Shown: in pieces, positions 1 through 64,000 of the stretch
Numbering within the stretch: position 1 is the first letter of the stretch
Layout of the letters: every line of letters starts with the position of its first letter
From: Cyanophora paradoxa CCMP329
Taxonomy: Eukaryota; Plantae; Glaucophyta
Reading direction: 5' to 3'
NCBI GenBank assembly: GCA_004431415.1
Contig: QPMI01000104.1
Coordinates: 186,001 to 250,000, forward strand
DNA: 64,000 nt
Notes under the pieces: model-generated
The model's database searches: none
What the model saw: only the letters and a program-made list of their open reading frames with translations
What the model was told of the DNA's origin: nothing
Program-made: the position numbers and the translations under genes

Positions 1-1342
1 GGCGGAGGTCCGATAGCGCGTGTCTCACTCGGCGAGGCGTGGAGTCGGGTCCGTGTCGCGCCGCCGCCCAGGTGCGCCGGAGTTCCTGCACGCGCGTGAG
101 CAGCGCCGACTCTGGCCGGCCCCTGCGAGAGAACTTTTGGGTCTTGCGTGCGGGCGTGTACATGCCGAAGTCCGCGGACTGGCCGATCTCCTTGACTCGA
201 TCGAGCGCCCCGTCGAGCGCGGCGCTGAGGCGGGTCAGGCGCTGCTGCGGCGGCGCGGCGGCGTCCCGCTCGATTTCGTCGAGGATTGCTGCCACGCATT
301 CGGCGCCGGGGCTGGTCCGGCTCAGGCTGGCCTCCAGGAGCTCCTTGAACCGAACTTTCGTCAGAGCGGCTTGCTTTCCGTACTGGAACCTAGGCGGGCG
401 CTGGGGGGCGGGCGGCGGGCCGGACGAGAACTGGAGGCCGAGTCCGCGCCTGTCGTACTCGGCGAGTACCGGGAAGTGGTCGGACTCGTAGGGCGCGTGG
501 CGGGGGGATACCTGAACTGCCCGGAGTCCGGCCCCGGCTGCCGTGGACTGGAGAATGTAGTCGAGCCGAGCAGCTGTCCGCAGGTGGCCCGTCGCAGTGA
601 TCCCTCGCGGCTCAGGCCCAGGTTCGTCCGGCCCGCGCTGTTTGTCGGGGAAGATGAAGGTGATCTGATCGTCCGTGCCCGCCAGCTTCGCAGCGTCGCG
701 CAGGTTCCAGGCGCTCTCGCTGAGAAGCTCTCTCCACCATCGATGCTCCGGTTCGTGTGAGCTGGCGTAGCGCGCGTTGCGGATCCGGCCGGTCGCCGGG
801 CAGACACAGCTGTTGAAGTCACCGAGCAGGAACAGATGCGCCTTGTGTCGGGCCGCCCAGTCGGCGAGGATGTTGTTTCGCATGTACTCGATGATCCGGG
901 CGCTCTCCGTGTTCGCTGAGGTGCGGCTTTCTCCCGGCGGCAGGTACACGCTCGCTACGAAGACCTGCACGTTGTCCGCGAAGCGCAGCTCGCACCCGAC
1001 GACTCGCCCCGGCATTGAGTAGGTGCGGAAGCAGTGCTTCGCCATGTCCGCGGACAGCAGCAGCGCAACGCCTGACCCGCGCGCAGACGGCTCCTTGGGG
1101 TCGTTCTTCTTCTTCTTCTTCTTTTTCTTCATCGGCTCGGCGCGGCGGGGCGCGCTAGGGTGGACCGAGGTCAGCATGACGCCGGCGTCGATGGCCTGCC
1201 TCATCGCTCGGGCTGCCGCGGCGGTACAGTTAAGTGATTGGACGCCCATGACGCTGATCCCCCAGTCCTTCATGTACTTTTGCAGGTGGCCGACGTGGTT
1301 CACGCTCGAGCACGACCGTGCGTTCCAGGTGGCGATCCGCCA
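1..1342 (-). mobile_element. Non-LTR retrotransposon (LINE) ORF2, N-terminal AP-like (EEP) endonuclease domain; 5'-truncated, continues beyond the left edge
   Basis: Manual translation of the - strand is open from ~1342 to base 1 with ordered EEP motifs: RIATWNARS, VMGVQS, GSGVALLLS, PGRVV, VASVYLPP, LLGDFNS, ITF, RLDYILQS, SDHFPV. No introns. Missing from the ORF track because it has no stop inside the window. The RT domain would lie outside the window. Confidence 0.85.
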
Positions 1343-1356
1343 GGCGGGGCGTGCAG

Positions 1357-3899
1357 GCGGCCTCCTCGGCGCTCACGCCGATCGGCCCGCTCGGGCAGGA
1401 GCCGACGATCGCTGAGGCGATCCTCTTCTCTCCCGCGCCGACCCCCACGCTCCTCGGTCGGCGCGGCGCCGCCCCGCGTCCGAAGCATCGCCTGCCCGGC
1501 GGCCGACTGCTGACTCGCGCCCCGAACCGCAGCGAACATGTTCGCCAGTGGAGTTGCTCGGCTGGTGGCCATCTCGGCCACGCACCCGATCGGCGCGCCG
1601 CTCTCCCGCCCGCCCGCCCGCCGCCCAGCCCGCGACGACAGCTGACCGCTCCGGCGCAGACACTGTGAAGACCAAAGTGCAGACGAGCCGCGGCGAGCCG
1701 CGCCCCGCGCTGGAAACGCTGCGGCTCATCGTGAAGCAGCAAGGAGTCACGGGGCTCTACGCCGGCGAGTTCAATCCAGTACCCCTGAGCCTCGAGGTCC
1801 CCCATCTGATACTGTACCCGGCAGGCCTCGACGGGACGATGATAGGGCAGGTGCCTTACTCGGCCGTCGCCTTCGGCATCTACGAGTTCCTGGTACCCCC
1901 CCAGCCCGACATCCCTCCGTACCCGTACCCCGTACCCCGTTTGGTAACCCGTGCCCCGCAGAAGGAGCTCCTGGTCCCGCAACTTCCCCCCTCCCTCTTC
2001 GCGCACATCCTCTGCTACCTCGGTACCCCCTTACCCCATCAATCGCACCCGTAACCCCGGTGGTCTGACCCCGTACCCCCGCCCCGGCAGTCTGCGGCTC
2101 GCTGGGAGACCTCACCGGCTCGCTCATCGTCGTTCCCAGCGAGGTCGTGAAGACGAGGCTGCAGGTAGCGGCTTGGATCGCTGTACCCCCTGCCACCTGC
2201 GTTCTCACGTACAACCCCCCCCCCCCCTCGTCAGGCGGGTACGTACGCAACGGCGAAGGAGGCGATCGATTCGATCCTGGAGGATACAGGATTCCGGGGC
2301 TTCCACCCCCAGGTAGCCCCTCCCCTCCCCACCCCCTTCCCCCCCCCCGCCCTTTGGACTCCCTCCCCCTAACCCTCCCCCCCTCTTTGGCCTCCCCTCC
2401 CCTTCGCCCCCCCCCTCCCTTTCCTCCGCTGCTTATTCATTCGGGACGTACCCTTCCGCGCCATCCAGGTACCCCCGCTCCCTTCCCTCTTCGTTTTTAC
2501 AGTACCCCAGCCCTTTACAACCTGTACCCCCAGGCGACGGTCTTCGAGCTGCTGCGCCTCGCGCCCTCGCTGTGCGACAACATCCTCGCGATGGGTATGA
2601 TCGCCGGGGCCGTCGCGGCCGCCCTCACTACCCCCCTGGACGTCGTCAAGGCGCGCCGCTGTACCCCTCCCGTGCAATTCGATCGATCGATACCGATTTT
2701 TTTTTGAAAGTCTGCTGCATTCGTACACACTTGACAACAGTCCCCCGCTCCGGCGGCTCCACGCCTACCGGATACTGAGATGCTGACTGCAAGAGGAGAT
2801 AGATAACAAGAGTGCTACAGCTAGTAGTCGTGTCGAGCTAGTGCCTTAGCTGTAGTCTACCGAGTCGTCTCCAGAACATAATATGCGCCGGTCCTCTAGC
2901 AGTGAGCGCGGCAGAAAGATGTAGGCCCAGAAAACCGGAGCCCCGTTAGTTAGGGCCCGGATGAAAAACTGGTGGTCGCGCAGCAAGAGCCGCGCTCCTC
3001 AGCCGCCTCCACGGCGAGCGCTGAGTCCAGAGTCGCCGCCAGCCGCCGAGCTGCAGCGCCGCGCAGCGAGCCGCGCGTCAACATCGCGGGCAGCTGCAGC
3101 TGGGCGCGGCATCGCCAATGCCCGCGGGAACCCAGGCTGGTCGGCGGGAGCCGAGCAGCACGCCATCTCCTCCAGAGCCCGAGCACCGCGCCCTTCTCTG
3201 CGTCGCTCCTCCTACTGCCGCGGCCAGCTTGGTCCGCCCTCGCTAGATTTGCGCCTAGACATGCTGGAACGCGCGGGCGCTGTTGCGCAGAGCGGCGCCG
3301 ACGCAGAGAAGCCCGAACTAGAGGCAATGAGCACTGCTGAGACCGCTGATCTGACCTGGGGGCCGCACGCCCAACCGCGCCCGCCGACGAACGAATCGCC
3401 TAACGGACACTGCGGCTAAGCGGCTAGAAGCGCTTCTAGACCTTACTGAGGCGACCTGTGCCCTCCGGGCGCGCGCCCGGCGGGCGCTTCTCCCGCCCCG
3501 CCGACCTACGTTGCGCGCCCTTCCCGGGGTACAGAATCTCGATCGATCGATACCGAGCTGATTCGATCCGGGCGGCCGCGGCAGACGCGCCTCATGGCCC
3601 AGCTGCAGGACCCGCACGCGGCGCCGCCCACGCCGGCGCCCGACGGCGCCCCGCGGGACCCGGCCCCCTACCGTGGCGCCATCAACGTCCGCCCGCCCGC
3701 CCGAGCTCATCTGAGCTTCGTTCGCCGAGTTCGCTGAGTCGCGCATGCGCAGGCGCTGGTTCGGATCGCTGCGGAGGAGGGCCCCGGGCGCGGGGCGCCG
3801 CGGCGCTGCAGCCTGCAGCCGCTGAGCCTGCAGTGCGGCTCGGCCCGCGCCGGGCCGCGCGTCCGGATCCCGGAGTCCTCAGGGCCTCGTCGATCATAG
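1357..3899 (+). pseudogene. Mitochondrial carrier family (SLC25) gene, S-adenosylmethionine-carrier-like, probably decaying
   Basis: Spliced exons give three carrier signatures (HPIDTVKTKVQ, VPSEVVKTRLQ, TPLDVVK|TRLM) plus GLYAG, GQVPYSAVAFGIYE, RDVPFRAIQ and YRGAINALVRIAAEEGP. Defects: no AG acceptor before the RDVPF exon (~2430), the last helix is replaced by junk ending at TAG 3897-3899, and the 5' end is cut by the LINE. Confidence 0.8.
2697..3538 (-). mobile_element. Retroposed insertion (SINE or 5'-truncated LINE 3' end) in carrier intron 2651-3584
   Basis: 18-bp target-site duplication TCGATCGATCGATACCGA at 2679-2696 and 3539-3556. T9 at 2697-2705 is a poly(A) tail on the - strand. 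Removing the insert leaves a normal short intron. Confidence 0.85.
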
Positions 3900-4678
3900 A
3901 GCTGCGGCTCGAGCTCAAAACCCCGGCTCGAGCCGGCTCGAGCCGGCCCGCTCCAGCCTCGAGCCAGCTCGAGCCGGGCTCGAGCCGACCTACGGGCCCG
4001 GCCCGCGGGGGGAGGGGGGAGGCCTTAGTACTCAGGCCTTAGAACTTTAGTACTATTAATATCCAACCTCTTAAATATTTCCTGCTTTACAGTAGGCCGT
4101 AATATATGCCGCCGTATACGTCCTGTAGGCTGTAGAACTAGTTAATTTAGTACAGGAAAATAATATAATTAGTACTTTGCCAGTAATTAGTATACTTTGC
4201 TAGCTGCTATAGCAGCTGGTATTAGCCTGGTAAAAGTTTAGTAGATCACTGATCATGAGTCAGTCACTGATGAGTCTTCGGCGGACTCGACACGTACGTA
4301 CTAGTATACTCTTCGCGGGGCTTGTGTATGGCGGAGGCGGGTACAGTAAATTGAAAACACGCAGGCTCGGGCAAATTAAACCGGCCACGCCGGCGCCCGA
4401 CGGCGCCCCGCGGGACCCGGCCCCCTACCGTGGCGCCATCAACGTCCGCCCGCCCGCCCGAGCTCATCTGAGCTTCGTTCGCCGAGTTCGCTGAGTCGCG
4501 CATGCGCAGGCGCTGGTTCGGATCGCTGCGGAGGAGGGCCCCGGGCGCGGGGCGCCGCGGCGCTGCAGCCTGCAGCCGCTGAGCCTGCAGTGCGGCTCGG
4601 CCCGCGCCGGGCCGCGCGTCCGGATCCCGGAGTCCTCAGGGCCTCGTCGATCATAGAGCTGCGGCTCGAGCTCAAAAC
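3628..4678 (+). repeat. 294-bp direct duplication (3628-3921 = 4385-4678) of a carrier exon-intron-exon fragment
   Basis: The two copies look identical by eye and include the intron, so the duplication happened at the DNA level. Confidence 0.9.
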
Positions 4679-4685
4679 GCACCGT

Positions 4686-4735
4686 GGTCCCAAATTAATG
4701 CGTTTTCCGCTGGCAAAACGCATTAATTTGGGACC
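4686..4735. repeat. Perfect 21-bp inverted repeat (GGTCCCAAATTAATGCGTTTT, 8-nt loop) within an AT-rich MITE-like patch
   Basis: Arms at 4686-4706 and 4715-4735. Further TTAATGCG/CGCATTAA motifs continue to ~4900. Confidence 0.8.
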
Positions 4736-5774
4736 GCATTAATATCGAAACGCTAAGAAACTGCTGTATCAGCCTGTACCGTAGTACGTACCCCTCTAAT
4801 GCAGCCAAAATGCTTCAAAACGCAGTAATTCGGTGCCGCATTATTATCAATACTAGGGGTCCGGGTCCAAAAACGCATTAAATTCTGGCGCATTAATCAA
4901 GTGTTCAACGGTTACACGGTATGAGTGATAATGAGTCACAGGCTCCGTCCGACGGTCGACTCGGCGACGAGTCGGCGTCGAGTCACAGGCTCACACTGTG
5001 ACAGTCTGTCTGCCGTGCCGCGGCCCGTGCGCCGTGCACGGCGGCCACGGCCACGGCGGCACGGCCCATGCCATGATGGCCGGCGGCCACGGGCGGCGGG
5101 CCACTGGGCCAGTGGCCACTGGCCACCGGGGCCACGCCGCCACGGTCGGAAGGTATACCGGTACGTACTCGTCAAGTCGGAAACCTCCGAGGCTCGGAAT
5201 TCGAAGATCGGAAGCTTCGAGAACCGCCCCAGCTGCACAGCATGCACTGCTAGCCAGTGCTACCCCGGTACTACTGGGCCGGTAGGCATTGCCGCAGTGC
5301 TAGCTAGCAGTCTGCTGCGACAGTTCGCCCCGGCCGAAGGCCCCAGCTGCACCCAGTGCGACTCCGCAAAGCACGCGCGCGCGTGTTGCCTAGTAGGTAG
5401 CACCGGCCTGCAGCCGCCGAAGCTAAAGCTGCGCGCGGAACTTCGGGGCCTTCCAAGTTCGATTCGTGGTCGGGTGCCGGCCCCGGATCCGGTGAGCTCG
5501 AGATTCGAATTCGTTAACGTTATTCCAATCATCATAACGTGTGTCGGCGTCGTTTTTATACATATACTTCTATACGCACGCGGGCGTTGCGTTAGACCGC
5601 GCTTTTAAGAATAGCGCATTATTAATATTGCGCTTTTAAGAATGGCGCCTCCGTAGAATGCGGACTTGGTGCATGCACACGTGTATATATTGTGCATGCT
5701 GAGCTGACTTGAGCTCGCGGATCGTGTGCAGCGCGAGCGTACGTGTACGCGTGCTCCAGATCTAGAAACCAAAG

Positions 5775-8700
5775 ATGAGGTTGGAACATCGTGCCGGTCG
5801 CGTCCTCGCGGCTTCGGCCGCGCGGCCACGGGAAGCCGCTGGCCTCGCGCTGGCGCCGGCGCTGCTCGTGATCCTCGTGTCGTGCGCGGCTGTCGCGGTT
5901 GTCTCCGGCCAGGCCACCCCGACTTGCAGTGCGTACTCATTGTAACGCGTACTCATTCAACAATTGTTCGTTAATATAACGTCACAGGTCTAACGTATTC
6001 TTCGAGCGCGACGAACACCCCAATCGAGCTGCTCAATTCGATGGGAAACATAAGCACTCCCCTGACCATGAGCTTCTGGTGAGCCTGATACCCGGTCTTG
6101 CTACTCGAGCTCTCGCTATCGGCGAGCTAGCCGACATATATATGTATATGTATATATATGCATTGACGATAGAATGACCGGAACCTTCAATTTGGATTTG
6201 CGATTGCAGGATCAAGAGAAATGCTGCCCATTCGGGAGGCACTGATATGGATTCTTACATTTTCAACGCTCACACCATCGGTGGTGCTGGTGTCAACGCG
6301 TTTGAAACGTACTTGTATAATGTATGGCGCATCTGAAGACTTCCCACAAGACAGATTGATTGAATAGTAATGTCATTCTGCAGAATGGGCTCTACATTCG
6401 GCAAATGTGGGGAAATTCCGACAAGTCTGTATCGCTTATCATCGGCGGAACTATTCCTGTAAGCTGGCCTTTCGAATTCTACAAAGTTGGCCTTTCTTGA
6501 ACCTGACAATTCTGCCTGCTACCGCTCAGTCCGATAAAACTTGGCAGCATATTGTTATCGCTTATGGTCCGCCGACCTGCTGCATTGATGCCGACGATAG
6601 CACCAGCACGACGCTTCGCAAGTATGCAAACGTGACAGTATGGGTGAACGGAGTCAAGAAAACGGTGACAAATCAGATATCTTTGCAGTCGGGTACAGCT
6701 GCAAAGCCAATCGACCCGACACCTCCGTCGCCCGTGCTGGTGTCTCACTACCAGGAAACCGCGGACAAGGAGCCCGTGGACGTTTTCAACCGTACAAGGG
6801 TCACGATTGGCGAAGGTTGCACGAGTATGGAGCTCGCCGGTAAATGATGAAAAGATGTTATATTTATCTCTTACGATTAAGATGTCAACCGCCACGTGCA
6901 CTGTGCCTCTCAGAGTTTCAACTGTACAAGGCCGAGCTCACCGAAACGGAGGTGCTTCAGATATACAACAACGGCACTAGCTGCGAGCTGATCGACAAGG
7001 GAATGTGTCAGTATTCTTGAATTATCGCCCGCTCTTAGATTCTGTTCTGCTGCGTTTACTTTGATCGCTACCGCGGGGCTTGAAATTGACTGACGTCGAC
7101 ATTGTGATTTTCCTGTTTTGATTGCAGACCTCTACTACAAGTTCAACGAAGGATCCGTGCGTTTTGCGCCCGTATAAGTAAAGGGGGCATTTATACTCGT
7201 GTGCTGATCATGAAGTCATTCTTTCGATTCAGGGATCCGTGGCGATCGACCACTCGGGCAGGGGCCTCAACGGGACTGTTCCGGCCTCGCCTGTCTTCAG
7301 CTGCACAGGCACCGCTCCAGTCGTCGCCGCGGACGTTTCCCACCGCACGTGCTCCGCCTACACGCTCTCTGCGGCGATCACGGCCTCTCGCACGGACCTC
7401 TCCGCCAACTTCAGCGTCTCGCTGTCGAACACGAACGCGGCGCGCCAGGCCAAAGGCTTGAAAGCTCAGATTACGTGCAACGCCAAGGCTGCCAACGGCT
7501 CGACGTGGACCGCGAACACCACTTCGCAGACCGTGCCCGACATCGCCACGGGCGGCAAGACGGCGCTGACCTTCTCGCTCGCGGGCCTCTCTCAAGGGAC
7601 GAACTACACGTGCTCGCTCGCCGTGTCGGGCGGCTCGCCGGCGCTGCCCGTCTCTGTCGCCGACAACACCGCCGCGATTTCCGTGCCGGCCGCGCCGGCC
7701 TCGAGCTCGCCGGCCGCAACTAGCACCCCTTCGCCGTCGCCTTTGCCCTCGCCCTCGCCCAGCACCGCGCCGGCGAGCCCCGGCGCCAGCGCCCCGCCGG
7801 GTGCGCCTGCGGCCCCCACCTTCAAGTCGGCCACGACCACCGAGATCGTCGTCAACGTCGCGCTCCCGACGACGAACGCCGCCGGCCTGACCAAATGCGA
7901 GGTCTTTAACGCGGCGACGAACGCCGTGCTCGGGACGCTGCAGAGCCCCACCGCCGCCGGGACCGTCACACTGTCGGGACTCACACAGTCCACCACGTAC
8001 GAGGTGCGCATCCTTGCATTAGTTCTAATTCCAAAATCATGATCATCTGTACGTATACGTGCGAGGCTTGAATTTAATGCTTTTGTACAGTTTTACGTCG
8101 CGTGCTCGAATTCCGCTGGAAAGGGCGACAAATCTCCCTCGGCCAAGTTTTCGAGTGAGCCAAGTTGCCACTAATATTAATTATAATTATATAAGTATAG
8201 CTATTGTGCCGCCCACTTTCCGACTCCCAGCTAGCCCTGGTCGTCGGCTCTAAGCCGGCAGCTTGCCTTGCCTTGTACCCTTTGTAGCCTGCTATTCCTG
8301 GTGCCACGTTGTTGCCAACTGGCCCGCTTATTTTAGCCCTGGGCCCTCGCTTGCCCTGCGCGGCGCTCGCTTGCTGGCTGTCGTTCTCGTCCCTGTTCTC
8401 TGTACTTACTGTCTTACGCTGTACCTGTTACTTGCTGTCTTACGCCGGCTCTGCGCCTGCTGTGTACGTAATGGCACCCGCTTGCCGTCGCCCTACGGTG
8501 CTGTACGGGCCTGTCCGGATCCCTCTCTGCTTGGGGCGCCTCTGGGCCTAGCCAACTGCTTAGCGCATCCCGCTCAGCGCATGGGGGCTGCTGCGTTGGG
8601 CTTCGACTTTTTAGCTCGTATGCCTGGGGACGAACGCTGCGCTCTTGCCCGAACCCCTGGACAAGCACGCCATCGTTTGCCTCGGCTTGCGCGTACGGCC

Positions 8701-11700
8701 TCCACTCTCTTGTAGTGGGAAGCGCCTATGCGGCAGAGCTTAGCAATACTAACCGCATGGTTCATGCCTTTCCACCCGCCACTGCGCCTTTCTTGCTTAC
8801 GGACCTGGCGCACCACTCTTTCTGTAGTGGGAAGCGTCCGCCAATCCGTCTATTGAGCCGCATGCGCTCACAGTCATCTAAACGTGCCGTGGCTGCGCTC
8901 AAGAGCAAATGCTGATGCAGCCCGCGCGCATGTCGAGTGAAACTGTATTGCATTGTATCGGGGGACGACACCACAACGTACTACTAAATGTATTGTATGT
9001 GGAGCAACACCCTCTACATCTACACACGTCGTCATTACGATCGAATTGCGTGTTGACGCCGATCGAATGATGATCTTGTTGTCGTCGTGGCATGTCGTTT
9101 CTTCCCTGGTCCACGTGCAGTGAGACGTATGATGATTAAAGCTGTCTGACTGAGTATTCTTCACAAACATACCTTCTTTTCGTCGTCGTCTTGTTTTGTC
9201 GAGTTGCCCGCATGCTCGTGACATGCCAGGCTCGCAAGGCAGCTATGAAGCGCCAGTCAACCAATCTTTGCTCTCTGCAGAAAGTACAGAGTCAGCCGCC
9301 AAGACGTGAATGCCCTGGGATAACATGGCCCCAGTCCGCGCCCGAGGTCTCACCTACGACGGCTGCGATGGCACCTCCGGCTAGCCCGAGGCACGCTCAA
9401 TGGTGGCGAGTGTATCTGAAGAACGCATGGAGTCAAACCGCTGCGACGTGAAAGCCCCTGGGATAACAAGGCCCCAGTACGCGCCCGAGGTCTCACCTAC
9501 GACGGCTGCAGTGGCGCCTGCGGACCTCCCGAGGCACGCTCAGCGCGGCGAGTGGCATCCCTCGTGAGGATCACTCCACTTGACTCCACCCTGCATCCAG
9601 AGGACGTGCGGCTCCGCGTCTCTCTCGGCTCTGCGGGTTGCGTACGCGTCAGTGGAAGCCGGCGCAGCTCCACTTGACAGCGATCTCTATGCGAGGAAGC
9701 GCATCTATCTGTTGTCAAGCCTACCGGGCGCACTGTCGCACCTAGTCGGCAGACAAGATGCCAAGACCTTGCCCTGGCTCCGACGACGTAGCTGCCCTTC
9801 TCCGGGACGTCCAGCTCGTCAAGCCAGATGTCAGTCGCTTCACGCACATCTCAAGCGTGTGCGAACTGTCGTTTTCTTCCTGTCGTGGGCGTTTGATCAG
9901 CGACCGAGGCCTGTTCAGCGGGCGGAGGTCTGACCGAGGCCTGTCCGGCGGGCGGAGGTCAACAGAAGCGTAAAGGATGCGCTCTGGAACGTCCTACGAC
10001 GACGTGAGCAGCCATAGCTAAAGTTGGACGGCGGACAGCGGACCTGTCTGTTGAGGAGCGTCAGCAAGCAGCACTGGGTGATGCCCCGCGACCAGTCTTC
10101 ACGCTCGCGCGTCGACTGCGTCGGCCCGTTGGGTGATTCCCGTGCATCGGTTGAACCTGGCAGCTGGGTGATGCCAGCTGGACGCCAGCGCTGTTTCGGT
10201 CTGCTTAGCTGTGGGTGATTCCACGCTGACCAAGCCAGCACGCACCGGCGCTCTAGTCCGGGTGATTCCGACCAAGCCTCCGCTTGCGACTCTCCGCTGC
10301 TGAGAGGTCCATACGTCTTGCCTACGACTATCACGCGAGCACCGATGATCATTCCGGGCCGCGCTGATGCTGTCTCCTGTCCCGCGATGGTGGCCTGCCT
10401 AAGCCCCGGCTACGCGCTGCATCTGCGTACGCTGGCGGACTCGATGGCTGTATCCCATCCCGTCCGATCGTGGAGGATCCTTGGCGATGGGTCTGTATGA
10501 TGCGACCAGTGGCCTGCTGCTGCTGCGGAGCCTGACCCCGTACGACTGGCTCGCCGCCTCTACTCTTCATGGCTTGCCTGCTCTACGCGTACGCGGCTGC
10601 ACACTCTACTGTGCTGTCCGATCGCCCCGCCTTGTGACTCCGCCGGCCGAGTCACTTGGCAACGCAATGCGGCAAGCTGCGCCGAGCTTGGCCCGCAACG
10701 CGTACTCTGCCGCTGCGGCTCTGCTGATCGAGCCTGCGGTCCTACACTCCTACATTCTACATCAAGTACCTTCTACACTGTGGAACTTTCGACCCGGCGC
10801 CGCCGCAGCCCGGCGGCTTGCGGCGCGGCGCCGGTTTCGAATTCGAGCTTAGTGCTAGCGCTAGCACTCGTTTTCCCCTCCGGCGGGATTTAGAGGGTTT
10901 GCCCCGGTTGGCTGGCGGCGCTCCGCGCGCTCTGGCGTCAGGTCGTGGGTCCCTCACCCAACTTTCCTTGTTGGGCCCAGTTCCTCATACTGGTGCCGAC
11001 GGCCTGATGGATTTTAATTTGCCCCTCTGGCCCGCCCGCTGTGGCGCCGAGGACGGCTTTCTGTGCAGGGACGGTAGCCGGCTTTTGGCCCAGTGGCTCG
11101 TAGTGCGTTCAGCCTCGCCTACGCAGCTTTAGTTCAGCCTTTAGCTCGTAGCGCCGAGGACGGCTTTTTGTAGCGGGAAGCGTGTGCCGCCCACTTTCCG
11201 ACTCCCAGCTAGCCCTGGTCGTCGGCTCTAAGCCGGCAGCTTGCCTTGCCTTGTACCCTTTGTAGCCTGCTATTCCTGGTGCCACGTTGTTGCCAACTGG
11301 CCCGCTTATTTTAGCCCTGGGCCCTCGCTTGCCCTGCGCGGCGCTCGCTTGCTGGCTGTCGTTCTCGTCCCTGTTCTCTGTACTTACTGTCTTACGCTGT
11401 ACCTGTTACTTGCTGTCTTACGCCGGCTCTGCGCCTGCTGTGTACGTAATGGCACCCGCTTGCCGTCGCCCTACGGTGCTGTACGGGCCTGTCCGGATCC
11501 CTCTCTGCTTGGGGCGCCTCTGGGCCTAGCCAACTGCTTAGCGCATCCCGCTCAGCGCACTATCATTCAAATTCATAACAAGAACTGGGTTCTTTACCTT
11601 GTACATAAATATATATGCAAGTTACCTGACCGCGACTGATCGATATCGCTGCATATGCATCAAAATCTCATCATGCATATGATCAATCTAATCAAAACTG

Positions 11701-14700
11701 TGCTTTGCTCAGCGAACGGCCCGCCGTCGAAGCCGCCGGTGCCGACGAAGGACGACTTCGTGATCTCGACGGAGAAGATCTCCCCGCGGCCCTTCACCCT
11801 CACGATCGGGCTCATCCCCCCCGCCGTCCTCGGCGTCCAGGCCGGCAGCGCCGAGGAGTCGTCCCTCATCTGCTCCCTCTGGCAGAACATGGCGATCACG
11901 CCGGGCTCAACCCCCAAGTGGCTGGTCCGCGATATACACCGAATAATTATAAAGCCTGCAAATGAATATTAGATTCCGCGTCCGGCTTTTATTTGTCTCA
12001 ATTAACACGCGATTTCACAGCAAGTCACAGGGTCTGCCTCAACGTATTCCATGCTCAGCAAGGGCCTTCGCCCAGTTCAAGTGCGCCCACATAATAATGA
12101 ATTCGCTTTTCGAGCTCTTATTATTAATATCTGAACAATATTTCAGATGACGACCGACGCTGACGGGATCAAGCTGGTGGCGCCGCGCGTCATGAAGTTC
12201 GCCACTCGATGCGAAAACAAGTTCGGGAAGAGCGAGAGCGACGAAATCGAGTACACGTTCCTCGGTAAGCGCCGTGCCCTTTGATAAGATCACATGAATA
12301 TCTGTACATGTGTATTTGTGAAATTGACGGCGACTGCCTGCCACTCAGACATCAACCCGCCGGCCGTGCCGAATTCGATCACTGTCATCGAGGCGCGGAT
12401 CCGCACCGCGACCATCTCCTTCAAGCCCTGGGGGCGGCAGATCGCTTTCTGCGAGGGCAAAGTCAACGGCAAGGTCGTCTTCACGGTCGACAAGACGAAG
12501 CTCAAGCTCGTCACCGCGCCCTCGACGTACGGCGCAGTGACTGTCGTCGCAACGGATCTGACCCCCGGCACCTCAACCAAGATCATGTGCGTGGATGTGT
12601 GTTCTGATATCAGAAGAACTCTTTTTAATATATTCTCGATCGTTCGGTCCTTTTCAGGATTTCCTGCACGAACGAGAACGGCCAAACTGGCCCCGAGGGC
12701 ACTAGAATGAGGAAGGTCGACGCTGGAACGGTTCCGGAGGAGTTCCCTTTCATGACCCAGAGTGCGGCAAAATCCAGCGATATCGGTTTCGTTATACGCC
12801 TTCAGAGGTCTCATTATTTTCGTGTTTCGCGCAGAGGCCGACGTCATGAAGGCACCGACAGGGCTCACGCTCGACAACGCGCAGGTCCGGATCCGTTGAT
12901 TGGCATTTTTCTAAACAGAAAAGACAATGCTTTTGAAAAATGCCCCTTTACATGTATATACGCGTGGACACGGATTATAATAAGCTGAACGACGTCGACC
13001 TGCGCAGGCCCAGTACGTGGGCATCTCCTTCGCCCTGCCCGACGGCGGCAGCTGGACGTCTGATACCGGCAAGGCCGTCTCCGTCCCCTGTGCGTCTTTA
13101 CGTTCTGTATCGCTATTAACTTCATGCGCTCACTGAGTCAATGCGCTTCTATCTGATCGCAATCGCCTTCGCCTTCGCTGCTGCGCAGACAAGACCTGTG
13201 TCATTACGGCCAAGTCCGCCACGGACGCGTCGCCCCGGCCCGCCGGGTCGCTCGAAATTCCGGCGGGGTCCGCGATCGGCACCAAATTCCCCCTCCTCAC
13301 CCTCGTCTCCCAGTACGAGGTGCGAGCCTGAAAGCGATGCAGCGCTTCGAATATTGGTTCACAAATGCGATTAATTCCGCTTTTCGACGCCGCCAGCTCA
13401 AGCCCAACACGGACTACACGCTGGAGGTGTTCTGCAAGAGCGACGAGGGCGACGGACCGAAGGCTACTCTCGCCGTCAAGACGCTCGACTCGAGTGCGTC
13501 CGAATCTCTAACGTTCACATGATTACTGTTTCCCGCGGCGGATTTACGAGAGATCGGCAGAGGTTCTTCTGAACACCGCGAACCCGCTCCTGCAGAACCT
13601 CAAGCAGAGTGCCGACGGCACGCTGGTTTCCTCGACCCCGGTCTCGTCCGGGCCTGTGTGCACTCCCACCCGGTGCGCCCGATGTCTCGTAGATACGTTT
13701 TTAATTTGGTTCCATCGCTGATCAGCGATATCGATGGAACCAGGGCGGAGCCTTACAAGTGCGTCGGCGGGGCAACGGTGGAGACCTACGAAGTCAGCAG
13801 TGCGTACTTTTTGATCATGAAGCACTGATCAAATCGAACTCCTCCTTGATCCCGTCTCCGACACTTGATATCGTGCTCGCTCGCTCGCTCACACACGTCA
13901 CGCACGCAGTGCCTTTCACGATCGTACCGGAGACCACGCGCCACCTGCACGCGCGCGCCCTGCTCCAGCCTAAGAGGAAGGGCTGCGGGACAAAGAAGTA
14001 CCCGTGCCCGTCGAACGCGGGCAAAGCGAAGAAGAAGAAGCAGCTGTCCGTCGCCGAGATGCGGGCCGCGGATGCGGACTGGGACATGATGTCGAACCTG
14101 GGCCCGGACCTCTCGCCCAGTGACAGGCGCGCGCTGCTCGAGGTCGTGGACGAGGACAGGCGCTCGCGCAGGCTGCTGCAGACCCCTGGCGGCTGGTCCT
14201 GCCGGATCGTCCCGGACTCACGGTGCTGATTTATTATTATAAATTCCGATCTGAATACATTGACGCTCACGTTCGCAATATCAATCGCAGGCCGGGTGTC
14301 GAGGGCAACTTTATTCAGCATTGCCTGTTCAAGTGCGTTGAAATTTCGCAACACTTGGATTCGAAAGGCATGCCGACTGTCGCTGACCGCTTCGATCGAT
14401 ATCAGCAACACCGATGGAAGTGTCGCTGAGGAAACTGAGTACATTTTTGCGGAGGGCAACCGTAAAGTGGTGCGTAGACGTCGAAACAGATATAGTATGC
14501 CCTCGCTATCGTCATCGAACTGGCTATAGATCAGCATGCATATGCATACGGCTGCTCCGAACCGCTGCGCATGCTCTAGTGCTTATTGTGCACTACCGAT
14601 CCCATGTTAACCCTTCGAATGCACTGACATGTGCATGCCCGAATGCGCAGAATGCGGACGGATCATCCACCGTCAGTGCGTCGAAGTCTATCCGGCCAAT

Positions 14701-17365
14701 TGCAAAGTTTATAAATACTTGTTCTTGCCAATGCTGATTCGTTGTTCGCGCCCTCTCCGAATGCAGAGATGCCGAAGGTTTGAACTGCATCTTAAATTTC
14801 ATTCGCAATGGCAATACTTCATCGCCTGATCATGACTCTATTTTCCTGGTCGGCGCAGTCGATGCCTGAGGTCGAGGCTGTGATCAAGGGCGTCGGCGGT
14901 CGCCGCTCGCTCCACGGGCGCGTCCTGCTTCAGACGACCGCCGGCGGCGGCCTGTTCCCCGCTGTGCGTTGCAAATCATGCGTATATATACGTACGCGTC
15001 AGTTGTTGGTGATTGCTAATCGTGACGTATTTCCAAATCTGCAGGGGCAAAACCTTGGGCTTGCGCAATCCAGCGACGCCAGCGGAGAAGAGATGCTCCT
15101 CGGAAACGTGCGTATACTCAACCAAGATCCAGAAAATCTCTATTTAAATGGCCGTGGCTAAAGCGCAATATTTCATCGGCCAGGCGGTTTCGTTCCCCAA
15201 GCCGCCGGCGAACCTCGGAGAGCCCTCGATCGTGCAGCTGGTTCGGACCACGTACCGCTCCATCTCTCTGGAGATCACTCTTTCAAGTGCGCATGTGCTT
15301 TGCATCTCCGTCTCTGTATTTCATGTCTCTGAATCCACGGCGAACAACAGAGAACGATGCGCTGGACACTGTGACTCTGAAGGACTTGCCGATCGGCAAG
15401 GTGCGGCCCCAATAATAATTGAAGCGAGTTTGACGCCGTTCGTGCGCATGCTGTCTGATGCTTTAATTTGCCTCGGAACGCAGTGCTCGCTGCTCATGCG
15501 GGCTGCGGCGGACGAGGCGGGGACCGAGAAGGAAGGTGCGGAGTTCATTATATAGTATTATTCACGATCACGTGCCTCAACGTACTTTTGCAGCGGCGTT
15601 CATGGCGCAGCCGGAGTCTAAGAAGGCGCCCTACGTGCTGACCGCTGACCGCCTCCAGTCGGACACGGAGTACATTTTCTACGCGGTCTGCGAGAACAAG
15701 TACGACGCCAGTAACAGAAGCGCCGCCTTCTCCGCTCGCACCAAGGGTACTCCCTCTGTTTCTAACATTTCTATCCACGTTTCAATCTTTAAATTCGCCT
15801 TCGGCGTGCGTGGCCGTGCTTCGGCGAGCTTATGATCAATTGTTGCGCAGCGGTCGCGGCGGCCCCCGACCTCGACGGCATCGCCAGCAGCAACGAGGAC
15901 GGCACCTTCCGCGCGACCCGCCCGCTGGCGCGCCTGCTGCCCAGGTCCAAGGGCCGCCCGGCCTCCCCGGTCAAGGTGACCATCAACGGCACCTTCGCAT
16001 CGCTGCCGACGGTTCGCGAGCCGCGCGCCGCGAGCGCTTTCGAATTCTGAACGGTTATGTACTGCGGACAGGTCCTGGTTGGCCGGTTCAACGCGAACGG
16101 CACGTCGACGGACGGCTCCGCGGGCGTGCCCCTCGCCGCCTCCGTCTTCCCGGTCCCTGACGCCTCCGACGAGACGAACCCGATCGTCGGCACCTCGCTC
16201 ACCTTCGGTGCCTATTCGTTTATATATTATTTGATGTTAAGAGGACATCTTAATTAACGACGCGGCGCCAGAAATTCCCGCGACGCCGCCTGGCGTCTCG
16301 TCCGCGGGCGGGCGCAGGCTCCTCGCGCTTGAGACCGGCACGTCGTACGGCATCAAGATCGCCGCGGGCGACGACGTCATCGTGATCTCGGACGTGCGTT
16401 CCGATTTCGCGTGACCCTGCCAGGCTGCCTAATTATATATATATGAGCCGCGTCCTGAGCCGAGGCGCCGCGCGCGCGCTGCGCGCAGGCGGTGCAATGG
16501 GACGCGTCGGCCTCGATCAACACGACCGAGCTGGGCGTCGTCTGCACGTTCAACGCGACGGCGTCCGGCGTTGCCGTGCGCACGTGCGCGCGCGCCTCCA
16601 ACGCGTCCGTCGTCACCGTCCCCTCCACCGCCGTCGCGGGCCGCCTGTCCCTCCTCCTGTCGGGCACGTTCTCGGCCGCCCCGTCCAAGGTGAGCCGCTA
16701 GCGCTGCCCGTCCAAGATGAGTGTCGACGTCGACGTCGACGCCAGCTTTGGATTCTTCATCATTATATATATAACACGCTCGCGCGCGCCGCAGATCTGG
16801 CTCGGGCGCTTCGACGCCGAGGGCAACGTCATCTGCGCCGTCGAAGCGAGCGACATCGCCCTCGAGGCCTCCGGCGTCCGCTTCTGTGCGCGCGCGGCTT
16901 CCGTTTTGTAAATTCAGCCTCTGACTGCGTCGGCCCGCAGCGACAACGAACGCGGTCCCGACGACGGCGTGCTCCCGCCGCGCGGCGGCGCGCAGCCTGC
17001 TGCTCGCCCCCGACACGACGTACGACCTGCTCGCGCTCCAGGACGACGGCGAGCGCACCATCGTCAAGAACGTGCGCGCGCTGATTATATAGGGGCTCGA
17101 ATATCTAGATCTGCGCCGCCAGAATTCATTCTTAAGCGTCCCACGCATGTCGTTCGAGCATTTCGATATCGATATCAGTCTTCTGACGCGCGATTGTGGG
17201 CGTGCGCAGTTCATCACTTGGAACAAGAAGGCGTTCAACGCCCCGCCGGCGGCCCTGTGGGCCAGCTCGGCCAGCGGGGGCGCCTCCGCCAGCGCCTGGT
17301 CGCTCCTCATTGCCGCAGCTGTCGCCGCGGCGCCGGCAGTTTTCCGCGGCCGCACCCTGCTTTAA
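5775..17365 (+). CDS. Large secreted/cell-surface protein: signal peptide, LamG/ConA-like domain, Pro/Ser linker, multiple FN3-like repeats, GPI-like C-terminus (multi-exon)
   Basis: N-terminus MRLEHR...ALLVILVSCAAVAVVSGQ. LamG-like segments TWQHIVIAY, VWVNG, FQLYKAELTETEVLQIY, YYKFNEGSGSVAIDHSGRGLNGT. FN3-like segments LSGLTQSTTYE|FYVACSNSAGKG, LTPGTSTK, LKPNTDYTLEV, LQSDTEYIFYAVCENKY. Ends SASGGASASAWSLLIAAAVAAAPAVFRGRTLL*. Confidence 0.8.
8205..8581 (+). repeat. 5' LTR
   Basis: TGTGCCGCCC...CTCAGCGCA, repeated at 11183-11559. Confidence 0.92.
8582..8595 (+). promoter_or_regulatory. Putative primer-binding site (tRNA-Pro-like TGGGGGCT)
   Basis: Immediately follows the 5' LTR. The first 8 nt match the known tRNA-Pro PBS start TGGGGGCT. 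Confidence 0.55.
11183..11559 (+). repeat. 3' LTR
   Basis: Copy of 8205-8581, followed by TSD CTAT. Confidence 0.92.
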
Positions 17366-17980
17366 ATAAATAGAAACAGATCATAAATAAATTCAAGCAG
17401 CTTAACATTTCCGCATTTTTGTTTTGTTTCTTTGGATGCTAGCTTCTTTGAAATTCGCGCAGTTAGTGATTAGCCTAGTATGCTGTCCACAAGACTGCGG
17501 GCAATAGCTAGCTATATATAGAGCCTCGCCGAGGCATGCACGTGCAGCTTTGATATGTATGCACCCAGTTGTGGACTCGCCGAGTCGCAGGCGTGCAGCA
17601 TGCCATGATGCGCAGTGCATGCGTATGCGCATGCGCAGCCTTTTCGCTTCAATTTCGTTTTTTTCGTTTAGAAGTGCTAGGCGCTCTTGTGCAATTGAAC
17701 GCAGTTACCTTAAAAAATACAATTTGCAAAGCCGATCGCATCGATATTGCACCGTACGCGTGGCATGCCCCGGGTTCGGGGGGATCAGCTATATACAAGA
17801 TGCTGATCATGAGCGTATATACGTAATTCGAATTCCCCCTTCTCCCACCCCCTTTCCCCCTTAACCCGGCCCTTTTCACCACCCCCGTCACCCTTCGAAT
17901 TCCGGCCACCCCGCGACCCCTCCCCCTTCGAGAGCTCAAGCATAGACTTTCTAACCCCCCCCCCTCCCCCCCCCACCACC

Positions 17981-18358
17981 CACGTGCACACCCCCAGCCC
18001 TTCAGAATTCAGCTTCGAGTTCCCGACGCGGGCACCAATCATTTACAAGTGCAGGTATCGATTGGTAAGGCTTCGTTCCGATTGCGAGTAACCCGACTCG
18101 GCTGGGCGCCGGCGACGCCGCGACGGTCACCGCAGCTCCGAATCGAATCGACGCGCCGCGCGGGCGGCCCACGTGCACATCCCCGGCCCTTCAGAATTCA
18201 GCTTCGAGTTCCCGACGCGGGCACCAATCATTTACAAGTGCAGGTATCGATTGGTAAGGCTTCGTTCCGATTGCGAGTAACCCGACTCGGCTGGGCGCCG
18301 GCGACGCCGCGACGGTCACCGCAGCTCCGAATCGAATCGACGCGCCGCGCGGGCGGCC
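17981..18358 (+). repeat. 189-bp tandem duplication (2 copies)
   Basis: Units start at CACGTGCACA 17981 and 18170 and are near-identical. Confidence 0.9.
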
Positions 18359-18369
18359 GCGGGTGGCCT

Positions 18370-18660
18370 CGAGCTCGCGATCGCGCGACGAATCGGTACG
18401 CCGCCTCTCGCTTCCTCCTTCTCTTCCGCGTGCGCTATCCGTCTGGCCATGAATGTGGCCGTGAGGTGGCCCCCCCCCCCCCCCCCCCCCTCCCCCCCCC
18501 AGCCCCTCCGACTCCTCCTCGCGATCGCGCGCTTCACGCGGCGGCGACCTCGTCGAAGCCCGACTCGAGCCTCCGCCTCCGCCGCCGTCTCCGCCGCCGC
18601 CAGCGCCTCCGCCTCGCCCGCGGGGCGGACGGCGTAGTCGGCGCCGGCGCCGACGGCCGC
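18370..18660 (-). pseudogene. Inverted, diverged copy of the 3' end of the gene at 27997-33632
   Basis: The reverse complement reads ...GAGGCGCTGGCGGCGG...GAGTCGGGCTTCGACGAGGTCGCCGCCGCGTGA (ESGFDEVAAA*). The gene end at 33599-33632 reads GAGTCGGGCTTCGACGAGGCCCCCGCCGCGTGA (ESGFDEAPAA*). Similarity extends into the upstream and 3'-UTR flanks. Confidence 0.75.
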
Positions 18661-19348
18661 GCGCGGCGCACAGCGGATGCCCAAGAAGATCTAGAAGCCA
18701 TGCCTGTGACGCGCGCGCTCGCGATCGAGGGGAATGGGGCGGGACCGGCCTGGGCTCGGGCTTTCACGCACGTGCACGGCCGTTCCGTCACTGGGATGAA
18801 GAAGACCCGATCCGATCTCACGGCTGATCATCACGGCGCGCGCGCGCGCTGATCATCGGATCATCGAATCATCACGGCGACGGGCGATTCTCAGAGTCTA
18901 GCTGCATGCGCGCGCGCGCAGCTGCCGCGGCCATGATGCTCCCCCAGCTGCCGCGGCCGATCCCGGATCGTAGCTAGGCTGCATGGCCCAGCTGCATGGC
19001 CGGGCCGCCGCCGCCCGCCGGCAGATCGACGTCGACGCGACGCAGCTCCCGTGAGTCAGACTGGGTACGGGATTGATGGCGCAATCCTCCCCCCCTCTGC
19101 GCCATTGACCCTGATAGCGTGCTCCTCCCGGTCGCGAATGCATAACGTCGCGGTTATCGCCGGCATGCGTACGAATCCAGCCGCGACGACATTCTCGTGC
19201 GCTCTATCACGCACACTGTGCGGCACACACACGCGCGCAGCTCACATCGGTATCAGCGCTCCGCGCCAACAAGCAAACCAGCGGCTCGGCGCTAGCAGGC
19301 CAGCGATACTCAGGACAGGACAGCACAGCGACCTGTGCGGTCATAGCG

Positions 19349-22300
19349 ATGCAGAGCGCGGGCGGAGAGCTCGAGGGCGCCCACGCGCACGAGCCAGACG
19401 GCCCTGCGCACGTTCGGCTGCGAGGGCCCATCCTGGATGACGACGTCAAGGTCCACGTTGTAGATCTGAAAGGTGCGCATGCATGCGCCACGCGAACGCG
19501 GACCTCGCCCCTTCTTTCACGCTGACGGGGGGCGCCTGCGCAGGCTCGGGCAGCGAAAGCCCAAGCGGCTCGAGTGGGGAAAGCTCGCCGCGCGCCAGCG
19601 GCGCGTCCGCGCCCTTTGCGGACGCGAAGCTCTTCCACGCTGTCTCCCTCGACCACGCGGGCTCCCTCCCCCCCAAGTACGACCCGCGGCGGTTCTCCCT
19701 CGTGGCAGAGGCCGCGCGCCGCCTGAGGAGCGCGGGATTCGACCACGGGAGGAGCTACCTCACTTTTCGGAACGTCTCCTTCAGCATCAAGGCCTCGAAG
19801 GCCTCCCGCGAGACGCGCACACTCGCCAGCGCGGTGCGCGCGCGCGCGCGCGCGCGCCCAGCGCCCCCGGCGCGCCGATGGCCAGGATCTGATCTGACAC
19901 GCGCGTCCCCACCAGTTCGGAAACCCGTTTCGGAGGGCCGAGAAGCGCACGGTCGACGTGCTCAAGAACGTGACGGGATGCGTGGTCCCGGGCTCGGCCA
20001 CGCTGCTCCTCGGCGGGCCGCGCTCTGGAAAGGCAGGCGCCGCCCGCCCACGCCTCGGCCTCCTCCGCTCTTACGCCGCGCCGCGACCGCTCGCAGACAA
20101 CGCTGCTCAAGATCCTGGCGCGGCAGACGGCCGATCTGAGCGAGGGCACGATCTCGGGCGAGGCGAGCGCGCGTACCCCGGGCGGGCGCCCGTCCTGTAC
20201 CCCCGCCTTCTCCTGACGAATCCGGACCCTGCAGATCCTTTTGAACGGGGAGAAGCCGGACCGCGCCTACCAGCGCCGCGTCGCGCTGGTTGAGCAGTCG
20301 GACGAGCACTACCGTGCGCGTACCCCCCCTCCGAACCGTACCCGCCCGCCCGCGTTGGACCCACGTACACCCCGCGCAGCGCTCCTGACGGTGCGGGAGG
20401 CGATGGAGTTCTCCGCGCGGCTGCGGGCGCCCCGCGAGATGAGTCACGAGCAGGTCTCCGACAAGGTGCGGTACCCCCCTCCCTCCTCCTCTCCAAGCTA
20501 TCTTTGGCGCCGAAGCGAGCGGGCCCGCAGGTTACGACGGTCCTGAAGAGCCTCAACCTCTCCCACGTTGCGGACACGATCGTGCGCGCCTGTACCCCAT
20601 CCCACCTCCCTTCTTCTTCTCGCTGTTTCTGACCCGGTACCCCCTTCTCCTTTCAGGTGGGCAACCAGGCCGTCCGCGGCATCTCGGGCGGCGAGCGGCG
20701 GCGCCTCACCGTCGGCCTCGAGGGCGTCGCGAGCGGCAAGAGCGCCGTCCTCATGGACCAGGCCTCGGACGGTGCCGTACCGTACCCCCCCGCCGCTTCC
20801 CCCCCCTCGTCACGCTCTCCCCTTCAGGCCTGGACGCGACAGCGACGCTGGACCTCTGCCGCGCGCTGCGGACGCTCGCGGACGAGGGCGTCGCCGTCCT
20901 CGCGTGCCTCCTCCAGCCCTCCTGGGAGGCCTTCTGCTGCTTCGGTCCGATCCCATCCGATCGATCCATCCGATCTAAAGTTCCGATCTGATCTGATCCG
21001 ATATGAGCGCAGACCAGCTGATGATGCTGGCGGGCGGGCGCGTCGTCTACCAGGGCCCGGCGCAGGAGGCCGTTCGGTACTTCTGCCACATGGGCTACCG
21101 CCGCCCGCACGGCATGCCCCCCCAGGTAAACTGGAAGGAAACCGAAGATCAGATCAGAGCAGATCTGATCCGACTGTTCACGCAGGACTTCCTGCAGTGG
21201 GTCACGGAGAAGCCGGGGGAGGAGTTCTGGCACGGCAAGGGCCCCGCGCCGACCCCCGCCCAGCTCGCCGACGCGTGCGTCCCTTAGAAGCTTAGAAGCT
21301 TAGAAGCTTAGCGCCCAGCTAAGAAGAAGCTTAGAAGGCCTTAGAAGAGAAGAAGAAGCTTCATCTAAGACGGCGCCGCCTTATCTGAAGGCGGCCTCAG
21401 CTTCGCGGCGTCGGAGGAGGCGCGGCGGGTGGAGGCGGCCGTGGGCGAGGCGCTCGCCGAGGGACGCGCGCTGGCGGAGCCGCCGGCGCCGCTGCGGGGC
21501 GAGTACGCGCAGCCGTTCTGGTTCCAGTTCTGGATGAACTACGTCCGCTTCTCCAAGCTGCTGGTGAGGGACAAGGCGCCCAACATCGGCCGCTTCGTCA
21601 TGCAGATGGCGCGTACCCCCTCCTTCTCCCCCCCTTCTTTCTCGCTCTGATTTCAGCTATTAGGTTTTTATGGCGTTCATCACGGGTACGCTGTACGTCT
21701 CCTCGTCGGACACGTACCGGGGGGCCATGAACCGCGTCGCCTTCCTCCAGGTACCCCCCCCCCTCCCCCCGCCCGCCCCCGCAGCCCCACACGTACCCCC
21801 GATCGATCCCGAACCCCCCCCTCCTCTCAGGCGGCGGCGCTGGGCTTTGGCTTCGCCGCCCTCTCAAAGATCGAGCGCTTCTTCAACGACCGGGCCATGC
21901 TCTACAAGGTCCCACATTCCTTCTTATTTATCTCATCAAGATGACAACATAGAAACATAAACATAGGTCCCACATTCCTTCTTTCCTCATTATTTCCAAC
22001 ATTCCTTCTTATCTCATCAATAATAACATAAGAACGTACTAACCCTTCTTCTTCCTTAGGAGGACGCGGACCGCTACTACCGCCCGGCCGCGTGGTTCCT
22101 CGCCATCGTCCTCGCCGACGTGCCCCGCCTCTTCCTCGAGGTCCTCGTCTAGTGCGCTCAGATCTGATCTGATCGGATCGGATCATGTCAGATTTGATCT
22201 GACCTTCCGTCCTCTCCGCGCAGCGCGTTCATAACGTACTGGACGGTCGGACTGCAGAGCGTCTCCAGCAGCGTCCGATTCGGGAAGTACATTCTCGGTG

Positions 22301-25300
22301 CGCGTACCCCCCACCTCGTCATCCCCCTCCTGCTTACCTTCCGCGCGTACTCTGACGTTGACGCGTCGCAGCTCTCTTCTCGATGACGATGACGGCGGAC
22401 GCCACGGTCCTGTGCGGCCCCTTTGCATTTCTGTTCACATGCATATGGAGCTTTCCTTATCGTTTGCTTACTTTTTGCGAACGAAGGGCCATATCGGCGT
22501 GGAACCCGACCCTTACCATCGGCGCCATCTTCGGTGCGGTAGCCCCCCCCCCCTTGACCCGCGAGAGATTCTCCGCGTACCCCTCGGCGCCTAACCCCCC
22601 GCACCTGCAGCGTCCATCGTACCCGCCATTCTCCTGCTCTTCAACGGATTCCTCGTACCCCGCGAGAAGATCCCCAAGCGTGCGCAACCCCTCCCCCTTT
22701 CTACCCCCCGCCCTCTTCCCTCTCTGATCTGCTATACCCAACTCAGCGTGGATTTGGGTGCACTACCTGACCTTCTACCGGTACCCCCACGAGGCCCTCT
22801 GCATCAACGAGCTCCACGACCTGAAGCTTAGAGATACCCCCGAGGGTGGCGCCGCCGTCCTGAACATGGTGCGCCCGTACCCCCGGGACCTGCTCCCCCG
22901 CCCCCCTCCGACGTCCCGGGGGGTACGCAGTTTGACATGCACACGGACCCCGACTGGTACTGGTACTGCGAGCTGGTACGCCACCCACTAGCCGAGCTCC
23001 GCTGCAGGCTTAAGCGCACCGCTGAGCCCGCCCTCGTCGCAGATCATGCTGGGCCAGTGGGTCGCGTACGCCTCGCTGGCGGCCCTGGGGTACGGCTTCA
23101 AGCGCTGGCGCAAGCAGTACGTGACCCCCGAGGACGCCGGCTCCGCGGGCGGCGCCGCCACCGTCGACGTCGTCGGCGGAGTCGACGACGGGTCCGCCGA
23201 GGGCGGCGCCGGTGCGGGGCTCGACCTCCCTGCCTGCCTCCCCGCCTTTCCGCCTTCTCTTTCGTTCTCTGAAGGGCCGCAGCAGACAACAACGACAACG
23301 GCAGCGGCAGCAAGGGCCACTTCTCGCCGCCTCGGGCCCTTCTCACCTTCAAGAACCTGTCCTACAGGTGCCGCCCCCTCCATCGATCGCCTCGCGCCGT
23401 ACCCCTCCTGATCGCGAGCCCCACCCCGCGCAGCGTGCCGGACCCGAACGACAAGAAGCAGACGAAGACGCTCCTGAACGGCGTGACGGGGTACTGCCGC
23501 TCCGGGGACCTCGTCGCTGTGCGGCCGCACCCCCCCCACCCTTTCCCCCCCCCCCTCCACCCCACTGACAACCCCTCTCCGACGTACAGCTCATGGGGCC
23601 CAGCGGGGGCGGCAAGACGTGCGCCGCCGCGCTCCCCTACCCCTCCCCCCTCCTCCCCCTCCCCCCAACTCGCCTCCAGGACGCTTCTCGACGTGCTGGC
23701 GGACCGGAAGACGGGCGGCTCGGTCGAGGGCGACCTGCTCGTCAACAAGAGGCCCCGGGACCGCACCTTCCTCCGCATGTCCGGCTACGTCGAGCAGGTG
23801 TGCCCGGCCCGCCTTTGCTTTGGCTCTGAGGCGCGCCCGAGTGAGTTCTGATCTACGCACCCGCTTGCCCCCCCAGTTTGACCTGCTCTTCTCGACCATG
23901 GTGCGAAGCATGCTCCTCGTGCTCCTCGCGCCTTCTGAGCCGGCGCTCCCCCTCCCGCCCCTCAGACGATCCGCGAGGCGATCCAGACGTCGGCGACCCT
24001 GCGGCTCGACGAGTCCGTCCCCCACGAGGAGAAGCTCCGGTGCGGCGCAGCCTTCTCCTCCTCGACCCTCTTCTCTTAGCTCCTTCGCTCGCAGCGCCGT
24101 GGAGGCCGCCATTGACGCCCTCCACCTGCGCAAGCACGCCGGCGAGGCGCGCCCTTTCCTCCCTCCACCTCGGAGCCTGTCCTCTCATTTGTCGCAGGTG
24201 ATCGGGACGCTGGCGGCCGGCGGCATCTCGGTGGCGATGCGCAAGCGCGTCTGCATCGCCATGGAGCTCGTGCCCCGCCCCTCCCTCCTCTTCCTCGGTG
24301 CCCTCCCGCCCGCCCCTCCGCTTCTCCTCTACCCCTCTGACGCCGCCTGCGCCATACAGACGAGCCGACGACGGGCCTGGACGCGGCGAGCGCGCTGCAG
24401 ATCGTGACGCTGCTGCGCGAGCTGGCGGGCAAGGGCCAGGCCATCATCTGCACGATCCACCAGGTCCGATCTCGCGCCTCCGCGTGTCCGCGCGCCCGCG
24501 TGTCTGCGCCCGCGCCGCGTCCGACCCTAGGCCTCCGCGCAGCCGTCGGCGGAGATCTTCCGGAAGTTCGACTCGCTGCTGCTCCTCAAGAAGGGCGGCG
24601 AGGTCACCTACTTCGGCAAGGTGCGCCGAATCTCCAAAACAGCTCTAAAGCAGCTCTGATCGCACTGCGTCAGATGGGCGAGGACGCCGACGCCGTCCTC
24701 TCGTACTTCGAGGGCCTCGGCTTCCCCCGCCCCCACTACCGCAACCCGGTGCGTGCGGTGCAGCCGGCCCCGCCTCTCTGCTCCCTTCTTCCTCCTATGT
24801 AGTCATTCCTAACCTCGCTTCCGCCCGCTTCGCCGCCCGCTTCCGGATCCGTCTCTTGTTTCGATGCCGTCCCTCCTAACTCCACTCCGCCCTGCCAGGC
24901 CGACCACGTGCTCGACGTGGTCATGGGCAAGCAGACACCGGCGGGGGCCGCGGCCGCGGCCGCCCCCGGCGCCGAGCCGGCGCCCCTGGACTTTGCCAAG
25001 GCGTGGCGGGAGAGCAAAGAGGCGGCCCAGCGCGCCGCCGAGCTCGACGAGCTCGTCGCCTCCTACGACATCGGTGAGGAGCGAGAGAAGTTTACGAGAT
25101 AAGCTAGCTTAACTTAAGCTTGGGGGGGGGCGGCAGATGAGGCGCCGTTCAAGCACCGCTCGGCGACGGGCCTGGCATTCCAGACGCGCGCCCTCATGCG
25201 CCGCAAGCTGCGCGAGCTCTGGCGCTCGCCCACCTACGTCCTCGCCAAGATCCTCAGGTGACCTCCCCTAGCCTCTACGTTCGCCCCCTCTCTTCCTTCC

Positions 25301-26959
25301 GATCTGAGCCTGAGCCGATCTCAGCAACGTGGTGATGGGGTTCGTGGTGGGGACGATGTTCGCGGACCGCGGGGCGGACCAGGCCAACGCCCGCATGCGC
25401 AACTCCCTCGTCTTCCTCATGATCATGTGAGCCGCCCCGATTTAGATCTAAATCTAAACCTAGAAAATTTAGATCTCTTACATTAGATCCCTAAGATCTA
25501 GATCTAGGTCTTAGGCGCGACCCCTTTAGCTTCCTCCTAACTCTTGCCCCCCGCAGGTACACGATGAAGCGTGCGGTGGGGGACGTCCCCTCCAACTTCG
25601 CGGCCCGCGAGATCTACTACCGCGAGCGCTCCCAGGGTCCGCTACCCATCCACCCGTCTCTTCTTGTTGGGCTTGGCTTGACTCCGCCCCTCCCTCCCCG
25701 CCCCCGCAGGCATGTACCGCCCCGCAGGCATGCGTGTACCCCCCCCCTCCTCCAACTTCCAATCCTTCTAACTCCTCCCCCTCCAACCGCGCAGCGCACT
25801 GGGCCTCCTCGTTCCTGGTGGGTACGCCCTTCAACCTCGCCAACCTGGTCGTCTTCCTCGTCATGGTCTACTGGATCGCCGGTCAGATCTGATCTGATCT
25901 GATATGATGTGAGACGATATGATCCGATCTCATCTGATCTGAGGGCGGCAGGCCTGAACCCCGCCGACGCGGGCCAGCGCTTCGCCTACGCCCTCCTCGT
26001 CCTCTGGTGCGCTCAGATCGAATCTGATCTGAGCAGCTCTAGATCTGAGCGCCGAACCCCCTCAGGCTCTTCCAGCTGACGGCGACGGCCTTCAACGAGA
26101 TGCTCTCGTACCTCCTCCCCGTGGCCGCCGCCGCGCAGGCGATGGCCGGCTTCTTCATCGCCGCCGGCTCCTTCTTCGCCGGCTTCATGTGAGATCTGAT
26201 CTGATCTGATCTAGATCTGATCTCATCCGATTTGAGCGATCTGACTCCTTCTCCTTCTTCCTCGTAGGATCCCCGCCAGCGACATGCCTCGGTGCGACGG
26301 CGGCGCCCTCGCCAGCCCCCGCGCGGCGCCCGCGCGCCGCCCGCTGACCGGTGGCCCCGTGCAGCCCCTGGATCTGGGCGTACTACTTCTTCTTCATGCA
26401 CTACCCCGTGGAGAGCATGGTGACGAACGAGATGCAGGGGATGGAGTTCACCGGCTGCACCGACGCGTGCGCCCGCCCGCCCGCCCGTTTACAAGCTTAT
26501 CAGAAGCTTGCAAGCTTCATTATATATAAAACTCTAAGCCCGCCCGCCTCATGATGAGCTTCACTAGATATAAGCTCGCCCGCTCGCCCGCTCGCCCGCT
26601 CGCCCGCCCCGGCCCCGCTCCGCTCGGCGCGGCCCTCACGATCCTGGGCTGAGGCTGTGCGCGCAGGCTGTACGCCAAAGGGATGTGCTACAAGACGGGC
26701 GACGACGCCGTGGCGAGCTTCGGCTTCTCCTACGACAACCGCTACCTCAACCTCATGTGAGCGGGCCTCGGCTCAGATCAGCTGCTCCTCAGATGGAGCT
26801 GACCTCGGCGCCCTTTCCCCTGCCTGATCTGATCTGATCCTGATCCGAGGAGCTGATCTGATCTGATCCCTCCCGCGCAGATGGCTCGCGGTCTTCTTCG
26901 TCGGCTTCGAGCTCATCAAGGGCTTCGCCATCCACCGCATCGTCCACCTCAAGCGCTGA
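19349..26959 (+). CDS. Full-size ABCG (PDR-type, NBD-TMD-NBD-TMD) transporter, many short introns
   Basis: NBD1: [10 protein letters not shown]|[38 protein letters not shown]1: QPFWFQFW...[16 protein letters not shown]2: [57 protein letters not shown]2: REIYYRER...GFMIP...WIWAYY. Ends IVHLKR*. Confidence 0.95.
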
Positions 26960-27457
26960 GCGACGAGCGACTCGCTATATGTAGCGCCAGCGCTCGCGCG
27001 GCACTCAAGCGCGCGTGTTTTAGATTATCCTAGAATGCCGTAGTTTAATCAGCGCCATTCGGCAGTATTTCTGTTGTAATCATTCAGTGCAGTAGAGTAC
27101 TAGTACGATAGGTTTCGACGATTGACGTAGCTTAGGCTGCTTAGCTCGACACAGGTGTAAAGCGGCTTCTCTAGCGCCCTTTCAATCTGCTCTTTCGTCT
27201 TTCGCACCACAGAATTCTATGGATAGCTCGGTTCTCCGAAGCACACGAAGACGTGCTCAATGACTACATAAAAGCTAACAACAAATGTCCCAGATCTAGG
27301 AAGCAGATGCATATGTAATCAATATGAATTCAAACAACTTAAGATTTCCACTGGGCCATCACATGCATATCTAAATCTCTCGGCGAAGTTCGGCGAGGTC
27401 GAACCCCGGAACGAGTCGGAGACTCGGAGGGACATGATCCGCATGCATATGCGTATT

Positions 27458-27508
27458 CCGCTAGGCTAGGGCCGCTAGGCTAGGGCCGCTAGGCTAGGGC
27501 CGCTAGGC
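27458..27508. repeat. 14-bp minisatellite (CCGCTAGGCTAGGG)x3.6
   Basis: Read directly from the sequence. Confidence 0.85.
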
Positions 27509-27996
27509 CTGAGGCCGCGGGGGCGCCTGCGGGAGGCCGCGGGCCGGCACCTGCGGCCCCGCGGCCCGGCGGCCCGGCCCGGCGGCCCAGGCTGCGGGAC
27601 TCCGGCAGCGGGAGGCTGGCACACTCAGTGACTCAGGCTGCGGCGCCGGGCCGCCCGGCCCCGGGCCCGGGGGCTACCGGCACGGGCGGTAAGGTGTGAC
27701 CGCGGCGATTCGATGTTTGTACAGCCGCGCGTCCGCTGTTCGATGGTGACGCAAGTGAAGCAAAGTTCCCTTCAGGTGATCATGATTTGCTGCTAGTAGC
27801 TTGGTCTTCATACCAAACGCCAAAAAGAGCCGGCATCTTGGTACTTTCCGCCAAGGGTCGAACCGGCTACGGGAGGCGTACCCCGCATCGCTCAGAAGTT
27901 GGCAATCGTACGCGTAAGGAGAGGAGGCTAGGAGGCACAGCCAGGAGCGCCTAGAAGCGGAGGAGGCATCGTCCGCGCTTGGATCGACAGATTTCG

Positions 27997-30900
27997 ATGC
28001 CGCCGCCCAGCTTCCCTGGCCAGGTGGCCCACCTCGCGGGAGATGCGCCGGTCGTTCCGCGGGCCGAGCCCCAGGGCGCGGACTACGGCCCCCAGGAGCC
28101 GCTCCCGTACGTTCCGTGGAGCACTTCGGACGATGACAGCGCCGCGCTTTCGGAGGCGTATCAGGAGGCGACTTTCCAGGCCGGGAACGAGCTCGTGGTG
28201 CGCTTGGCCTGGCACCCCGGCCGTCGGAGCGATTCGCTGAGCTCTCGGCCTCCTCACAGCTTCGGGATACCCTCGCTAAAGTGACCGCGAGTGCGTTTCG
28301 CCTCGAGCGCTGCGATCGCTGAGCGCTGAACGGGCCGGGCCGCGCCGACGGCTCCGCCCGGACTGAGCTCACCACCCCGCCTCTCCCTGCAGCTGGCCAG
28401 TACGGAGTCCCGCCGCCGGACCAGTGCTCCGAGTTCCAGCAGGTTCGTGCCGCTCCGGCGCGGCCGCCTCGAGCTCGGCGCGGGCCCCCTTCCCGATCCG
28501 CCGCCCGGCCCGGCGTGAGGGTACTGAAGCGCCGCGGGGCAGGGCTTCCACACGAAGCAAGTCGACTACATCCGGCCGTTCAAGGGTCCGTGACCGCTCT
28601 GGAATGCAACCCGATGATGCCGGCGGCTAGCCGGCCCGCGCCGAGCCGGGCCGAGCCGAGAGCTGACGAGGCCGCCGGGCGCGCGCAGTGGTTGGAGAGG
28701 TCACTGCGCCGGCGAACCTCGTCATCTTCGGCGATGCGACGTACACGGCGCCCGTCTCCCGCACCGGTCCGCCCGTCCGCCCGCCTCGACCGAGGCGCCG
28801 GCGGCCTTCTGCTGCGCTAGCTGACGTCGTTCGCGTACGCGCCCCGCAGGCGTGTGGAAGTGAGCGCGCCCGCCCGCCCGCCCGCCCGCGGCCCGGCGGC
28901 CAACGGCTCTCCACCCCCCCCTCCCCCAACTCAGCCCTCTCCGCCCGCGCGCAGGACGACCCAGCCCCACGAGCGCACTGGCGCCGACCAGAAGATCACG
29001 CCCATCACGGAGCACGGTGAGTGAACTGAACCCTCCATCCCATGCCGCTCCTCGCCCTCGATAATCCTCCCCGCTTCCGGCCAGGCACGCTGGAGACGAA
29101 GCAGCAGGTGGTGGTGGACAAGGTCGTGTACGGCGAGAAGCAGGTCATCGAGGGCGAGGTTCAGCACGGGAGCACCATCATCCCCGCCGTCTACGACGTG
29201 CGCGCGCCGAGTCGACGTCGGCTCGAAGGCGAACGAACGCTCGCTTGAAGAGGCTTACGCGGGCCGCTCGCTCGCTCGCTCGCGCGCAGTGGGACACCCA
29301 GGACTACAAGCCGACGGGCCCCATGGTCGGAAAGTGCGGCACCGCCGAGTGCAAGATGAAGGGTCCGACCCCGCCTCCGCTTCTTCCCCCGCGGCCGGCC
29401 GCGCGCGGCTGAAATCGCGCCTCTGCAGATAACGGCCCGAAGGAGTACACGGAGCAGAAGACCTGCGACAAGCTCGTCATCACCGACGTCGACCTGAAGG
29501 CGCGCCCGCGATCCCTCCCCTCGACTCGACCCTCTCTGCTGCCTTCTCACCGCGCCGCGGCCTGGCCGGCGGGCGGGCGGCGTGCAGGTCAAGGATCTGC
29601 AGGAGGTGGAGTACAAGGACTTCAAGCAGTACAAGCTCCACATCGACGACAGCATCCCCCGCCTGGTGCGCTCGCGTGAGGCCCGAGCCGAGCCGGGCCG
29701 GGCCGGGCCGGGCCGGGCACCCTCGCGCCGCGCCGCGCCGGCGTCCCATCTGAGGCCGCCCCCGCCCCGCCCCGCCCCGCCCCGCCGCGCAGTGCCAGAA
29801 CACGCTCCCGAAAGGGTTCCTCAAGGCCATCGCCGCGAAGAACATGAGCGTCTCGCAGATCTTCGACGACAAGGTCCGCTTGTTACTTAACAGAACAGCT
29901 CGATTCTATCATCTAGAACGGCGTCCGTCAAGAAGAAATAGTTGATCGAAGCTTAAGAGCTCGTCCGCTTAATCACATAGACGAGCTGCTTGTTACTTAA
30001 CAGAACAGCTCGATTATTCTATCATCTAGAACGGCGTTCGCGATCGTCAGGAATTCGAAGAAATAGTTGATCGAAGCTTAAGAGCTCGTCCGCTTTGTAA
30101 ATAACATAGACGAGCCGTTTCACGTTCCATCCGTCCGACGAGGCTTACTAATGACGCTAATGACGTCGACCCCCGAATTCGCAGACCGCGGACAAGTTCA
30201 ACGTGGTCAAGACCGAGGACATCACGGCGTGCGAGGTCCAGACCATCGCGAAGCAGGTCCGGGCCGGCCTGGGGGCGTACCCCGCCGGAAAACTCGTACC
30301 CTGACACGCCGCCCCCCGCCCCCGGCAGGAGTTCGAGCTGAGCTACAACGAGAAGCACACGCTCAAGTGGAAGCAGCCGATCACGAAGGAGTGCACGAAG
30401 GAGTGGAGCCAGGAGGGCATCGAGTACGGCAAGGGCACGTACGAGCAGATGGACGGAGCCACTGTCACCGGCTACTAGTGCGTTGTCCTGGCCATGGCAT
30501 GGCCTCGTCGAGTCGACCGCGCCGCCTGCCTGCCTGCGCGGCGCTGTGGCCATAAGCACCGCTCACGCTCGGGGTCCGCAGCATCCAGCCCGGCGCAGAG
30601 CTCGGCAAGATCAACAGTGCGCGCGCGCGCGCCCAGCGTTCACCTGACGCTCCTCGCCGAGCTCATCCGCGCGCAGCGTACATCCGGCAGAAGCACGGCG
30701 AGCGGGACCAGGGCGAGGAGCGCACCGTGGAGGACAAGAACCCGAAGGAGGCGCCCAGCGGCGAGGAAAAGTACGAGGTGGTCAAGACGAACGCGTGGTC
30801 CCGCACGGGGCCCATCGACCCGAAGAAGATCAACTTCCACGAGAAGGTTGGTTCGAATCCCTCACCCTCCTTTCCGGTGGCGCGGCTCTGACGGCGGCGG

Positions 30901-33632
30901 CGCGCGCGCTCTCTCCCTCGCCCGCAGGTCATCAACAACGGCGAGCAGACGTTCAACCCCAAGGGCATCATCGAGCAGTGCGCCGCGCCGGGGGCGAAGC
31001 GAAGCGAAGATTTGATCCGGCGTTACGCTGCGGCTGACGCCGCCCTCTCTCCCCCCGCCGGGGCCGGGCCGCAGGGAGCCGGAGATGCACGTTAGGTTCC
31101 AAAAGTGCCCGCTGCTCAAGGTGACCGGAGCCTAGCCTCAGCTTTACATTTATATCTATCTATCTATCAGCAACAACCGACCGACCGGGCGAGTACGCAG
31201 GTCTCGCCGAACAACCCGTGCAAGCTGACGTCGGAGCACCTCTCCTCCTTCAAGGACCACCTCGCGAGCGACGAGATCCAGTGCGTCGACAAGGTCCGTT
31301 GGCTTCGATCCCGACCCCGGCTTCGACCCCGACGCCCTTCTTCCTCTTCTTCAGGCGCCCGAGGTCTTCAGCCTGGGCAAGTGCGTGCTCGACCCCAACG
31401 GCGTCCGCGTCCCCGACCGTGAGCCGCCGCCCCGCCCCGCGCCATCCGCTCCGCTCTGGCCCGGCGCCGAACTTCGCGCCCCGCAGCCGAGCTGGAGGAC
31501 AGCGGCAACTACAACTACGCCGATCCCGACGCCTTCCCCGATTTCACGGTGCGGGCCTCCTTCGAACTGAGCGGACGCGGAGGAGGACGCGGACGCGGAC
31601 GACGTCGGCTGAGTGAGCTGAGCGTTGTTGCTCGCGGCAGGACATGAGCCCGGAGGGCATCCTAAAGGCGCTCAAGTCGGTGCTGGAGAAGGAGTACCGC
31701 GAGTACTACGACCGCGGCACGCGCGTCATCGAGCTCAACGAGATCGACAACCGCATCCAGAATAACCTGGCGCAGCTGGTGGGCGCTGCAGCTTCAACTT
31801 GGGGGGTCGGGAGGGGTCCGCCCCGGCTGACACCTCGCGCTCGCTCGCCCGCAGAATCAGGAGTACTCGAACGCGGTGGTGAGCCAGGAGCCCGACGCGG
31901 CGCAGCGGCAGAGCGCCATCCAGCTCCGCATCAACGAGCTCGAGGGGCGGCGCGTGCGCCTCGGCAACGAGCGCGAGGAGATGAAGAAGCTGGTCGCGAA
32001 GAGCCAGGTGAGCGGCGCGGCCTCGTAGTCGTCGTTGCCGTCGCGTTGTTGCTGAGCGCGTGCCGCGCCGCGCCTTGGACAACGTAACGATATGACTAGA
32101 AATGAAAGCTTTGACGGGTTTGATTTATAGCTAGCTGAGCGTCGTACCCCGCAGAGCGAGTGGGAGGAGGTGAAGGCGATGATCGAGCAGCGCGCGGCGG
32201 GGATGGGCGTGGCGACGGGCGACCTCGAGGAGATGGCCGCCTCCGTCTACGAATCCGTGGCCGCCGAGCACGAGGCCGAGGACGCCGCCGTCGCCCAGCA
32301 GGTCAGTCTGTCAACGTTGAAGCGTGAAAGCGTAAAAGAGCTCACACGCGCGCGCGCCACGCGCCGAGGGCAGGAGGCAAGCATCGCCGCCGGCGCGGCG
32401 CAGGGCGGGGAATTCCAGGAGCCGTTGACCTGCGACGGGCCGCCGCCGCCGCCGCCGCCGCCGCCGCCCCCGCCGCCGAAGCCGGTGGAGAAGTTCTACC
32501 TCGTCGAGATGGACAACGTGTACTGGTGCGCGCGCGACCTAGAAGACAGCTTGAAGCTGTTCATCAGATAGATAGGTTTGATGGTTGCGTTTGTAGCTGA
32601 GCGTCCCCGGCCCGGCCCCGCAGCCTGTACATGGACCCCGTGAGCGGGACGGTGAAGAACGCGCCGTGCAAGACGCCGGGGATCGACTTCAAATGGCAGT
32701 CTGTGCGCCGCTCGGCGGCGTCCCCGGCTGCCAACCTTTGCCTGACGTCGAGCCGCGCAGGAAAAGGTCTCGGGTCTGGGCTCCGAGTGGAAGGGGTACG
32801 GACTGCTCAAGGGTGCCGGGGTGAGCGTTCGAATTTGGATTCGCTCCCCTCGGCCGAGCAAACAGCCGAGCCGAGCCGAGCCGAGCCGGGCTGGGCTGAG
32901 CTGAGCTGTACCCCCCGCAGGACCTGTACCTCGACGTCGAGGGGGCGTCCTCTTCGACCCCGGAGAACGCCCCGCTGGTGGGCAGCGAGGCCTACGACGG
33001 CGGCTCGAACATGCTCGCTCGGCTGCAGAGCGGAGGGGTCAGGTTCCTCGACGAGGACGAGACCGTCCGCATGGACATCGTCAAGATCCTGTGCGCCTCT
33101 TTGGCTTCTAAGTGATTTTAATATTAAAATCATATAGTGTCTTATAAGAACGTGCGTGCGCAGGGTCGGCAAAGACGCGATGGACCCGACCCTGCCCGAC
33201 CCCCAGGGCAAGGTCAGCATCGAGACGATCTCGGGGAGGTCCTTCGTCAACGGAGCGTGCGCGGGACCGCCCGCCCGCCTCCGGCCACTGTGCAGCGCCG
33301 CTCACTGTACCCGCCTTCGGCGCGCGCGCGCAGTGGGCACGTCTTCTACAGGCTGCCGGTCTCCGCGCTGAGCAACCCGGACATCGACTACCAGTTCGGG
33401 GAGCCCACCGGCAGGCTCGACGCCGAGGCGCAGGCCGTCGGAGCCGACGACGCCGTCCGCCCCGCCCCGCCCCGCCCGGCTTAAGAAGAGGGCCGCTGAT
33501 CATGAGCTCTGCGCTCGCTCGCAGGGGTACGTGGAGGTGGAGCCGACGAGCGAGCTCGAGGCTGAGGCGCTGGCGGCGGAGGCGGAGGCGGCGGCGGCCG
33601 AGTCGGGCTTCGACGAGGCCCCCGCCGCGTGA
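27997..33632 (+). CDS. Uncharacterised multi-exon protein: beta-rich region, coiled coil, poly-Pro linker, ricin-B-like C-terminal region (5' end uncertain)
   Basis: Consistent GC3-rich exons with GT/GC-AG junctions, e.g. TLETKQQVVVDKVVYG, EFELSYNEKHTLKWKQPIT, coiled coil RINELEGRRVRLGNEREEMKKL, a long Pro run, YCLYMDPVSGTVKNAPCKTPGIDFKW, DLYLDVEGAS...APLVGSEAYDGGSN. TGA at 33630-33632. Confidence 0.7.
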
Positions 33633-34770
33633 GGCGCGCGACCCCGAGGGGACCGGAGGAGAGGAGGCGGCGCCCGATCGCGATCCGCGGCCGCGGCCGT
33701 CGCGCGAGGGCACCCGCGCGACGTACGGGCCGGGGCGGCGCCCGCCGTGAGCGTTTCGATCCGAGCTGCGGGGGCCGGCCGGGACGGTCGGGACCAGCGC
33801 TCGCAGTAGGTTATAATTATTGAGTGTCGATGGGCCGGGTGACTCGGGTCAGGGACTCGGGGCCTCCAGCGCCTGTAGTAGATTATTGCATGCTTATGTA
33901 CATGTAGATGATCGTTATCAATTTATTGATCAGTCCTGATTGCACGTGTTCGAAGGGCTGGCCGCCGGGCCGGCACAAGCTCGAGGCATAGCCGAAATAT
34001 TATTAAGGAGGGCCGATCCCACAAACCAGGCCTAGGAACATCGGATCCACTGCAGCTGGCCATACGTATACTATGATATGCATGGCACTACGTAATATAC
34101 GTATACCGTAGTAGTACGCGCGCATATGCCGCAGTGCATGCGCACGCGCGCGCGCGGCATCGCCGAGCTCAAGTCATGATCAAATATTTTTTAATACGAA
34201 GCCGCACGCTTAGTCGTCGCCCACGCCGGCGCGCGCGCCGACATCATATGCATGGCATGCGCATCTGCAGCCAGCTGCAGCGCGCGCGCGCGCGCGGGCG
34301 AGCTCGAGCTCGAGGGCCTAGGGGGACCGGACCTCGATCGCGATCAGCTGCAGCCTGCAGCTGTAGACGTCCAGCTGCAGTGGATTCCGAATCTCCGATT
34401 CAGCACTAGCGAACTTCCTTGTACTTAAAAAAGGTTAACCTTGTACCCCGACGTCGCCTGCCAGGGCCTGGCCCTGCCTGGCCCCGGCCCCTGGCATCCC
34501 GCATCCACCAGCAGCCCCGCAACATCTCCTTGTCGTCGAATTGCTGCCGAAGTAGTATCGCATCCGTGGAATTGCGCATCGCTGGCGCCGGCGTTGCAGA
34601 GCTAACGCATCCGATGATCTGCGACCGTCGAGCGTGTTCGGCCCTCTCTGCTCTCGGCATCTGTACCCGCTAGCTTTAGGCGGCCCAGCAGCTCGCCCGC
34701 CCCGCCCGCCGCGACGTCTTTGGACGCGCCATTCCGGCGTCAGGCCTAGGGCTTCAAGCTTCGTAGTATC

Positions 34771-37700
34771 ATGGAGGACATGCACATGGCGCTCGTGCAC
34801 GTGGCGCCGCACCTCGCGGTGCGGCAGCGGGCGCTCTGCCGCGCAGTCTGCAGGTCCTGGCAGCACGCCCTCGCCGCGCCCGCCCTGTGGCCAAGCCTGG
34901 ACGTCAGCGTGCCTCGCATCTCGGATCAGGCGGCCTGGCTCCGCGCGGCCCTGGACCAGCCGCACTTCTCCGGCCTGCAGGAGCTCGAAGTGAGCGTCGC
35001 GCGGGACAGCGACGCTGTCGACGCGCTCGGAGGGGACGAGGGCGACGCGCTCGGGAAGGCGCTGGCGGACTCGCTGCGCACCCTCGACCTGCGTGCCCTC
35101 CGCATCGGCGCGCCGTTCGGCCGTGAGCCGATCGCCGCCTGCGCGAAGCTAGAGCGCCTGTCGCTCCGCGTCGAGAGGTGCGGCGCGGGCCGGCTTCTTC
35201 GCTCCTCGCTCCTTCGCTCCTGAGCTAAGGCCGACACAGCGAGGGGCACGCGCGGGGCCTGCGCGATCTCTTCGGGGCGCTCTCCGACCTCCCCGCCCTC
35301 GCCGACCTGCGGATCGAGCTGGACTCCACCGCGGCCAGGGTGCGTCCGGCGGCCCCGCCCGTCGATCCGGGCAGGCCCTCCTCTCCCTAACCTTGAACTC
35401 TAGGTGATGGAATTCCCCAATCTTTTCGGCGCGGGCCACTCCGAGGTCCAGCAGTCGTGCTCGGCCCTCCGGCGGCTCTCCCTGCGCTCCGGTACCCCCC
35501 AGCTCCTCCAGGACGCCCTCGTCTGGCTGGGGTACGCGACCCGAGCTCGCGCCTCCTCCGCCCGCCCCCTCATCCTTCGTTCGCAGAAACGGGCACGCGC
35601 CCCGCCTCGAAGCCCTAAGCCTGGAGAAGACGGGAGGGGGGCCCACGCCGCTCGTGGTCTCGGCCGAGCGGCTCGCGGCCTGCTGCCGGCACTCGCGCGG
35701 CCTCGCCAGCGTCGCCCTCCGCGGCTCCATCCGCCTCGCCTGCGCCGGCTCCAAGCCGGCCTCCTCCTCCTACCCCCCCTCCTCGTCCTCCTCGGAGCCT
35801 CTGGTTCTGGGTCCCGTCGAGCGGCTCGAGCTGGTCGGGGCGGACGTCGCCGTACCCCAGATGGTCCTCGGCGGCGGCGGCGGCGGCGGTACCCCGAACC
35901 AGAGCCTTCCCCCGCTGGCCAACGTTGTCTTGGGTCTCTGCGCCCTCCTCCCCAAGTGCGGCTCCTCGCCCCGCCTCGCCTACTCCGCTCGCTTTGAGTT
36001 CGTTCGTCTCCTTAAGTCTAATGCGATCGCTGCCCCTGCCCCTGCCCCGCAGGCTCAAGACCCTGTCCCTGCGGCTCGCCAAGGCGCCCGCGATCCTGCC
36101 ACCCGCCCAGGTACCCCCTCCCTCCCCCCCTTCCCTCCCCTCCTCCTCCTCCTCCTCCCCCCCCCCCCCGCCGCGGCCCCTCTCAAGAGAGAGGGTCGTC
36201 TGACTGATTATACGTACCCCCCCTCTCAAGAATCCGACTGATCATGCGTACCCCCGGACAGGTCGTCTCGCTGGACGCGCTCGTCCACAGGGGGCTGGAG
36301 GCGTTGAGCCTCACGAGCGTCGGCGGGCTCCTGCTGCGCGGCGCGCGGCCGGCGGGGAAGGACCTCGACCTCTTCGCGCAGGTGGGAGGGAACCGAACGA
36401 ACGCTCGCCTAGCGCCTAGCGCCCGGCGCCCGGCGCCTAGTTCCCTAGCGTCTAGCGCCTACCCTCGCTGTCTTCCTGCCACGGCTGCCCTCGCCTCGCC
36501 TAGCGCCCGGCGCCCAGCGCCTAGTTCCCCCGCTTTCTTGGCCTTGCTTCTTGAACAGAAGCCCGCCTAGCGCCTAGCGCCTACCCTCGCTTTCTTCCTG
36601 CCGCGGTTACCCTCGAGCTCGCGAGGGATCTAGATCCCTCCTTTCCTTCCTACCGCTCGCCTAGCGCCTAGCGCCTAGTTCCCCCCTAGTTAGACCTCCT
36701 TGCGCAGTGCCTGCCGGCCCTCTCCCTGCTCGAGGTGGACGGCGCCCGCCTCGCCTCGTCCCTGCCCAGCATGGACCCGCCCAAGATGCCCGAGGCACGT
36801 GCTTCACGCAACTCTTCTTCTTTTTGACGTTCTTTTCGTTCCTCATTCTTCTTCGCAGCTCGCGCTCCTGCGGGAGTACGAGCCCGGCTCGCGGCCGCCG
36901 TCGTCGACGCGGGGCGGGCGGGGCCCCGACCTGACGCTGCCGCCGGAGGAGCGCGAGAGGCGGCTGCGCCCGCTCTTCGCGGACCTGGTCCGTTAAAGGC
37001 TCTTAGAGCTCTTGAAGCTTGTCGGTTAAAGGCTCTTAAAGCTCTTAAAGCTGGTCAGTTAGAGGCTCTTAGAGGCTCTTCTTCTCTGCAACCAACGCTC
37101 TTAAAGGCAACGCGAGGCTGACTGGCCGACTGGCTGGCTGGCTGACCGACCGACCGGCAGTTCCAGCTGGACGAAGAGGAGCGCCTGAGGGCCGAGGCGG
37201 CGGCGGCCCTGGCGGAGGCCGAGGCGGCGGCCGCCGAGATCCTCGGCGAGGCCGCCGCCGCCTTCCTCTACGCGCAGGTGCACGCACGCCGCCGCTTCTT
37301 GAACGGATGCTTAAGCACGCTTAGCTAGCGCCTCCGCCACACCCGCTCCTAACTGGGGACCTGGTTCCCTCGCTTTGATTTCTTCCTGCCGATCGCCTCC
37401 CTGTACGCGCATGTGCAGGCCCTCGAGAGAGTCCGGTCGCAGGCCTCGATCTGGTGGGCGGGGTACGCGCTTCTTCGTTCTCTTGCCTTCGCTGCGGTCT
37501 AACTGACTGGCTGAGGCGCAGATGCGTGACGCTGATCGGTCGGTGCCGTTCCCGCCCTTCGTTGGACGTCGCCATGTGCCTCACGACCCCTCGACGTCAG
37601 AGGTCCCCCCCGCGCCGCTCGCCGTCAACCTGTGGGCCGCCGGGGCGGACCCCCGCGCCTTCCGGGACCTCTCCCTCGTCCTCCTGCCCGCGGCCGGCGC

Positions 37701-38535
37701 CAAGGGCGGACCGGCGTCGGCGTCGGCGTCGGCTGCGGCTTCAGCCGAGCACGCCTCGCTCGACAAGGCGGCAGACCCCGCCGCCCACGCCCGGCGCATC
37801 CTCCTCAGGTCCTCGAACCCTTTTCCCCGACTCCGACGCGCGTCTCAGCGTATATTTCTGCAGCGTCGGCAAGCGGCAGTCGGAGGAGGAGGGCGTATGG
37901 GGGGTCCTGCAGCCCCCGAAGGGCTTCCACCTCCACACGACCTTCAAGCCGCTGGCCGCGGCGCTCCACCTCACCGCCTCGTGGGCGCCCGGCGCGCCGC
38001 CGGACGCCGGCTTCGCAGTACTGGTGCGGACGTCCTTCCTCCTTCCTTCTCCCTTCCAAACTCGTTCCTTCCTTATAATTACTCGGCGGCGCAGGGCCGC
38101 GTGGTTCGGTTCATGCCCTATTTGGAGGCGCTGACCCTCAAGGCCGGCGACGCCGGCGGCTCGGGCCACGGCTCCTCGGCCCCGCTGCTCGAGCTGCTGA
38201 GGCAGGCGCCGCGGCTGAGGCGCCTCTCCCTCCTGCTCCCGCTGAGCGACGCGGCGGCGGACGCGGTGCTGGGGGCGCTGCCCGACCTCTGCGGGGGCCT
38301 GGAGGCGTTCACGCTGACCGTGCCGCGGCTCGACGGGGCGATCGCGAGCGCGGCCGCTGCCTTCGCGAGGAGGTGCCCCCGCCTCTCGGCCGTCCACTTC
38401 CACACGTTCGGCGGCGATGGAGAGCCGGGGGCCGCGGCCGGCGGCGAGGCCCTTCGCCGCGCCCTCTTCTTTGTGGAGCGCGTCTCCGTGAGCGGCGTGC
38501 AGGGCTACGGCGAGATGTGTGGCGAGTGCGTTTAG
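34771..38535 (+). CDS. F-box protein with LRR-like repeats (multi-exon)
   Basis: N-terminal F-box-like ALVHVAPHLAVRQRALCRAVCRSWQHALAAPALWPSLDV. Recurrent L-x-x-L-x-L units (LQELEV, LERLSL, LRRLSL, LEALTL, CPRLSAVHF). Confidence 0.75.
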
Positions 38536-38576
38536 ATCGGTCGTTTATGGTTTTCAGAACTGATTTTGAAGGCGGC

Positions 38577-39222
38577 CGCGGGGGCGGGGGTTGGGGGGGT
38601 TGGGGGGTTGGGGGGTGGAAGGGTGGGGGGTGAAGTGGGGGTGGAAGAGGGGGGGGGAGGGGGAGGGGGGGGATGGGCGGGGGGCGCGCTGGGTGGCGGG
38701 GGAGTTCGAGAAGGGAGGCGGGGCTAGCTATAGCGCGGGGGCTTTCCTGCATTGGAAGGCGGCCGCGAGCGGGGATGGGGGGGAGGGGGGTGGGGGGAGG
38801 GGAGGAGGGAGGAAGGGAGGGAGAGAGGGGAGGGGAGCACGTGGGGGGTGGGGGGGCTCGAGGATGGGGCTGGGTAGCAGGAGAGTTCGAGAAGGGAGGC
38901 GGGGCTAGGGCGGGGGCCTTGCTGCATTGGATAAAAGTGTCTGGGAGGCGGGGGAGGGGACCCGGAGGCCTAGGGGGAGGGAGGGAGGGGGAGGGGGGGG
39001 AGGGGAGGAGCGGGGGAGAGGGAGGGGAATGGAGGGAGGGTGGAGAGGGGGTGGAGAGGGGGGGGGGGGAGCGGGTGGACCGTCGCACTGGGCGTTGAGC
39101 TGAGCATGGCGGGGATGGAGCTCGAGGGCTCGGAGGAGGTGACTATATGGAGGGGATGAAAGGAGAAGGGGAAGGAGGGGTGGGGAGGGTGGAGCAACGG
39201 TCGGGGAGGGAGAGGGAGGGGG
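38577..39222 (+). repeat. G-rich low-complexity tract (G-quadruplex-prone) with a short internal imperfect duplication
   Basis: Dense G3-G9 runs. GAGTTCGAGAAGGGAGGCGGGGCTAG occurs near 38702 and near 38883. Confidence 0.75.
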
Positions 39223-39316
39223 AATTATTGAATTCTCAATCTCTCCTCCGTCGAACTCTTCTCTCGATCGCGATGCTAGATATATATCGCGTAACCGATA
39301 TATCGATATATCGAAA

Positions 39317-40790
39317 ATGCGGTCCTCGTCGTTAGCTACAGCGCGGGCGGTCGCCGTCCTCCTCGCTTTCTGCGCCGTGGCGCAAGCGAGCTCCTGCAGT
39401 GCGCGGCGCGGCATCGACGTCCGCGCGCGGGCGCATGCCACTAAATTCTCTCCTCGGCTTCGAATTCGCAGTCGGACCCATCACGAGCTGTTCCTGCAGT
39501 GCGCATGCGTAACGCGGCATCAACGTCCGCTGGCGCGCGGGCGCATATGCATGGCACTGAGGTCTGTCCTCGGCCTCGCAGTCGGCCCCATCACGATAAC
39601 GAGCTCGTACTACGGCAACTCGCACGTGTTTCGCGCTGAGATCGTGAGCGCCGAGCGATCGGAAAACCCCGAAGACCTTGCGTTCAATGGTGCGTTCAAA
39701 ACCGCAAAATTTGCAGAAATTCGAACCGCCAACCGCCGCGCGCCGGCGCGCAGTACGGGTTCTGGAGCAGTACAAGGGCTGGGCGGTGCCTCGGAACGTC
39801 CTCGTGACGACGGCCTGCAATTCCGCGGCGTGTGGCGTGAACCTGGAGGTCCGGGCTCGCGATCGAGCTCTTCAGAATCAGTTTCGCGCGCTGATTGCTC
39901 AGCAAGTGATCATGACCGTGCTCACCAGGTCGGGAGAGAGTACGCGCTCTTCGCCTTTGAGCCGACAGGCGCCGAGGCGGGCAGCGCTAGCGCTGCGACG
40001 ACGACGTCGACGTCGACTCCGAGTTTCTCGGTCAACCTGTGCAGCTTCAACCTGCCGTTCGCGAACGTGTCGGACTGTGGGCTCGAATACCTGCGCTCCC
40101 GGTGTGAGATAAAGATTAACAATGATAATGCGTACTTGTATGCTCGTAAACGAGTTTCGCGCGCTTCTGCAGTTCGTTCTGCAACGGAACGGCGGCGGAG
40201 TGCGGCAGCTCGGCCAACTCGGAGGAGTGCACGGCGCCCAACTGCCCGAGCACTTGCGCGGTCCTCCCGTTTGCGAGCTGTGGCTTTGCCGACACCTGCA
40301 TGTGCGCTTTCGGGGCGAACACGGATTTTGACTGCATGATTCTCGCGATTGATCTATAGATTTCTTATTATATTATATTGCGCGCGAGCAGCACGGTCGC
40401 GCAGTGCCCGGAGGCGGTGGCGCAGGCCGAACCCCCCTGCACACCCCAAGAATCCGCCCTCGGCAGCGGGTGGAAGTGTGGCTGCAAGAGCAGCTTCTGC
40501 GGCGGGTGAGAATGAATTCTTCGAATTTAGAATTTCGGAATTCTGCCATGAATTAATCGTCCCGCTGATCATGACGGGGCGCGTTCTTCATGATCAGGTG
40601 CCGGGGCGAGTTCTACGGGCCGCCGCCGGCGCGGGAGCCGCTCTGCAGCGAAGCGTGGCTGGGGTGCCGGCTCGGGACGGGGGCGCGAGACCCCGACGCG
40701 GGCGAGGGCGGTGGCGAGGGCCCCAGAAATCGGGACTCCGGATCCCGGGAGGCCCCGCAGGCGCCGAGCGGAAAGACTTCGATGCCATGA
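39317..40790 (+). CDS. TIMP/NTR-like secreted protein + Cys-rich module, copy 1 (N-terminally extended variant)
   Basis: Signal MRSSSLATARAVAVLLAFCAVAQA, then SSCIGPITSCSCIGPITITSSYYGNSHVFRAEIV...VRVLEQYKGW...VTTACNSAACGVNLEVGREYALFA...FSVNLCSFN. The C-terminal module includes CPEA...KCGCKSSFCGGCRGEFY. Confidence 0.75.
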
Positions 40791-43700
40791 TGCAAACGTC
40801 GTGCGATCCGCGCGCCCGCCAGTGCTACTAGTCAAACAGAATAGGTCCGACGGTCTTGAAAGTCAAACTGGCCATGGTTAATTTGAAGCCCATGTCTTGA
40901 AGCCCCCGATCGACATGAGCTAGGATCATGATCGATATCATGATCATGAATTCGAAGCTGACTCGGTGAATCTCGGTGAAGCTGAAGTCTCCGGATCCTG
41001 ATTGAGGGGATGGAGGCCCCAGGATTATTGGAGGGAGGATCCGGAGCTCCGAGGCTCGTTCCTGATCGAGGGAACTCCGGGAGGGATGGAATATCTAGAC
41101 GGGGGAGTTTGGGAGGGGAGGGGGGGAGGGGAGGCAGGGTGGGGAGTCTCGATCTATTGTCGCGAATCATTTGAATCATAAGTAACTCCCTCCTGACTTT
41201 TCTCTCGACGTCGACTAGCTCCCACTCAGTGACTTTACTTTGCGCAGAGATCGCGTGGGGAACAGCTAGTGCTAGCTATATATAGCTATATATAGCTATA
41301 TATGTACACGTACGAGTAGAGTACTAGTCAGATCGAAAATGCGGTCCTCGTCGTTAGCTACAGCGCGGGCGGTCGCCGTCCTCCTCGCCTCCTGCGCTGT
41401 GGCGCAAGCGTGCTCCTGTAGTGCGCATGCGAGGCGCTCTAGCTAGCCCAGTAGCGCGTCGTCCGTGCGCGTCCATCTGAATTCTCTCCTCGGCCTCGCA
41501 GTCGGCCCCATCACAATCACGAGCTCGTACTACGGCGCCTCGCACGTGTTTCGCGCCGAGATCGTGAGCGCCGAGCGGTCGGAAAACCCGGGAGACCTTG
41601 CGTTCAATGGTGCGGGATCGCGCGGCCTTGGGCGCCCTGCCGCAAATTTTGCAGAAATTCAAAATGCCGGCGCCGCGCGCGCAGCACGGGTTCTGGAGCA
41701 GTACAAGGGCTGGGCGGCGCCTCGGAACGTCCTCGTGACGACGGCCAGCAATTCCGCGGCGTGCGGCGTGAATCTGGAGGTCCGGGTTGTTCAGAAATTC
41801 GCGCGCTGATTGCTCTAGATCTGCGAATAAGCGTGCTCACCAGGTCGGGAGAGAGTACGCGCTCTTCGCCTTTGAGCCGACAAGCGCCGAGCTCGAGGCG
41901 GGCGCCGCTAGCGCTGCGACGTCGACTCCGATGTTCTCGGTCAACCTGTGCAGCTTCAACCTGCCGTTCGCTAGCGTGTCGGACTGCGGGCTCGAGTACC
42001 TGCGCTCCCGGTACGAGGCTCGTATCCAAAAAAAAATCGCACTCGGCCCTCGCGATCGTTTCTGATTATGAGCCTGCCTTTGAATTTCGTATACGCAGCT
42101 CGTTTTGCAACGGGACGGCGGCGGAGTGCGGCAGCTCGGCCAACTCAGAAGAGTGCACGGCACCCAACTGCCCGAGCACTTGCGCGGTCCTCCCGTTTGC
42201 GAGCTGTGGCTTTGCCGACACCTGCATGTGCGCTTTCGGGGCGAACACGGATTTTGACTGCATGATTCTCGCGATTGATCTATAGATTTCTTATTATATT
42301 ATATTGCGCGCGAGCAGCACGGTCGCGCAGTGCCCGGAGGCGGTGGCGCAGGCCGAACCCCCCTGCACACCCCAAGAATCCGCCCTCGGCAGCGGGTGGA
42401 GTGTGGCTGCAAGAGCAGCTTCTGCGGCGGGTGAGAATGAATTCTTCGAATTTAGAATTTCGGAATTCTGCCATGAATTAATCGTCCCGCTGATCATGAC
42501 GGGGCGCGTTCTTCATGATCAGGTGCCGGGGCGAGTTCTACGGGCCGCCGCCGGCGCGGGAGCCGCTCTGCAGCGAAGCGTGGCTGGGGTGCCGGCTCGG
42601 GACGGGGGCGCGAGACCCCGACGCGGGCGAGGGCGGTGGCGAGGGCCCCAGAAATCGGGACTCCGGATCCCGGGAGGCCCCGCAGGCGCCGAGCGGAAAG
42701 ACTTCGATGCCATGATGCAAACGTCGTGCGATCCGCGCGCCCGCCAGTGCTACTAGTCAAACAGAATAGGTCCGACGGTCTTGAAAGTCAAACTGGCCAT
42801 GGTTAATTTGAAGCCCATGTCTTGAAGCCCCCGATCGACATGAGCTAGGATCATGATCGATATCATGATCATGAATTCGAAGCTGACTCGGTGAATCTCG
42901 GTGAAGCTGAAGTCTCCGGATCCTGATTGAGGGGATGGAGGCCCCAGGATTATTGGAGGGAGGATCCGGAGCTCCGAGGCTCGTTCCTGATCGAGGGAAC
43001 TCCGGGAGGGATGGAATGTCTAGACGGGGGAGTTTGGGAGGGGAGGGGGGGAGGGGAGGCAGGGTGGGGAGTCTCGATCTATTGTCGCGAATCATTTGAA
43101 TCATAAGTAACTCCCTCCTGACTTTTCTCTCGACGTCGACTAGCTCCCACTCAGTGACTTTACTTTGCGCAGAGATCGCGTGGGGAACAGCTAGTGCTAG
43201 CTATATAGCTATATATAGCTATATATGTACACGTACGAGTAGAGTACTAGTCAGATCGAAAATGCGGTCCTCGTCGTTAGCTACAGCGCGGGCGGTCGCC
43301 GTCCTCCTCGCCTCCTGCGCCGTGGCGCAAGCGTGCTCCTGTAGTGCGCATGCGAGGCGCTCTAGCTAGCCCAGTAGCGCGCCGTCCGTGCGCGTCCATC
43401 TGAATTCTCTCCTCGGCCTCGCAGTCGGCCCCATCACAATCACGAGCTCGTACTACGGCGCCTCGCACGTGTTTCGCGCCGAGATCGTGAGCGCCGAGCG
43501 GTCGGAAAACCCGGGAGACCTTGCGTTCAATGGTGCGGGATCGCGCGGCCTTGGGCGCCCTGCCGCAAATTTTGCAGAAATTCAAAATGCCGGCGCCGCG
43601 CGCGCAGCACGGGTTCTGGAGCAGTACAAGGGCTGGGCGGCGCCTCGGAACGTCCTCGTGACGACGGCCAGCAATTCCGCGGCGTGCGGCGTGAATCTGG

Positions 43701-44110
43701 AGGTCCGGGTTGTTCAGAAATTCGCGCGCTGATTGCTCTAGATCTGCGAATAAGCGTGCTCACCAGGTCGGGAGAGAGTACGCGCTCTTCGCCTTTGAGC
43801 CGACAAGCGCCGAGCTCGAGGCGGGCGCCGCTAGCGCTGCGACGTCGACTCCGATGTTCTCGGTCAACCTGTGCAGCTTCAACCTGCCGTTCGCTAGCGT
43901 GTCGGACTGCGGGCTCGAGTACCTGCGCTCCCGGTACGAGGCTCGTATCCAAAAAAAAATCGCACTCGGCCCTCGCGATCGTTTCTGATTATGAGCCTGC
44001 CTTTGAATTTCGTATACGCAGCTCGTTTTGCAACGGGACGGCGGCGGAGTGCGGCAGCTCGGCCAACTCAGAAGAGTGCACGGCACCCAACTGCCCGAGC
44101 ACTTGCGCGG
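40237..44110 (+). repeat. ~1.92-kb near-perfect tandem segmental duplication (40237-42162 / 42163-44085, plus shared 25-bp junction)
   Basis: Duplicated ORFs in the track are offset by 1923-1926 bp. Only a few substitutions and small indels are visible. Confidence 0.92.
41339..42715 (+). CDS. TIMP/NTR-like protein copy 2 (chimera of copy-3 5' half and copy-1 3' half; 1-bp deletion at ~42400 frameshifts the C-terminal module)
   Basis: AQA|CSC N-terminus with an intact NTR-like exon set. TGGAGTGT here versus TGGAAGTGT in copy 1. Confidence 0.7.
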
Positions 44111-44639
44111 CCGTCCCGACTGCGAACTGCCTCGTAGAGGCCTGCGTGTGCGTTGACGTTTTTGCGGCGAACTCGAATTGTGACTGCGCGCGTGAGGTTT
44201 GATTTCGCACGCGCGCGTGCAGAGCGGCGCCAAAGTGCCCGGAGGCGGCGGCGCAGGCTGAACCCGCCTGCACGCCCGTACCAGCCCCGGGCGGCGAGCG
44301 GAAGTGCGGCTGCGAGAGCAACTACTGCGGCGGGTGAGATCGAGACGATAATTCGGATATTGATCACTTCTGCCGCTGACGTACACGTACGTCTACATTT
44401 TTGTTAGGTGCCGGGGCGAGTTCTACGGGCCGCCGCCGGCGCGGGAGCCGCTCTGCAGCGAAGCGTGGCTGGGGTGCCGGTTCGGGACGGGGGCGCGGGA
44501 CGCTGACGCGGGCGAGGGCGGGGGCGAGGACCGGCGCCCCGGATATGGTGATCCGACGCCGACGCTGCAGACGTCGACGCCGGGCGGAAAGACTTCAATG
44601 CAAAAGTCGTGCGATCCGCGCGCCCGCCAGTGCATCTAG
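43262..44639 (+). CDS. TIMP/NTR-like secreted protein + Cys-rich module, copy 3
   Basis: AVAQA|CSCIGPITITSSYYGASHVFRAEIV...EQYKGW...TTASNSAACGVNLEVGREYALFA...VNLCSFN. C-terminal ANCLVEAC...KCPEA...KCGCESNYCGGCRGEFY...SCDPRARQCI*. Confidence 0.78.
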
Positions 44640-45100
44640 CTATAGCTATATATAGTACGTCATGATCAAACTGAATTCGAAAATGTCTTGAAGTCACACC
44701 GGGGCGCGCCCATGCCAAGTCTTGAAGCCTCGAAAGCCCCCGATACGAACTCGGAAAGTACTAGTCGATGTCTGCATGAAAATAAAATAGCATAATGCTG
44801 AATCTTGAACGGAAGCGGAATCCGAAGCTGAATATTAATTCGAAGCCTCAATGTAAGTTATACGTGTACGCGTACGTACCTGATCATGACTCATGATCAT
44901 GATCAGTGATCCTTAAGCTTCGAGGCTCGGCGCGTCCTCTGCCCTAGGCCTAGGGCCTGACCATGATCATGATCATGAGTTATCCGGCTGGAGTCCATTT
45001 GGTCTACAAGCCTTCGTGGATGCCATCCTCTAGATCTGCCCTCCCAGCCTCTGTCTGTTCGATGCAATACCAAGGTTGTTTCTAATAAACAAGACTCGAA

Positions 45101-45195
45101 TAGACTAGACTAGAACCGTATTTCCAAAGGTTGATAAAAGACTAGATTAGACTAGAGCCGGATTTCCGAAGGTTGATAAAAGACTAGACTAGACT
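45101..45195. repeat. 42-bp tandem repeat (TAGACTAGACTAGA...AAGGTTGATAAAAGAC)x~2.2
   Basis: Read directly from the AT-rich intergenic region. Confidence 0.75.
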
Positions 45196-45499
45196 GACCG
45201 TAATATACAACTATTCCTGTGCAAACAATACGCAAAATAGAAGGTTCGAGAATCAAAGAAGGCTCACTTGGCCTCCGCGAATTTCCGCGAAAGGGTAACG
45301 AGGCAAAAATAGATCGACACTAAACTAGCAAGAATAGCTCGAAACTGTACTAGCTTTACCAAGAAGAGCAAGCCGCTCGCTTAGGTAGTTCACCTAATGA
45401 ATTCGGCTCAATAAGTATCGTAAGTATTATTGATATATAGGAAGCACTGCTGGCTCCGAGTCGAGCTTTAATAGCGAAGCGAAGCCTTTAGAATTTATT

Positions 45500-48400
45500 C
45501 TAGAGGTGGACAGTGGTGCTCGTCGTGGCTCGGAGGCCGGTCCGCCGCGGCTGCTGCTCGCGATCGGTGTCTTGGATCGAGAGGACGGCGGGGGCGGGGA
45601 TCGGCCGCGTCTGCGCCGGGGCCTGCGCCGCCTTCCGGCCCCCGCCGGCGCCCCCGCCGGCGCCGACGCGCTGCCGCGCGAGCGCGTTGATCTCCTCCTC
45701 CTCGTCGTCCTGGCACCGACCGCGCGTCAGAGGAGGGCGCGCGCGCGCGCGCCGACGGATGCGCGCTATTGTCCATTGCCTATTGTTTGCTGCCCTTTTG
45801 CCTATTGCCTATTGTTGCCTATTGTTTGCTGCCCTTATAAATATCAAGTTAGCTTAGTTCGAAGTCATATCTATCAGTAAGGAGCCCGGCCGGGGCGAGT
45901 GCGCACGGCGCCGCCGAAGAGGAGCTGGCCGAAGTTGGTGCGGGCGCCCAGCACCGCGTCCCCCGTGCGCTGCCCGCCCCGCTGGCCCGCCCCGTCCGCC
46001 GCGCCGGCCCCCGGCCCGAACGCGTACGCGGGCCGCTTGGGCCCCCGCCGGAAGATCTGCGCCCTCCAAAGTCAGCGCCGCATTCGAGAAACGGGCATGC
46101 CAGCGGATCAAGAAACGAGAGGACCTTGCGATAAATGTAGCGGAAGAGGAGGCCTATTTTCTGGAACAGGAACCTGCAGGGGGCAGGCGCGGTGAGGTGA
46201 TGGGAGGGCGCGGGCGGAGGGCGGAGGGCGGAGGGCGCCCCCCCGGGGCGCCGGGACCTCACCGGAACATCTAATCTTATCTAAATTTTAATCTTAACAA
46301 CGACCAACTGTTTAATCTTGTACAAGCTCATCTCTGCCGCACCGGAACATTTTGCGCTCGGCGCGGAACTGGTTCAAGAAGATGATGCCGATGGCGACAA
46401 TCTGCGCGCGGGCGCGCGGGGCCCCTCTCAGATCTAGACACGGCGGCGGCGGAGGAGGAGAAGGGTAAGGGGGGGGAAAAGGGGGGTACGCGCCTGGATG
46501 ATGGAGGCGGCGAGGGCCATGCGGGAGACGTTCGGCCCAGTCGGGTCCCCGCCGATCTGCGGTCCGGGAATATGTAATATTAGACGCATCCTCGACGCAG
46601 CTCCTAGCTATCAAGTTTATCAAAGCTATCTTAAGCTTGGCCGAGGACTATCTATTGCGCATTCTATTAGAGCTATCAGTCTATTAGAGCTATCTACAAA
46701 AGCTCTATTACGCTTTGGCGCACGGCGAGGAGGAGGCCGAGGACGGTCAGCTGTAGCCCGTTGATGACCAGCTGCACGTAGTTCTCCACCCTGCGAGCGA
46801 AGTTTTAAGGCGCTGAGGCGCGGGCGCGAGGGGGCCCGCGGGGCCGGCCGCGCGCACCACTCCCTGCGGCGCGGCGGCAAGTCAGAGTCAGAGGGGGCGG
46901 AAAATGAAGGGCGGAGGGGTCGGCGCGCGGCGGCGCACTTGAACGGCCACGCCGCGAGCACGTAGAGGACCTGGCGTACATAAAGATATCAGGGGCGCAA
47001 CGACACAAGTATACAAATGAGGACACAGGCGCGCTGTGCGATAAACGATAAACGAAGGAATGAGCGCAATAACAAATGTACAGGAGCATAAATTAGGAGG
47101 TCTAGAGCAATAACGCAGGAGCTCCGCGCGATAAATGAATTTACTGGATGCGCACCTCGAGGCCGTTGATGGCGATGAGGATGCCGAGCTGGAGGGCGAT
47201 GAAGAGGTACGCGGGGCCGTCGGGCCCTTCGTCCGGGTCGTGTATGATGCCGACCGCCAGGCCCGACGCCAGCTTACGGAGCAGGTCCCAGATCTGGGAG
47301 GAGGGGCGGGGCGGGGCGGGGAGGGGAGGGGCGGGGCGGGGCGGGGCGACATGATAAGAATCGCCTTTGCTGAGGAGGTGATCACGAGCGGTCTCGTCAC
47401 GCACCCCGAACCCTGCGGGCGCGGCGGCGAGGCGGGGCGGGGCGAGACGAGGTCAGCGAGCGCGCGCGCGAACGTTGTCGAAGCGACGGCCACGGCCGCG
47501 GCCGCGGGCGGCGCGGGCGGCGCGGGCGCACATTTGCCGAAGTTGTCGCCCCTGTACGGTTCGAAGAACCTGCGCGCTTTCTTATTAACAAGACCTCACG
47601 GGTTGTAATAGAGGCTTTTAATAACGAGACCTTAATAATAACTAAACAGCTCTTTCTAATAACAAGACCTTAGTAACAAAGAATTCTTTCTCCTCTCAAA
47701 GAGGGGGGCCTCGAACGCACGCGTCGAAGGTCCAGCGGAAGTTGCGCGCTGATCGTGGGCGACCGCGTCAGCTGCGGAGCAGAGGGCGGTCCGCAAGGTC
47801 GCAAGAGAGGCCCCACGCACCGGTCCACAGCGACTGCTGCGCCGTCTGCTTGCGCGGATCGACGACCCCTGCGCGCAAATATTCAGGAACATCGACTGGC
47901 TCGCTTCGCCGGGCGGAGCGGCGGGGGCGGGGCGGGGCAGGGGCGCACAGACGCCGCGCTCCCAGTTCATCCAGACGGCGAAGAGGCGTAGGCGGCGGCG
48001 CAGGAGCGAGTCGCGCCACCAGAGGGCGAGGCGCGAGCGCCCCTCGCGCGCCTCCCGGGCCTTCGGAGCAGTACATAAGCCGGGCTCAAGGTTTACAAAC
48101 AACAATAAACGTTATAGCTTATATAAGGTTAAGTAGTGTAAGCCATATTCAAGGTTTACGAACAACAATAAAAGTTGTAAGCTTATGTATAAGGCGCCTC
48201 GCGCGCGTGCACCTTACGGCGGAACCACCGCTTCGTGCGGTTGTACTCGTCCATCGGCTTCGGCTCCGCCGGGAAGAGCTCAAGGTCCGCCCCCCCGGTC
48301 TTCTTCGGCGGCGCCGGCGCCAGCGGCATAGGCTGCAGGGTGCCCGAGCCCGCTCGCTTCTGCGTGGGGCGCTGGCCATGGCCCCCGCCGGCGGGGACGA

Positions 48401-51400
48401 GCATGGCGGCCAGGTCGGCCCCGCCGCGGGCCTTCGTCGTCGACGTCGGCGCGTTGTGCACGGCCTCCGCGTGGACGAAGCCGGGCGTGGCCGGCAGCGG
48501 GCCCTTTCCACCCTCGATGAGGTCCTCTTGTTTGTTGCGGAACATTCGGAACTCGTCCTGCCGTCCGCCGGATTACAAAGGGAAGAATGCGGCGGATCGC
48601 ATTAGGAGGAGAGGCGAGGGCGCGCTCGCCTGCTCGATCTCGAGCATTTCCATCTCGTCGTCGCCGTCCCCGCGGTCCTTGCCCGCCCACATCCGCTTCC
48701 AGTCCGGCTCGTCGTGATTCAACCTGCGCGCGAAAAATGTTGGCGCGAAAATCGTGCGCGAAAATCGCCGAATCGCCGAATCGCCGAGTACACGTCGCAC
48801 CAAAGGATGTGAGACTCGAAGGAGATGCGCCACACAATTACGGAAATGGTGAATACGAAGAACAGACCGCCGACGCCCGCCTGCCGTGCACAGATTGAAC
48901 ATCGACATCGGTTGCGCAGGGCGACTCGAAACAGTAGACATCTCAGCTGCGAAACGCGAACCAGGAGGATGGCGCCCGTGGTTCGCCAGTAGGTATCGTT
49001 CAAACGCGCCGTGGCGGCGCACGCGAGGACGAACCCCTGCGCGACAAACAAACAAACAAAGGTTCAGACATGCTTAATGAAGGTTTACAAACTAACAATA
49101 AAAGCTTATACAAAAGATGCCTCGCGCCGCGAGATCGGACGCGTGGCTCGCGCGGCAGCGGAGGAAAGCCCATGGATTGCCGCGCGAGCCACGCGCGAGC
49201 CACGCGTCCGATCTCGCGGCGCGAGGCATCTTCTATATAAGCTTTTATTGTTAGTTTGTAAACCTTCATTAAGCATGTCTGAACCTTTGTTTATTTGTTA
49301 AAGTCCTTCATTAAGCATGTCTGAATCTGTTCCGCGAAGCGGAACAGAGGAGGCGATTGCGATTGCGATCGCGACGATGCGAGACGGCTTCTATGTGTGA
49401 TATATATAACGGAGGCGGCGCGGAGCCGAACGGAAACGCGCGCGGACAGTTTCGATGCATGCTGAAAAACAACGGAGGCAGTCTCGAAATTAAGGCGCGC
49501 GTACCTCGTAGGCGATGATGAGGACGGTGATCTGGGGCTTGGGGAACCAGAGGACCTTGGGCGTCTCCTTGAACTTGAAGACGTAGCGGCAGAGGAGGTA
49601 GGCCAGGACCTGGAGGACCGTCACGCCGATGAAGATCACCGCCGTCCAGAACCTGCGCGAAAGAATCAGAAGGGATCTGCATGGCTCAGTGCATGGCTTG
49701 GGGGTGGTTACAAGCTCTCTTGCAGGAACGGAGCGCCGATCTCGCCTGCAGCGCGCTCAGCTCAGCAGCCGAAGGCGACTTTCTAACTTCAGAGCAGCAC
49801 CTCCCAGCTCTCGGCTGAACGAGTTGATGCCCAGGAGGTGCCTCCCGCGCTGCTTGTTCCCGCCCCCGGAGCCCTGCTGCCCGAACTGCCCAGCAAAGTT
49901 AGGAGACGAATATCTGACCGCGCTGCGTTATCAACGCGTACCCCTCCAAAGTAGAACATCGTCCACTGGAGTAAGTCTTAGTTAGAAAAGAAGCGAACGA
50001 GCGAACGAGCAGAGGCTCACCTGAGTGGAAGTCGACGTGGAGTTGTATGTGCCCGGCAGGGGCATCGACAGGAAGCTGCAGGGGATCGGAGCCTCATAAT
50101 CAGCCACAAGGCGCAGGCGCGAGCAACGACTGATGTATATCTCGCCTGGTCTCAGAGATGAACTGTGCCTGGTTGATGATGCCGAACGCGCCGCCGCCGG
50201 AGGCCCCGCCCGCGCCGCCGCCGATGCTGCCGCCCATGGACGCGCCGACCGAGCTGCCGATGGACGACGCCACGCCCGACGCGACGGCGACGGCGACCGC
50301 CACCGTGATGGCGCGGCCGATCGCCTCGCCCACGTCGGTGTCGTCGGCCCCCGGGGGCGCCTTCCCCTCGCAGATCGCCTGCGCGATGTTGATCGCCGCC
50401 TTCTCGACCTCCTCCTGCAGCTCCAGCGTGACGGGGAGCATTGTTGTCGTGTTCGGCTGCGGCGCAATGCGTGAGGGCCCGTCGCGACGCGTGTCGAGGA
50501 TGGCCGGCTTGACCGCGGCAGCACCTGAGTGACGATCTCGCGGAAGAAATCGAATCCGCCCTCGAAGGCGTAGCCATCCGCTACGCTGGGCACCGCGTAA
50601 ACCTGCGTGCCGCCACAAAAGCCATTATTATCCAGCGGTCACAAATCAAGTTCGACGAAGGGAGCGCGCACGTTGTTGCGGCGGCGGGCGAGGATGCTGG
50701 CGTTGCGGGCCTCGCCGGCGTCGAGGGGCTCGTCAAAGCTCACGACCAGCATCGAGCGGACGATGCCCTGAGCCCGGGGGCGACGCCGTCAGGACCGCCG
50801 GGGGCGTGAGCGCGCACGGCCGCAGTGAAGCGCACTGTGCGGCGGGTCGCTTCGACCGCAAGGCGGCCTGCGTCCAGGCCGCGGGCGAGCAGGCGCGGCT
50901 GCGAAGGGTACGTTTCCTGCAGCGGGCATCAAGAGCAAACGGGCCGGGAAAACGGGGCTTGCTCCACGGCCGGGGCGAACGGAGGGCAGCCGCTTGGAGA
51001 CGATGGCGTCGCAGGCCGTCTTCACTTCCGCACGTTCGATGACGACGCTCGCGTTGCCCGCCGGCGGCAGCCCGTACCGCACGATCCACGCGTACGACTC
51101 GGGCCCCTGCGCGCGCCGCCCCGGCCCGTGAGGACGAGGACGGCGGCCGGCGGGCGCGAGCGGCGAGGGTGGCGGGCGCGCCTGGAGCCAGAAGGGGCGG
51201 AGGAGCTTCTGGAGGAAGCTGCTGGTGATGACGCCGTACGCGGCGGACGAGGTGGACGCGTCCAGAAGGATCACGAGGTCCTGCGGAGAGAGGAGGCCAG
51301 GCCGTCAGCGCGGAATACGGGAGGGACTCGCTGATCACGATCACGATCAGCCAAGCAGCTTAAGCTTACCTTCGCTACGTTGCAGGTGTACTCTGTGTGA

Positions 51401-54400
51401 GAGGGAAGAAAATCAAATAGTCAGATCGAGCAAAATTTCGAAGCCTTCTAAATTCAGCAGACCGTCAACGACGAAGAGTGTCAGGGTGTCCGACTCGGAG
51501 TACGAGTTCTCGTCGTCGAGCGCTGGAGGCCGCGCGTCACTAAAGCTTACGGGGGGTGCAACAACGCGTCGCGTCTCTCGAGCGAGCGACCGCTCACCGA
51601 TGGCGCGGATGGCGTACGTCCCGACCTTGAGGCTCAGCGAGAGGGAGTCGGTGGTGGAGGCCTGCAGCACGCCGTCCACGTACCTGCGCGCCATAAGTAA
51701 CTAATTAATGCGTTTTCATCGCAGAAAACGAATTAATTAGTTACTTAAGTGTGCGCATTACTTAAGTGTTTTACGGTATCAATCACGGGCGGCAGCGCGC
51801 GCGCGGACCACTCGTAGGAGGAGACGATGCCGGGGGCCGGGTCGAACGCGGCTGCGACGATGTCGGACTTGCCGATCTTCGTCTTCGGGTCGACGATGAT
51901 GTACGAGTAGCGCGACGCGGGAATGATCGTCAGTGTCGGCAGGTTCGGCGGCGCGTTGACTGCCCGTAACTATCAGAGCCCGGAAGTCGGTTTGCCGCTA
52001 AGAACGCGCGCGTGCACCGGAGGCTTCGGCGGGCGCGAAGCTGACGCTCCGGACGGGGAGGGCGGCGAGGGCGTGGCGGCGCAGGCCGGAGAGGGTGCTG
52101 CTCGGGAAGCTCGCCGGCGTCATCCCCGCCAGCTTCTCGGCGACCTCCGTCCCGGTGAGGCCTGCGAGTGTCGTCCTCGTTAATTATAAGGTCGGAGAGT
52201 AAATAAGCGCCGCGAGCTGCACCAGGAATGGCGGGGATCTGGGCGGATACGGCCGGACCGCCGCCCGTGGGGCACGCGGCGGCGCGGACTCCGCCCAAGG
52301 AGGCGGGGCTGAGGGTCTGCGAGAGGTGCCTGCCGAAAGCCGCGGCCAGAGGCTCGAGGACGGTGCTCGCGTTGAACGTCGCCGCAAACGCGAATGCGTC
52401 AGCGCCCTCCACGCAGATCGTCGCCGTCACCACTGCGCGCGCCACATTTCACAACAAGAACTGACTTCGATTAAGCGAGCTCCAGGCGAGCGCACGCTTG
52501 CGGTGAAGCATCGTAACCGCAACTTCCGTCGTCGCGGTCTGGCCAGACGGTGAACCAGGAACTTGTGAAAGCCGCTCGCGATCGTGAAGCAGCGCACCTG
52601 GCCCAGGCGGTCGGTGACGGTGAGCCGGAAGACCGACCGCCCGACGCGCAGGCGCCGGACGTCCGTCTGCTGCGCGGAGTCGCTGGCGAGCACCGCGGGC
52701 CGCTTCGGGTCCGACAGCTCGACCTCTACCCACGTGAAGCCCGACACGGGCTTCCCGTCGCAGGTCAGACTGCCTTCGGCGCTCAGGAGGGCCGAACCCC
52801 GCCCGGACTCGAGGGTTATCTCCTTGGCGGGGCCTGCAAAGCGGTGAGCAGAGCGCGGCGTGGCCGTCCTGCGGCGCCGGCGCGCGCACCGATCTTCGAC
52901 GTCGTTTCCGATACGGCGGCGACGGCGGTGGGCGGCTTGCCAAGGCACGGGTCCGGCTGAGTAGCTGCGCGAGATATTCGTCAGTAAGAACAAGCTCACG
53001 CCTCACGCCGCTCCGCAATTGAAAAGAAAGCTGCGCACGGGTGGCGACGGCGAAGGGATCGCTGGTCCCCGACACGCCCTCTACCGTCACGTTCACGCGG
53101 TAGGTGCCCGCCTCGCCGACGGTCCACTGCGCCGTCTGAAGCTCGTTGCTCGCAGCGAACGTCTGCGAAAAATGAGCTGTGTGTAATGGCGAGAGCAGAA
53201 GAGTCAGCGACCGACCCGCAGGACGGTGCCCGACGAGGAGAGGATCGCGACGGTTGCCTCGACGCTGCGTGGAAGCGACACTGTCGTCCAGCGGATGCTG
53301 AGAACGCGAGGGGCGTCGACGCCAGGCGGCGCGGCGCTGAGCGGGAGGTCGCTCGATCGGGCTCGCACGTGTACGCCTGGCCCGTCTGGACGTTGGGGAT
53401 CTTTTCGACGGTGACGGACGGGGCGCCGGTGGCCGTCACTGCGAACTGCGCGCTCACGCTCGAGATGCGGAAATCGGCCACTCCGATCTGCGACCCGGCG
53501 ACGCGCGGTGAGACCAAAACAATGAAGCAAGTCTGAGACGTCTTTAAATGACGCCGAGGCACCTCAACAATGTAGCGTCCTGCGCCGACGGTGTCAGACG
53601 ATAGCGAATCAGCGAAACGATTTGAACGAAACCGCACCAGTGGCGACATCAGTCGGGACCGCCCACACATACGAGCCCTGCGCGCGGGATAAGTCGAAGA
53701 TATTGTTCAATATTCGAAACTTCGGTTCCGGCGCACGGTGTTGGGCGCCCGCGTGGCAATGGACTGCGAAGCGAGGCATCAAAGGCGTGAATAGATCGGC
53801 CAGCGAGAAACACGCACGGAGATGACGCCGTCGCTGCGGATCAGGCGGATTCCGCACGTGAGGGCGGCGACGTTGGCCAGGTCCCACCGGAGGGTCACCC
53901 GCTGGCCCGTCGAGAACGACTGCCGCCCGTCGGGCAGGCGCACGAGCACTGCAAATTCATAGCCGTGAGCGCCCAAGTAACAGACAAAGCGCTGAGTGCC
54001 GCACAGTACGCCGCGGGCGACTCGATGAGGAAGCGCGTGCTCGTGCCGCGAATGGGATTCCCGTCGACGCTCGCGCTGATCTCGAAGAAGAAGATGCCGG
54101 CGCCGAGAGCCGGGGGCGGGATGTACTGGAACGAGCCGGTGTTCTCACGCACAGCAATCTGCACGACATTCAGCAGCAAGCTGGAGATTGCTGGAAATGG
54201 CGCACGGGAATGCGGGTGCCGGTGGCGAAGTTGGCGATGGAAATCTGAACCCTGGCGTCCGTCGGCACGCCGGCGCTGATCCAGCGGATGAGGAACGGAG
54301 AGCCGACGAAGAGCGTGGCGATCTGCGGCGCAGCAAGAGTAAGAGATCTTGAAGATCTTTAAGAGAGATTTTTAAGCGGTTTATTGGCATTGGCAACGAG

Positions 54401-57400
54401 GCGAGTAGCAGTGCAGTGATTCAGTGACGCGCACGTCTTCGCTGGTCGCGGAGGGCGACTGGAAGACAATGCCCGCTGCGTAGAGTTCGAGTAAACGACA
54501 GAGTGAACAACAGAAGATGGGTATACGGAGAACGCACGCTGGCAGTTGCCGCCGATACAGAAGGCAACCGTCTTCCCCGCGGCAGCGTCGGCAGGCACTT
54601 CCGCCTAAATATGCGAATCAGCAACGGAGCGATCAGGCCTAGGACGCGCGCGCGCTAACCTGGACGACGTAGATGCCCGTCGGGAGGGTGCGGCTGATAT
54701 TCCAGATGAAATCTCCCGTGTTCTCGAGCAGGCGCCGGCCCGTGGACGTCCCGTTTGTTGTCTTTTGCGACAGCTTCACTGAGGGCGCGATTGTCTGCGA
54801 ATCGGAACGGCTCATGACTCGCAAAACAAAAGCAGATCAAGAGCCCGCAGGACGAACGCGGAGGACGGTGAGGTCGGGGAAGGAGAGGAGGGAGATGGTG
54901 GCCAAGGACTCTCCGGGGGCGGGGTTCGACGTGAAGATGGAGAGCTGGTAGATGTTGCCCTGGAACCAGTTCGAGTTGTACTGCGGGCCCGCCACGGTGA
55001 CAGCGTACGCTGCGCAGCGGCGCGGTGAGGCGCGAGTGGCGGGAACGCTGATTTCGTGGCGGCATGCGCACGGCGGATGAAGAACTCGGCCGAGTCAGCG
55101 GACGTGACGCCGGCGGCGGTGGCGCATTGGACGCGGAAGAAGTAGCGGCCGGGGGCGGCGTTGTCGGCCTTCCACGTGACGGAGCCGACCGTCGACGTCG
55201 TCGACGTCGTCAGCGTCTGCTGTTGCAAGTGAGAGGCGCATTGGAGAGAGGCCGCGGCTCGCGCCTGGAGGTTCGCTTGGGACGTGGCGGAAACGAGCGT
55301 GACGGTGACCTCCTGCTGCAGGGCGAGGCCGCGCGTCGCCCACGTGACGGGCAGCGAGTCGCCGAGGATGACCTCCGAGACCGCAGTGGGGGAGAGCAGC
55401 GTCACCCCCACGCTCAGCGAGTTGATCGCGTCCTCGACTGCGGACCGGACCGTCTGACACCGACAACGAAGCAGTTACCGCGAGTGCACATGTGTGAACG
55501 CACCGGACAGGACGCGGAAGGGATCGCTGAGGAGGACGAGAGGCCTGGTCACGGAGGGGCCCGTCAGCCGCACAGAGACCTGCACGCAGCCGAGGGCGCC
55601 ATCAGGAATGGGAAATTGGGAATGCAGAGGTTGAAAGAGCGCGCCTGGTAGAGCCCTGGGACCGCGGTCGCCGACACAGGGAAGGAAGCCGCGCCGTTAT
55701 TGAAGCCGAAATAAACGGACTGCCCGAATTTCAGGGACGGGAATCGTTTCGCGAAGAGGGGAAGGGGACGCGCCTGGGTGCGGGACCGGTCGACGGGGAA
55801 GGCGGTGACCTCGGCGGACGTGTAGGTCGCCGGGTTGGAGGCCCACGAGATGGAGTACGTGCCGCCGACAACGACCAGTGACGTCGAAGTCGGGTAGAGC
55901 ACCTGCGGCGGCAGCGACGCGGCCGTCGCGCCCGAGCCCGCTGGAAGCGTGGATTAATATGGCAAAGCACGTTATGTCCGTGCGAGGACGCACAGAGAGT
56001 CGGCAGAGGGTCGGGGCCCCAGCCGACGAGCGACGCGGTCCCGAGCGCGTAGAGGTTGCCAGCGTACACCGTCGACCCGACGCCCCACAGGAGCGGCGCG
56101 GCGGTGCGGGCGGGGAAGGCGGCCGCCGAGCCAACGGGCGCGACCTTGGACCAGACTTCCGCACCGACATCGTAGATGAAGAGCTCGCCAGCGACGACGG
56201 GCGACGCGGCGGCGCCGTAGCCGCCCGCCACGAACAGCTGCTCAAGGAGTTAGAGGCGGCCACTGACGGCGCTTGCAGGCGCGGGCGGTCGGACCCTGTC
56301 GCCGGCGTCGGAGGCATGCATGACGGCAAAGGCGCGGGCCGACGGCGCGCTCGCCGAAGTCATGTCCAGGAGCTGCGAGGTGCCGCTTTCGATCTCGATC
56401 TCGAGCCTGCGAGGCACGGTCGCATAAGACTCTGACGCATGCATGCAGAGCCCGAGATGAAACGCACAGGTCGCTGAAGAAGGCGGCGCCGCCAGTGCCG
56501 ACGCCGCCGAAGACGTACACGACGGTCCCCACGACGGCCGAGGCCGCGCCGTAGCGGCCCGGCACGAGGGGGCTCGGGTCCGAGCTCGCGTACCAGCTCG
56601 AAGACGCGATGTCGAAGAACCAGACGTCGGAGAGGGCGTTCCCGGCCGCGTCGGCACCGCCGTAGAGCAGCAGAGTCGCGTCGCCGACGGCGGCGAGCGT
56701 GGCGGCGCTGCGGGCCGGCGGCGCGAGGTCGGTGCTAGGCGTGACGACGCTCCACGCAGACGCCGTCGTCGAGTAGGCGAGGAGCGTGCTCGTCGCCGCG
56801 CCGTTGCTGAGGCCGCCAAAGGCTGCGAGCAGAGACGCCTCAAATCGCAGCGTAAATGCAATGAAAAACTGGACTAACCGTAGATGACGGGCTCCAGGCA
56901 CGCGAAGGCCGCTTGGGCAGCGCCGGTTGTGGAGGAGGGCCCATTCGTCCATGCGCCGCGGTTGAGGCTGAACGAGCGGACGCGGAGCGAGGCCGCGTCG
57001 ATCGCCGACGAGACGGCAAAGAGCGTCGCGCCGAAGGAGCACAGCGCGTCGTAGTGGCCGTCCGACGCCGCCACGCTCGTCCAGTAGCCGGCTGCAAAAG
57101 ACACGTCGCCTCGGCGCCGGGCGCTGAGGCGAGAGCGGCCGTACCAGGCTGTGCGCCGGGATTCGAGATCTCCTCCATGTCGACAAGGGCGAGACCCTGT
57201 ACCAGCGAGACAGACTGTGAGCCCGAGTCCACAGCTTCCGCCAGCGTCGACGCCGCCTTCGGGCAATGAATCAGAGAGCGGCGTTTTTGACTTCATGGGT
57301 GAGCCCGGCGAACCGTGCCGCTTGCGGGGCCTGACCCGAGGCTGGCAGTCAGGAGGCTCTGCCCGCCACTCTGCGCGAGGCGGCGCCGGGCCGTCGACAG

Positions 57401-60400
57401 GGTCGCTTGTGTTCCGGATGCGGCCGAAACCTGCAAGAAGCATATGTCGAGATCAGCCACAAGAGACATCATGAAGAATGCAGCAATGCAGCGACGCGCC
57501 TGGTCGAGGACAGCGGTGACGCTGTTCGTGGTGAGGTCCGCGCGGATGAGGACAGTCGTCTCCTCCGCCGGCGCGCACGAGAGCGACACGGCCGGCCTCC
57601 CCGCGTCCGCCTGCGACAGCAAGCACGCCTGGCCCGCCTCGCACCCGGTGTCGCGGACTGCAGAGGCGTCAGCGAGGTTTGACTATTGTAAGACGACGGC
57701 GCGTTCTGGAAAGGCTCACCCGTCGAACCAGAGCCGAAAGCCCACAGGCGGAACTGGCTCAGGATGAGCCAGCCGCGGGCCTCGCTCTTCCCAGCGGTGT
57801 AGAGCGTGAGGTTGAGCCTCCCGCACTCGAGCCGCTCACCGGCGGCCGCAGACACGGGGTTCGTGCCGAGCTCGCTGCTCAGCGCCCACTCCACCATTTC
57901 CTGCGAAAATGGTCTGGCGGCCGAAAGAAAACGAATTCGAAGCCGCTGCGCACGCCGGTGACATCGGCAACAGCGATCTTGAAGAGGCTCCAGCGGCCGG
58001 TCTCCGCGATGCGGCCCGCTTGCAGCTGGAGCGCCCGTGCGGGACCCGCTGCGCCGCGTTCGTGGTTGATCGGACACTCAGCGCAACGAGCGGCAAAGCT
58101 TTCGCGCACCGGCGCCCTTCTTGATCGCGGGGTCGTTCCATCGGATGTTCGCGGTGGCGACTTGGTCGAAGGGCGACGGCTGCAGGGTCGAGTCTGCCGT
58201 CGAGACCGCGCTCTGTGCGGCAGATCGGCGGTGGTAACCATGGGCGCAGTTCGCAGAGAGCGCACCGTCCGGAAGCCCTTGCCGCGAAGGGGCCGCTCCA
58301 CGGGGACGCCGTCGATGTTGGCGCGCAGGCGCCCGCTCAGGCCGAACTGCCCGTCGTTGCTCAGCACCTGGAGCAGCATCGACTTGGACCTGGACGCCGT
58401 CGAGCCTGCGCGAACGCGAGCCGTTGGCGAGGCCGGCGCGGGTGGCAGCGGAAAAGGAAAACGCACCGAAGCGGTCCTCGACGGTGAACTCGTACTTGGA
58501 CGTCCCGCAGCCTGTGGAGACGTCCTCGTCGATCGCGCACGCCTGCACCACGTACCGCCCTGCGCCCCGCCCGGCCCCGCGTTGGACGAGGCGCGCGACG
58601 CGGTGCCGGCGGTGCCGACTGACGGACCGCCGACGGCGAAGTGCGGCGACGAGAGGGAAATGGACGTGGTGCGGCGGCTGCTCGCGAGGCCCGCCGGGCT
58701 GTTCACGACGTAGGAGCGGACGGCGCGGCGGCTGCGGGCGCTGAGGACGCTGATCCTGACGCCCGACACGAGGCCGCCCGTGATGTACGAGATCGGCAGC
58801 GCGCGCTCCAGGACGGGGTCTGCGGGGGCGAGCCCCAGCACCTCCGCCCTCGCTGCGGCGGGCTAAGGAACAGAGGCGAGCCTGAGCGGGTCGGGGCGCG
58901 GGCGGAACGCACCGGAGGCGACCTGCAGGCGGGCGAGGAAGCGGCCAAGGGCGAGGAAGAGCTGGCGGCCGCCCGGCAAGGGCTGCAGCACCGCCGACGC
59001 CCGCGTCTGCGCGTCGACCTGCGTGCACGGCTCGGTGGGGGGCGGGCGGGGGGCGCCGCAGCTGGACTCGCCTGGGCCTCGGTGAGGCCGAAGTCGCTGG
59101 GCGCGAGCAGGGTGCTCGACGCGATCGACCCGTCCGCCGTGGCCATGAGCCCGATGCGGGGCCCCGCCTGCATCGCCCGTCAGAAGTCTGCAGAGCGGGA
59201 GGCGCCGCAGACGGCCGTTGAGGGGCTCGCCTGGTTGCCGAGGGTGGCGACGACGAGATACGCGCGGCTGGTGAGGAACGCGATGGACGCGATCGCCTCG
59301 CCCGCCGCCAGCGGCGCGCCGCCCGCCGCAAAGACCCGCCGGAAGCCGGCGTTCCCCGAGCTCTTCAGCGACGCGCGGAAGACGCTGCCCGAGGTCGACA
59401 GGACGAACACGGCCGACTCGTCCGGCGACACGGCCAGCGCCCGCGGGCACTCTTCCCGCAGGCTCCCCTCCAGGCTGGTCACCTTCCCGCCCCGCTCGAC
59501 GAGGTGAAGGAAGACGGCCCCGTCGGCGTTGCAAGTGCCGCCCTGGACGCTCGTGGCGTCGTCGGACTGCAGGAAGACGGCCTTGGAGGCCTTTGCAGGC
59601 GCGGTTGCGGCGCCGAGGACGACGGGCTTGGTGCTGGAGGATCCCAGCTCGACGGGGCTCGCCGACAGGCCCGCCTCGGAGCTGAACACGCGGTAGATGG
59701 CCGGCCGCCGCGACCCGACGATCAGGGGCGCCCCCTCGCCAGTGGTTGTCGAGCCAAGGTAGACGCAGGACGAGGGGCTCGGGAGTGCGTCTTGCGTGAT
59801 GAACTGTCGCCCGACGTCGCCCGAGTCGCCCGGCGTGAAGCGAACAAACGAGAACGACGCTGCGAAACCGTCAAGCCGCAGTATGTGAAACTATACGAAG
59901 TCCGGCGGCCGGCGCACCATCGGGATCGACGGCGGCGTACGCGAACGTCCCGTCCGACGCGGCACACGTGACGGTGCCCGTCTCAGAGAGGAGCACGCCG
60001 CCGCGGAGCAGCGCGTCGGCACCGTCGGCGCCGGCGGTGGCGAGGCCATACTCGGTCGCCGGGCTCTTGGTGATGGCCGTCCCGACGGACTGCGCGGCGC
60101 CGCTGCTCGCGACGAAGGCGATCTGGTCCGAGCCGATGGGAAGCTCGAGGAGGCTGCTGCCCGGCGCCAGCCCGATGCCTGCCAGCAGCGGTCAGTCGAG
60201 TGTGCCGTACTTCACACCAACAGAAATCAAAGCAACGCCGCACCGCCGAAAGGGAGCGCCTGCGCGCTCGAGTAGGAGAGGAACGGGTTGACGACAGTCT
60301 CGCCGCCCGTCAGCGCGAAGGAGTATACGGCCGCGAGGTCGCCCAGCGGAACAGATGTGGACACGCGCTGCGCCGCGAGAAGCGCCCCCGTCGTTGTGCC

Positions 60401-63400
60401 GAAGGCGGCGGATGCTGTATTCTGCATATGCAACAAGCTCAAGACGTGTAATTGCACGAATGTGATGAGGAATGAAAGCTCGCGCACCCGCGAGTACTGC
60501 AGAGCCGAGCGCCGAGCGACAGTGGTCGATTGGGAGGCTGGCCGGTAGCCGGTGCTCGCGAAAATTAGGTCGGCGATGGACGCGAAAGTCGAGAGGTCTG
60601 GGTCGAAGACGAAGGTCCCCGTCACGGTCCGCCCAAGCGGCAGGCCTGTTCAGAAAACGTCAGCAACAATGCGGGCGCGCGGAATAAACGCGGAAGCGGA
60701 CGCGTACCAAGGAAGACAAAGGCGACGTTAGCGTAGGTCTTGCCGCCGCTGGCCGACAAGTAGACGCCAGCAAGCAGCGAGGCCCGCGTCGGGTCGTTCA
60801 GTCCGAGCGTTTGCAGCAGCAGAGCGAACGTCTGCAGAATGTTCACGGGATGGCGTGAGCAGAAGAGGAGATCTAGAGGCGCTTAGGCTCACCGTCCGCT
60901 GGGACGCCGGGAGCGAGCCCGCAAACGTGTACTGAAGCTCAGCGACGTTGCGCGTCGTGCGCGGCTCCGGGGTGTCGGAGGCCTGCGCGGCGCCGTCCGC
61001 GGGACCGTCCTTCAGCACGACGGGCGCCACTTTGTACGCTGCGGAGATGCGCTGCACGAGCGCCGCCGCGTCGGCGACGACGGCCGGGTCGTAGTCGACG
61101 GCCTCGACAACGACCGCGTCCGCCTCCGCGTCCGGCACGGGAGTTGCCACTGGCGTTGGCAGCGGCGTTGGCAGCGGAGTCGGCGTCGACGTCGCGTTGG
61201 GAGCCGGCGGGCCGACGGAGAAGCGCTCTGAGACCGCGATCGTGCTCCCGCGCGCGTTCGTGAACTGGACGTAGGCGAGAGCAGCGGCCGTTGGTGAAGA
61301 GAAGGAGTAGGTGAGGGAGACTCCGTCGGGCGCGGGCGCCATAAGCAGCGTCGTCGACGCCGCAAGGACCTGGGGGACGTAGGCCTGCCCCTTTTCGACG
61401 TAGACCTGAGAAGCGCAATTCGAAAAGGATTAAATATTTCCACAAATACAGCATGCGAAAACAGCGCACCTCGATCTTGGCGTTCACGATAGAGACGAAG
61501 TCGTTCGTGTACGTGATTTGGATCAGGCCAGGCTCTGGCTCCGACGCCGTTATCGTGAACGCTGCAGGCGCTTCGTTAACGCACGCAACAAGTTGAAGCG
61601 GAAAAAGCTCGATCGCGAACCTTCGGTGGGGACAGTCGGCTGGACCTGAAGGTAAGCCTGGTAGCCCGTCTGCAGAGTCGGAGCTGTGCATGCGGGGATG
61701 CATCAGGATCGCTCAGCACGCGTACACATGCGCTTCGAGAGAAGCGCGGCGGACCGTAGTCGCTCAGGGCGATGGTGAAGTCCATGTTGCCGCCGTTGAG
61801 GGCGGGGATGTCACTGGCCGACTCGTTCACGAACCACTTTAGCGTCCTGCGTGGCGCGCCGCGGCGCTCAGCCGCGCACGGCGGAGCGGGCGGGGCGGGC
61901 CGGCGAGAGCATCAGGAGCACCGGGGCGAGCCGAAGGCGGAGACGCCCGGGGAGGTGTCGATGGAGACGTTGAACTCCTCGCGCGCGAAAACGCGCTTCG
62001 AGGCGTCGCGCTGGTCCAGCGAGAGGAGGGCGCTCCTCGAGAAGGCGTTCGCTCTGCCGCGCCAGCGCCATGAGAGGAGGCGGGCGAGAACGGTACGGGA
62101 CGGGACGGGGCGGGATGAGGGGGCGCACGTCCACTCCACAGCGAACTCGCCGCCGGGGTACACCTGACCCGTCGCGCCGGCGGAGAGCGGCGTCTGGGGA
62201 TTCGGCTGCGTGACCTGAAGCTTGGCTGCGCGGGCTGTCAGGCAAATCGTTGGCGCGGCAAACAGGTACGCGACGCACGAAGAGTGATCTGTGATGAGAG
62301 GGATTAGCCAGGACACGGGAGTGACGGAAAAGAGCGGGGCAAAGCGCACATCGACGCTGACGAAGTGCCAGGGGTACATGACGAAGAGCTCGTACTTGTA
62401 GGGCTCCTCGGGGGTAGAGCGGTCGATGAGCTCCGAGTCGTAGATCGCGTCCTCGGCGTCGATACCCTCCCGCCCGTTCAGGTTGGAGAGCTGCGCGGCC
62501 GTCAGATGGGAAACAGCGGAGTCGAATGGCTCGCTTGCCTCAAGGCTTTGGACGGTGACTTGAGCGAGGAGGTCGTACACGATGACCTTGGGGCGAGCGT
62601 TCCTCCAGCAGTCGTGGGTGCACACGAAGTCGCCGAAAACGAGATCCGAATCTTGACAGTTCGGATTGACCCCCGCGGCAGGGGTGGGGCTCGCTTGCGG
62701 GTGGAAGGCGTCGCCTTCAACAAAAGTCAGACTCTAAAGAAAGATGGCACATTCTTTTTAAGAGCATCTTCTGTCGCTCACTGAACAGGCACGTGGCTTT
62801 GCCCGACGCCAGAGCGATGAGAAAGTTGGGATTGCTGGTCGAGTAGACGACGTCGATTGCGTAGCCCGGAGGAAGGTTAACGTTAGGAAGCTGGCGGGGG
62901 TTCATCTCCATGAGCATAGCGATTGGATCCGTCCCGTTCATATTAGATTCAATCTCTGCAAAAGCAGCAGCCGTCAATACATGGGCGCGGAGATGCAAGG
63001 GTGCGCAAAGAAGAGGCACGCCATCCAAGTCGAGGTAGTACAAGCCATTGCGCGCGTCCGCGTCGCCGTAGCGCATGCCGAAGTACAGCTTGCGGCCGTT
63101 CGCAGAGAAGCCCATCTTCGAGACGCACCCGCTGTAGTTCCCGTTCCAACCTGCGGACGGGAACTCGCTCTGGTTCTTCGAAAGTTGCGAGGGCAGCGGA
63201 TGGCAGACCTCCAGCGACATAATCGAGCCGAAGATTGGTACCCGGGACATTCGAACTGAACACAAACGGTATGTCCTCTTTCAAATTGGAGTATCGGAGG
63301 AGCCGGTTAGCGAGATGAAGGCCCTGAAAAACCCGTCAGCGCGCCCCGGAAGCCGCAGTCGAGGCGGACAAGAATCAGCTGCAGCCATGGTCACCTCGCA

Positions 63401-64000
63401 TGAGTCGTTCCACCGGTACACCGGATAGCGCACTGTGCAGTGGTTAGAAAAGCTCCGAGCGGAACCCGATCGCGAGACAAGCGCACAGAAGTACATATAA
63501 GTTGCATTCACGTTGTCCGGCCACCTATGAAACGCGGTCAGCGACATTGACATCATCTGCGTCGTCATTGCACCTCAAAATCTGTGTGGTCGTCGTCTCG
63601 AGACCTTGCAGCGCAGGGCGTGAGCTGAAGATTGCGCGGATGAAGAGTCGACGGGTCACGAACCTTGAAAATCGATGTCCACGACACGTAAGTCGTTCAC
63701 CAAACCCAACTGATTCGGTTCAAAATTACGATTTCAGAAGCCATAAGTTAGACAGCAAACCCACATTAGACTCAAAGGCGAGATCCTCGAGCTTCAAATT
63801 GTTGACGTCGAGAGATGGCTGCCCGCCTCCCTCTCCCATCGAGGTGACGCCCGTGACTTCCACGACGAGCCCATAGCTGAGGCGGCTCCCCCCGAAGAAA
63901 GGTTCGCCGCCGGCAAAGAAAGTGTGAATTGGACTGTTTTCGCGTTAGAAGGTGCCCGAAATTTAAATGCTGTCAGTGACACTCACAAATTCGGATCCGT
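45500..64000 (-). CDS. Giant modular membrane receptor-like protein (5' end beyond window): beta-propeller/Kelch repeats, Ig-like repeats, PKD-like domain, VWA domain, ~7-pass TRP/GPCR-like membrane domain
   Basis: Kelch: PPARSAATLAAVGDATLLLYGG...DVWFFD...W and GRYGAASAVVGTVVYVFGG. Ig-like: VTLLSPT...LPVTW...GSVTW...PGRYFFRV. PKD-like: AGPAKEITL...FTW...GRSVFRLTVTDRLGQ. VWA: CNVAKDLVILLDASTS (DxSxS). Membrane region: AITVAVAVAVASGV, GIINQAQFIS, FWTAVIFIGV, VLWFPKPQITVLIIAYE, GLFFVFTISVIVW, IWDLLRKLASGLAVG, LQLGILIAING, QIVAIGIIF. Stop TAG at 45500-45502. Confidence 0.75.
49047..49299. repeat. Long intronic inverted repeat (arms ~107 bp, ~3 mismatches)
   Basis: AACAAACAAACAAAGGTTCAGACATGCTTAATGAAGG...GTGGCTCGCGCG is mirrored by its reverse complement ending at 49299. 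Confidence 0.9.
51694..51747. repeat. 24-bp inverted repeat (1 mismatch, 6-nt loop) in an intron, sharing its core with 4686-4735
   Basis: TAAGTAACTAATTAATGCGTTTTC / GAAAACGAATTAATTAGTTACTTA. Confidence 0.8.

Follow-up and report, generated by a model that had tools for sequence, protein, structure and literature searches.

A tandem array of TIMP-type secreted protein genes in the glaucophyte alga Cyanophora paradoxa and its two-domain bacterial relatives

Our analysis indicates, from sequence homology, that the TIMP inhibitor family extends beyond animals. The glaucophyte alga Cyanophora paradoxa, a non-animal eukaryote recognized as the host through the EukProt models tig00000411_g559 and g560, has at positions 39317-44639 (+ strand) of the window (the whole analyzed stretch of 64,000 nucleotides) three direct repeats with a period of 1920-1926 bp (~1.92 kb), which fill the span exactly. 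This agrees with a sequence-only reading of the same DNA, which had described a tandem array of TIMP-like proteins in an apparently non-animal eukaryote. Each copy encodes a signal peptide and the sequence A-Q-A; next come C-S-C (replaced by S-S-C in copy 1), a domain of NTR/TIMP type, and finally a module rich in Cys. With moderate confidence, we interpret the encoded proteins as a small secreted family of TIMP type, captured once, that would inhibit metzincins by Cys1 chelation. The features of the locus, defined by alignment, gene models, and informative sites, are as follows.

39317..40790, + strand: copy 1 (EukProt tig00000411_g559, P0001; annotated model N-truncated), by alignment and gene models; exons 39317-39398, 39582-39689, 39754-39848, 39929-40101, 40173-40301, 40392-40505, and 40598-40790, with an optional mini-exon at 39472-39498
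39399..39498, + strand: 100-bp internal duplication in copy 1 (end of intron 1 and start of exon 2), by alignment
40791..40831, + strand: tail of copy 1, conserved yet out of frame (S-C-D-P-R-A-R-Q-C in the frame of copy 3)
40832..41338, no strand assigned: spacer and promoter region, TATA-like (TATATAGC)n, with a near-identical repeat at 42757-43261
41339..42756, + strand: copy 2 (EukProt tig00000411_g560, P0002), by alignment and gene models; exons 41339-41420, 41502-41609, 41685-41779, 41844-42010, 42099-42227, 42318-42430, and 42523-42756
42163..42187, + strand: sole recombination breakpoint, in exon 5 of copy 2, by informative sites
43262..44639, + strand: copy 3, the sole fully intact gene of the array, by alignment and gene models; exons 43262-43343, 43425-43532, 43608-43702, 43767-43933, 44022-44147, 44223-44333, and 44408-44639
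43262..43333, + strand: predicted signal peptide of copy 3, 24 codons long with A-Q-A at its end, a positive n-region, a hydrophobic core, and an A-x-A site
43334..43933, + strand: N-domain of TIMP/NTR type in copy 3, from the last part of exon 1 through exon 4, assigned via the identical N-domain of P0002
44022..44639, + strand: C-terminal module of copy 3, rich in Cys and encoded by exons 5-7, collinear with P0003, P0004, and the bacterial 10-Cys module

By profile comparison and structural modeling, the N-domain of the Cyanophora genes is a genuine TIMP-family domain of the NTR fold, because three lines of evidence point to it: the PDB profile search, Foldseek, and the Pfam TIMP matches of 67 of 117 homologues (NTR is matched by 12 of the 117; E<=0.01). 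A profile of 116 homologues matched only TIMP-1, -2, and -3 in the PDB, covering 15/15 TIMP chains with alignment from Cys1 (best match TIMP-2, E 9.2e-23), and none of the non-TIMP NTR proteins there was matched at E<=0.01. The AlphaFold model of the N-domain, with AF2 block-mean pLDDT values of about 88 or higher (residues 1-90 and 101-120), 71 (91-100), and 81 (121-130), adopts an OB/NTR fold; the top 19 PDB matches listed by Foldseek are TIMP-1, -2, and -3 (E 7e-9 to 1e-5, TM up to 0.78, rmsd 2.2-3.6 Å), followed by PCOLCE, NtA, and C345C structures (E 7e-5 to 1e-3). An Atlas shape search also returned TIMP-4 and bacterial TIMP-annotated clusters. Taken as a single sequence, P0002 (copy 2, whose N-domain is identical to that of copy 3) has TIMP as its best Pfam match over residues 25-160, but at 17.9 bits (E 0.0028) it lies below the cutoff of 23.1 bits, which the paralogue P0003 clears with 23.7 bits. 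Bacterial relatives reach 34-40 bits, the NTR family (PF01759) matches P0002 at E 0.27, and exon-by-exon Pfam scans gave no match. The fold proposed from sequence is borne out by the model and its structural matches, as is membership of the NTR module superfamily (Pfam clan of PF01759, PF00965, and PF03146).

All motifs listed in the sequence-only reading lie in frame (HVFRAEIV, YKG, TTASNSAACG, GREYALF, VNLCS, and, in the C-terminal module, KCGC.S.[YF]CGGCRGEF). The four cysteines Cys1, Cys3, SAAC, and NLC align with those of the TIMP-2 disulfides C1-C70 and C3-C99, as had been claimed, and are at least 90% conserved, with the pairing predicted. The alignment with TIMP-2 likewise corroborates the absence of a Cys at the Cys13-equivalent position, so that there is no Cys13-Cys124 disulfide. 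That disulfide is also missing in some invertebrate TIMPs and may not be strictly defining. The most conserved positions of the family lie in the N-terminal wedge (C1, C3, KG, T, and CG). In 102 homologues, CxC begins at a median residue of 25.5 and in about 90% immediately follows the signal-peptide site; Ala is found at position -1 in 88, Ser or Thr is residue 2 in 92, and just 5 are lipobox-like. The expected Cys1-x-Cys3 after A-x-A is thus a family-wide trait. In the array, copies 2 and 3 have A-Q-A and then C-S-C in frame and, with cleavage predicted by rule (-3/-1 rule; n, h, and c regions), would have Cys1-x-Cys3 as the mature N-terminus; copy 1 would have S-S-C.

An alternative is that these are secreted NTR-fold binding or adhesion modules, like those of netrin, agrin NtA, PCOLCE, and sFRP, with no protease inhibition. 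The fold does occur in the non-inhibitory binders PCOLCE, agrin NtA, and C3/C5 C345C found lower in the Foldseek list, and in an ESM feature search agrin NtA clusters rank alongside TIMP clusters. A genomic link to a protease is absent as well: no protease gene was found within the window, and no consistent metzincin neighbor across 21 bacterial loci. However, in the PDB at E<=0.01 the family profile matched TIMPs to the exclusion of other NTR proteins, and the placement of CxC right after the signal-peptide site, with the Ser/Thr at position 2 seen in TIMPs, argues against simple binding modules. Where NTR modules serve non-inhibitory roles, they are placed internally or at the C-terminus and lack a free Cys1; those of PCOLCE, agrin NtA, C345C, and netrin do not stand at the mature N-terminus. 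We consider this alternative unlikely.

By analogy with TIMPs, whose zinc-binding mechanism has been described (PMC9890683), we infer that the Cyanophora proteins inhibit metalloproteases. Signal peptidase would cleave after A-Q-A and free Cys1, whose alpha-amino and carbonyl groups would chelate the catalytic zinc of a metzincin, while Ser2 would be directed into the S1' pocket; the wedge would be held by the predicted disulfides Cys1-Cys(SAAC) and Cys3-Cys(NLC). Copy 3 and the N-domain of copy 2 would be competent for inhibition, and copy 1, with Ser for Cys1, should not be. The targets are likely to be either secreted metalloproteases of foreign origin (bacterial, fungal, or oomycete) or surface proteases of the alga itself.

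Although the array does hold three copies, it is composed of two diverged genes and one hybrid, and copy 3 alone is intact. Copy 3 is a clean ORF of 306 codons, interrupted by six GT-AG introns, and encodes a mature chain containing 22 Cys; its N-domain opens with C-S-C and contains the SAACG and NLCS cysteines, and it was not among the protein-database matches. In copy 2, all informative sites upstream of the breakpoint are those of copy 3 and all downstream are those of copy 1. Copy 2 is a recent hybrid, with its 5' part from copy 3 and its 3' part from copy 1; a single recent unequal crossover added it to the diverged copies 1 and 3. Its reading frame is disrupted in exon 6, where AA has become A at 42400 (1-nt deletion). 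In copy 1, the Cys1 codon has changed from TGC to AGC, and the ORF is open up to a TGA at 40788-40790. The internal duplication raises the repeat spacing to 2022, vs 1920-1926 elsewhere; it possibly yields a 27-nt mini-exon that would place C-S-C internally, with the N-terminus SSCIGPITSCSC. An insertion of 8 nt, present in both copy 1 and copy 2, shifts the frame of the tail downstream and removes the last two Cys. We estimate dN/dS at 0.36 in the N-domain, which indicates purifying selection, and at 0.59 in the Cys module; because of these values and the identical N-domains of copies 2 and 3, the earlier description of the system as diversifying is unsupported.

The lesions in copies 1 and 2 (loss of Cys1, the 100-bp duplication, the frameshift, and the shared insertion) raise the question of whether the array consists largely of silent DNA or DNA in decay, as a recent duplication with pseudogene copies and no function from the locus. 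Transcript data speak on both sides. In four runs tentatively taken to be RNA, contigs reach no further than the 3' end of copy 3, where they cover its last exon and 3' UTR at low depth; no splice joints were seen in RNA-type contigs, and one contig contains intron 6 sequence; RNA support for the array is weak. Nevertheless, the reading frame of copy 3 is clean and its six introns are canonical, exon conservation across the copies is far above that of introns, the dN/dS of 0.36 points to constraint, and the deletion in copy 2 lies in a homopolymer and could be a long-read assembly error. We regard decay of the whole array as improbable.

The C-terminal module with its [YF]CGGCRGEF motif was found in frame, as had been noted. 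Bacterial homologues carry a 10-Cys module (C..NYCGGCxAE[FW]Y), which is present in Cyanophora in an expanded form and is conserved to the same extent as the N-domain. Neither Pfam nor NCBIfam matches it, and fold searches gave no match for it either (Foldseek E>4; VIA Z 2.1). A TIMP-type C-domain with three disulfides was considered and rejected: the 10-Cys module is a different one, and the HMM alignment shows only a weak local C-x-x-[DI]-P-C likeness. Because the same layout is conserved in dozens of bacterial proteins, the two-domain architecture is not unusual, contrary to the sequence-only reading. It is very improbable that the Cys-rich module acts on another target class (e.g., serine proteases or metal ions) with the TIMP-like domain as a scaffold: the module is strongly conserved, and pacifastin or antistasin serine-protease-inhibitor domains are added in some bacterial members, but it has no recognizable fold or family, and conservation peaks in the N-terminal wedge.

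The nearest relatives are two further Cyanophora paralogues (P0003 and P0004), giving at least five loci in C. paradoxa, and then bacterial MAG proteins with the same two-domain layout from Myxococcota (the main source), Acidobacteriota, and Nitrospirota. The proposed phylogenetic check for HGT gave one firm result, a single clade of the four Cyanophora sequences (99% support); the tree does not resolve the position of this clade among the bacterial clades. Since the four sequences group together, a single acquisition of the gene by the alga is most likely, with a bacterium as the probable donor and the direction taken from taxon distribution only. Intron gain and duplication in Cyanophora would have followed. 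The bacterial proteins, e.g., Thermoanaerobaculia MDX1503031.1 (P0005) and Myxococcota/Polyangiaceae MAG proteins (L004-L022), are uncharacterized; they are 35-45% identical over both domains, with the same architecture and motifs, and several lie above the Pfam TIMP threshold. Their genes are intron-free and encode a K-G-C cysteine and a C-C pair, both missing in Cyanophora, whereas Cyanophora shows an S-[DP]-C-G cysteine, along with insertions rich in Pro in its module. Some have extra pacifastin, VWC, or other domains.

Animal TIMPs (MEROPS I35; closest by sequence TIMP-2 and TIMP-3, with about 20% identity) share with the family the signal peptide followed by Cys1-Ser2-Cys3, the OB/NTR fold, the S-A-x-C-G connector loop, and L-C-[SD]. 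They differ in that the family lacks a Cys13 equivalent, has the 10-Cys module in place of the six-Cys TIMP C-domain, and is hosted by bacteria and a glaucophyte. TIMPs are treated as a metazoan family in reviews (PMC9409782, PMC4860685), and a 2021 paper found no record in the literature of bacterial proteins resembling TIMPs in structure (PMC8235301). That paper links the Listeria monocytogenes TIMP-like lipoprotein Tim, of predicted fold, functionally to the metzincin Mtz (PMC8235301). Tim resembles TIMPs in structure only, has the lipobox LTAC, and is cleaved by the adjacent metzincin, whereas the Cyanophora/bacterial family has A-x-A sites of the signal peptidase I type before Cys and no adjacent metzincin. 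In the red alga Pyropia yezoensis, also of the Archaeplastida, py03343.t1 is a secreted protein with a signal peptide and a TIMP (PF00965) domain whose transcript is induced by oomycete infection (PMC6928737); it was proposed as an extracellular inhibitor of pathogen metalloproteases on the basis of transcript induction and in-silico domain pairing only, and it is compared here by its published description only.

A glaucophyte and many bacteria thus have clear TIMP homologues that keep the N-terminal feature needed for TIMP inhibition on a different Cys module. If they inhibit metzincins, the TIMP mechanism would originate outside animals, the finding would point to an extracellular protease/inhibitor arms race in microbial communities, and compact new inhibitor scaffolds would be at hand. 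A bolder possibility, which we put forward tentatively, is that the Cys1-wedge inhibitor is ancient and largely bacterial, animal TIMPs being one offshoot, that Cyanophora obtained a shield by horizontal transfer, and that the 10-Cys module is a new fold with a binding role. If true, TIMPs would be no metazoan innovation, the two-domain secreted family would be abundant in predatory Myxococcota, and the Cyanophora protein would shield the alga extracellularly against microbial metalloproteases.

As to gene structure, the seven exons per copy were read from the alignment of the three copies, in which stretches of high conservation are separated by diverged blocks that are rich in indels and bordered by GT..AG. 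An exon 3 start at 43578 in copy 3 was rejected; the acceptor is GCGCGCAG/[CT]ACGGG, with the exon starting at 43608. From comparison with the paralogue P0003, the intron 5 donor is most likely the canonical GTGCG[CT] (44148 in copy 3); intron 6 of copy 3 interrupts the motif C-E-S-N-Y-C-G-G/C-R-G-E-F-Y. The locus is also a clean case of a tandem array made by a single unequal crossover.

The array lies at window positions 39317-44639 on the plus strand and consists of three direct repeats with a period of 1920-1926 bp. In an alignment of the three repeat units, near-identical blocks alternate with blocks that are diverged, rich in indels, and bordered by GT...AG, from which the exon/intron structure of the units was deduced. 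The introns and a GC-rich context (GC content around the array, 0.56-0.72) mark it as a eukaryotic nuclear locus. Bacterial contamination of the contig was dismissed because the introns are spliceosomal, the context is eukaryotic, and paralogues occur on two further contigs. With the copy 1 ORF as query, a word search recovered the EukProt models tig00000411_g559.t1 (P0001, copy 1) and g560.t1 (P0002, copy 2), both from entry EP00741 (Cyanophora paradoxa). The annotated models end at an in-frame TAG right after exon 5. Two further exons are collinear with the annotated Cyanophora paralogues P0003 and P0004 (63-82% identity in the alignment; for exon 7, 63% to P0003 and 79-82% to P0004), and intron 6 divides the motif NYCGG/CRGEFY, which is kept in bacteria; exons 6 and 7 are therefore part of the gene. 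The corrected gene model of copy 3 is as follows:

43262-43343, plus strand, exon 1
43425-43532, plus strand, exon 2
43608-43702, plus strand, exon 3
43767-43933, plus strand, exon 4
44022-44147, plus strand, exon 5
44223-44333, plus strand, exon 6
44408-44639, plus strand, exon 7

This model comprises 306 codons, interrupted by six GT-AG introns; the mature chain has 282 residues, 22 of them Cys. Exon 3 starts at the junction of GCGCGCAG and [CT]ACGGG, with which P0002 and P0003 concur; an acceptor at 43578 was rejected because a 7-nt difference in copy 1 breaks the frame. The intron 5 donor is most likely the canonical GTGCG[CT] (44148 in copy 3), judging from the absence of the next 14-15 codons from P0003, a phase that fits all three copies, and an even mature Cys count. 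Alternative donors reading GC in copy 3 and GA in copies 1 and 2 were rejected, since P0003 lacks that segment, GTGCG[CT] lies upstream in phase, and its use makes the Cys count even. In four runs presumed to be RNA, contigs covered only 44346-44800, at low depth, apart from spurious 20-nt matches; no splice joints were found in them, and one contig contains intron 6 sequence.

Family scans of copy 3 were run exon by exon, and the spliced copy was translated for frame and Cys count; the exons had no match in Pfam and NCBIfam, single exons being too short for such scans. Whole-domain analyses thus relied on the database model P0002 as query, exons 1 to 4 of which are protein-identical to copy 3. 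Searched singly, the N-domain of mature P0002 matched TIMP best in Pfam (E value of 0.0028; 17.9 bits, under the 23.1 cutoff), with NTR second, and its best five matches among PDB sequences were TIMP-2 and TIMP-3, where C-S-C lies opposite Cys1-Ser2-Cys3. An exhaustive HMMER search collected 116 homologous proteins at an E value of ≤1e-3; in nearly all of them, query residue 1 is aligned to a target position of about 20-30. Pfam TIMP was found in 67 of 117 scanned sequences (best E value, 7e-16) and NTR in 12. The homologue profile matched 15 PDB sequences at an E value of ≤0.01, all of them TIMP-1, -2, or -3; the best alignment (9.2e-23) runs from Cys1 through the SAxCG and LC[SD] cysteines. 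In an AlphaFold2 model built with the homologue alignment, residues 1-90 and 101-120 reach block-mean pLDDT values of about 88 or higher, with weaker blocks at 91-100 (71) and 121-130 (81). The top 19 Foldseek PDB matches listed are TIMPs (E value of 7e-9, TM score up to 0.78 on N-TIMP, root mean square deviation of 2.2-3.6 Å), followed among the matches listed by the NTR domains of PCOLCE, agrin (NtA), and complement (C345C). On these results, the TIMP/NTR assignment made in the sequence-only reading is right, and so is its remark that the Cyanophora N-domain lacks an equivalent of Cys13.

TIMPs bind the catalytic zinc via the alpha-amino group of the N-terminal residue (PMC9890683). Among the 102 homologues with a CxC pattern, its median position is 25.5, and it falls at positions 15-45 in 91. 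The residue just before CxC (-1) is Ala in 88 sequences, that at -3 is Ala, Ser, Val, or Thr in 95, and 97 have a hydrophobic core ahead of the site; lipobox-like sequences number only 5. As in TIMPs, residue 2 is mostly Ser (84/102) or Thr (8/102). The A-Q-A/C-S-C sequence of copies 2 and 3 matches this family-wide pattern, in line with the A-x-A cleavage site followed by CSC that had been read in these copies, cleavage here being a rule-based prediction.

The Cys-rich C-terminal module (exons 5 to 7) had no match in Pfam and NCBIfam. Its structural model, of moderate confidence (pLDDT of 74), had no match among known folds in Foldseek and VIA-align searches, and likeness to the start of the TIMP C-domain is limited to a short C-x-x-[DI]-P-C stretch. 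Bacterial relatives carry both domains, the module in the compact form CC-x3-C-x-C...C-x3-PC...C...C-x-x-N-Y-C-G-G-C-x-A-E-[FW]-Y...C. The two-domain architecture, called unusual in the sequence-only reading, is hence the norm in this family. Compared with these relatives, the Cyanophora proteins have Pro-rich insertions in the module and a reshuffled cysteine set, in which an S-[DP]-C-G cysteine is gained and two others are missing, that of K-G-C and one of the C-C pair.

The nearest relatives beyond Cyanophora are bacterial and include a Thermoanaerobaculia MAG protein annotated with PF00965. Precomputed annotation assigns Pfam PF27854 to six bacterial or metagenomic homologues (P0129, P0130, P0131, P0136, P0138, and P0139). 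The 21 bacterial loci from species-representative genomes belong mostly to Myxococcales/Polyangiaceae MAGs, with Nitrospirota, Desulfatitalea, and others also represented. In the ESM Atlas, searched by shape, TIMP-like folds occur in "hypothetical" clusters of Bacteroidota, Actinomycetota, Planctomycetota, and Acidobacteriota. No eukaryote other than Cyanophora was identified among the labelled homologues, most homologues being unlabelled metagenome proteins, and word-based searches with profiles A3 and A2 yielded few new sequences and none from another eukaryote. Cyanophora itself has two further paralogues on other contigs (P0003, 56% identity; P0004, 42%). In an 87-sequence tree, the four Cyanophora proteins form one clade on a long stem (99% SH-aLRT), which supports a single putative acquisition followed by duplication; the tree gave this clade no firm place among the bacterial clades and so points to no donor lineage. 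A putative transfer from a bacterium to the alga is the economical reading of the taxon distribution. Reviews describe TIMPs as a metazoan family (PMC9409782, PMC4860685), and the authors of a 2021 paper found bacterial TIMP-like proteins to be absent from the literature (PMC8235301). One red-algal TIMP-domain case has been published (PMC6928737), and some of the bacterial proteins found here already bear the PF00965 tag in databases. The present proteins, from bacteria and a single glaucophyte, are a variant in which a TIMP N-domain is joined to another conserved Cys module.

The three copies differ in state, only copy 3 being intact. Copy 2, whose N-domain is that of copy 3, has lost 1 nt at 42400 (AA to A), which shifts the frame of exon 6; a long-read assembly error could account for this deletion. 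Towards the end of exon 7, copies 1 and 2 have an 8-nt insertion in common (near 40775 and 42700, respectively), through which the reading frame closes ten codons sooner and the last two Cys are lost, the nucleotides 3' of the stop still being conserved. In copy 1, Cys1 is replaced by Ser (S-S-C), and an internal duplication of 100 bp could provide an extra 9-codon mini-exon that places C-S-C at internal positions 9-11. At all sites that differ between copies 1 and 3, copy 2 equals copy 3 through 42162 and copy 1 from 42188, a single switch of parentage within exon 5. Since the two intergenic spacers are also almost identical, the array, first described as a diversifying set of three, does contain three tandem repeat units but represents two genes that have diverged plus a hybrid of very recent origin. 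The change from [1][3] to [1][3-5'/1-3'][3] is the reciprocal product expected from one unequal crossover. Intron identity between copies 1 and 3 is only 48-69%. The dN/dS ratios for this pair (N-domain, 0.36; Cys module, 0.59) speak against diversifying selection and indicate selection of a purifying to relaxed kind.

Homology and the conserved N-terminal wedge suggest metzincin inhibition as the putative function. Circumstantial support for an inhibitor role comes from the fusion of some bacterial members to pacifastin or antistasin domains, both of the serine-protease-inhibitor type. By analogy, a secreted TIMP-domain protein of a red alga that is induced upon oomycete infection (PMC6928737) may lend further circumstantial support. 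An HExxHxxGxxH ORF lies near just 1 of the 21 bacterial loci screened, and thus there is no operon link to metzincins. Among ten long ORFs of the window scanned with Pfam, there was no protease gene, only a Kelch-repeat gene (56245-57186, minus strand; PF24681, E value of 6e-19). In the longer bacterial members P0005 (Thermoanaerobaculia MDX1503031.1), P0008, and P0018, pacifastin-like and VWC-like Cys-rich repeats follow both core domains, so that these proteins look like multi-headed inhibitors; in one case among the longer members an antistasin domain follows the core domains. On a Thermoanaerobaculia contig (L001:8001-9062), genes for a tyrosinase and an FAD-binding oxidase lie downstream.

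Just upstream of copy 1, the stretch 38300-39100 is of low complexity and G-rich on the plus strand, with a Pro/Ser-rich, PPPSP-type ORF of 259 amino acids on the minus strand (38309-39088) and a Gly-rich one on the plus strand. The stretch may be either a simple repeat or coding sequence for an extensin-like protein. In copies 2 and 3, AT-rich, (TATATAGC)n-like repeats, which may be promoter elements, precede the ATG by about 40-70 bp (41270-41310 and 43195-43230) and differ by a 2-bp indel; the corresponding stretch of copy 1 (39275-39312) is different, (ATATCG)n-like. Elsewhere in the window, a tandem repeat with a period of 189 occupies 17979-18358 (2.0 copies, 98% matches). Downstream of copy 3, after 44699, one contig of run X1 has an 8-nt insertion (CGGCCCGG) that is absent from other runs and is possibly a strain polymorphism.
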